The notes: generated from the sequence alone by a model not told the origin. 64,000 nucleotides of DNA from the human T2T-CHM13v2.0 reference genome, Homo sapiens (GCF_009914755.1 NC_060929.1); one strand, 5' to 3'; positions 1 through 64,000 are shown, numbered from the stretch's first letter. Program-made: numbers and translations.

Positions 1-195
1 AATCTGATCATTCTGATCTAATCTGATCATTTAATAACACTAAATAAAACCTTCATCTCACATTCTTTGGCTGTTTCTTTTAAAATATGGGTTTACGGAT
101 AAATCAAATAAATTCAAAACAAAGTAATAAGCAAATGATTTTTTTTTCTCAGTAATCTAGTAGAGTATTACATTTAGAAGTAATCTGTATCTCAG

Positions 196-235
196 TGCAG
201 TAACTATTTAGGACTGTAAGCGCCGCTGTTCACCT
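196..235 (+). promoter_or_regulatory. PCDHGA8 promoter conserved sequence element (CSE, CTCF site)
   Basis: TGCAGTAAC...GGACTGTAAGCGCCGCTGTTCACC; CGCT box at 224-227, 230 bp upstream of ATG; same motif precedes every variable exon. Confidence 0.9.
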
Positions 236-453
236 ACTGGAAGACAAATGCAACCGAAAACACTCAGATCTCACACCTCACGAAGACCCGCAGATGCCAC
301 AAACTAACTGCTGGACTGCAGCGAAACCCGACCCCTGTTTGGAGGCACTCCAGGTTTCCGGAGGATTGTCATCTCCATAGCTGCGGCAAGAAACTAAATA
401 AGACCCATTTATGCACAGTGAAGATTCTGAGAGGATTCTGCAGCAAAACAACA

Positions 454-2877
454 ATGGCCGCTCCACAGAGTCGCCCCAGACGCGGCGAGCTGATCCTGCT
501 GTGCGCGCTGCTGGGAACGCTGTGGGAAATCGGGAGGGGACAGATTCGCTACTCTGTGCCAGAAGAGACGGACAAAGGCTCCTTCGTGGGTAATATCTCC
601 AAGGACCTGGGGCTGGACCCCCGGAAGCTGGCGAAGCACGGAGTCCGTATCGTCTCCAGAGGTAGGACGCAGCTCTTTGCTCTGAACCCGCGCAGCGGCA
701 GCTTGATCACCGCGGGCAGGATAGATCGGGAGGAGCTCTGCGCTCAGAGCCCGCGGTGTCTGATAAATATTAACACCCTGGTTGAGGATAAAGGAAAACT
801 CTTTGGGGTAGAAATAGAAATAATTGATATTAACGATAATAACCCAAAATTCCAGGTCGAAGATCTAGAAGTAAAAATTAACGAAATCGCGGTTCCTGGA
901 GCACGTTATCCACTCCCAGAAGCTGTTGACCCGGATGTGGGCGTGAACTCCCTCCAGAGCTACCAGCTCAGCCCCAATCACCACTTCTCCCTGGACGTGC
1001 AGACTGGAGACAATGGAGCCATAAACCCAGAGCTGGTGCTGGAGCGCGCCCTGGACAGGGAGGAAGAGGCTGCTCACCACCTGGTCCTCACGGCCTCGGA
1101 TGGCGGCAAGCCGCCTCGCTCTAGCACAGTGCGCATCCACGTGACAGTGTTGGATACAAATGACAATGCCCCGGTTTTTCCTCACCCGATTTACCGAGTG
1201 AAAGTCCTTGAGAACATGCCCCCAGGCACGCGGCTGCTTACTGTAACAGCCAGCGACCCGGATGAGGGAATCAACGGAAAAGTGGCATACAAATTCCGGA
1301 AAATTAATGAAAAACAAACTCCGTTATTCCAGCTTAATGAAAATACTGGGGAAATATCAATAGCAAAAAGTCTAGATTATGAAGAATGTTCATTTTATGA
1401 AATGGAAATACAAGCCGAAGATGTGGGGGCACTTCTGGGGAGGACCAAATTGCTCATTTCGGTGGAAGATGTAAATGACAATAGACCAGAAGTGATCATT
1501 ACGTCTTTGTTTAGCCCAGTGTTAGAAAATTCTCTTCCCGGGACAGTAATTGCCTTCTTGAGTGTGCATGACCAAGACTCTGGAAAGAATGGTCAAGTTG
1601 TCTGTTACACACGTGATAATTTACCTTTTAAATTAGAAAAGTCAATAGGTAATTATTATAGATTAGTGACAAGGAAATATTTGGACCGAGAAAATGTCTC
1701 TATCTACAATATCACAGTGATGGCCTCAGATCTAGGAACACCACCTCTGTCCACTGAAACTCAAATCGCTCTGCACGTGGCAGACATTAACGACAACCCT
1801 CCTACTTTCCCTCATGCCTCCTACTCAGCGTATATCCTAGAGAACAACCTGAGAGGAGCCTCCATCTTTTCCTTGACTGCACACGACCCCGACAGCCAGG
1901 AGAATGCCCAGGTCACTTACTCTGTGACCGAGGACACGCTGCAGGGGGCGCCCCTGTCCTCGTATATCTCCATCAACTCTGACACCGGTGTCCTGTATGC
2001 GCTGCAATCTTTCGACTATGAGCAGATCCGAGACCTGCAGCTACTGGTAACAGCCAGCGACAGCGGGGACCCGCCCCTCAGCAGCAACATGTCACTGAGC
2101 CTGTTCGTGCTGGACCAGAATGACAACGCGCCCGAGATCCTGTACCCCGCCCTCCCCACAGACGGTTCCACTGGCGTGGAGCTGGCGCCCCGCTCCGCAG
2201 AGCGTGGCTACCTGGTGACCAAGGTGGTGGCGGTGGACAGAGACTCGGGCCAGAACGCCTGGCTGTCCTACCGCCTGCTCAAGGCCAGCGAGCCGGGACT
2301 CTTCTCGGTGGGTCTGCACACGGGCGAGGTGCGCACGGCGCGAGCCCTGCTGGACAGAGACGCGCTCAAGCAGAGCCTCGTGGTGGCCGTCCAGGACCAT
2401 GGCCAGCCCCCTCTCTCCGCCACTGTCACGCTCACCGTAGCCGTGGCTGACAGCATCCCCGAAGTCCTGACCGAGTTGGGCAGTCTGAAGCCTTCGGTCG
2501 ACCCGAACGATTCGAGCCTTACACTCTATCTCGTGGTGGCAGTGGCTGCCATCTCCTGTGTCTTCCTCGCCTTTGTCGCTGTGCTTCTGGGGCTCAGGCT
2601 GAGGCGCTGGCACAAGTCACGCCTGCTCCAGGATTCCGGTGGCAGATTGGTAGGCGTGCCTGCCTCACATTTTGTGGGTGTTGAGGAGGTACAGGCTTTC
2701 CTGCAGACCTATTCCCAGGAAGTCTCCCTCACCGCCGACTCGCGGAAGAGTCACCTGATCTTTCCCCAGCCCAACTACGCAGACATGCTCATCAGTCAGG
2801 AGGGCTGTGAGAAAAATGATTCTTTGTTAACATCCGTAGATTTTCATGAATATAAGAATGAAGCTGATCATGGTCAG
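454..2877 (+). CDS. PCDHGA8: Protocadherin gamma A8 variable exon (signal peptide, EC1-6, TM, variable cytoplasmic domain)
   Basis: [17 protein letters not shown]-terminus; DRE/DxNDNxP cadherin motifs; 808 codons ending at CAG|GTGAGT donor; position in cluster order. Confidence 0.93.
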
Positions 2878-3182
2878 GTGAGTTTAGTTCTTTGCTTGCT
2901 TTTAATTTCCAGATGAATTTTATTTGGCATAAATTATGTTTTGAAAAACATTGTGAAGATAGTTGAAAATAATTTTTAAGGTGTATCACAGAGTTTTGGG
3001 TTTATTTTGGTGGTGTTACTATAAAATTGAACTCTAATAGTCATAGGTTATTGTTTCATTTGCTTTTAAACGACTTGGAAAAGATTGTTCAACCATTTTA
3101 AGCCTTCCAGTATTTTATTCCTATTATCACTCATTCACTTAAGAAGTACCTACCCGTCCATACTGGTAATTTTGCTATTGTT

Positions 3183-3186
<4 letters not shown>

Positions 3187-3227
<41 letters not shown>
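3187..3227. repeat. (TG)n microsatellite
   Basis: ~20 perfect TG units. Confidence 0.95.
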
Positions 3228-3229
<2 letters not shown>

Positions 3230-3807
3230 CCCAAACTAGAACTTCAGAAAATTATCAAGAAATCTAAAGCCTTGTTATTAGCTTAGCAAAAGTAAAATAT
3301 ATCTCAGAATTTTTAGGGTTATGTTTAGCATTTGAACCTGTAACTAGGCTCTTGTAGATTTCTTCACTTTAAACCTCTTTTCTGAGCCCTGTTTCTGTAC
3401 CAGTGCCCTTCAAAACTTTAATACTTCTTACCGTCCTTCAAAACATGAACAAACTTTAAAGATGGATCTTGGTGGGAGATGAGACTGGTTACTAAATATT
3501 AAGTATGTGAGTCAGTGGTCACCTGGGCTCCATGCCCATGGAGACATGAAATCTAAAGCCTAGAATGTCCATTGCTCCCCCAAACAAAAAACAAAAGCAA
3601 AAACATTAGATCTGAATTAAAATGTAATTTTAAACTGTTGAAAGTGACTTTTGTAAAATATGTAAGAACATATTTCAATACAATTCCAATTAGCTGTTTC
3701 GGTTGTGCATTGATGTGAAGTGGTGAGAATGTTGATATTAAGAACCAATGTTTCAGGTACACAAGTTCTAAATAAGCTGATCAATTCAATTAAAGTTATT
3801 CAGTCTT

Positions 3808-3963
3808 GGCTGGACACAGTGCCTCATGTCTGAAATCCCAGCACTTTGGGAGGCTGGGGCAGGAGGACCGCTTGAGCCCCGGGGGTTTGAAACTGCAGTG
3901 AGCTATGATCATGCCACTGCACTCCAGCCTAGGTGGCAGAACTAGACCCTGTCTCTAAAAAAA
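3808..3963 (+). mobile_element. Alu monomer (FAM/FRAM-like)
   Basis: Single diverged Alu arm ending in short A-tail. Confidence 0.75.
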
Positions 3964-3972
3964 CTATTATTA

Positions 3973-4269
<297 letters not shown>

Positions 4270-5485
4270 CTAATATTAATAGTAAAAACTCGGTATAGGC
4301 TATCCATTATTGTATTCCTGCATACATTCTTGTAGCATTTGAATAAAGCTAATACCTGAATTGATTGTTGTAAGGTAGAAGTAGATGACCCAATAAATGT
4401 TTGTTATTAATGAAAAGGACATTTCCTAAGGATTGTGTAGTGTTCTACTGTATGGTGCATATTCAGTGGAGTGGGAGTTAACTTCATAGTTTGTGTACCA
4501 TTTGGATGCACATTTGAGAGGACAACATATTATTGGCACTTTGCAATTTTAAAAACTCAGATGAAAGTTGCCCTGGTAGGAAAGAAAATCCTTACTCTCC
4601 CTAAAAATGTTGGCTAGTTGTTTTTATTAATCTGACAAATGGACTAAAGAAGGTTGACCAATGTCCACAAATTTATGTAAATGAACTTATGAGCTTCATT
4701 TATCCAATTCCAAAGTCATTTCAGATAGGATAATAATGCAATCCACTAGAATATCCCTTTGTACCTTGTATTGCAGAATAGATAAGCATTTCCCCAATAA
4801 CTCTTAAGAATGAATTTATGTACTGTAAAAGATATGACATAAGAGAAGTATTTTGAGATATGAAGAAGAGCAACGTAGTAGGGTATATCATTTCTTAGCT
4901 ACATCATATGGGCAGTATACTTGAATGAATATTTCCTGAAGTAGAAGAGTAAAGAAAAATTATTTTTATAAAGAATGTTAATATAGTCAGGAAGAGGAGA
5001 TGTTTGGGGATTGGTATAAAATTGCCACAACTTTACAAAATAGTTTTAAATAGTATAGATTTCCCTAATATGTGTAATATAAAACACTAGAAATATTGGG
5101 GAGTTGGAAATCATAGAAATGAACAGAAGAATGATAAAATTGTTTCCATAGCTAATAAAAAATGAATTTTTGAAATCAGTATAGTATGAAGGCTCTGAGA
5201 GCAAGAACTGTATCATATTAATTATTATATTGCCAGTGACAAGGGCAATACTTAGTTCTAGCTAAGAGTTCAAGGTATGTTTGCAGAATGGTGAAAGAAT
5301 GGACCAATGTATGCAGGTTTGTATAAAAACCCAACGTGATATTTCTAACAATTTGGAAAACAGAGAAAGATACCTTAAAGAAGTTGTTATAATTTTTTAT
5401 TAAGTATATGGACGTAAAAACTTGGCTTGTTAAGTTAGGCACACAAAAACAATTACTGCACTGGTTAACTTGAAGCCGCAGAGGC

Positions 5486-5527
5486 TGTAGTTTCCTAGTG
5501 CTGACTCTGGGCGCCGCTGTTGGCCAA
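5486..5527 (+). promoter_or_regulatory. PCDHGB5 promoter CSE (CTCF site)
   Basis: TGTAGTTTCC...GACTCTGGGCGCCGCTGTTGGCCA; CGCT 5515-5518. Confidence 0.88.
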
Positions 5528-5763
5528 AGTGCAGAGCTTGGCGCTCCAGATCTCCTCGCGCAGCCGCAGCGCGCTTTCCAGGGCAGCCCCAGCTCAGACT
5601 CCCCAGCGCCGGCCTTTACACCGCTTCCTCCTCGGAAAAAGAATCTTTTCCTAAACTGGAACTGGAACTAAAGCCCGTTCGGAGATCCAAAAATCTACAA
5701 TACAGAGGTTATTTGTAACCTGGCGTCTCCAGGCTGGTGAGCAAGCTGAGGAGAGCAAGAGGG

Positions 5764-8160
5764 ATGGGGAGCGGCGCCGGGGAGCTGGGCCGGGCTGAGA
5801 GGCTGCCAGTGCTCTTTCTCTTCCTGCTGTCTTTGTTCTGCCCGGCGCTCTGTGAGCAGATCCGCTACAGGATTCCCGAGGAAATGCCCAAGGGCTCCGT
5901 AGTGGGGAACCTCGCCACGGACCTGGGGTTCAGCGTCCAGGAGTTACCGACTCGAAAACTGCGCGTCAGTTCGGAGAAGCCTTACTTCACCGTGAGCGCA
6001 GAGAGCGGGGAGTTGCTTGTGAGCAGCAGGCTAGACAGGGAGGAGATATGCGGGAAGAAGCCAGCTTGTGCTCTGGAATTTGAGGCTGTTGCTGAAAATC
6101 CACTGAACTTTTATCACGTGAATGTGGAGATCGAGGACATTAATGACCACACGCCAAAATTCACGCAAAATTCCTTTGAGCTGCAAATAAGTGAGTCTGC
6201 ACAGCCTGGCACAAGATTTATACTAGAAGTAGCAGAAGATGCAGATATTGGCTTAAACTCTCTGCAGAAGTATAAACTCTCTCTTAACCCAAGTTTCTCA
6301 TTAATAATTAAGGAGAAACAGGATGGTAGTAAATACCCGGAACTGGCACTGGAGAAAACCTTAGACCGGGAACAACAGAGTTACCATCGTTTAGTCCTGA
6401 CTGCCTTGGACGGTGGACATCCACCCCTAAGCGGCACCACTGAGCTCCGGATCCAGGTAACCGACGCCAATGATAATCCCCCGGTATTCAACCGAGACGT
6501 GTACAGAGTCAGCCTTCGGGAAAACGTGCCACCAGGCACCACTGTGTTGCAAGTGTCAGCCACTGACCAAGACGAGGGCATCAACTCAGAAATTACTTAT
6601 TCCTTCTACAGAACCGGGCAAATCTTTAGTCTGAATTCAAAGAGCGGAGAAATTACCACTCAAAAGAAACTGGATTTTGAAGAGACCAAGGAATATTCAA
6701 TGGTTGTAGAAGGGAGGGATGGTGGTGGACTGGTTGCACAATGTACAGTTGAAATTAATATTCAAGATGAAAATGACAATAGCCCAGAAGTTACATTCCA
6801 TTCTCTACTTGAAATGATTCTGGAAAACGCGGTGCCTGGAACACTAATTGCTTTGATCAAAATACATGACCAAGATTCTGGGGAAAATGGGGAGGTTAAT
6901 TGTCAATTACAAGGCGAAGTCCCTTTTAAGATTATCTCTTCATCCAAAAATTCGTATAAGTTGGTAACAGATGGAACCCTAGACCGAGAGCAAACCCCGG
7001 AGTACAATGTCACCATCACAGCCACAGACAGGGGCAAGCCGCCCCTCTCCTCCAGCATAAGCGTCATCCTACATATCAGAGACGTCAACGATAACGCTCC
7101 GGTTTTCCACCAGGCGTCCTACTTAGTCAGTGTACCCGAAAACAACCCTCCTGGGGCCTCCATCGCGCAAGTCTGCGCCTCGGACCTGGACTTGGGGTTG
7201 AACGGCCAAGTCTCCTACTCTATCATGGCCAGCGACCTAGAGCCTCTGGCACTGGCCTCTTACGTGTCCATGAGCGCGCAAAGTGGGGTGGTGTTCGCGC
7301 AGCGCGCCTTTGACTACGAGCAGCTGCGCACCTTCGAACTCACACTACAGGCCCGCGACCAGGGCTCGCCTGCGCTCAGCGCAAACGTGAGCCTGCGCGT
7401 GTTGGTGGGCGACCGAAACGACAACGCACCGCGGGTGCTGTACCCCGCGCTGGGTCCCGACGGCTCTGCGCTCTTCGATATGGTGCCGCGCGCTGCAGAG
7501 CCCGGCTACCTGGTGACCAAGGTAGTGGCCGTGGACGCAGACTCAGGACACAACGCCTGGCTGTCCTACCACGTGCTGCAGGCTAGCGAGCCCGGGCTCT
7601 TCAGCCTGGGGCTGCGCACAGGAGAGGTGCGCACAGCGCGTGCCTTGGGCGACAGGGACGCGGCCCGCCAGCGCCTGCTGGTTGCTGTGCGTGATGGTGG
7701 ACAGCCGCCACTCTCCGCCACCGCCACGCTGCACTTGGTCTTTGCTGACAGCTTGCAGGAGGTGCTGCCGGATATCACTGACCGCCCTGTACCCTCTGAC
7801 CCCCAGGCTGAGCTGCAGTTTTACCTAGTGGTGGCCTTGGCCTTGATCTCAGTGCTCTTCCTCCTGGCCGTGATTCTGGCCGTTGCCTTGCGCCTGCGAC
7901 GCTCCTCCAGCCCTGCCGCCTGGAGCTGCTTCCAACCTGGTCTCTGTGTCAAGTCTGGACCTGTGGTTCCCCCCAACTACAGTCAGGGGACTTTGCCTTA
8001 TTCCTACAACCTATGTGTTGCACATACAGGAAAGACGGAGTTTAATTTCCTAAAATGTAGTGAGCAATTGAGTTCAGGACAAGACATACTTTGTGGTGAT
8101 TCATCTGGGGCCTTATTTCCACTTTGTAATTCCAGCGAGTCGACTTCCCATCCTGAGTTG
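5764..8160 (+). CDS. PCDHGB5: Protocadherin gamma B5 variable exon
   Basis: MGSGAGELGRAERLPVLF start; six cadherin repeats + TM; 799 codons ending TTG|GTGAGT. Confidence 0.92.
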
Positions 8161-8697
8161 GTGAGTTTCATTTATGTCTATTCTTTTTCATTACCCACCC
8201 AATTTTCTGTATTTACATGAAACTATCGTACATTTTCAAGTCCAATGAGTTGTCTTAGGGAAGTCAGAGCTGCTCAGAAAGCTGTCCTACCATTCTTTAA
8301 GAGGAGCAGTAAATTGTGAGTTTTTATGTCGCATAAAAGAAGTAGCCTTATAGATTTACAAAGTAGTGAGAGTTTGCTCTTAGCTTCCTATCTAGCAAAA
8401 ACATTTGGTGCGTTTTTTTGTCCTCTTTCTCAAAGCTAATGAATTTTACCTATTCGTTGTCTCATTCTTTAACATGTTTATATTTTATTGTATGTAGATA
8501 AACCATTAAATTTAATGTATGTAATCATTTAATTCATCTTTTAAAGCAAAGAAACTGCTAGTAGATGTCTTTCTTCACTGATTTCACTGGTAGTTTTCAT
8601 CTCTTTCTTATGTTCCTCATATATGCTTTCTTATTCCTACCTAATAGATTTATGATTTTTTGAATCTCCTAAAATTTTATTAAAAATACTATATGTT

Positions 8698-9019
<322 letters not shown>

Positions 9020-10337
9020 CTACATGTTATGTGTATGAGAGAGAAAGAGAGAGACTGATTCACTGAACTTAGAAGGTCCAAATCATCCAAATAATTTTCT
9101 AAGTTTATCCAGGTTTTCTTGGATGCAAAATCCTTTTCCACCTCTATATAATTACCAGAAGAAACTTACAAAAAAAAGGAAATGCTATTGCCTGAATTTC
9201 TCTTGCTCGGAATCCTGACATATTCTTGAAGAAGGGGAAAAAGACACCGGATTTGTCTTATCGTTTGGAGCTTTAAATATAAATGACTGGATGTTTTCTC
9301 AACATCCTTGTAGGATGGAAGGTGAATACAGGATTATTCCATTTTTAAGACAAAAACTACTAGTCTTGTGTACATACAAAGCTCCCATTACATGGTATAA
9401 GTCTTTTGCTTGGTTTCCCTTAGTATGTGATTCAGTAAATGGGTTCCTTACAAAGTGCTGAGATTTCTTATAATACCACTTACTTTTAACCTTTCAGTAG
9501 TTTTCTTTGTTGTATATTTTGTGTTCTTTTTCCCAAATTATTATATAAGTTTAAGTGATGCTTAGAATAATGTTTAAGACCACTTTAAAATTGCATAATT
9601 TATTGATGAAGGATTAAAATAGAAACTTGCTTTTCAGTGTATATGCATTTGAATCATTGAAACACAGTCTGTGCATGCATTACATATTCACATTAAAAAA
9701 CTAAGCATTTTTGAAATAGCAGAAAAGTTTAAGCAATTACAAAAATGTGAAAATTTCCAACTTTAATCCTGTTAATATTTAGCAATATTAGGCGAGAACA
9801 TCTGTAACTATTGCTGAATTAATATTACTTTTATAATACAAAAATTTAAAATAAACGTTTTTCCAGGAATTTTATCATCAAAATAAACCCCAGAAAATAA
9901 TTTCAAAGTGGATAATCTATCCTTATATATGTATTAATACAATTATATATTTTACATTTACAAATATATAGGTATAAAAATTAAAAATGAATGTACTTCC
10001 AAACAAGATTGCACATAAAAATTACTTCAGAAAATTGTTAAGATACACAGAAAAAATTGAAGCATCATAAAAAGGAAATTATAATAGTTTACATATCTAG
10101 AAATAGAGTGCAAAGTTCTACCAAGAATAAGAATAAATTAATATTAAGCAATGGTTTGTGATTTTATAATACACTTACAGAAATTTTATTCCACTTTATT
10201 TACAACTCAGATATCTAAAAAATAGATTGCTTTTGAAATACAAATGCAAGAAACAATTGGAGAAATCTAAAATCATAATTAGAAGAGAGTAGTGTTTTCT
10301 TTATCAGCCATCTGATATAATGTTACACATCAGTGGG

Positions 10338-10379
10338 TGTAGTAACGGCTTAGGACTCTGAGCGCCGCTGTTGATCAAC
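10338..10379 (+). promoter_or_regulatory. PCDHGA9 promoter CSE (CTCF site)
   Basis: TGTAGTAAC...GGACTCTGAGCGCCGCTGTTGATC; CGCT 10366-10369. Confidence 0.9.
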
Positions 10380-10588
10380 TCTAAGCGAAAATCAGGACTC
10401 CATCCGGATTTCCAGTTCTGCGGCTACACAAAACCCGGCAGATACCACAAACCTGCTCCCAGGCTGCAGCAAAACTCAGCCTCTTTCTTCTAAGGAAAAG
10501 ATCACCATACTTTGCAGGGTGGAAGAAAGAACCTGATGAAGCAGCGCGCACAGAGATCCTTTTGAGAAAATTCCAAAGCGAGGCAGCA

Positions 10589-13432
<2,844 letters not shown>

Positions 13433-13708
13433 TAGCTTTCTCTTTAACTGTCTGTACTTAAGGTAGTATAAGTTGATATCAGTGTGTTTCTCATCACTTT
13501 TCACTGGGCCTAATTGTTGCTCCAACACTGAAAGGAGGCATTTATTAGTTATATTTGCTGATATAACTTTCATGTTCTCATAATAATTAACCTGCTGTCA
13601 ACGTAAACCATACTTCATGGGGTAGCTCTCAGCCTGCATTGATGTGGGCTTTTTGGGTAGGGTTGCTTCATTGGTTGCAGTGGACTCATATCATAAAATT
13701 CTTAGTCC

Positions 13709-13950
13709 TTTTTTTTTTTTTTAAGAGATGGGGGTGTCATTCTGTTGTCCAGGGTGGAATGCAGTGGTGTGGGTAAAGCTTACTGCAGTCTCAATCTCCT
13801 GGGCTTATGCAATCCTCCCACCTCAGCCTTCACAGTAGCTAGGACTGAGGTGGGAGGGCTAGCAAGCTATGTTGCCCAGACTGGTCTCAAACGATCTTCC
13901 TGCTTCAGTTTCCCAAAGCACTGGGTGAGGTGTGAACCACCTCACCCAGC
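13709..13950 (-). mobile_element. Degenerate AluJ-like element
   Basis: Poly-T followed by diverged, internally deleted Alu sequence. Confidence 0.75.
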
Positions 13951-15101
13951 AAATTCTTACTCCTACGATCATTTATTCAGGTCATACTATGTTTGTAAGG
14001 GTAAACTGATAAAAAGGTAAATGTATTCTTCTTAGAGAAACAGCTGAAAGCCCAGATTTATTGCTTCTATTCTTCCATTTCTATGACAGGAAAACACCTC
14101 TTTGAGGTTATATTTTTCAGATCACAAGTGTGTAAAGTCTGTTTGTGTTTACAGATATTTTCTGACAAAGATTCAAACTTCAGTTATCCACTTCCAAACC
14201 CTAGTAAACCAATTTTTTCCCTTTAATGGTGAAAGTTGTCACATCTTTTATTCTCATATCTTCAAAGGTCTTAATTTCCTAATGCTTTAATGTTAAATTA
14301 TGGAGAATAGTAGGACATTCTTCTTTTCTATAGTATATGCTTGCTCAAGAGAAGTTTCTAAGACTGGACACTGTGAAATGACAAAACAAGGAATTAAAAA
14401 TATTTCTCTCACTTATATATTATTTCTGGCTCAATTCTCCAACTTTTGAGTCTAGAAATGAACTTGCATATCAGATATAATTTAAGAAAATATTCTCAGG
14501 AACTGCTGGGAAGATTCTAAAACTATTTTACTGTTTTTAGCTATAAGGAAGAGAATAATGTATTATTTAATGTTATTTTAAACATAGTGTTGTTTCAAAT
14601 AGTAAATAACATTTCACAAGACATTTGAAAATAAGCTTTGAAGTTGACTCAAAATTCTATGCTAAACATGTGATCCATAGATACACTGATGACTGCTGGC
14701 ATTTCTGTGGAAATGAAGAATTGTTTTATTTGTTTGTAATTATTTGGGTTTCAGTTGCTTTATTTTTAAGAAAAAAAAGCTGAAGTGTCTGGGAATCCTT
14801 TATGACATACAGACATTTTAATTATTTCAAACACGTTTTCCCCCTTAAGTGGGTAGCAAAAAAAATAAAGCATACTTCAGGCTCATATTTTTAACCATGC
14901 AACAAGAAAATTGTTACAATTTCTGTTCTGAGGAGTAGCCTTCATACTTAGTATTTATAAATATTGAAATGTATGTTAATTTGGGGAAAACATAACAGAT
15001 ATCCATGAAGGCTTGTATGTCATGGTAGGTAGTTACTATTCGATACCACAAAAATGTCTCTTGCCCTTAAAACCAGAACACGAGGCTCACCAGACAGATG
15101 A

Positions 15102-15387
<286 letters not shown>

Positions 15388-15750
15388 TAGAACATAAGCT
15401 GAAAGATAAAATTCTTGACCTTAATGTCTCATCTTAAAAAGAAGCATTGGTTGACATTCTATATCTCGTATTACTTAAAAATAATGGGGGAGCGCAGTAT
15501 ATATTAAACAAAGATTGGCTTTGTGGTGATCATTGTTGAAGGTGGGGTGATGGCTATGTGAAGGTTCACTATATATACTCCCTACTGTTGTATAAGTTTG
15601 AAATTGTGCATAATAGATTTATTTAAAACACAAAGCATAGAAATATCTACTATAATATTATGGTGAGAGCAAAATTTGAGGGGGATGTACACCTGCATTT
15701 TCGAAGAATATATACATTTCGGAGACCGAATTCAAAATGAAAAACCGGGC

Positions 15751-15790
15751 TGCTGTCCCGCACGGAGCCTCTGGGCGCCGCTGTCGGCCA
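15751..15790 (+). promoter_or_regulatory. PCDHGB6 promoter CSE (CTCF site)
   Basis: TGCTGTCCC...GCCTCTGGGCGCCGCTGTCGGCCA; CGCT 15779-15782. Confidence 0.88.
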
Positions 15791-16041
15791 GTGCAGAGCA
15801 AGCGCTGACGCCGGGGATCCGTCAGCCTCTGGCCTGGGATTCCCTGCGCAGCCAACAACAGAAAGAAGAAAACCAGCTCCCACACAGAGCCTCCCGGCTG
15901 CGCAGACCTTTCCCAGCACAGCGGATTGCCAGCTCCGAGACCCGGGACTCCTCCTGTCCTGGGCCGAATGCTCTTTTAGCGCGGTAGAGTGCACTTTCTC
16001 CAACTGGAAAAGCGGGGACCCAGCGAGAACCCGAGCGAACG

Positions 16042-18459
16042 ATGGGAGGGAGCTGCGCGCAGAGGCGCCGGGCCGGCCCGCGGCAGGTGCTATTTCCTTT
16101 GCTGCTGCCTTTGTTCTACCCGACCCTGAGTGAGCCGATCCGCTACTCGATTCCGGAGGAGCTGGCCAAGGGCTCGGTGGTGGGGAACCTCGCTAAGGAT
16201 CTAGGGCTCAGTGTCCTGGATGTGTCGGCTCGCAAGCTGCGAGTGAGCGCGGAGAAGCTGCACTTCAGCGTAGACGCGGAGAGCGGGGACTTACTTGTGA
16301 AGAACCGAATAGACCGTGAGCAAATATGCAAAGAGAGAAGAAGATGTGAGTTGCAATTGGAAGCTGTGGTGGAAAATCCTTTAAATATTTTTCATGTCAT
16401 TGTGGTGATTGAGGATGTTAATGACCACGCCCCTCAATTTGATAAAAAGGAAATACATTTAGAAATTTTCGAATCTGCATCCGCTGGTACACGACTATCG
16501 CTTGACCCTGCCACGGATCCTGATATAAACATAAACTCAATTAAAGATTATAAGATAAACTCTAATCCTTATTTTTCATTAATGGTTAGAGTTAATTCCG
16601 ATGGTGGCAAATACCCAGAGTTATCTCTGGAGAAACTCCTAGACCGGGAAGAACAGAGATCTCATAGCTTGATATTGACTGCCTTGGACGGAGGGGACCC
16701 ACCAAGAAGTGCCACCGCTCACATAGAAATTTCTGTCAAGGATACCAATGATAACCCCCCGGTTTTCAGCAGAGACGAATATAGAATTAGTCTTAGTGAA
16801 AATCTGCCCCCTGGGTCCCCTGTGTTGCAAGTGACAGCCACTGACCAGGATGAGGGGGTCAATGCTGAGATAAACTACTACTTCCGAAGCACTGCCCAGA
16901 GCACAAAACATATGTTCTCATTGGATGAGAAAACAGGTATGATTAAGAATAACCAGTCATTTGATTTTGAAGATGTAGAAAGGTACACCATGGAAGTGGA
17001 AGCGAAGGACGGAGGTGGTCTCTCTACCCAGTGTAAAGTAATCATAGAAATCCTTGATGAAAACGACAACAGCCCAGAAATAATCATCACTTCTCTCTCT
17101 GATCAGATTTTGGAGAATTCACCTCCAGGAATGGTTGTTGCCCTCTTCAAAACACGGGATCTGGATTTCGGAGGAAATGGAGAAGTCAGGTGTAATATAG
17201 AAACAGACATTCCATTCAAGATTTATTCTTCTTCCAATAACTACTACAAACTGGTGACAGATGGAGCCCTGGACCGAGAGCAGACACCAGAATACAATGT
17301 CACCATCGTAGCCACTGACAGGGGCAAGCCGCCTCTTTCTTCCAGTAGAAGCATCACCTTGTATGTCGCTGACATCAACGACAACGCCCCAGTTTTCGAC
17401 CAGACGTCCTACGTGGTCCACGTGGCCGAGAACAACCCGCCAGGAGCCTCCATTGCGCAAGTGAGCGCCTCTGACCCGGATTTGGGGCTCAATGGCCACA
17501 TCTCCTACTCTATAGTGGCGAGTGACCTAGAGCCCCTGGCGGTGTCGTCATACGTGTCAGTGAGCGCGCAGAGCGGGGTGGTGTTCGCGCAGCGCGCCTT
17601 TGATCACGAGCAGCTGCGCGCCTTCGCGCTCACGCTGCAGGCCCGCGACCACGGCTCGCCCACGCTCAGCGCCAACGTGAGCCTGCGCGTGTTGGTGGGA
17701 GACCGCAATGACAACGCACCGCGGGTGCTGTACCCAGCTCTGGGTCCTGACGGCTCCGCGTTCTTCGATATGGTACCTCGCTCTGCAGAGCCCGGCTACC
17801 TAGTGACTAAGGTGGTAGCGGTGGACGCCGACTCGGGACACAACGCCTGGCTGTCCTACCACGTGCTGCAGGCCAGTGAGCCCGGACTCTTCAGCCTGGG
17901 GCTGCGCACTGGGGAGGTGCGCACGGCTCGAGCCTTAGGCGACAGGGACGCAGCCCGCCAGCGCCTGCTGGTCGCTGTGCGTGACGGTGGACAGCCGCCA
18001 CTCTCTGCCACCGCCACGCTTCATCTGGTCTTCGCAGACAACTTGCAAGAGATACTGCCAGACCTCAGCGACCGCCCTGTACTCTCTGACCCCCAGGCTG
18101 AACTGCAGTTTTACCTGGTGGTGGCCTTGGCCTTAATCTCAGTGCTCTTCCTCCTCGCCGTGATTCTGGCCATTGCCTTGCGCCTGCGACGCTCTCTCAG
18201 CCCTACTACTTGGGACTGCTTCCATCCTGGTCTCTGTGTCAAGTCTGGACCTGTAGTTCCCCCCAACTACAGTGAGGGGACTTTGCCTTATTCTTATAAT
18301 CTGTGCATTGCACATACGGGTACAAAAGAGTTTAATTTCCTAAAATGCAGTGTGCCCCTACATTCCAATGAAGACATGGTTTGCAGTGTTTCTCCTGGAG
18401 CCTTAATTCCACCTCATGGTGGGGAGGATTTGACTTCACATCCTGAGACTCTGACTTCG
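16042..18459 (+). CDS. PCDHGB6: Protocadherin gamma B6 variable exon
   Basis: MGGSCAQRRRAGPRQVLF...PTLSEPIRY; 806 codons ending TCG|GTGAGT. Confidence 0.92.
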
Positions 18460-18651
18460 GTGAGTTTCTCTTTTTTGTGTGTGATTTATCTAATAGTCTA
18501 CTAGTTTCTCATATTTTAGGCATACTACTTTATTTTCATATCTAGAATCATATGTTTAAAATCCATAGCTTTTTACAATATTTTCTCAATGTTTTTTCAA
18601 TTATAGTTTTCACTATGTATTTGGTTCATAAGTTGCTCTATCTTTTTGTAA

Positions 18652-18980
<329 letters not shown>

Positions 18981-19134
18981 AATATTTTGTCAAGTTCTGA
19001 CTATCGAACAGAAGCAGTGGTCTTGGCATCTAAGAAAACAAACAAGTAACCTATCTATTCAAATTTGCGAAGACTTAGTGAATTTACGATATCTTATTTA
19101 TATATTTTTAAAGCCTAAAAATATTCAGAAGACA

Positions 19135-19710
<576 letters not shown>

Positions 19711-20760
19711 AGACATTTCTAAGAAATAAATGAAATACTATTGCCTTTGCACTCAGTCTCTGTCTCTGATTCTCTGATAGAAGATTTTTGAAGAAAAAAG
19801 ATAAAATCTTTGAAGAGTTCTATACTTGGAAGGCATAGTGACATAAACACTTCTGAACATCCTGTTCTCTGTGTGAAAGAAGTGAACTTCTATACCCTTT
19901 GCATTTGAGGGAACAATTGCTACTGGGTTGATGGGCACACACAGTTGAAGATATGTGAACCACTGGACTTTGGCCTCTGATACAAACTGCCTAAGAGAAG
20001 AGATTATTTATACTGGTATTAATGCTCTGATGAAAACAGGTCATTTGACATAAACACTTACTTGTTAAAAACCTATATCACTACATCTAACTTTGTTTTC
20101 TAAAACTTTTAGTACTTCAAATTCTACGTATTTCTTTTCTCATTACAATGCAAACAGTTTAATTTGCAACTGTAATATATGTTCATTTTAGTTTGTGATT
20201 ACCTGCTTAATCATTTAAATAGGTCCATTTAACTTGTATCCCTGTAAGATAAAGTATGTTTTACACAAAAAGGTTAATTAAGGCTCAGTAAAACTATTCT
20301 AGAAGAGTACTTTAAAAACCTCTTACACAATCCTAAGCTAAATAAGTTTAATGAATTAAGTAGTTACAATTATAAAGCTTCAGAGTGAATTATCTCATGA
20401 GTTTATTTAATATAATCTTTGTATGAATGTATACTAAATAAAATTGGCCTATTCAAATCACAATTTTAAATTATAAGACTTTTCTGAATTTACCTAGACA
20501 CTAATATGACCTAAAATAAGTATTATTTACCTTTTATTAAAGTGTGTACATTTCTGTTGGGAAAACGTGTTGCAAATATATATTTAACCAAACATTATCT
20601 TGAAATATTTACAATATTTTCACTCCACTTTATCACACCTCCCCTAAGAAACCTACATATAGTAAATTATTTAAAGATAGGAGTGGAGAAACCAAAGAAT
20701 CTATGTAAAATATAATAATCCAACAGAATAGTTTACTTTCCATTGCATGTATCACTTGGG

Positions 20761-20800
20761 TGCAGTAACTTCTTAGGACTCTGAGCGCCGCTGTTCACCT
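20761..20800 (+). promoter_or_regulatory. PCDHGA10 promoter CSE (CTCF site)
   Basis: TGCAGTAACTTCTTAGGACTCTGAGCGCCGCTGTTCACCT; CGCT 20789-20792. Confidence 0.9.
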
Positions 20801-21017
20801 ACTAGGAGAGAAAACGCAGCCAGAGCTCAATCCGGATTCTCAGGGCTTCAACTACACAAGCCCCACAAACCGGCTGCTGGGCTGCAGGGAAGCTCACTCC
20901 AGAATTTAAAGTGCCCAGGCTACAGAGACACCCTGAAGCCACAGAAAGACAAAGGAACCGGTTGAAACACACAACGTGTCCAGTGAGGACTTTGCAGAAT
21001 TCTGTAACCAGACTACA

Positions 21018-23453
21018 ATGGCCGCTCAAAGGAATCGCTCAAAGGAATCAAAGGATTGCAGCGGGCTGGTCCTGCTCTGCCTTTTCTTCGGGATTCCATG
21101 GGAGGCTGGAGCCCGGCAGATCTCCTACTCAATTCCTGAGGAATTAGAGAAAGGCTCTTTCGTGGGCAACATCTCCAAGGACTTGGGTCTGGCGCCCCGG
21201 GAGCTGGCGGAGCGCGGAGTCCGCATAGTCTCCAGAGGTAGGACGCAGCTTTTCTCTCTGAACCCGCGCAGCGGCAGCTTGGTCACCGCGGGCAGGATAG
21301 ACCGGGAGGAGCTCTGCGCTCAGAGCGCGCGGTGCGTGGTGAGTTTTAATATCCTTGTGGAAGACAGGGTGAAACTTTTTGGGATAGAAATAGAAGTAAC
21401 TGATATCAATGACAATGCTCCAAAATTCCAAGCAGAAAATCTAGACGTAAAAATTAATGAAAATGTCGCTGCGGGAATGCGTTTTCCTCTCCCGGAAGCT
21501 ATTGATCCGGATGTGGGCGTGAACTCCCTGCAGAGCTATCAGCTCAGCCCCAATAAGCACTTCTCCCTAAGAGTTCAGAGCCGTGCCAATGGCGTCAAGT
21601 ACCCGGAGCTGGTACTGGAGCACTCCCTAGATCGCGAGGAAGAGGCCATTCACCACCTGGTCCTCACCGCCTCCGACGGGGGTGACCCTCTCCGATCTGG
21701 CACTGTCCTTGTCAGTGTGACTGTCTTCGATGCAAATGACAACGCGCCGGTCTTCACCTTGCCAGAATACCGAGTGAGTGTTCCTGAGAATTTGCCTGTG
21801 GGCACTCAGCTGCTGACAGTCACAGCCACCGACAGGGACGAAGGTGCCAATGGAGAAGTGACATATTCATTCCGAAAATTACCTGACACGCAATTGTTGA
21901 AGTTCCAACTAAACAAATATACTGGAGAAATAAAAATATCAGAAAATCTAGATTATGAAGAAACCGGTTTCTATGAAATAGAAATACAAGCAGAAGATGG
22001 AGGAGCATATCTTGCAACTGCAAAAGTGTTGATTACAGTAGAAGATGTAAATGACAACAGTCCAGAGCTGACCATCACGTCTCTATTTAGTCCAGTGACT
22101 GAAGATTCACCTCTGGGAACAGTCGTAGCCCTTTTAAATGTGCATGATTTAGACTCTGAGCAGAATGGACAGGTAACCTGTTCCATTTTGGCGTATCTAC
22201 CATTTAAATTAGAAAAGTCCATTGACAGTTATTACAGATTGGTGATACACAGAGCCCTTGACAGGGAACAGGTATCCTCTTACAATATCACAGTGACAGC
22301 CACAGATGGGGGAAGTCCTCCTCTATCAACGGAAGCTCACTTTATGCTACAAGTGGCAGATATCAATGACAACCCACCTACCTTCTCTCAAGTCTCCTAC
22401 TTTACCTATATCCCAGAGAACAACGCCAGGGGTGCCTCCATCTTCTCAGTGACAGCGCTGGACCCGGACAGCAAAGAGAATGCCCAGATTATTTACTCCC
22501 TGGCTGAAGACACCATCCAGGGGGTACCTCTGTCCTCATACATATCCATCAACTCAGACACTGGCGTCCTGTATGCACTCAGATCCTTCGACTATGAGCA
22601 GTTTCATGAGCTACAGATGCAGGTGACAGCCAGCGACAGCGGGGATCCTCCACTCAGCAGCAACGTGTCGTTGAGCCTGTTTGTGCTGGACCAGAACGAC
22701 AATGCGCCCGAGATCCTGTACCCCGCCCTCCCCACAGACGGTTCCACAGGCGTGGAGCTGGCGCCCCGCTCCGCAGAGCCCGGCTACCTGGTGACCAAGG
22801 TGGTGGCGGTGGACAGAGACTCCGGCCAGAACGCCTGGCTGTCCTACCGTCTGCTCAAGGCCAGCGAGCCGGGACTCTTCGCGGTGGGGGAGCACACGGG
22901 CGAGGTGCGCACGGCGCGAGCCCTGCTGGACAGAGACGCGCTCAAGCAAAGCCTCGTAGTGGCCGTCCAGGACCACGGCCAGCCCCCTCTCTCCGCCACT
23001 GTCACGCTCACCGTGGCCGTGGCCGACAGCATCCCCCAAGTCCTGGCGGACCTCGGCAGCTTCGAGTCTCCAGCTAACTCTGAAACCTCAGACCTCACTC
23101 TGTACCTGGTGGTAGCGGTGGCCGCGGTCTCCTGCGTCTTCCTGGCCTTCGTCATCGTGCTGCTGGCGCACAGGCTGCGGCGCTGGCACAAGTCACGCCT
23201 GCTGTAGGCTTCAGGAGGCGGCTTGACAGGTGTGTCCGGCTCGCACTTTGTGGGCGTGGACGGGGTTCGGGCTTTCCTGCAGACCTATTCCCACGAGGTC
23301 TCTCTCACCGCGGACTCGCGAAAGAGTCACCTGATCTTCCCCCAGCCCAATTATGCGGACACGCTCATCAGCCAGGAGAGCTGTGAGAAAAACGATCCTT
23401 TGTCTTTGTTAGATGATTCGAAGTTTCCTATAGAGGATACCCCATTGGTTCCA
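21018..23453 (+). CDS. PCDHGA10: Protocadherin gamma A10 variable exon, carrying a premature TAG at 23205-23207 (codon 730)
   Basis: [20 protein letters not shown] start; ORF stops at ...HKSRLL-TAG but the same frame continues (ASGGGLTG...DTPLVP) to CCA|GTGAGT donor; 812 codons in total. Confidence 0.92.
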
Positions 23454-25404
23454 GTGAGTTTTATTTTCATTTTTACTTTTGTTAAAAAAAAAAAGATTGG
23501 TTTTTACTTTGAAGTTTGCGGCATGATGGTGGAAAGTGTAAATGCTAAAACACTGATGAGTAGAATTTGATGTTTATTAAGGTTTTTTTTTTTTTTTTTT
23601 TTTTTTTACTTTCTGGTAAAATTCACCTAGTCTCAATCAAGGCCTATATATCATAAGGCTTTGTTATGATTAGCTTTGCAGAACCTTGTAGTTTATAGTG
23701 TTGTTGAGTACAATATTGACAATTCCTAAGACAGACTTCCATACAGAAGTGCCTGTCAATTTATATTTCCTCCTGGGTGGTCACATATTGAAACTCCAGC
23801 CCCTTAAGCAACCCTCTTGTTCTGAAGGCAGGTCTGGTAAGAATAGGTAAGTATCAGAAAGAAATCACCTCTGGAAACACAACCCAAATCCAAGAATACT
23901 CAATGCAGTTCTTCCCAAGGAGAAGGGCAATAGGCCTTTTTCAAACTACATTTTATATATTTTTCAATCTATACTTTGTGGTGATAGTTGCAGTTGAATA
24001 TACTAAGTTTTTCATTAATATTGAATTAACAATTTATTTATAACAATGTATGCTTAGATTTTTCCAGCCCTATTTATAACTGATAACACTGCAGTATCCT
24101 TTTTGCATACAATTCTCTAATTTCACACTGCTATGTGGAAGATATAGCATTTTAATTTAACTTTCATTGCTCAATAGGGATCCTGAGGAGGCTATAGAGG
24201 GTGAAATTAAGAATATTTGGGATTCTGCTTTTGTCTTTTTTGTTAAATTTTCTAGTGACTAAGGCTGAAAGTAAATATGGGTTGGGAAGACAGATAAATT
24301 TGTACATGTTCCCGAGAACAGGAGCAAGAGATATATGACAAAGCTATTTCAGTGGCTCTTTAATGTATAAGGAGGCAAACACCTGAAACTCTGAAAACTC
24401 TGAAATTGAGAGGCAAAATAAACTTAGAGTCAAGAAAGAAATGCCATTTCTGCAGATCAGAATATAAACACCAACCACAGCTGTAAAAAAGAAAAGAATA
24501 TATGCAACGAAGGGAAATTATATAAACAAAGGATCATTGGAGGTACTGATGAGTTCATTTAGTTCAATGAAAATAGTGACGTATTAGGTAGATCTCTTAA
24601 TTTTATTACTAGTATTCTACTAAATGTGGTAGTATAAAGTCAAAAAGCATTCCGAAGTTTCTCAAGACCCTTATAATTCCATGATTTTTTTCAGGTCAGT
24701 CAACATTTGTTGAATGATAGGTCTGTGGAAGGAAAGCACACTCTTTAGGGTCATAGTTATTAACTATTAAACCATTGAAACTATTATTTTATATTTGTGT
24801 TAATGAGAGTCAAAATTATTGTGCATTCATCTCAAATAATTCTATTATTTTGAAAAATACAGGTTTTTTTTTTAAAAAAACTGCTCTTGACATTGTAGCT
24901 ATTGTGAGAAAATATTTTGATTATAATTATTTAAAAGCAATACAGGACACCCTGGATGATGGTAATGACTAGGGCAATGGTTGCATTCCAGTACTTAAGT
25001 ATGAAATAAGGAATTATTACTTTCTGGGTGAATATAGGCTAGAATTGAAGACAAAAAAATTTGTTGCTTATCTTCAGTACTTCCAGCTTCATAGATAATT
25101 ACTCTTAAAAGGAACAAGAATGACTGCCTCTGGATGGAGGAATTGGATAGCAATGGGCCGTGGGATAGGAGACCTATAAACCTTCATGCTATATTATTTT
25201 GTGCCTTTTTAAATTTTGAAGAAAAAATATTCATTTATTCAAGATATATGTAAATTCAGTAAATAAAAAGATATGATAGTTATGACCAAGTGGAAATATA
25301 TTTCCTGATGTAAAAGGAATCACTGAGGAAAAAGATTAAAATATTTTGGCTGTCAACTCGTAGTTTAAAAAAAATTCCTTGAAAGAGGTAGAGAAAAGTC
25401 AAGT

Positions 25405-25445
25405 TGCAGTCCCACACAGAGCCTCTGGGCGCCGCCGTCGGCCAG
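25405..25445 (+). promoter_or_regulatory. PCDHGB7 promoter CSE (variant CGCC box)
   Basis: TGCAGTCCC...GCCTCTGGGCGCCGCCGTCGGCCA; near-copy of B6 element with T>C in the box. Confidence 0.85.
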
Positions 25446-25693
25446 TGCAGAGCAAGCGCTGACGCCGGGGATCCCTCAGCCTCTAGCCTGGGATTCCCTG
25501 CGCAGCCAACAACAGAAAAGAAAACCAGCTCCCACACAGAGGCTCCCGGCTGCGCAGACCTTGCCCAGCACACCAGATTGCCAGCTCCGAGACCCGGGAC
25601 TCCTCATGTCCTGGGCCGAATGCTCTTTTAGCGCGGTAGAGTGCACTTTCTCCAACTGGAAAAGCGGGGACCCAGCGAGAACCCGAGCGAACG

Positions 25694-28108
25694 ATGGGAG
25701 GGAGCTGCGCGCAGAGGCGCCGGGCCGGCCCGCGGCAGGTACTATTTCCTTTGCTGCTGCCTTTGTTCTACCCCACGCTGTGTGAGCCGATCCGCTACTC
25801 GATTCCGGAGGAGCTGGCCAAGGGCTCGGTGGTGGGGAACCTCGCTAAGGATCTAGGGCTTAGTGTCCTGGATGTGTCGGCTCGCGAGCTGCGAGTTAGC
25901 GCGGAGAAGCTGCACTTCAGCGTAGACGCGCAGAGCGGGGACTTACTTGTGAAGGACCGAATAGACCGTGAGCAAATATGCAAAGAGAGAAGAAGATGTG
26001 AGTTGCAATTGGAAGCTGTGGTGGAAAATCCTTTAAATATTTTTCATGTCATTGTGGTGATTGAGGATGTTAATGACCACGCCCCTCAATTCCGGAAAGA
26101 TGAAATAAACTTAGAAATCAGTGAATCCGTCAGCCTGGGGATGGGAACAATTCTTGAGTCTGCAGAAGATCCTGATATTAGTATGAATTCGCTGAGCAAA
26201 TACCAACTAAGTCCTAACGAGTATTTCTCATTGGTGGAGAAAGACAATCCTGATGGTGGCAAATATCCAGAATTAGTATTGCAGAAGACTCTGGACCGAG
26301 AAACGCAGAGCGCTCACCACTTGGTACTGACCGCCTTAGATGGTGGGGACCCTCCCCGAAGCGGTACTGCTCAGATAAGAATCCTGGTAATAGATGCCAA
26401 TGACAACCCCCCAGTGTTCAGCCAGGACGTGTACAGGGTTAGCCTTCGGGAAGACGTGCCTCCAGGCACCTCCATCCTGAGAGTGAAGGCCACTGACCAG
26501 GACGAGGGCATCAACTCAGAGATCACTTATTCCTTCTTTGGTGTGGCTGACAAAGCTCAGCACGTGTTCTCTCTGGATTACACTACAGGAAACATTCTAA
26601 CTCAGCAGCCTTTGGATTTTGAAGAAGTAGAAAGATATACGATAAACATAGAAGCAAAAGACCGAGGATCTCTCTCAACACGGTGTAAAGTAATTGTAGA
26701 AGTTGTAGACGAAAACGACAACAGCCCAGAAATAATCATCACGTCACTCTCTGATCAGATTATGGAGGATTCCCCTCCAGGAGTGGTTGTTGCCCTCTTC
26801 AAAACACGGGACCAAGACTCAGGGGAAAATGGGGAAGTCAGGTGTAGCTTAAGTAGAGGTGTTCCATTTAAGATTCATTCTTCTTCTAATAATTACTACA
26901 AGCTAGTAACAGATGAGGCCCTGGATCGGGAGCAGACCCCAGAGTACAACGTCACCATCGCAGCCACAGACAGGGGCAAGCCTCCGTTATCCTCCAGCAA
27001 AACCATAACCCTGCACATTACTGACGTCAATGACAACGCGCCGGTTTTCGGACAGTCAGCCTACCTGGTCCACGTGCCAGAAAACAACCAGCCGGGTGCC
27101 TCCATAGCGCAAGTCAGTGCCTCTGACCCAGACTTCGGGCTCAACGGCCGTGTCTCCTACTCTCTCATTGCCAGCGACCTGGAGTCACGAACGCTGTCGT
27201 CCTACGTGTCCGTGAGCGCGCAGAGCGGGGTGGTGTTCGCGCAGCGCGCCTTCGACCACGAGCAGCTGCGCACCTTCGAGCTCACGCTGCAGGCCCGCGA
27301 CCAGGGCTCGCCCGCGCTCAGCGCCAATGTGAGCCTGCGCGTGTTGGTGGGCGACCGTAACGACAACGCACCGCGGGTGCTGTACCCTGCGCTGGGTCCC
27401 GACGGCTCCGCGCTCTTCGACACAGTGCCGCGGGCCGCGCAGCCAGGCTACCTGGTGACCAAGGTGGTGGCCGTGGACGCGGACTCGGGGCACAATGCCT
27501 GGCTGTCCTACCACGTGGTGCAGGCCAGTGAGCCCGGGCTCTTCAGCCTGGGGCTGCGAACAGGCGAGGTGCGCATGGTGCGTGCTTTGGGTGACAAGGA
27601 CTCGGTCCGCCAGCGCCTGCTAGTCGCTGTAAGAGATGGAGGACAGCCACCCCTTTCAGCCACTGCCACGCTGCACCTGGTGTTCGCAGATAGCTTGCAA
27701 GAGGTACTGCCGGATTTCAGCGACCATCCCACACCCTCTGACTCCCAGGCTGAGATGCAGTTTTACCTGGTGGTGGCCTTGGCCTTGATTTCTGTGCTCT
27801 TTCTCCTCGCGGTGATTCTAGCTATTGCTCTACGCCTGCGACAGTCTTTCAGCCCTACTGCAGGAGACTGCTTTGAGTCAGTTCTCTGCTCCAAGTCCGG
27901 ACCTGTGGGTCCCCCCAACTACAGTGAGGGAACGTTGCCCTATGCCTATAATTTTTGTGTGCCTGGGGATCAAATGAATCCAGAATTTAATTTTTTCACA
28001 TCTGTTGATCATTGTCCAGCCACACAAGATAACCTCAACAAAGATAGCATGCTACTGGCTAGCATTTTAACTCCCAGCGTTGAAGCAGATAAGAAGATTC
28101 TTAAACAG
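25694..28108 (+). CDS. PCDHGB7: Protocadherin gamma B7 variable exon
   Basis: MGGSCAQRRRAGPRQVLF...PTLCEPIRY; 805 codons ending CAG|GTAAGT. Confidence 0.92.
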
Positions 28109-28793
28109 GTAAGTATTTAAAAATGTATTTAATCCTTTTTATATTACAATATGCCAATATATTCCAATATAGTGGTATTATTTTAAGATTCTAGATAACT
28201 TCTTCATAGAGTTCGCAAAATATAGGTCAAATTTATGGTTATCATTATTAAAACAAAAGTTTAAATTAAATGCCTCAGTCTTCCTACTATTCAAAGACAT
28301 TTTAAAGCAAACTACATGGGTAATCTCCGGTGACATTTTTATGAAGTAAAATACCTTTCGGTTAAAAATATAAAATACAGGTATATTTTTACGGCATGGT
28401 ATTTTAATTGAAACCCTGATGCTACTCAATTTTTCTCAAGTATTTCATCTTCATTTACTCAATAAAGGAACCTTGTAAGAATTATAGTTAGGCATCCTAC
28501 CTGATGATTTTATCGGGACCGTATTATTTCCACTTCCAGAAATGTCGTTCCTTTCAGTCGGTTAAAATCAATTGGAACCAACTACAACCTACAAGTTTTC
28601 AGCTCCAGTAATATTTTGAAAACTTTTTAAAAATTAAGCAAGCCCTTTTAATAATTACTCCTTTCGCAGGTGTTCTTGGTAAAGTTTTAACGTCACATAA
28701 TGTAAGTATTGTGTATCATCGTTTTTAAGCTCTACAAATACGTGTGATTCACAAAGGTGAGCGTAATCATTTCTTCTGGAATTTCTTAGTCGT

Positions 28794-28835
28794 TGCAATA
28801 ATAAGAATGGGCTCTAGGCGCCGCTGCTCACCAAT
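28794..28835 (+). promoter_or_regulatory. PCDHGA11 promoter CSE (CTCF site)
   Basis: TGCAATAAT...GGCTCTAGGCGCCGCTGCTCACCAAT; CGCT 28822-28825. Confidence 0.88.
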
Positions 28836-29061
28836 CAGGGAATGGGAAGCTGCGCGCCATTGAGTCCCTCCCTCCCCCGCCTCTACCACACAAAGCGGAA
28901 TGAGATGGATATTCACAGATCCTGACACTGGAGACTTAGAAGTATTTTCCTTCGCTTTCTGATATATTTTGGATGTAGTCGGCCTAGGACTTCATAGATA
29001 CATAAGCCGATTCACAACCAACCAGCTCGAGAAACCGCGGAATATCGGCTTAGAGCCTGCC

Positions 29062-31494
29062 ATGGCGAATCGGCTACAGCGCGGGGACCGCAGTCGGCTG
29101 CTGCTGCTGCTGTGCATTTTCCTGGGGACGCTGCGGGGGTTCCGGGCCAGGCAGATCCGATATTCGGTGCCAGAAGAGACCGAAAAGGGCTCCTTCGTGG
29201 GCAATATCTCCAAGGACCTGGGGCTGGAGCCCCGGGAGCTGGCGAAGCGCGGAGTCCGCATCGTCTCCAGAGGGAAGACACAGCTTTTCGCTGTGAATCC
29301 GCGAAGCGGCAGCTTGATCACGGCAGGCAGGATAGACCGGGAGGAGCTCTGTGAGACGGTGTCCTCCTGTTTTTTAAATATGGAACTTCTCGTGGAAGAC
29401 ACCTTGAAGATTTACGGAGTGGAGGTGGAAATAATAGATATTAATGATAACGCCCCCAGCTTCCAGGAGGACGAAGTGGAGATAAAAGTCAGTGAGCACG
29501 CAATTCCTGGGGCGCGATTTGCTCTTCCTAATGCTAGGGATCCAGATGTGGGCGTGAACTCCCTCCAGAGCTACCAGCTCAGCCCTAATAATTACTTTTC
29601 CTTGCAACTGCGGGGCAGAACGGATGGGGCCAAGAATCCAGAGCTAGTACTGGAGGGAAGCCTGGACCGAGAGAAAGAGGCTGCTCACCTGCTCCTCCTC
29701 ACAGCTTTAGATGGAGGCGATCCCATCCGAAAGGGCGCAGTTCCCATTCGTGTGGTGGTCCTCGATGTAAATGATCACATCCCAATGTTTACACAGTCCG
29801 TATATCGCGTGAGTGTTCCAGAAAACATCAGCTCCGGAACTCGGGTGCTGATGGTTAATGCAACGGATCCAGACGAGGGAATCAACGGGGAAGTAATGTA
29901 TTCATTTCGGAACATGGAAAGCAAGGCTTCTGAAATATTCCAATTGGATTCACAAACTGGAGAAGTTCAAGTACGGGGGTCTCTGGATTTTGAAAAATAT
30001 AGATTCTATGAGATGGAAATTCAAGGCCAAGATGGTGGAGGTCTCTTTACCACCACGACGATGTTGATCACTGTTGTGGATGTGAATGATAACGCTCCAG
30101 AAATAACTATCACCTCTTCTATTAATTCAATTCTGGAAAACTCTCCTCCAGGTACAGTGATTGCTCTTCTAAATGTGCAAGATCAAGATTCTGGAGAAAA
30201 TGGTCAAGTCTCCTGTTTTATTCCTAACCACCTGCCTTTTAAATTAGAAAAGACTTATGGAAATTATTACAAATTGATAACAAGCAGAGTGCTGGACAGG
30301 GAGTTGGTCCAGAGCTACAATATAACGTTGACAGCCACAGACCAGGGAAGCCCGCCTTTGTCTGCAGAAACTCATGTCTGGCTGAATGTGGCAGATGACA
30401 ACGATAACCCTCCCGTTTTTCCTCACTCCTCTTACTCTGCCTACATTCCCGAAAACAACCCCAGGGGTGCCTCCATCTTCTCAGTGACCGCCCTCGACCC
30501 GGACAGCAAACAGAATGCCCTGGTCACTTACTCTCTGACGGATGACACTGTCCAGGGGGTGCCTCTGTCCTCCTATGTCTCTATTAACTCCAACACTGGT
30601 GTTCTCTATGCCCTACAATCCTTCGACTATGAGCAGTTTCGAGACTTAGAACTGAGAGTGATAGCACGTGACAGCGGGGACCCGCCCCTCAGCAGCAACG
30701 TGTCGCTGAGCCTGTTCGTGCTAGACCAGAACGACAATGCGCCCGAGATCCTGTACCCTGCCCTCCCCACAGACGGCTCCACTGGCGTGGAGCTGGCGCC
30801 CCGCTCTGCGGAACCTGGCTACCTGGTGACCAAGGTGGTTGCGGTGGACAAAGATTCAGGCCAGAACGCCTGGCTGTCCTATCGCCTGCTTAAGGCCAGC
30901 GAGCCGGGACTCTTCGCGGTGGGGGAGCACACGGGCGAGGTGCGTACAGCGCGGGCACTGCTGGACAGAGACGCGCTCAAGCAGAGCCTTGTGGTGGCCG
31001 TCCAGGACCACGGCCAGCCCCCTCTCTCGGCCACCGTCACGCTCACCGTGGCTGTGGCCGACAGCATCCCCGAAGTCCTGGCGGACCTCGGCAGCCTCGA
31101 GTCTCTGGCTAACTCTGAAACCTCAGACCTCTCGCTGTACTTGGTGGTGGCGGTGGCCGCAGTCTCCTGCATCTTCCTGGTCTTTGTCATCGTGCTGCTG
31201 GCACTCAGGCTGTGGCGCTGGCATAAGTCACGCCTGCTGCAGGCTTCTGAAGGCGGGTTGGCAGGTATGCCCACGTCACATTTTGTAGGCGTGGACGGGG
31301 TACAGGCTTTCCTGCAAACCTATTCCCACGAGGTCTCTCTCATTGCGGACTCGCAGAAGAGTCACCTGATTTTCCCCCAGCCCAACTATGGGGACACGCT
31401 CATCAGCCAGGAGAGCTGTGAGAAAAGCGAGCCACTCTTGATAGCTGAAGACTCAGCTATCATTTTAGGCAAATGTGACCCGACAAGTAATCAG
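29062..31494 (+). CDS. PCDHGA11: Protocadherin gamma A11 variable exon
   Basis: GCCATGG Kozak; [16 protein letters not shown] start; 811 codons ending CAG|GTGAGA. Confidence 0.93.
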
Positions 31495-33843
31495 GTGAGA
31501 TTTATTTCTCTGCCTCCTAATTGTTGGTGTCTTGGCACAAGTCTTTTAAGGAGATGTTTTTTGAGCCTGTTATGAAAACTGTTTGGGGGGGGGCGGTGGG
31601 GCGGCATATATTTAGTTCATATATATTTAGAGCAATACATGTGAGTTTTACTTTGCCTTTCATGAGATTACGATAATCTTTCAGAACGTTTTTGTGAAAG
31701 TCATTTTTCAATCTTGGCATATTTTCTTTTGATTTCAAAGGGGCCATTCAACTATGCTGGCTTGGTTTGAAGTAAGTTGAATTTTAGTATTATTTTTCTA
31801 TTATCAGTGTATGAGGCTCTCAATTTATTATATATAGATACAAATTAATGATTCACAAACACTTTTTATTTCCATTTCAATTTTGCTGTGCCTTCACTGA
31901 TTTGTAGTTATATTCCACCATTATTTGCTATTACTGCTAATGTTCAAATTTTGATCCTGTTGATTTAATAGCATGCTCCCTCTAGCTCTCCTTCTCATCT
32001 ATCTATCTATACACATGCACACACACTTATACACGTAAGCTTTTCTCTGAGCAATTTTATTTTGATTCTTGGTGGCTGGTAATATGCTTAGATCCTGTTG
32101 ACTATTTCAACTTTGTCTCATTTCTTCATCCTATCAACACAGACATATTGACTGGCTTTTAACTACTGGATTTCCTTGGGAGATAAAATTTAGATCACAT
32201 TTTTTCTTAAGCTCTAGATGTCTTTTCCATTACTATGGTGAAGTTACATTGACTGTTCTGAGGAAATAATTGAATTATTGAACTGGTATTATTTCCTTTT
32301 ATTCTTTTACTTTGGTGTCTGTGTTTGTATGTATGGAAGGTTTTTTAATGTAGTAAATCCATATATAGAAATAACTTGATTTTGATTCAGTGCTTCTCAA
32401 AAACCTATTTTCAAATGTGCTAAAGATGTCTACAGATTTATTCAAATAGAGTAGTTTGTGAATATATAAATAGATTGAAGGTATTTGGACTTTAATTAAA
32501 CTGATTTAGCTAGTATCCTTCTGGCTATTTTTTTGTTCATTTTCAGTGTAGTTGGGAGTCATAGATTCCTTCTTTCTTTCTTTATAAGGTCATTCTTATG
32601 GCAAATAGTACATTCAGTTCTTTTATTCAGACCAACTTGTTATTGAAGCTTGATAGTTGCCTGACATACATGTTATCTGAAGCAATGTCTAGGAAAGCCA
32701 AATGAGGAAAGGAGACTTATCTAGGGTTTTTGATCACAGGAATCATTTCCATAATCAATTCAGTCAACACTCTCACATCACTTCTAGGTATTTGCCCCAG
32801 ATTACTTGGATATTTATGTTCCCTTTCAAGTTTAGTTTTCTCATTTAGGAATTTACCTTATGTCATTAGTTGTAAACTGACTATCTAGGGCTCGGACAAA
32901 AATAATTTCAACTGTAGGAAAGGCAAGTCTTCCAACAGATGCCTACATTTTTCTTGAAGTCAAGAAAAATGTTCAGGTATTTTGAGCATCTAGGGATAGG
33001 ATTTATACTTGTGGAATTCCAAACTGAGAAAAATGATGTAAGGCATTGTACTTTGACTGGAATTAGTTAAATAAAAAGGATATGAGGTATTTGGCTGGGA
33101 AAAGGAGATTGTTCCATATTATAAAACCTCATCTAAACTAACTTCCCAAGATCGTGGAGAACAAAAAGGAAGGGTTGGCTTTGAAATGTGATATTAAGAG
33201 GGTTATGTTGATTCGGAGGTAGTGATAAAGTTCTGTTAAGGTATAACATATAGTCCCATTAAATAGAGGATAAAAATAAAACACCATCACATTTCATGTT
33301 ATTAATTCCTATGGCAACCTACTAGGCTATACCTTTATATTCTCTTTATGATGAAACATGAAACAATAATCCTTTTCAGAAACCTCTTTTATAAGTGATA
33401 AGAAGGGTTTGGCTAACTTTATTCTGAATATGCCCTATATAGCTTTCAGTGCTCCTCCAGTTTTCTCTGATAAAACTAGGAGGAAAATTATCTGCACATC
33501 AGATTGAAAATAATACTGCATATCATTTCATAGTGGTCAAAATTTTCCCATACCACTTGATGGGGATGTTTTCCCACAAGGTTTTTGTTCTACAACAGGA
33601 GAGAAGACTTTGCCTAGTTCTTCCAATATGTGCATTGCTTCTGCTTAGAAAAAAACAAACTTTTAAATTCTCTTTGCTGGGTTAATGACTGTTCTATAGA
33701 TTCCCATCTCTAAGGAATCTTCTTTGGTAGTAAACACTGGAAAACAGTCACTACCAAAACTCATAAAATGTCTAGTTTCCTATACATTAGTCCAACACAT
33801 CAGTCTAATTCTGAATCCCATTGAATTAGCAAAGGCTTCCGGC

Positions 33844-33884
33844 TGCAGTTTTCTAAATAGACTCAGAGCCCTGCTGTTGGCCAA
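33844..33884 (+). promoter_or_regulatory. Degenerate CSE of PCDHGB8P
   Basis: TGCAGTTTTC...GACTCAGAGCCCTGCTGTTGGCCAAT; same 28-bp spacing, both CpGs lost. Confidence 0.75.
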
Positions 33885-34112
33885 TGTGCTGCAAGAACTG
33901 GAGCCTGGGATCTACCAGGACGATATTCTGTTCAGTCACAGAAGCAAGTCGGAGAGTGGCCAAGACTTGGGCTTTCTGCTCCTGCAAATCTGATTCCATA
34001 CGGATTGGGGTGCCCTCAAACTGGGAGCATTGAGTTTTCTATGTATGGAAGTAAATATTTTAAAAGCACTTTGTGAAACATTTTCTCTTAACGTCGGAGA
34101 CTGCAGCAACGC

Positions 34113-36482
34113 ATGGGAAGGATGGGAAACAGGGTGAAGCAGAGAAGCAGGACCCGGCAGTGGCAAGCACTCTTCCCTTTCCTGCTGCCTTTGTTCTGCG
34201 GGGCACCCTCGGAGCAGATCCGCTACTCTATTCCAGAAGAAACGGTCCAGGGCTCCGTGGTGGGGAACCTTGCGGAGGACATGCGGCTGCATGTTCAGGA
34301 TTTATTGACCTGAAACCTTAGAGTTAGTGCAGAGAAACAATACTTTACCGTGAACACGGAGAATGGGAACATACTTGTGAGTGACAGAATAGATCGAGAG
34401 TCACTGTCTTCAAAATCCTCTGTGTCATACCCTTAGAGATTGTAGCAGAGAATCCTCTAAATGTTTTTCACATAAATGTGATGATAGAAGATATAAATGA
34501 TAACCCACCTCATTTTCCCCAAAATAGCCTTGTTTTACAAATCAATGAACTAGCAATTCCAGGCATTCAGTTTGGCCTGGAATCTGCTATAGATGCAGAT
34601 GTAGGGCCTCACTCTCTCCAGAGTTACCAGCTCAGTTCTAATGAACATTTCTCTCTGATGATGGACAAGACTAAAGGCAAGAACGCTCCAGAATTAGTGC
34701 TGGAGAAGCCCCTGGGCCAGGAGCAACAGAGCTCTCATCTCCTGGTCCTGGAAGCAATGGACATGGGTGACCCAGTCCCAACTGGCACTGCTGCAATTCA
34801 AATTGAGGTCACTGATGCCAACGATAATGCCCCAGTTTTTAGCCAGGATGTATACAAAGTCAGCCTTAGAGAGAATGTGCCCCCAGGCACCTCTGTACTA
34901 AAGGTGACAGCCACTGACCAGGATGAGGGTGTCAATGCGGAGATCACCTACTCTTTCAAATCCCTACGAGATGATATTGGAAATATGTTTGTGCTAGACC
35001 ATCAAAATGGGGAAATTAAATCCAAAGACTTAATAGACTTCGAATTTCGTAGCAGTTATACCATGAGAGTAGAAGCTAAGGATGGTGGAGGCATGACCAG
35101 CGAATGTAAAATTATACTAGAAATCCTAGATGAGAATGACAATGCCCCAGACGTGGTTTTTACTTCAGTGTCCAGTTCTGTAACTGAGGACGCAGAACCC
35201 TGGACGGTGATCACTCTGTTCAAAACACATGATAAAGATTCGAGAGAAAATGGGGAGGTTACATGCCTCATAAACGAAAGAGTTCCTTTCAGAATCGAAT
35301 CTTCCGCCAATAATGACTATAAGCTTGTAACAGATGGGACCCTGGATTGGGAGCGGATCCCGGAGTACAACGTCACCATCACTGCCACTGACAAGGGCAA
35401 GCCTCCGCTCTCATCCAGCACAAGCCTCACCCTACGCATTGGTGAAGTCAACGACAATGCTCCGGTTTTCCACCAAGTCTCCTACGTGGTCCACGTGGCC
35501 GAAAACAACCTTCCCGGAGCCTCCATCCCACAAGTCAGCGCCTCTGACCTGGACCTAGGGCTGAATGGCCAAGTCTCCTACTCCATCGTTACCACTGACT
35601 TGGAGCTGCGGGCACTGTCGTCCTACGTGTCCGTGAGCGCACAGAGCGGGGTGGTGGTCGCGCAGCGTGCCTTCGACCACGAGCAGCTGTGCGCCTTCGA
35701 GCTCACGATGCAGGCCCACGACCAGGGCTCGCCCGCGCTCAGCGCCAACATGAGCCGGCGCATGTTGGTGGGCGACCTCAATGACAATGTGCCGCGGGTG
35801 CTGTACCCCGCGCTGGGGCCCGATGGCTCCGCACTCTTCGATATAGTGCCACGCGCCGCAGAGTCCGGCTACCTGGTGACCAAGGTGGTGGCGGTGGACG
35901 CAGATTCGGGACACAACGCTTGGCTGTCCTACCACGTGCTGCAGGCCATCGAGCCCGGGCTTTTCAGCCTGGGGCTGCACACGGGAACCTGCTGGTTGCT
36001 GTGCGTGACGGAGGACAGCCGCCGCTCTCTGCGCCGCTACGCTTCACCTAGTCTTCGCAGACAGCCTGCAGGAGGCACTGCCAGACTTCAGTGACAGTCC
36101 TGTGCCCTCTGATTCCCAAGCAAAGCTGCAGATTTACCTGGTCGTGGCCTTGGCCTTGATTTCTATGCTCTTCTTCCTCGCAGTGATTTTGGCGGTCGCC
36201 TTGCACCTGCGATGCTCTTCCAGCCCCTCTGCCTGGGGTTGCTTTCACCCTGGTCTCTGTTCTAAGACTAGACCAGGGGTTTTTCCCAACTACAATGAGG
36301 GAACTTTGCTTTATTCCTGCAATCTGTATGTTCCCTCGGATTCTAGAAAAAGAAGATTTAATTTTCTCACCATGACACCAGAAACAGTCCCCCCACAAGA
36401 TCTTTCTAATGAAGTTTCTCTGGTAGCAAGCTTCACTGAAGAGAATAACAAGATAAGCTCTAACTCTGTTGCTCCTACTCAC
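34113..36482 (+). pseudogene. PCDHGB8P: Protocadherin gamma B8 pseudogene
   Basis: B-type homology; TGA at 34311; frameshift ~34405-34425; net 49-bp deletion at ~35987 versus B5; further 1-bp deletion ~36033; retains CAC|GTGAGT donor. Confidence 0.9.
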
Positions 36483-36608
36483 GTGAGTTCCAATGAATGT
36501 CTTTCATTTACAAATGGATGAGGTTTAATTTTCAAACCAATATTTTGGCAAGAAAATCTTAAACATATTATATCTACTATTGCTTCAGGTTTGTTTGCCC
36601 ACTCTTAA

Positions 36609-36988
<380 letters not shown>

Positions 36989-37001
36989 CGGAGACATTGT
37001 T

Positions 37002-37004
<3 letters not shown>

Positions 37005-37036
<32 letters not shown>
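37005..37036. repeat. (AC)n microsatellite
   Basis: ~16 AC units. Confidence 0.93.
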
Positions 37037-37039
<3 letters not shown>

Positions 37040-37209
37040 TGAAAAGTGGGTATTATGATACTGCTGTCATTGAGATATTTTAATTGAGGAATAAATTTTT
37101 TTCCTGTGATGTTTCTTGGGACATCAATATTTGAGTATATAAGGCTTTTTCTTTAATCCATTAACTATAAATTTTGAAGAAAATGCATGAGAAAATGGAG
37201 AAAATGTGT

Positions 37210-37345
37210 TTTTTTTTTTAAAAAAAATTGAGATTAAGGTCTCATTATGTTGCCCAGGCTGGACTCAAACTCTTGGGCTACAGTAATCCTCCCACCTCAA
37301 TCTCCAGAGTAGCTGAGACTACAGTTGCCTGAAACTGTGCCTGGC
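37210..37345 (-). mobile_element. Alu monomer fragment (FLAM-like)
   Basis: ggtctcattatgttgcccaggctggactcaaactc... Confidence 0.7.
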
Positions 37346-38346
37346 AGAGAAAAAAGCTTAAAAAAATAAGAACATGGTAATGATTTGATAATATTCAGTT
37401 ACATTTACTTTTGATTCTTGTAATTCAAGTAAACTCAATTTTATGTCTGATATTTTCTCACAGCTACCTATATATTTCTTCCGAATTTAAAATATATTAT
37501 TTTATTTTATGCCTAGCAAATATCTTTACAGTATAAATATTTACGCTCATGAAAGTACGTAGCCAGTTATTTCTTAGGGAGAATTTTTTCCCTATATTTT
37601 GATGGGCTTCCAAAAGTATTACCAGTAATTCTCAGTAATTACAATTAGGTCAGTTACCCAGGAAAAGGTAAGTCTGTAACATTCTTTGGACTACCAATTT
37701 TCTTTTACTAAGTTTCCTGAACAATAAATATTTTTGAAATATAATGTATTAATAGAATTCTGGAGTACTTCCATTATTTCCAGTCAATGCAAGTTGGAAT
37801 GCTTCTACTTTATGCTAAAAATATTAATGTTTCTTTTTCACTTGGGTTCTTGTTAAGTGTGATTCTGATAATGTATACAATCACATATCATTTTTAGGTT
37901 TCCATAATATCATGAAAATTTGATTTTTAAGCGTTACATGTCAACAACCTGGTAAAGTAATCCTTCCATTCAGGATCATTCAAGGAATCTATTTAAAAAT
38001 ATTTTCCCCAAATTATAGCTGAATCAGAAAGTTTAAATTATTATATTATATGATTTGTCAAAAAGAGAAACTCCTAGGGAGACATCTCCCATAATAGGTG
38101 TGTTGGGGGAACAGTAATCTCAAAGCAGATGCACTAACATTATAAGATTAAAATCATTGTTTATAGAAACTTCCAATTCATTTAAAAGCTCATTGGGGAA
38201 AAAAAAGCTCATTGGGAAAAAAAAAAAAAGCTCACTAAAGTTTCTATTAAAGCGAATACGGTAGATTTCCATCCCCTTTTGAAGAACAGTAGGTGGAGCT
38301 ATTTAAGATATAAAAACGAAATATCCTTTCTGGGAGTTCAAGATTG

Positions 38347-38388
38347 TGCAGTAATTGGTTAGGACTCTGAGCGCCGCTGTTCACCAAT
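38347..38388 (+). promoter_or_regulatory. PCDHGA12 promoter CSE (CTCF site)
   Basis: TGCAGTAATT...GGACTCTGAGCGCCGCTGTTCACCAAT; CGCT 38375-38378. Confidence 0.9.
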
Positions 38389-38592
38389 CGGGGAGAGAAA
38401 AGCGGAGATCCTGCTCGCCTTGCACGCGCCTGAAGCACAAAGCAGATAGCTAGGAATGAACCATCCCTGGGAGTATGTGGAAACAACGGAGGAGCTCTGA
38501 CTTCCCAACTGTCCCATTCTATGGGCGAAGGAACTGCTCCTGACTTCAGTGGTTAAGGGCAGAATTGAAAATAATTCTGGAGGAAGATAAGA

Positions 38593-41016
38593 ATGATTCC
38601 TGCGCGACTGCACCGGGACTACAAAGGGCTTGTCCTGCTGGGAATCCTCCTGGGGACTCTGTGGGAGACCGGATGCACCCAGATACGCTATTCAGTTCCG
38701 GAAGAGCTGGAGAAAGGCTCTAGGGTGGGCGACATCTCCAGGGACCTGGGGCTGGAGCCCCGGGAGCTCGCGGAGCGCGGAGTCCGCATCATCCCCAGAG
38801 GTAGGACGCAGCTTTTCGCCCTGAATCCGCGCAGCGGCAGCTTGGTCACGGCGGGCAGGATAGACCGGGAGGAGCTCTGTATGGGGGCCATCAAGTGTCA
38901 ATTAAATCTAGACATTCTGATGGAGGATAAAGTGAAAATATATGGAGTAGAAGTAGAAGTAAGGGACATTAACGACAATGCGCCTTACTTTCGTGAAAGT
39001 GAATTAGAAATAAAAATTAGTGAAAATGCAGCCACTGAGATGCGGTTCCCTCTACCCCACGCCTGGGATCCGGATATCGGGAAGAACTCTCTGCAGAGCT
39101 ACGAGCTCAGCCCGAACACTCACTTCTCCCTCATCGTGCAAAATGGAGCCGACGGTAGTAAGTACCCCGAATTGGTGCTGAAACGCGCCCTGGACCGCGA
39201 AGAAAAGGCTGCTCACCACCTGGTCCTTACGGCCTCCGACGGGGGCGACCCGGTGCGCACAGGCACCGCGCGCATCCGCGTGATGGTTCTGGATGCGAAC
39301 GACAACGCACCAGCGTTTGCTCAGCCCGAGTACCGCGCGAGCGTTCCGGAGAATCTGGCCTTGGGCACGCAGCTGCTTGTAGTCAACGCTACCGACCCTG
39401 ACGAAGGAGTCAATGCGGAAGTGAGGTATTCCTTCCGGTATGTGGACGACAAGGCGGCCCAAGTTTTCAAACTAGATTGTAATTCAGGGACAATATCAAC
39501 AATAGGGGAGTTGGACCACGAGGAGTCAGGATTCTACCAGATGGAAGTGCAAGCAATGGATAATGCAGGATATTCTGCGCGAGCCAAAGTCCTGATCACT
39601 GTTCTGGACGTGAACGACAATGCCCCAGAAGTGGTCCTCACCTCTCTCGCCAGCTCGGTTCCCGAAAACTCTCCCAGAGGGACATTAATTGCCCTTTTAA
39701 ATGTAAATGACCAAGATTCTGAGGAAAACGGACAGGTGATCTGTTTCATCCAAGGAAATCTGCCCTTTAAATTAGAAAAATCTTACGGAAATTACTATAG
39801 TTTAGTCACAGACATAGTCTTGGATAGGGAACAGGTTCCTAGCTACAACATCACAGTGACCGCCACTGACCGGGGAACCCCGCCCCTATCCACGGAAACT
39901 CATATCTCGCTGAACGTGGCAGACACCAACGACAACCCGCCGGTCTTCCCTCAGGCCTCCTATTCCGCTTATATCCCAGAGAACAATCCCAGAGGAGTTT
40001 CCCTCGTCTCTGTGACCGCCCACGACCCCGACTGTGAAGAGAACGCCCAGATCACTTATTCCCTGGCTGAGAACACCATCCAAGGGGCAAGCCTATCGTC
40101 CTACGTGTCCATCAACTCCGACACTGGGGTACTGTATGCGCTGAGCTCCTTCGACTACGAGCAGTTCCGAGACTTGCAAGTGAAAGTGATGGCGCGGGAC
40201 AACGGGCACCCGCCCCTCAGCAGCAACGTGTCGTTGAGCCTGTTCGTGCTGGACCAGAACGACAATGCGCCCGAGATCCTGTACCCCGCCCTCCCCACGG
40301 ACGGTTCCACTGGCGTGGAGCTGGCTCCCCGCTCCGCAGAGCCCGGCTACCTGGTGACCAAGGTGGTGGCGGTGGACAGAGACTCCGGCCAGAACGCCTG
40401 GCTGTCCTACCGTCTGCTCAAGGCCAGCGAGCCGGGACTCTTCTCGGTGGGTCTGCACACGGGCGAGGTGCGCACGGCGCGAGCCCTGCTGGACAGAGAC
40501 GCGCTCAAGCAGAGCCTCGTAGTGGCCGTCCAGGACCACGGCCAGCCCCCTCTCTCCGCCACTGTCACGCTCACCGTGGCCGTGGCCGACAGCATCCCCC
40601 AAGTCCTGGCGGACCTCGGCAGCCTCGAGTCTCCAGCTAACTCTGAAACCTCAGACCTCACTCTGTACCTGGTGGTAGCGGTGGCCGCGGTCTCCTGCGT
40701 CTTCCTGGCCTTCGTCATCTTGCTGCTGGCGCTCAGGCTGCGGCGCTGGCACAAGTCACGCCTGCTGCAGGCTTCAGGAGGCGGCTTGACAGGAGCGCCG
40801 GCGTCGCACTTTGTGGGCGTGGACGGGGTGCAGGCTTTCCTGCAGACCTATTCCCACGAGGTTTCCCTCACCACGGACTCGCGGAAGAGTCACCTGATCT
40901 TCCCCCAGCCCAACTATGCAGACATGCTCGTCAGCCAGGAGAGCTTTGAAAAAAGCGAGCCCCTTTTGCTGTCAGGTGATTCGGTATTTTCTAAAGACAG
41001 TCATGGGTTAATTGAG
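38593..41016 (+). CDS. PCDHGA12: Protocadherin gamma A12 variable exon
   Basis: [16 protein letters not shown] start; 808 codons ending GAG|GTGAGT. Confidence 0.93.
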
Positions 41017-41040
41017 GTGAGTTTATATCAAATCTTCTTT

Positions 41041-41191
41041 CTTTTTTTTTTTTAATTGCTCTGTCTCCCAAGCTGGAATGCAGCGGTACGATCATAGCTC
41101 ACTGCAGCCTCAAACTCCTAGGCTCAAGCAATTATCCCACCTTTGCCTCCGGTGTAACAGGGACTACAGGTGCAAGCCACCTACTGTCTGC

Positions 41192-41235
<44 letters not shown>

Positions 41236-41365
41236 TACTTTCTTGTACAGACAGGAGTCTCACTATGTTGAGCAGGCTGATCTGAAACTTGGGCTCAGGC
41301 TAGCCTCCTGCTTCTCCCTCCCAAACTGCTGGGATTACAGGCGTGAACCACAGTGCCCCGCCCTT
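41041..41365 (-). mobile_element. AluJ-like element with internal (CTAT)n STR at ~41192-41235
   Basis: Diverged Alu dimer; linker replaced by ~11 CTAT units. Confidence 0.82.
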
Positions 41366-41381
41366 ATCAGATATTCTTTTC

Positions 41382-41685
41382 TGGCTGGGCGCGGTGGCTC
41401 ACGCCTGTAATCCCAGTACTTTGGGAGGCCGAGGCGGGTGGATCACCTGAGGTTGGGAGTTTGAGACCAGCCTGACCAACATGGAGAAACCCCGTCTATA
41501 CTAAAAAAATACAAAATTAGCCGGGCGTGGTGGTGCATGTCTGTAATCCCAGCTACTTGGGAGGCTGAGTCAGGAGAATTGCTTTAACCTGGGAGGTGGA
41601 GGTTGCAATGAGCTGAGATTGTGCCATTGCACTCCAGCCTGGGCAACAAGAGTGAAACTCTATCTCAAAAAAAAAAAAAAAAAAA
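41382..41685 (+). mobile_element. AluSp/Sq-like element
   Basis: CCTGACCAACATGGAGAAACCCC and GGCAACAAGAGTGAAAC; A-tail. Confidence 0.9.
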
Positions 41686-42163
41686 CTTTATCCTCTAGTT
41701 TCATCCATTGATGACACTTGCTTTAATCACTTATTACAATCACCTCCAAATGAAGATTTTATAATTCCATTGTTTCTTCTACAGTTGTTAATTGGCTTTC
41801 TACCTTGAAGAAGAGTTTTATATTCTCTATATATGTTTGTTTCTATGATTCTGGAAGCATGGTTTTCTATTTTATTCAATGGCCTGTAATCTGTTAATAT
41901 CAATTATTTATTTTGATGCTGAAATTGTCCCAGGATTGGCCTTTGGGACTCCCTTTAGGCTGATTTCTATGTCCTTTCTGTTACAGCAAGCTTGGGATTA
42001 TATCCAAGATTTGTAATTCCAATGTACTTACTTCTGTCAGTGTAAACAAAGTACGATTTCTGGACTAGATGACTTGGGCATTGTGGGGGAGGTGGAAATT
42101 AGAGGTATTCTCTGTTTTTCCTGTAGGATCTTGCATTTCTTCCTCTTGCTGCTTGTCTCTTTG

Positions 42164-42615
42164 TGTCGGGAACAGGCCCCCCAAAATCTGGCCATAAACT
42201 GGCCCCAAAACTGGCCATAAACAAAATCTCTGCAGCACTGTGACATGTTCATGATGGCCGTAATGCCCATGCTGGAAGGTAGTGGGTTTACCGGAATGAG
42301 GGCAAGGAACACCTGGCCCGCCCAGGGCAGAAAACTGCTTAAAGGTGTTCTTAAACCACAAACAATAGCATGAGTGATCTGTGCCTTAAGGACATGCCCC
42401 TGCTGCAGATAACTACCTCAATCCATCCCTTTATTTCCGCCCATCTCTTCGTTTCCCATAAGGGATACTTTTAGTTAATCTAATATCTATAGAAATGATG
42501 CTAATGACTGGCTTGCTGTTAATAAATATGTGGGTAAATCTCTGTTCAGGGCTCTCAGCTCTGAAGGCTATGAGACCCCTGATTCCCCACTTCACACCTC
42601 TAAAAAAAAAAAAAA
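42164..42615 (+). mobile_element. MER9-type LTR (HERV-K HML-3), 3'-truncated and followed by poly(A)
   Basis: TGTCGGGAACAGGCCCCCCAAAATCTGGCCATAAACTGGCCCCAAAACTGGCCATAAAC...CACACCTCTA matches recalled MER9a consensus. Confidence 0.85.
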
Positions 42616-44334
42616 TTTTTTTTCTGAGCTTGGAGAAATATATCCCTTAGTACACTTGGAATTTATAAAGCAGACATCAATAAATTTATATATATGTGAC
42701 AGATACCAACAACAATCCAGTCCCCTTCCCTCATACCTTATTTATGTACATATATTTTATATAATAGATATAATTTATTAACAATTTATAAAATTACTTT
42801 GTTAATACTCTATATCATTTTCTAGCTGAATTTATCAATGATAATGCTCTTTTCCCACTTTTATTTTTTTCCCATTGACCATGCAGCAGTTTTGTGTAGA
42901 CCGTCTGATAACAACTGATCTGTTTATCTAGGGGGGAGAAATCTAATTCAATGGAAAATATAAATAAAATTGTGATAAACTTTTGTAAATAGAGTGGCTT
43001 TTAACTACACTTGAGATGGCTAGCAAATTCATAAAGTGAATTTAGTTTCTTTCAAAGTTCAGTAATTCTTTCTGGCCATTAGGGATATGTCCATTTATAC
43101 TTTCTCAGTATCCCAAGTCATTTCATGGTTTTAAATCATTCATGAACTTCCAAATATAGTGAATTTATTTCTTCTGCATTTAAAATTTTATCACTTAAAT
43201 ATACGATATACCGTATTGCCATGACGAAAAATGGTAAAGACTATTTTTCACTTCTGTTATGCATTTCATTAATACGATATCTGTATGTGTTTCCAAGTTA
43301 GACATTTCTTTTGCCCATTTCCTACACTAATGATACTAATGATGACTTTGTGGAATATTCAGAATTAACAAAATGTGTTTTGAGTGCTTTTTTTAGTACT
43401 GGGGCAAATTTGCAGTAATATCGCCTGCTTTTTACATTAAATTCCCCATAACTTTTACAACTATGGGAAAATTTCTGAAACGTGCACAGATTCCAAGTGT
43501 TTTCTGAGAACTTTATGCTTATTGTAGAGTGGTTACAGACACTGAATGCTAAAGTGTATTACTCTTTGAAAAGCATTGCTTGATTTCTTTTGGTGAATTC
43601 TGTAAAGGTGTAGGGAAACATAACGTCCCAATTATTTTTTCTTTCTTCTTTGTTTGCTGCCTATCTACTTTGAAAGATACAATAGTTAAAACCCAGAAAA
43701 GAGATTGGAAACCCCTTAGAGAATGAAAGACATCCAAGGGCTCTAAAATGCGGCAGTTGCTGCTTCTGAGACCAAAAAAGGGGGCAAAATATAGAGTGTG
43801 TGGTTCTACTTGTGTGATTTTTTGAAAGAAAGTATTTGAATTTATCTAAAAATACTAAATTTGTATTTACATTAGTTTTCAAATAGAATTTAATAAGTAC
43901 AGTGTTCTATAGGTAATATTGAGAGAAATAGAGGACAATGAAACCTCTCTCCTCCATCATCTTGTATGAACTACCAAAATGTTTATCATATGGACAGTTC
44001 TCATATATAGTCAAATAGAAAGAAAGACATAATAGGAAAACAAATGACTTGGGAAACTAAGCTAACATGGTCTAATTATTCTGACCTCTGCTCACCTAAC
44101 TTGATTTAGGAACAAATCATTGAGAGTTAGAGCATGAATAGTCAAGACTGTTAGACCATATCTCAAATATCAGTGACTTCAATCAACTATGTTTCCAGTT
44201 TAAGCTGAATAGGCTTTATTAAATAGTTGTTGAATGAATGGATAAACAAATAATGTACTCTGGGGATTACCTGATACCAGGATTCTGAATTTTCAGATGT
44301 ATCATAGAAGGATAGCAGCTTTGCAATTAGGTAA

Positions 44335-44440
44335 ATTGTTAACTGTGTCACCTTTAGCAAGTTATTTAATCTCTTTGAGCTTCAGCAAAGTAGGAATAAT
44401 CATATCTAATTTGAAAGGTCGTGGTGATGGCTAGGGCTAA
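44335..44440. mobile_element. MIR fragment
   Basis: ctgtgtcacctttagcaagttatttaatctctttgagcttcag resembles MIR core. Confidence 0.55.
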
Positions 44441-45520
44441 CAAAAATCTGATTCACAACATGCAATTAATTAACAGTAGCCATTTTTAGTGGTTGACCAA
44501 AAAAAGGATTTATATTTTCAATGCCAGCACACTCGATGTTCTGTTGGGAAAAATAATAATGATTTTTGTGTGCTTCTCCATATGGTATAATGGAATGATT
44601 TGTGGATGGAAATAAAACTGTTCTAAAATTTTTGTGACAGCTGGTTTAAAAATCTTAAGTGCCTAGGCACATTCTTGATTGAGAAGCCACAGTTTTAGGC
44701 CATAAAAGATGGGGGAAAGATTTTTATATGAGACAATTTTGTGAGTGTTACTTTTTCTTTGTCTGAACCATAGTGAAATCTAAACAAGGATCTTGTGAAA
44801 CTTATTTTAAAGAAGCAGTTTACTTCAATGGGATCTTAGATAATTTCACCAGAAAATGGATCACCGAAACCAGAAGGCTGGTGATCATTATTTGGTTTGG
44901 GCCATATAAGAATTGAAACTAACGGCTTAGCTTTAGGATTTTTAGGACACTTGTTGATAATTTAGGATTCATAATTAACATATGTGTTGATTGTATTCTG
45001 AGACTAACTGGGCAATGGGTTTGGATGTGTTTACATTTATTCTGATTCCAGTCATAAAATTATGTCAAGGACTTTCCTTGTCTTTTTATGTGTATGACAG
45101 ATGTGTATGTATCCATTTCATCTAACAAGTTAAAGCGTTCAGCTATAATTTAAAATTTGTAGCTTCACTGTTTTATAGTACCTAAAATTGGAATGTAATC
45201 AGTCAGAAGACATTCATCCACTGCTTTCATTCCAGAAGTATTATGCTTTTTGAAGCAGCAATAGCATAGGAATGTTGAGGAGACTATACTATACTTTTAT
45301 AGCATATTTAATCTCGTAGATCACTTTTCAATGAATTATAAGGCTGATGACAAATGAGCAAATTGTATCAGTTTTCTTTATGACATGTAACAGAGTATAG
45401 CTGTGATCATGAATTGGATAGTTCTGGTGTAAAAATCTGCTTTATCCCCATATAAGATGTCAGGTTCAGAAAAGCAAACACATAGTTTCGAAGGGATATT
45501 GATCAAACTGATGAGGCTAA

Positions 45521-45874
<354 letters not shown>

Positions 45875-46375
45875 TGAGTTCACTTTTAAGAAACCATACT
45901 TAATGGAAAATTACCAGTAACAGGGCATACTGTTTAGGATGCATTCCTAAAATATTAATGGCAAAAGATAGCCAGCCTATGGCAAAGCTAATTGGAAAAA
46001 ATATTTTATAAAGGATGAGACTTCTGGATACCATATGGGAAGGGCTCTGGTTCAGGAAAATGTTTTTAAAAAACTGTCATTGAAGAGACCATAGAATCAA
46101 ACAAAATAATTTAATCTGTATGTAAAAGAAGTTGGTACCACCATAATTTTTCTTATACATGTCATATAAGGATCTACTCTGTGTATTGTCATTGAGGGCA
46201 GATATAATTTCTTAGTTCATCATTAACTCTCTGAAGTATTTCACACAGTAGTTTGTACACCTTCTAAGTACTCAATACAATGCTTGAGTTCAATTATTGG
46301 AAAGTGGTCTCTTGGAGAAAAAAGAATCATAGTGCAAAACCAATTATTTTACATGGACTTTTCCTCTATATCTAA

Positions 46376-46770
<395 letters not shown>

Positions 46771-46854
46771 TGACTTATCTTAAAAGGCTAAGGACCTGGT
46801 TTGTTTGTCAAATTTTGAAAATAGATGCCTCAGTTCATAAGATTTCCATATTGT

Positions 46855-47031
<177 letters not shown>

Positions 47032-47351
47032 CTATACAATTTCAGCTGAAGATTCAGCCAACAGTTCATTCTGAGACTGTGTTCCATGGAAAAAGTAAAG
47101 CCCAGGCATGGAAGTGGGAATGGAAAGAAAGATTCTAAGCCTACAAATACTCAAACATCAAGAAGAAATAAAAATAAGTCATCACTTCGACTTCATGTGC
47201 TAACATCACTGAGGTTATAAATTCCCAGGAATATTTTATTGCGGGAGCAAGATTGCACTGCTGCCTTTCAGCTTGCAAATTCCAGTGAGAAACGTCTTTC
47301 TCTCTGCTCTCAACTAACTCTACAGAACGCTGTCCTCTCATTTCTTCAGGC

Positions 47352-47393
47352 TGCAGTTCTAGAGTAGGGACTCAGAGTGCCACTGTTGGCCAG
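47352..47393 (+). promoter_or_regulatory. Degenerate CSE of PCDHGB9P
   Basis: TGCAGTTCT...GGACTCAGAGTGCCACTGTTGGCCAG; CG>TG and CG>CA changes. Confidence 0.75.
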
Positions 47394-47650
47394 TCTGGAA
47401 ACAGAGATAAATGAGCCAATCCCCAGACATTCCGGCTTGGTGGCTTTTCTAATTTCATGGAATGCAAATCCAAGAGCAGACCCACAACATTCCTATTATG
47501 GCTCCTAGTTCTACAAATTATAAGCAGGAACGGAACGGATTTACAGGCAATGAGTTCAGCTCCTTCTTGGCTGGAGATTCTATAATCCAAGAAGAGTTTG
47601 AAAAGGGGCTTATTTGGGCTGGAGCAGCAGCAACTCTAACTGTGGAAAAG

Positions 47651-50290
47651 GTGGGGAATGGTGCTGGACTGACAGTCTGGGTAGAACCAAGGCGACTACT
47701 GCCTCCTTTCCTGCTATTTCTATCCTGCTGGGCATTCTCTATGATGCAGATCCGTTATTCAGTCCTAGAGGAGCTGGCCAAGAGTTTGGTGGTGGGAAAC
47801 CTTGCCAAGGATCTGGGACTCAGTGTCGAGGACATGCCCACTTGAAAGCTTCGGGTTAATGCTGAGGAATAATACTTCATTCTAAGTGGGGAAAGTGGAG
47901 ACTTACTTGTGAATGACTGAATGGATCAGGAGCAGATACGCCCCCCAATTATAGCTTGGGCCATAACGCTTTGAAATAGTTGAAGGCCAGGCATGGTGGC
48001 TCACACCTGTAATCCCAGCACTTTGGGAGGCCGAGGCGAGCAGATTACGAGGTCAGGAGTTCGAGACCAGCCTGACCAACATAGTGAAACCCTGTCTCTA
48101 CTAAAAATACAAAAATTACTGGGCATGGTGGTGCAGGCCTATAATCCTAGCTACTCGGGGGGCCGAGGCAGGAGAATCGCTTGAACCCGAGAGGCAATCG
48201 CACCACTGCACTCCAGCCTGGGTGACAGAGCAAGGCGCCATCTCAAAAAAAATGAACAAACGGTAGTTGAAAATTCTTTAAATGTTTTTCACATTAATAT
48301 GGAGATTCAGGATATGAAGAATCATGCACCACGGTTCAGCAGGAATGTTATTAAGTTACGTATCTCTGAGTTTACCCAGCTGGAACAAGATTTGCAACAG
48401 AACCTGCAGAAGATCCTGATGTTGAGAGAAATTCCTTACAAAATTATCACCTTAGCAGCAACTCTATATTTCTCTTTGAAGTAAAAGTGACCAACAGTGG
48501 AAAGACATATGTTGATCCTGTGTTAGAGAAGCTGCTTGACTAGGAAAAGCAGAGCTCCCATCCCTTAGTGCTAGCAGCCTTAGACGGCCCCCCAACAAAG
48601 CAGCATCACTCAACTCCTGATCCTATTGGTTGAAGCCAATGACAACCCTGTGTTCATCTAGGATGTGTACAGCGTCGGCCTTCAGGAAGATGTGCATCCG
48701 GGCACTCCTGTGCTGAGAGTGAGGGCCACCAACCAGGACTAGAGTGTCAAGGCAGAGATCACATATGGCTTCACAACCCAGAGTACCCATATCTAGTTTG
48801 GCCTTGATCAAATAGTGGAGAAATGAAAACTTTAAGTACATTGGACTTTTAAAGATTTTTAATTTCCATGGTTTTGGTAGCAAGTGACAGAGAGGGACTC
48901 ATTGTCCAGTGTACAGTTGAGACCGAATTTCTAGAAGATAATGACAATATCCTAGAGGCGATTTTTACTTCTAATTCCACAATGATTCCCAAAGATTCTG
49001 CACCTTGGACAGTAATCACTGTCCAGGATTTAAATCACAAGATCTTTAAATCACAAGATCTGGATTCGGGAGAAAACGAGGTCACATGTCTGATATAAGA
49101 AAATGCACCTTGAGAAAAATCTTCCTCCAATAATTAACTACATGCTTGTAACAAATGGGGCCGTGGACCAGGAACAGACCCAAGGTATAACATCAGCATC
49201 ACTGCCACTGACAGAGGCAAACCAACCCTCTCGTCCAGCCCAAGCATCACCCTACTCATTGGCGATGCCAACGACAATGCTCTGGTTTTCTACCAGGCCT
49301 CCTACGTCGTCCACGTGGCCAAGAACAATCTTCCCAAAGCCTCCATAGTGTGCAAGTAGACACCTCCAACCTAGACTTGGGACCCAACAGCCAAGTTCCC
49401 TATTCCATCGTGGCCAGTGACCTGGAGCCACAGGCGCTGTGATTCTAGGTGTCCTTGAGCGCACAGTGCGCCTTCGACCAAGAGCAGCCGCGAGCCTTCA
49501 AGCTCACGCTGCAGGCCCGCGACCAGGACTAGCTCGCGCTCGGCGTCAACGTGAGCCTGCGCGTGTTGGTGGACGACCTGAATGACAACGCACCGCGGGT
49601 GCTGTACCCCAGCTCTGGAGCGCAATGGCTTCGCGCTCTTGGATATGGTGCTGCACGCCGCGGAGCCTGGCTACCTGGTCACCAAGGTGGTGGCTGTAGA
49701 CGCAGATGTGAGACACAATGCGTGGCTGTCCTACCACGTGCTGCAGGCCAGCAAGCCCAGGCTCTTCAGCCTGGAATGCGCACCGACGAGGTGCTGACAG
49801 CTCGCACGATGGGCCACAGGAAAGCGACTCGCCAGCGCCTACTGGTCGCGGTGCACTGCGGTGGACAGCCGCTCCTCTCGCTACCGCCACGTCACCACCA
49901 CTACCGCCCCTCGTCGCCGACAGCCTGCAGGAGACTCTGCCAGACCTCAGCGATCACTCTGCAAAGCTACAGCCTGAATCCAAAATTAATTTATATCTGG
50001 TGATTGCCTTAGCTTTAATTTCCTTTTTATTCTTCCTGATTGCATTGTTTGTGCTGGTTTTAAAGTGCCGAAGACCCCAAAATGATCCTGTCTGAGTCTT
50101 TCCCACGGATGTCTATCCCGCGCTAAGCCCCAGGTTTCTGGGTAACTGTAGCTCTATGATGCCATATTCCTACCAGGTGTGTGCTTCTCCTACGAATCCA
50201 GGGCTGAGTGAACTTCTTTTTTGAATCCCTACCCCTCAGGACTCAATAGCAGTTTCACTGCAGAAAGCCCCTTGGGGAAGGGGATGATTG
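47651..50290 (+). pseudogene. PCDHGB9P: Protocadherin gamma B9 pseudogene (3' end approximate)
   Basis: VGNGAG (GTG) aligns with B5 MGSGAG; [27 protein letters not shown] and TM remnants; many stops/frameshifts; Alu insertion in EC1. Confidence 0.88.
47985..48252 (+). mobile_element. AluS element inserted in PCDHGB9P EC1
   Basis: Alu dimer with ~20-bp right-arm deletion; tagttgaa repeated at 47977 and 48264. Confidence 0.9.
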
Positions 50291-51006
50291 TGATTATTCT
50301 AATTGCTTGGGCAGAATCCACTCTCCAAGGTGAAAAATTCTTGATGAAACTAAGTTCAGTCACAAGCAGGTTTTCTTCTAGCATTAAATATTTTCAGAGA
50401 TCTCAGTAAAAAGCATTTCTAGCAGCAAGACCAAAGGCCTAAGATGAGAAATATTTGGCATGGTGAGCTTGAGGGACAGTAGTCAGGCAGACAAGAGTAT
50501 CAGACATGCCAGAGCATTTGGGGCCTGTAGGTAAGGAGCATGTTTTGATTATATATATTTGTATGTGTTTGATTATATTTTATAATTTTACTTTGATATT
50601 CAAATTGTACTGATCCAAAAATAAGGGAGGGACAAATCTTGGCCATTGTAGTATGAGAGATGTAAATTTACAACTCAGAATCCCTGCTTATCACTTCTCC
50701 TTCAGCACACAACTGTTTCATTTTCTATTTAAGAAACTTCCTCTCACTGCAAAAAGACATTCTGGCTGATAAAGTTAGCCTATAATTTCAGTAAATCTAA
50801 GAATATGACTAATGGAAGTTGCCAGACCTAAACTTTGAAAATTATTGTTCCACTGAAGAGCGTCTTATGACTGAGTGTTCCAGTCTCCTTCTCAAGCTGA
50901 ACCTTGCTTTTCAAACCAGATTAAGAACACTATCATAAGTTATACTGCATTTTGTTTCCCTACCCATGTCCACTGCATCATTCTCTATAGTACAAAGAGC
51001 TTGTCT

Positions 51007-51303
51007 CGCCAGGCGCATCTATAATCTTAGCACTTTGGGGCGCCAAGGCGGGTGGATCACTTGAGCCCAGGAGTTTGAGACCAGCCTGGACAGCATGGCA
51101 AAAACCCATCTCTACAAAAAAAAAAAAACAAAAATTAACAAGGTTTAGTGGTCCATGCCTGTGGTCTCAGCTACTTGGGAGGCTGAGGTGTGAGGATCAC
51201 CTGAGTCTGGGGAGATTGAAGCTGCAGTGAGCTGTGGTTGCGCTCCTGTACTCCAGTCTGGGTGACAGAATTAGACCCTGTCCCAAAACAAACAAACAAA
51301 TAA
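51007..51303 (+). mobile_element. AluJ-like element
   Basis: Diverged dimer with (AAAC)n tail; flanking aaagagctt repeats. Confidence 0.85.
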
Positions 51304-51948
51304 AGAGCTTCTCTCCTTATGACTTATTTAAAGCTTGGGAAATTGTTCCAATTCAAATGCTTTAAATGGACTTGAGCTAAAACAGAATGTGGTATATGAA
51401 ATGTTCTTATAATCAGGTGATTGTAAAAATTGATCCAGATAATGTTAGCATAGCATTTTACTGAAGTAGTAGTTTACAAACACTTCAAAAATTATAGAAT
51501 AACATTTGCATATAAAATTCCTCATACATTTCCCTATCAGTGAATTGGAAGCTTACAATATACAATATTACCAAAAAGACAAAAAAAATGAAAAGGAAAC
51601 AGTTACCTTTGGAAAACATAATTAGGTAAAATGGGTAATATGGAAAGTCTGAAAACTGAAAAAATTACTGATAAGTCAAGAGAAAAGGAATATTAGTAGG
51701 AAAATTCATAAAAGTGTGTCTGACTACTCACAGCAGGTTTCCTTATTGGTATGTATTCTGTGGTCCATCTAAGCTATGTTAATTTTATTTTAAATGCTAC
51801 CTGGGTATTGGCTTCTAAAAGGAATTCAGTAAATCAGATAATTTGGCATCTTCAATCTAGATTCTGATGCTCACCTGAAAAGTCTGCTAAGGATTGGAAA
51901 CCAAGAAAAGTGAAGTATCTCAACAGATATGTGTCACTTGTGTGTACT

Positions 51949-52268
<320 letters not shown>

Positions 52269-52379
52269 CGCGTACTGGATTTATATTGTGTAATACTTTG
52301 CTCTAGCAGTATAGTAGGTGAGACAGTGACTGTGTCTAGTGAGCAAAAGGCACTTATTTGACACTTTTGACTCTTCCTT

Positions 52380-53000
52380 TCTACTTACCTTATTTAAAAT
52401 TGATTTTTGCATGTGGCATGATGCACCAGTTCATTGAGGTAGGGGTTGAAGTTATTTCCCATTTTTTTCAATACCATTTATTAAAAATATTTTCCTCTTT
52501 CTGTTGAATTTGCTTGGTGCCTTTGTTGAAAGTCATTTCACTGATATATGTAGTTCTATTTCTATATTCTTGATCATGTTTCATTTGTCTATTCTTTTAC
52601 TAATAGCACACTGTCTCAATTATTGTAGCTTTATAGTAAGTCTTGCTACAAAGTCTTACTACAGGACAAAGCTTGTAGGATTTTTGAATGGGATGGCATT
52701 GCATCTATACCTTTATCAGGGAAAGAGGGAAGGAGGGAGGAGGATCATCTTAACAATATTGACACTTCAAATCCATGAACATGGTATATATTTCCATTTA
52801 ATTAGGTCTTTAATTTCTCTCAGCTATGTTGTATAGTTTTCAGTGTAGAGAGGTCATGTATATTTCTCATTAAATTGTCCCTACATATTTGATGTTTTCT
52901 AATGTTATTGTAAATAGTATTTTTAAAATTGTATCTTCTAATTGTTCATTTCTAGTTTACAGAAAAATGAAAAACTATGTTTTTATGTATTCTATATGCT
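52380..53000 (-). mobile_element. Old L1M fragment (ORF2 region)
   Basis: attattgtagctttatagtaagtctt and atccatgaacatggtatatatttccattta resemble antisense L1M. Confidence 0.65.
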
Positions 53001-53169
53001 TTTGAAAAGTAAGAGGTGCAAAGTGCTCTATTCTTACACTATATTGTGTGAGAATATAAGTCGAAACCACTCTGCATAAGTTCAGGCTTCCATTCTCTTC
53101 AGTTTGTAGGTTGAGAGAACCCATCCAGAAACAGTAAACATTGGTGTCTGCCCAAGTCTGGTCCTGGGT

Positions 53170-54567
<1,398 letters not shown>

Positions 54568-54899
54568 TTACCATTCTTTTACTCTGAGTTCTTCCATTGT
54601 GATCATCTAGTCAGATGGGTAGATCCTTATAAGGCTGAGCATAATAAGCTTCCTGATAGCTCTACACTGGTATGTTTTGGGGTTCATGGCTGAGCTACTT
54701 TTGTGTTTTATTTATCTTCCTGATCTCTTTTTCACTGTAAGAAACATCCAGCACCCAGGGAAATTTGCTGTCTAATTCATACTCCACTCTTCAGACTAGT
54801 CCTAGTGTTCAGTTTTGTTTTGTTTTTTTCTGTGTCTGGAATTCTATTAAAATGTGTCAGGCTGTTTTAATTTTTGTTGTTTAATTTTCTTTCACATGA

Positions 54900-55242
<343 letters not shown>

Positions 55243-55588
55243 TTAACCTCAGTTTTTCTTCACCATCTGTAAAACTGCATAGAAGGAATGTTTAGGATAA
55301 AAGATGCATAACAATCATAACAAAATTGTTGGGTTTTAATGTTATGAGTACACTTGGAGGATTCTATGTCCACACATACCTTAAACATCCTATAGAGTCC
55401 TTAGCATTTTAAAGTTGAAACCAACAGTATGAATGATGGTAGAATTTTCCCCCCCAGGAAGTTAGAACTGTTCCATATCTTGATAGAGGGATGGGTTATA
55501 AGGATGTACACATTTTCCAAAACTCATTGAACTTAAGAGTCTTGCATGTGACTGTATATAAATTATACTTTAATTGAAAATAAATTTA

Positions 55589-55928
<340 letters not shown>

Positions 55929-56456
55929 TCACTATACCTCAGACTCACCCCTGAAAGATCACTACTATTCATCCCTGGTTATGTACACTTACAAACATTT
56001 TCTGTGTGTATGCGAATGTATGTGTGGGGTTTTCTTTGCACAACAGGATCATTTTACAGTATATATACTGTTGTGCAACTTGCTCTTTCCACTTAATATC
56101 TCAAGGAATCTTTTCTTTGAATCTTTATAGCCATGTACCTCAATCTTAGTAGTTTTCTTTATTTTATTTTTGAATAGGAAATACATTTACATGGTTTTAA
56201 AAATCAAAACAATATACTATGTATATATTGAGAAGTCTGACTTCCATCCCTATCCTACTCCTATTCCACCCTTGCTTCCTCCTGTCCCCTGTAGGTAAAC
56301 ATTTTATAACTTTATTAAGCATCCTGTCAGCATTTCTTATGCAAATATGTACATATATTTTTATTTCCCCATTTTTTTTACAAAAAGATAAAATACTATA
56401 CACCACTTTATATCTTCCTTTCTTCACATTATATCCTTTAAAAATATTTCCATATT

Positions 56457-56843
<387 letters not shown>

Positions 56844-57122
56844 TCATAAATGAGCGCTATTGAATAGCCCTGTACCTACATCAGTTTTTACATATGCAGT
56901 ATATCTTTGGGATGAATTCCCAGAAATGGAATTGAAATTGCTGGGTCAAAGAGTAAATAGGTGTAATTTTCTTAGGTATTTTCACAAGAAGTGTTAATTC
57001 TAACTTTCTGTTTTGAAATGATTTCAAATTTTCAAAGGAGTTGCAAGAATTGTACAAAGAACTGTATCTCCTTCACCCGGATGCACCGGGTGAATTATAT
57101 GTATTATATAATTGTATCTGTA

Positions 57123-57405
57123 GGCCAGGTGCAGTGGCTCACTCCTGTAATCCCAGCACTTTGGGAGGCTGAGGCAGGTGGATTACTTGAGGCCAGGAGT
57201 TCAAGACCAGCCTGGCCAACATGATAAAACTCCATCTCTACTAAAAATACAAAAATTAGCCAGGCCTGGTACCCCATGCCTAAGGGTGAGGCATGAGAAA
57301 TGCTTGAACCTGGGAGGCGGAGGTTGCAGTGAGCCGAGATCGCACCACTGCACTCCAGCCTGGGCGACAGAGCAAGACTCTGTCTCAAAAAAAAAAAAAA
57401 AAAAA
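57123..57405 (+). mobile_element. AluS element with internal deletion
   Basis: Alu dimer, altered start of right arm, A-tail. Confidence 0.87.
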
Positions 57406-57806
57406 GTAAAAAAGTTTTTTAAAAAGATGTATCTATATATACATATTTACATACACACCCAAGTGTGTATGTATATATGTTTGTGTGTATGTACACAAAC
57501 ACATTATTTTTATATGATATGATTTTTTTATGACATGATTATTTTTATGACATTTGAGAGTAAGTTGTAGAAATTATGTTTCTTTATTCCTAAATACCTC
57601 ATTGTGTATTTCCTAACAAGGACATTCTTTTATATAATTAAATTTCAATAATAAAAATCAGAAAATTTAACATCAATGCAATATAATTATTTAGCCTATA
57701 GTCCATATTTAAATTCTACCATACCTTATAGTATATTTTACTATACCTCATAGTAATTTTTTTTAGTCCAAAATATCACACATTGCATTTAGTTGCCATG
57801 TCTCTA

Positions 57807-58116
57807 TTTTTTTTTTTTTTTTTTTTTTGAGACAGGGTCTCACTCTTTCGCCCACGCTGGAATGCAGTGGTATGATCTTGGCTCACTGCAACCTCCGCCT
57901 CCCAGGTTCAAATGATTCTCCTGCCTTAGCCTCCTGAGTAGCTGGGACTACAGGCATGTGCCACCACACTCCCACCACACCCAGCTAATTTTTGTATTTT
58001 TAGTAGAGACAAGGTTTCACTATGTTGGCCAGGCTAGTCTTGAACTCCTGACCTCAAGTGATCTGCCCACCTCAGCTAAGTGCTGGGATTACAGGCGTGA
58101 GCCACCATGTGTGGCC
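57807..58116 (-). mobile_element. Alu element
   Basis: Poly-T + Alu body; TSD tagttgccatgtctct. Confidence 0.9.
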
Positions 58117-58233
58117 TAGTTGCCATGTCTCTTTAATCTACTTTAATCTGAAACAGTTCCTCAGCCTTGTTTGTTTATATGAAACTGACATTTGTAAAGA
58201 CTAGAAGCCATTTGTCTTGTATAATGCCTTTAA

Positions 58234-58935
<702 letters not shown>

Positions 58936-58971
58936 TATGATTGTATTTAGACTAGACATTTTTTTGGTAGT

Positions 58972-59832
58972 ATATTATTTAGCCATTGCTGTGTAACAAA
59001 TTATCCCAAAACTTAGTGGCTTAAAAGAAGCATTTATTATCTCATAAATTTTGTGGATCAGGACTGGGTATAGCTTTGCTGAGTGCCTCTGCCTCAAAGT
59101 CTTACAAGGCAGCAATTAAAGTGTCACCTAAGGCTATTGTCTTATCTGAAGGGTCAACAGAGGATGGATCCGCTTCTAATCTCTCTCACATAGTTAATGG
59201 CAAAATTAAGTTCCTTGTGGATTGTTAGACTAAGGGTTCCAGTTCCTTGCTGGTTGTTAGCTTGAGGTCTACCTCAGTTCCTTGCCATGTGGACCTCCAT
59301 AGGGCAACCAGCTTCTGTTAGAGCAAGTAAAGGAGAGTGCCAGAGAGGGCAAATGTGATGAAAGCCACAATCTTTTTATAAACCTAATTTTGAAAGTGAC
59401 ATACAAGGCTAGGCATGGTGGCTCAAACCTGTAATTCCAGCACTCTGAGAGGCCAAGGAGGGTGGACTGCTTGAGCCCAGGAGTTCAAGACCAGCCTGGG
59501 TAACATGACAAAACCCTGCCTCTACTAAAAATACAAAAATTAGCTGGTCTGGTGGTGCATGCCTATAGTCCCAGCTACTCAGGAGGCTGAGGCCAGAGAA
59601 TTGCTTGAACCCAGGAGGCGGAGGTTACAGTGAGCCGAGATCACACCACTCCACTCCAGCCTAGGCCACAGAATGAAACCCTGTCAAGAAAGAAAGGAAG
59701 GAACAAGGGAGGGAGGGAGGAAGGAAGGGAGGTAGGGAGGCAGGGAAAGACCGAGAAAGTGACATACCATCATTTTTGCTGTAGTTTGTTCATTAGAAGC
59801 AAAATCACTTGGTCCAGCCCACACTCTGGGGA
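58972..59832. mobile_element. MaLR MLT1-family LTR split by an Alu
   Basis: cattgctgtgtaacaaattatcccaaaacttagtggcttaaaa...cagcccacactctggggag. Confidence 0.7.
59408..59754 (+). mobile_element. Alu element with (GGAA/GGGA)n tail
   Basis: Alu dimer; TSD gaaagtgacatac at 59392 and 59755. Confidence 0.88.
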
Positions 59833-60461
59833 GATGATTTTCTAACTCCATTTGTAATAACTTATTCTACTTTTATTAGTTGGCATTATACAGTAAGAAA
59901 GAGCTTTCTTTTCTCTTCTTATTTATTCATATATGGCTCATGTGTTTTTTCCAATGAGTTATATTCTATTACTAACATTTTTTATTTTGACCTCAAATTG
60001 TTTTAGATGTTACCAATAAGAACCTCTTCAAGCTGGTTCTTGTGTCCTTTTGCCATAACTCTCTCATTTTCTTGAACCCTTTCTTACTTTCTGATATAAG
60101 AAAATATTAGAGACTCATACTTTCCTTGTTCCAGTTCTGAGATGAACCATTTATCCAAAAGCCTTGCTTCATTTTAGTAGGGAATAGTATTTAGAAACTA
60201 AGATCTGGGTGTGAGGTATGCTCACTGCTAATGGGCTGTCACTGTTTCTAGGCCTTGTCAGCAGACGGAGCTAGGAAAAACACACATAAACACACCCATA
60301 TTTATATTTGTACACACACTCCCTCAAAATCGTGAGTTCATATTGATACCTCCAGTTCTGGTTCTTCCTAGCCTTCCCCCTTTCCATCTTTGTATTTTTA
60401 TTTTCCAACAGTAAGAACCCTGGCTCCCAGTGCTATGAATATATTTACTCATTTGCTCCAT

Positions 60462-60732
60462 CCACTGCACTCCAGCCTAGGCCACAGAATGAAACCCTGT
60501 CAAGAAAGAAAGGAAGGAATGAGGGAGGGAGGGAGAGAGGAAGAGAGAGAAGGAAGAAGGAAGGGAGGGAGGGAAAACTGAGAAAGTAACATACCATCAT
60601 TTTTGCTGTAGTTTGTTCATAAGAAGCAAAATCACTTGGTCCAGCCCACACTCTGGGGAGATGATTTTCTAACTCCATTTGTAATAATTTATTCTACTTT
60701 TATTAGTTGGCATTATACAGTAAGAAAGAGCT
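60462..60732 (+). repeat. Second copy of a ~270-bp dispersed direct duplication (first copy 59646-59905)
   Basis: Near-identical sequence ccactgcactccagcctaggccacagaatgaaaccc...cagtaagaaagagct. Confidence 0.93.
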
Positions 60733-60887
60733 GCTGAAGATTTGCTTGCAATTGGTTGTCTTTAAACTGAGGGTATATTGTCAAAGTACTGTGCTGAAAA
60801 GTTACCTGTAGTATAGTTATGTGATTCATTAAAATAAAGTTTGTTTCTATTATGTGCAGTTTTAGAGTTTTGCCACACTCTGGTTGA

Positions 60888-61238
<351 letters not shown>

Positions 61239-62166
61239 TAGTATTCTTTTTTGAATATGTAAAACATTAACATAAAGTCAAAACTATTAAAAAAAGGTGT
61301 ACTCAGAAAATTGTCATTCCTCCCCTATACCTTCTGCCTCATTCACACCACACTCTGTAGATAATCGATTTCATTAGTTTGTGGTTTATCCTCACTGTGT
61401 TTCTTTTTGCAAAACGCAAAAACAAAACCTATACATATTTATATTTTCTTATGTCCTCTTCTTTCTTACACAAAAGGTAACACACTATGTAGGTAGTCCT
61501 GGCTTTGAACAGTTTCACTATAAAAATATTTGTTACTACAGCTTAAATAACATAAGTCTCCTAAAAATAATTCAAATTTTAGTTACCATGGTATATTAAC
61601 TTTGAGTAGTTCCATAAAGGACAAACTTGGCTGCTAGCCCTTCAGTCCACAGAGCACTTTGAAAATAACAGATGAGCAAAATAATGTGGCCAATCACATG
61701 ACTTCTTTCAAAGTATGTCAGTGATCAGTCACTGTGTGCCTATAATTTAGTTCATGCACAGACAGCAAAGCATGTAGTTGTGTTGCCTTCCAGTGATAAA
61801 CCCACATAACATTTTAGAAAAATGTATTAAGAATTGGCCAGCAAAGATAAAAGTGCAGCAAAGAAACAAAAGTGATAATGTTTTCAGTGAAATTTGAATT
61901 GAACATAAATGGAGTTATAGAAGAAATAGCTGACCATGGGAATGTTCACACTGCTACTTTCAAGAATCTCTAGAAGGGCAGCTAAAGGAGCTTAGTGAAG
62001 GTGAATTTATTGACATGAATGAGAAAAGTAATTGTGATGAAAAGGATGAAGATGTCCCAGAGAAAGTAATGCCAGCAAAAACTTCACATTAAAGGAACTC
62101 TCAGATATTTCAAAGCATTGAAACCTCCAAGAATAAATAAAATGTTGGAAGTTGATCCAAACTTAG

Positions 62167-62512
<346 letters not shown>

Positions 62513-62565
62513 TGCTTATTCCATATTATATGTTATAGGATGAAAAGAGGCCAAACTAATCTTGA

Positions 62566-62923
<358 letters not shown>

Positions 62924-63127
62924 GTGGGTCTAATGTTTTAAATTACACTGTGTTAAATAAATATTAGTTTGTTGTTTTTTTTTTTAGTTTTTTTATTTCT
63001 CTACAAATTTACAACCAATAAGAGTTTTTAATGCTTTGACAAAAAATGTTAAAGGTCATAGTACAATCGCATTTCTTCCCATTGATTATTAACATCACTT
63101 TACATAGTTTCATCTTGCATTAGCAAT

Positions 63128-64000
<873 letters not shown>

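What the first reader, a model, noticed from the sequence alone, without database searches (positions are those of the whole stretch)
23205..23207. Nonsense allele of PCDHGA10 (CAG>TAG, Gln730Ter) just after the transmembrane helix
Seen: A10 reads CGC CTG CTG TAG GCT TCA GGA GGC, whereas A12 has CGC CTG CTG CAG GCT TCA GGA GGC and A8/A11 also have CAG. The other 811 codons, the CSE and the donor are intact, so this is one recent lesion, not an old pseudogene. Established: PCDHGA10 is normally a full-length ~936-aa protein (812 + 124 constant residues). Inference: the stop is 246 nt upstream of the exon junction, so spliced mRNA should undergo NMD. Any escaping or unspliced transcript would give a membrane-anchored ectodomain with a ~10-aa tail and no variable/constant cytoplasmic domain. 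With stochastic promoter choice, neurons picking this allele would lose or mis-signal one identity isoform. A sequencing/assembly error or an artificial edit cannot be excluded.
Basis: partly seen in the sequence, partly recalled or inferred. Interest (0 to 1): 0.82.

Follow-up and report, generated by a model that had tools for sequence, protein, structure and literature searches.

The report
Stop-codon allele of PCDHGA10 in CHM13
The T2T-CHM13 reference genome carries a single, evolutionarily recent stop codon in one of the 22 gamma-protocadherin variable exons (PCDHGA10), most likely an ordinary tolerated loss-of-function variant that matters mainly to people who use this assembly as a reference.

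Summary
Window 23205-23207 reads TAG at codon 730 of the PCDHGA10 variable exon, and it is the only stop in 812 codons. The held T2T-CHM13 assembly is identical there, so this is not an edit of the window.

The ancestral state is a sense codon:
- 9 of the other 11 gamma-A paralogs in this genome have CAG, one has CGG and one CAC.
- Of 19 mammalian gamma-A10 orthologs, 16 have Q, 2 K and 1 R; none has a stop.

The lesion is young. The promoter CSE, splice donor and remaining frame are intact. Downstream of the stop only 1 of 82 residues differs from chimpanzee.

Best reading: an inherited C>T (c.2188C>T, p.Gln730Ter) stop-gain on the CHM13 haplotype. CHM13 is reported to carry 210 putative loss-of-function differences from GRCh38 (preprint passages). 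I could not read that list, and I could not obtain the allele frequency.

The 50-nt rule is met, but the exon is 2625 nt, so the "long exon" exception applies. Frameshifts in mouse Pcdhg variable exons did not lower transcript levels. A 729-aa tailless protein is therefore plausible. Low interest.

The parts
20776..20793 (+). Conserved promoter element (CSE-type motif GGACTCTGAGCGCCGCTG) 36 nt upstream of the annotated PCDHGA10 transcription start at 20829. It is intact.
   Evidence: 7 matches in the window, against 0 in 100 shuffles. Six of the 7 lie upstream of an annotated variable-exon start; the A12 match lies 22 nt inside its annotated transcript. The A10 copy is identical to those of A9 and A12; the core GCGCCGCTG is invariant in 5 of 5 gamma-A upstream regions aligned. 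The name 'CSE' comes from PMC6957209 (passage) and from recall.
20829..23453 (+). PCDHGA10 variable exon (exon 1 of 4 of NM_018913.3 in the hub's gene table), 2625 nt.
   Evidence: Hub annotation; length computed. Pfam hits: Cadherin_2 at 34-116, Cadherin (5 stretches), Cadherin_C_2 at 692-776.
21018..23204 (+). The open reading frame that remains: 729 codons covering the signal region, six cadherin repeats, the transmembrane segment and a 12-residue tail.
23094..23168 (+). Coding sequence of the transmembrane segment, residues 693-717 ([25 protein letters not shown]).
   Evidence: the only uncharged run of 18 or more residues found, and the Kyte-Doolittle maximum at windows starting 697-698.
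23205..23207 (+). TAG, codon 730 (c.2188C>T, p.Gln730Ter). This is T2T-CHM13v2.0 chr5:141941205-141941207.
   Evidence: Identical in the held assembly. No other gamma-A paralog in this genome has T at this base.
23208..23453 (+). 82 codons of the variable cytoplasmic domain now downstream of the stop. They are still open in frame and conserved.
   Evidence: no further stop; only one difference from the chimpanzee cluster representative in this stretch (N792 versus K); the Cadherin_C_2 match spans 692-776 and is cut by the stop.
23454..23459 (+). 5' splice donor GTGAGT, joining the variable exon to the constant exons, which lie outside the window.
   Evidence: hub annotation for the exon end.
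23454..23570 (+). Read-through extension of the unspliced short isoform: 38 codons plus a stop, giving 850 aa without the TAG. That transcript (20829-25285 in the hub table) is a single exon and carries the same TAG.
   Evidence: translation past the exon end. The hub table lists 'exons of other transcripts 20829-25285'.

Best explanation
This is a genuine germline single-base substitution, C>T at a non-CpG site (CAG to TAG, c.2188C>T, p.Gln730Ter), carried by the haplotype that became the essentially homozygous CHM13 genome. It truncates protocadherin gamma-A10 twelve residues after its transmembrane segment. It removes 83 residues encoded by the variable exon and the whole shared constant domain. 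Inferred consequences are as follows. Spliced transcripts are only partly removed by nonsense-mediated decay, because the stop lies in a very long exon. The single-exon short transcript is not a target of junction-dependent decay at all. Cells that choose this promoter would therefore make less gamma-A10 message and a 729-aa tailless protein. By analogy with engineered cytoplasmic deletions of gamma-A3, that protein should reach the cell surface and junctions more readily than full-length protein. It cannot, however, be routed to endosomes or signal through its variable and constant cytoplasmic domains. Because gamma-A and gamma-B isoforms are collectively dispensable for survival in mice, the allele is most likely tolerated. 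Shown here: the stop itself, its ancestral state, its recency, and the intactness of the rest of the gene. Inferred: germline origin, partial NMD, the behaviour of the truncated protein, and tolerance.
For: The TAG is present and is the only stop in 812 codons. The window is 100% identical to the held assembly over 461 nt around the site.

The ancestral codon is a sense codon. Of the other 11 gamma-A paralogs in this genome, 9 have CAG, 1 CGG and 1 CAC, and none has T at the first base. Neither gene conversion nor paralog mis-assembly can therefore supply the T. Of 19 mammalian orthologs, 16 have Q, 2 K, 1 R and 0 a stop.

The lesion is recent. The protein is 99% identical to the chimpanzee cluster representative, with 7 substitutions plus the stop, and only 1 of these lies in the 82 residues after the stop. 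The splice donor and promoter motif are intact. By contrast, the annotated pseudogenes in the same window show frame changes and several stops: PCDHGB8P has 2 stops and pieces in two frames, and PCDHGB9P has many stops spread over all three frames.

Assembly quality: the consensus accuracy of T2T-CHM13 is stated as about 1 error per 10 Mbp, with near-uniform homozygosity (PMC9186530 passages). Such variants are expected: 210 putative loss-of-function differences from GRCh38 in 189 genes, of which 158 were seen in 1KGP with median allele frequency 0.47 (preprint 10.1101/2021.07.12.452063 passages).

Function: cytoplasmic deletion of gamma-A3 reduces late-endosome colocalisation and enhances junction accumulation (PMC10544333 passages). 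Mice lacking all functional gamma-A and gamma-B isoforms survive without excess apoptosis, and small frameshifts in V exons did not reduce transcript levels (PMC6957209 passages). Stops in exons over 400 nt show weak NMD (PMC12776119 passages), and this exon is 2625 nt.
Against: I saw no reads, no GRCh38 sequence and no population data. Germline origin, homozygosity at this site and allele frequency are therefore unverified. The held assembly is the source of the window, so one search excludes an edit of the window but is not independent confirmation of the base.

No paper in the searchable library links PCDHGA10 with Q730, Gln730, 2188C or hg19 position 140794930, or with CHM13. I could not read the list that should contain it, Table S5.1 of the preprint, because its supplements are closed. 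The published version was not held.

The human reference protein itself was not returned as a separate record; the 90% cluster is represented by chimpanzee.

For the functional part, the mouse frameshifts were elsewhere in the exons and the deletion constructs were gamma-A3, not A10. At 246 nt from the junction the stop may still trigger substantial NMD.
Confidence: 0.85

Rival explanations
1. The T arose somatically in the hydatidiform mole or during culture and immortalisation of the CHM13hTERT line. It became clonal and was taken into the consensus, so no person carries this allele.
For: CHM13 is a cell line, and a few thousand heterozygous variants are reported in it (PMC9186530 passage). 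The variant is absent from all searchable main texts. A gene specialised for neurons would be under no selection in such cells (inference).
Against: By my estimate from general knowledge, not from a call, inherited differences from any other human haplotype are far more numerous per base than clonal culture mutations. One search reports that 158 of 210 CHM13 loss-of-function differences are seen in 1KGP.
Confidence: 0.06
2. The T is a consensus, polishing or paralog mis-placement error in the assembly, and the real CHM13 base is C.
For: The gamma-A variable exons are 79-94% identical over the 100 nt around the site, so the locus is paralog-rich.
Against: The stated accuracy is about 1 error per 10 Mbp, so roughly 0.006 errors are expected in a 64-kb window. 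None of the other 11 gamma-A paralogs has T at this base, so misplaced paralogous reads could not create it. The flanks are unique at 100% identity to only one place in the genome.
Confidence: 0.02
3. PCDHGA10 is an old or fixed pseudogene in humans, and TAG is the normal state.
For: Two pseudogenised variable exons, PCDHGB8P and PCDHGB9P, exist in the same window (hub table).
Against: There is only one disabling lesion in 812 codons, and only 1 difference from chimpanzee in the 82 residues after the stop. RefSeq places a protein-coding NM_ transcript with its coding part running through the site (hub table), which requires an open frame in the transcript record. The real pseudogenes show frame changes and multiple stops.
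Confidence: 0.02
4. The window was edited artificially (a planted change) and the assembly has C.
For: I found no positive evidence for it.
Against: The held assembly matches the window at 100% over 23000-23460, and locus L001 taken from it reads TAG.
Confidence: 0.01

Closest known systems
Putative loss-of-function differences between T2T-CHM13 and GRCh38 (Aganezov et al., preprint 10.1101/2021.07.12.452063; passages seen)
   Same: A protein-truncating difference in the CHM13 assembly within a protein-coding gene. [quoted passage not shown]
   Different: I could not confirm that this site is on their list (Table S5.1 is closed), nor whether it falls among the 158 seen in 1KGP or the 52 not seen.
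rs113784532, the PCDHGA10 short-isoform frameshift proposed for familial positional vertigo (PMC8101739; passages seen)
   Same: A truncating variant of the same gene that affects the cytoplasmic end. The authors discuss NMD escape and a mis-handled truncated protein.
   Different: It is a different site and mechanism: an extra A in the 11-A run just after the exon. That run is 23484-23494 here and has the 11-A control length. The frameshift affects only the unspliced short isoform and removes 24 residues. The TAG at codon 730 hits both isoforms and removes the whole cytoplasmic part.
Engineered cytoplasmic-deletion gamma-protocadherins, e.g. gamma-A3 delta-190 (PMC10544333 passages; PMC3216661 abstract in the listing)
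   Same: Ectodomain plus transmembrane segment with almost no tail. The natural allele would delete 207 of 936 residues, close to the delta-190 construct. These constructs show less endosomal routing and more surface and junction accumulation.
   Different: Those are over-expressed mouse gamma-A3 constructs in HEK cells. Here it would be an endogenous human A10 allele whose message may be partly degraded. Nothing was measured.
Mouse Pcdhg reduced-diversity alleles (Garrett et al. 2019, PMC6957209; passages seen)
   Same: Premature stops inside single variable exons. One line (13R1) also lost A10. Transcript levels were unchanged by small indels. [quoted passage not shown]
   Different: They are mouse alleles with multiple exons hit at once, carrying frameshifts rather than a single nonsense codon near the exon end. 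Subtle wiring or behavioural effects of losing one isoform were not the question there.
PCDHGB8P / PCDHGB9P, pseudogenised variable exons in the same cluster
   Same: Variable exons of the same cluster that can no longer encode a full protein.
   Different: They carry several stops and frame changes and have diverged strongly: 57-60% (B8P) and 29-75% (B9P) identity to B7 per piece. A10 has one lesion and is 99% identical to chimpanzee A10.

Membership tests
Clustered protocadherin gamma-A variable exon (PCDHGA10 ortholog) | Ectodomain of cadherin repeats followed by a transmembrane segment and the protocadherin cytoplasmic (Cadherin_C_2) region, all in one exon | tested here: met
   Cadherin_2 at 34-116 (E 1.7e-37), Cadherin with 5 stretches (E 1.6e-85), Cadherin_C_2 at 692-776 (E 4.6e-31); hydrophobic segment at 693-717.
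Clustered protocadherin gamma-A variable exon (PCDHGA10 ortholog) | Best matches are proteins named gamma-A10 in other mammals, and these are closer than other paralogs | tested here: met
   99% identity to the chimpanzee gamma-A10 cluster, 96-98% to other apes and monkeys, 85-86% to mouse. Gamma-A9-named proteins are at 75-78%, and the window's own A8, A9, A11 and A12 are at 71-76%.
Clustered protocadherin gamma-A variable exon (PCDHGA10 ortholog) | Own promoter with the conserved sequence element, and a 5' splice donor at the exon end | tested here: met
   motif at 20776-20793; GTGAGT at 23454-23459.
Old (decayed) pseudogene | Several independent disabling lesions and relaxed conservation after the first lesion | tested here: not met
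   One stop in 812 codons. Only 1 of 82 residues downstream differs from chimpanzee. PCDHGB8P and PCDHGB9P in the same window show the expected decay.
Transcript predicted to undergo nonsense-mediated decay | [quoted passage not shown] | tested here: met
   246 nt to the first of three downstream junctions for the spliced 4-exon transcript (hub table). This is not met for the single-exon short transcript 20829-25285, which has no downstream junction.
Transcript predicted to undergo nonsense-mediated decay | Stop not in a long exon (over 400 nt) and not within about 200 nt of the start codon | tested here: not met
   The exon is 2625 nt, so the long-exon exception applies as described in PMC12776119. 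The start-proximal exception does not apply, since the stop is 2188 nt from the ATG.
Transcript predicted to undergo nonsense-mediated decay | Measured loss of the stop-bearing allele in RNA | not testable with these tools
   No expression data were available. The mouse analogy argues for weak decay.
Catalogued human variant (CHM13-versus-GRCh38 loss-of-function list; population databases) | Listed with an identifier and an allele frequency | not testable with these tools
   Preprint supplements are closed, and the published paper is not held. There were no hits in the one supplement file held for PMC9186530 or for PMC10172123. No main-text hits.

The most novel reading that the evidence does not exclude
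Because NMD appears weak on Pcdhg variable exons, this allele may not be a simple null. It could be a natural human 'tailless' gamma-A10: a protein that reaches the surface efficiently and still pairs in cis and trans with other protocadherins, but cannot be routed to endosomes or signal. It would then act as a dominant decoy in every neuron that chooses the A10 promoter. Carriers would be a natural experiment on what the gamma-protocadherin cytoplasmic domains do in the human brain. CHM13 shows that the allele can be present on all copies of a genome.
Probability: 0.12. Interest if true: 0.4.

Novelty: already known. Interest (0 to 1): 0.14.

Why it matters
The main importance is practical. 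T2T-CHM13 is increasingly used as a reference, and at this site the reference itself carries a broken PCDHGA10.
- Gene models projected from RefSeq run straight through a stop.
- Ab initio or protein-based annotation of this assembly will truncate or flag the gene.
- Variant callers will report ordinary people as carrying a 'stop-lost' change.
- Clinical pipelines could miss, or misread, truncating variants here.

Biologically it is one more example of a single clustered-protocadherin isoform being dispensable. This fits the mouse data that only gamma-C4 is essential. If the truncated protein is made, carriers could teach something about the cytoplasmic domains, but nothing here shows that it is.

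Tried and rejected
Gene conversion from a paralog: rejected. None of the other 11 gamma-A copies in this genome has T at that base.

Old pseudogene: rejected.

Planted edit: rejected as far as the held assembly shows.

Literature search for the variant. PCDHGA10 + 'stop' returned 30 papers, 25 listed. PCDHGA10 + 'nonsense' returned 19 papers, 16 listed. I opened 7 of these: PMC8101739, PMC10259412, PMC6173941, PMC12192397, PMC11361568, PMC8798411 and PMC10352493. None mentions codon 730. They report other variants (rs113784532, p.Tyr331Ter, p.I89V), gene lists, or a splicing 'fusion'. The other listed papers were not opened.

A combined search for PCDHGA10 with Q730, Gln730, 2188C or 140794930 found 6 papers, none of which holds PCDHGA10. 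PCDHGA10 + CHM13 found 0 papers under both matching modes. One search, a broad loss-of-function search, was badly framed and returned nothing with PCDHGA10.

Supplements. The one file held for PMC9186530 and the one held for PMC10172123 have no PCDHGA10. The preprint's Table S5.1 is closed. The published Science paper and the Lindeboom 2016 NMD paper were not held under the ids I tried from memory. The 'long exon' rule is therefore cited second-hand from PMC12776119.

Earlier findings of this scan were not open to the session.

I did not run structure prediction, fold search or complex prediction, because no claim here depends on them.

Full report
**What is in the sequence**

Window 23196-23219 reads CGCCTGCTGTAGGCTTCAGGAGGC, with TAG at 23205-23207. 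Translating the annotated coding part of the PCDHGA10 variable exon (21018-23453) gives 812 positions with a single stop, at position 730. Its first base is c.2188 counted from the ATG.

The stop follows the only long uncharged segment of the protein, residues 693-717, by twelve residues ([12 protein letters not shown]). It cuts the Pfam Cadherin_C_2 match, which spans 692-776. The last base of the stop is 246 nt from the exon end, and the intron begins with GTGAGT. The tail is 12 residues rather than about 10.

**Is it an artefact of the window?**

The window's own assembly is held as G000. The stretch 23000-23460 matches G000:C5:141941000-141941460 at 100%, and the next best place in the genome (A12) matches at 92%. 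Locus L001, cut from the assembly, reads TAG. The window was therefore not edited relative to the assembly. This is not independent confirmation of the base, because the window comes from that assembly. The site is T2T-CHM13v2.0 chr5:141941205-141941207.

**Ancestral state**

All twelve gamma-A variable exons of this genome were compared at the codon. A10 has TAG. Nine have CAG: A8, A11 and A12 in the window, plus L003, L004, L006, L007, L008 and L010. A9 has CGG and L009 has CAC. No paralog offers a T at the first base, so neither gene conversion nor misplaced paralogous reads can explain it.

A protein search returned gamma-A10 orthologs from many mammals. Of the 19 I aligned, 16 have Q at this column, 2 have K, 1 has R and none has a stop. 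The change is thus CAG to TAG, a C-to-T transition in the context GCA, which is not a CpG.

**Age of the lesion**

The translated exon differs from the chimpanzee cluster representative at 7 residues plus the stop (99% identity). Only one of those differences, N792 versus K, lies in the 82 residues downstream of the stop.

The promoter motif GGACTCTGAGCGCCGCTG at 20776-20793 is identical to those of A9 and A12. It is one of 7 such matches in the window. Six lie upstream of an annotated variable-exon start, and the A12 match lies 22 nt inside its annotated transcript. There were 0 matches in 100 shuffles.

For contrast, a tblastn of the B7 protein against the two annotated pseudogenes shows real decay. 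PCDHGB8P shows two stops and pieces in two reading frames. PCDHGB9P shows many stops across pieces in all three frames. The A10 exon aligns in one frame without a stop up to residue 717 of B7.

**What it most likely is**

According to passages of Nurk et al. (PMC9186530), CHM13 is almost uniformly homozygous. Its assembly has about one consensus error per 10 Mbp, and it shows no apparent excess of loss-of-function variants.

Passages of the Aganezov et al. preprint (10.1101/2021.07.12.452063) report 210 putative loss-of-function differences from GRCh38 in 189 genes. Of these, 158 were seen in at least one 1KGP individual with a median allele frequency of 0.47. [quoted passage not shown] The full list is in their Table S5.1.

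A stop-gain in PCDHGA10 fits this class. By their method it should be on that list, but I could not read the list: preprint supplements are closed and the published paper is not held.

I therefore put about 0.85 on an inherited stop-gain allele. I put about 0.06 on a mutation acquired in the mole or in culture, about 0.02 on assembly error, about 0.02 on TAG being the normal human state, and about 0.01 on an edit. The split between inherited and culture-acquired rests on my general estimate of their relative numbers per base, not on a call.

**Population frequency and prior description**

I could not determine either. No paper in the searchable library holds PCDHGA10 together with Q730, Gln730, 2188C or hg19 position 140794930. 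None holds it together with CHM13 under either matching mode.

I opened seven of the papers that hold PCDHGA10 with 'stop' or 'nonsense'. They report other things:
- an extra A in the poly-A run after the exon (rs113784532, PMC8101739);
- p.Tyr331Ter (PMC6173941);
- p.I89V (PMC11361568);
- gene lists, or a cluster 'fusion' that is really splicing.

The single supplement files held for PMC9186530 and PMC10172123 do not contain the gene name. Supplements of other papers, and databases such as gnomAD, may well hold the variant.

**How it would work**

The hub table gives two transcript types. One is a spliced form: exon 20829-23453 joined to three constant exons outside the window. The other is an unspliced single-exon form, 20829-25285. 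Without the stop, the unspliced form reads 38 codons into the intron, giving 850 aa.

Both contain the TAG. Translation would stop after 729 residues. That leaves the whole ectodomain and membrane anchor, but loses 83 variable-exon residues and, in the spliced form, the constant domain. The constant domain is 124 residues by the 936-aa length of primate orthologs; I did not read those exons.

However, passages of PMC12776119 describe a recognised exception, attributed to Lindeboom et al. 2016. Stops in exons longer than 400 nt show weaker decay, probably because decay falls off with distance from the downstream junction. This exon is 2625 nt.

More directly, Garrett et al. (PMC6957209) report that small frameshifting indels in mouse Pcdhg variable exons A1, B1, A5, A7, B7 and C4 did not significantly reduce transcript levels. 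The single-exon form has no downstream junction at all. I therefore expect partial, not complete, loss of message, and some truncated protein. This is inference: at 246 nt from the junction, decay could still be considerable.

For the protein, the nearest experimental analogue is the cytoplasmic deletion of mouse gamma-A3 (delta-190). Passages of PMC10544333 state that the deletion reduces colocalisation with late endosomes and enhances accumulation at cell junctions. They add that earlier aggregation studies used cytoplasmic deletions because these promote surface localisation. The abstract of PMC3216661, seen only in the listing, says the variable cytoplasmic domain controls trafficking and is conserved in the gamma-A subfamily.

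A Q730X protein would thus be an adhesion-competent, signalling-dead gamma-A10.

**Likely consequence**

In mice, a line lacking every functional gamma-A and gamma-B isoform (3R1) survives without excess neuronal death. Gamma-C4 is the only isoform required for viability (PMC6957209 passages). Losing one gamma-A isoform is thus expected to be tolerated. Subtle effects on self/non-self discrimination in neurons that choose A10 are possible but untested.

**Verdict**

It is an ordinary kind of thing, a tolerated truncating allele in a reference genome, in a published assembly whose loss-of-function differences have been catalogued. Its practical relevance is that the T2T-CHM13 reference carries a broken PCDHGA10, which affects annotation and variant interpretation at this gene. 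Interest 0.14.

Noticed in passing
window 23169-23171 (codon 718 of PCDHGA10, CAC): The first residue after the transmembrane segment is His in this genome. It is Leu in 19 of 19 aligned mammalian gamma-A10 orthologs and in the window's A8, A9, A11 and A12. I could not tell whether this is a human-fixed change or a second variant on the same haplotype as the stop 36 nt downstream.
   Followed up: partly
window 23484-23494: This run of 11 A sits 31 nt after the exon end. It is the site of rs113784532, where a 12th A frameshifts the short isoform and was proposed as a cause of familial positional vertigo (PMC8101739 passages). CHM13 has the 11-A control length.
   Followed up: yes
window 25400-25520 (upstream of PCDHGB7) and 38362-38379 (PCDHGA12): The promoter motif search with at most 1 mismatch found 7 sites but none before PCDHGB7, whose annotated start is 25511. 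The A12 copy lies 22 nt inside the annotated A12 transcript, which starts at 38340. This probably reflects a more diverged B7 motif and an alternative A12 start.
   Followed up: no
window 34122-36455 (PCDHGB8P) and 47750-50074 (PCDHGB9P): Similarity of B8P to the B7 protein continues to about 36455, some 360 nt beyond the annotated end of PCDHGB8P (36094), in a different frame. B9P similarity begins about 170 nt before its annotated start at 47921.
   Followed up: no
PCDHGA10 residues 136, 321, 427, 443, 490, 792 (window 21018-23453): There are six further amino-acid differences from the chimpanzee cluster representative: K/T, I/V, T/R, M/T, Q/R and N/K. Which of these are human-fixed and which are CHM13 variants is unknown. 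The glioma paper's p.I89V site reads I89 here.
   Followed up: no
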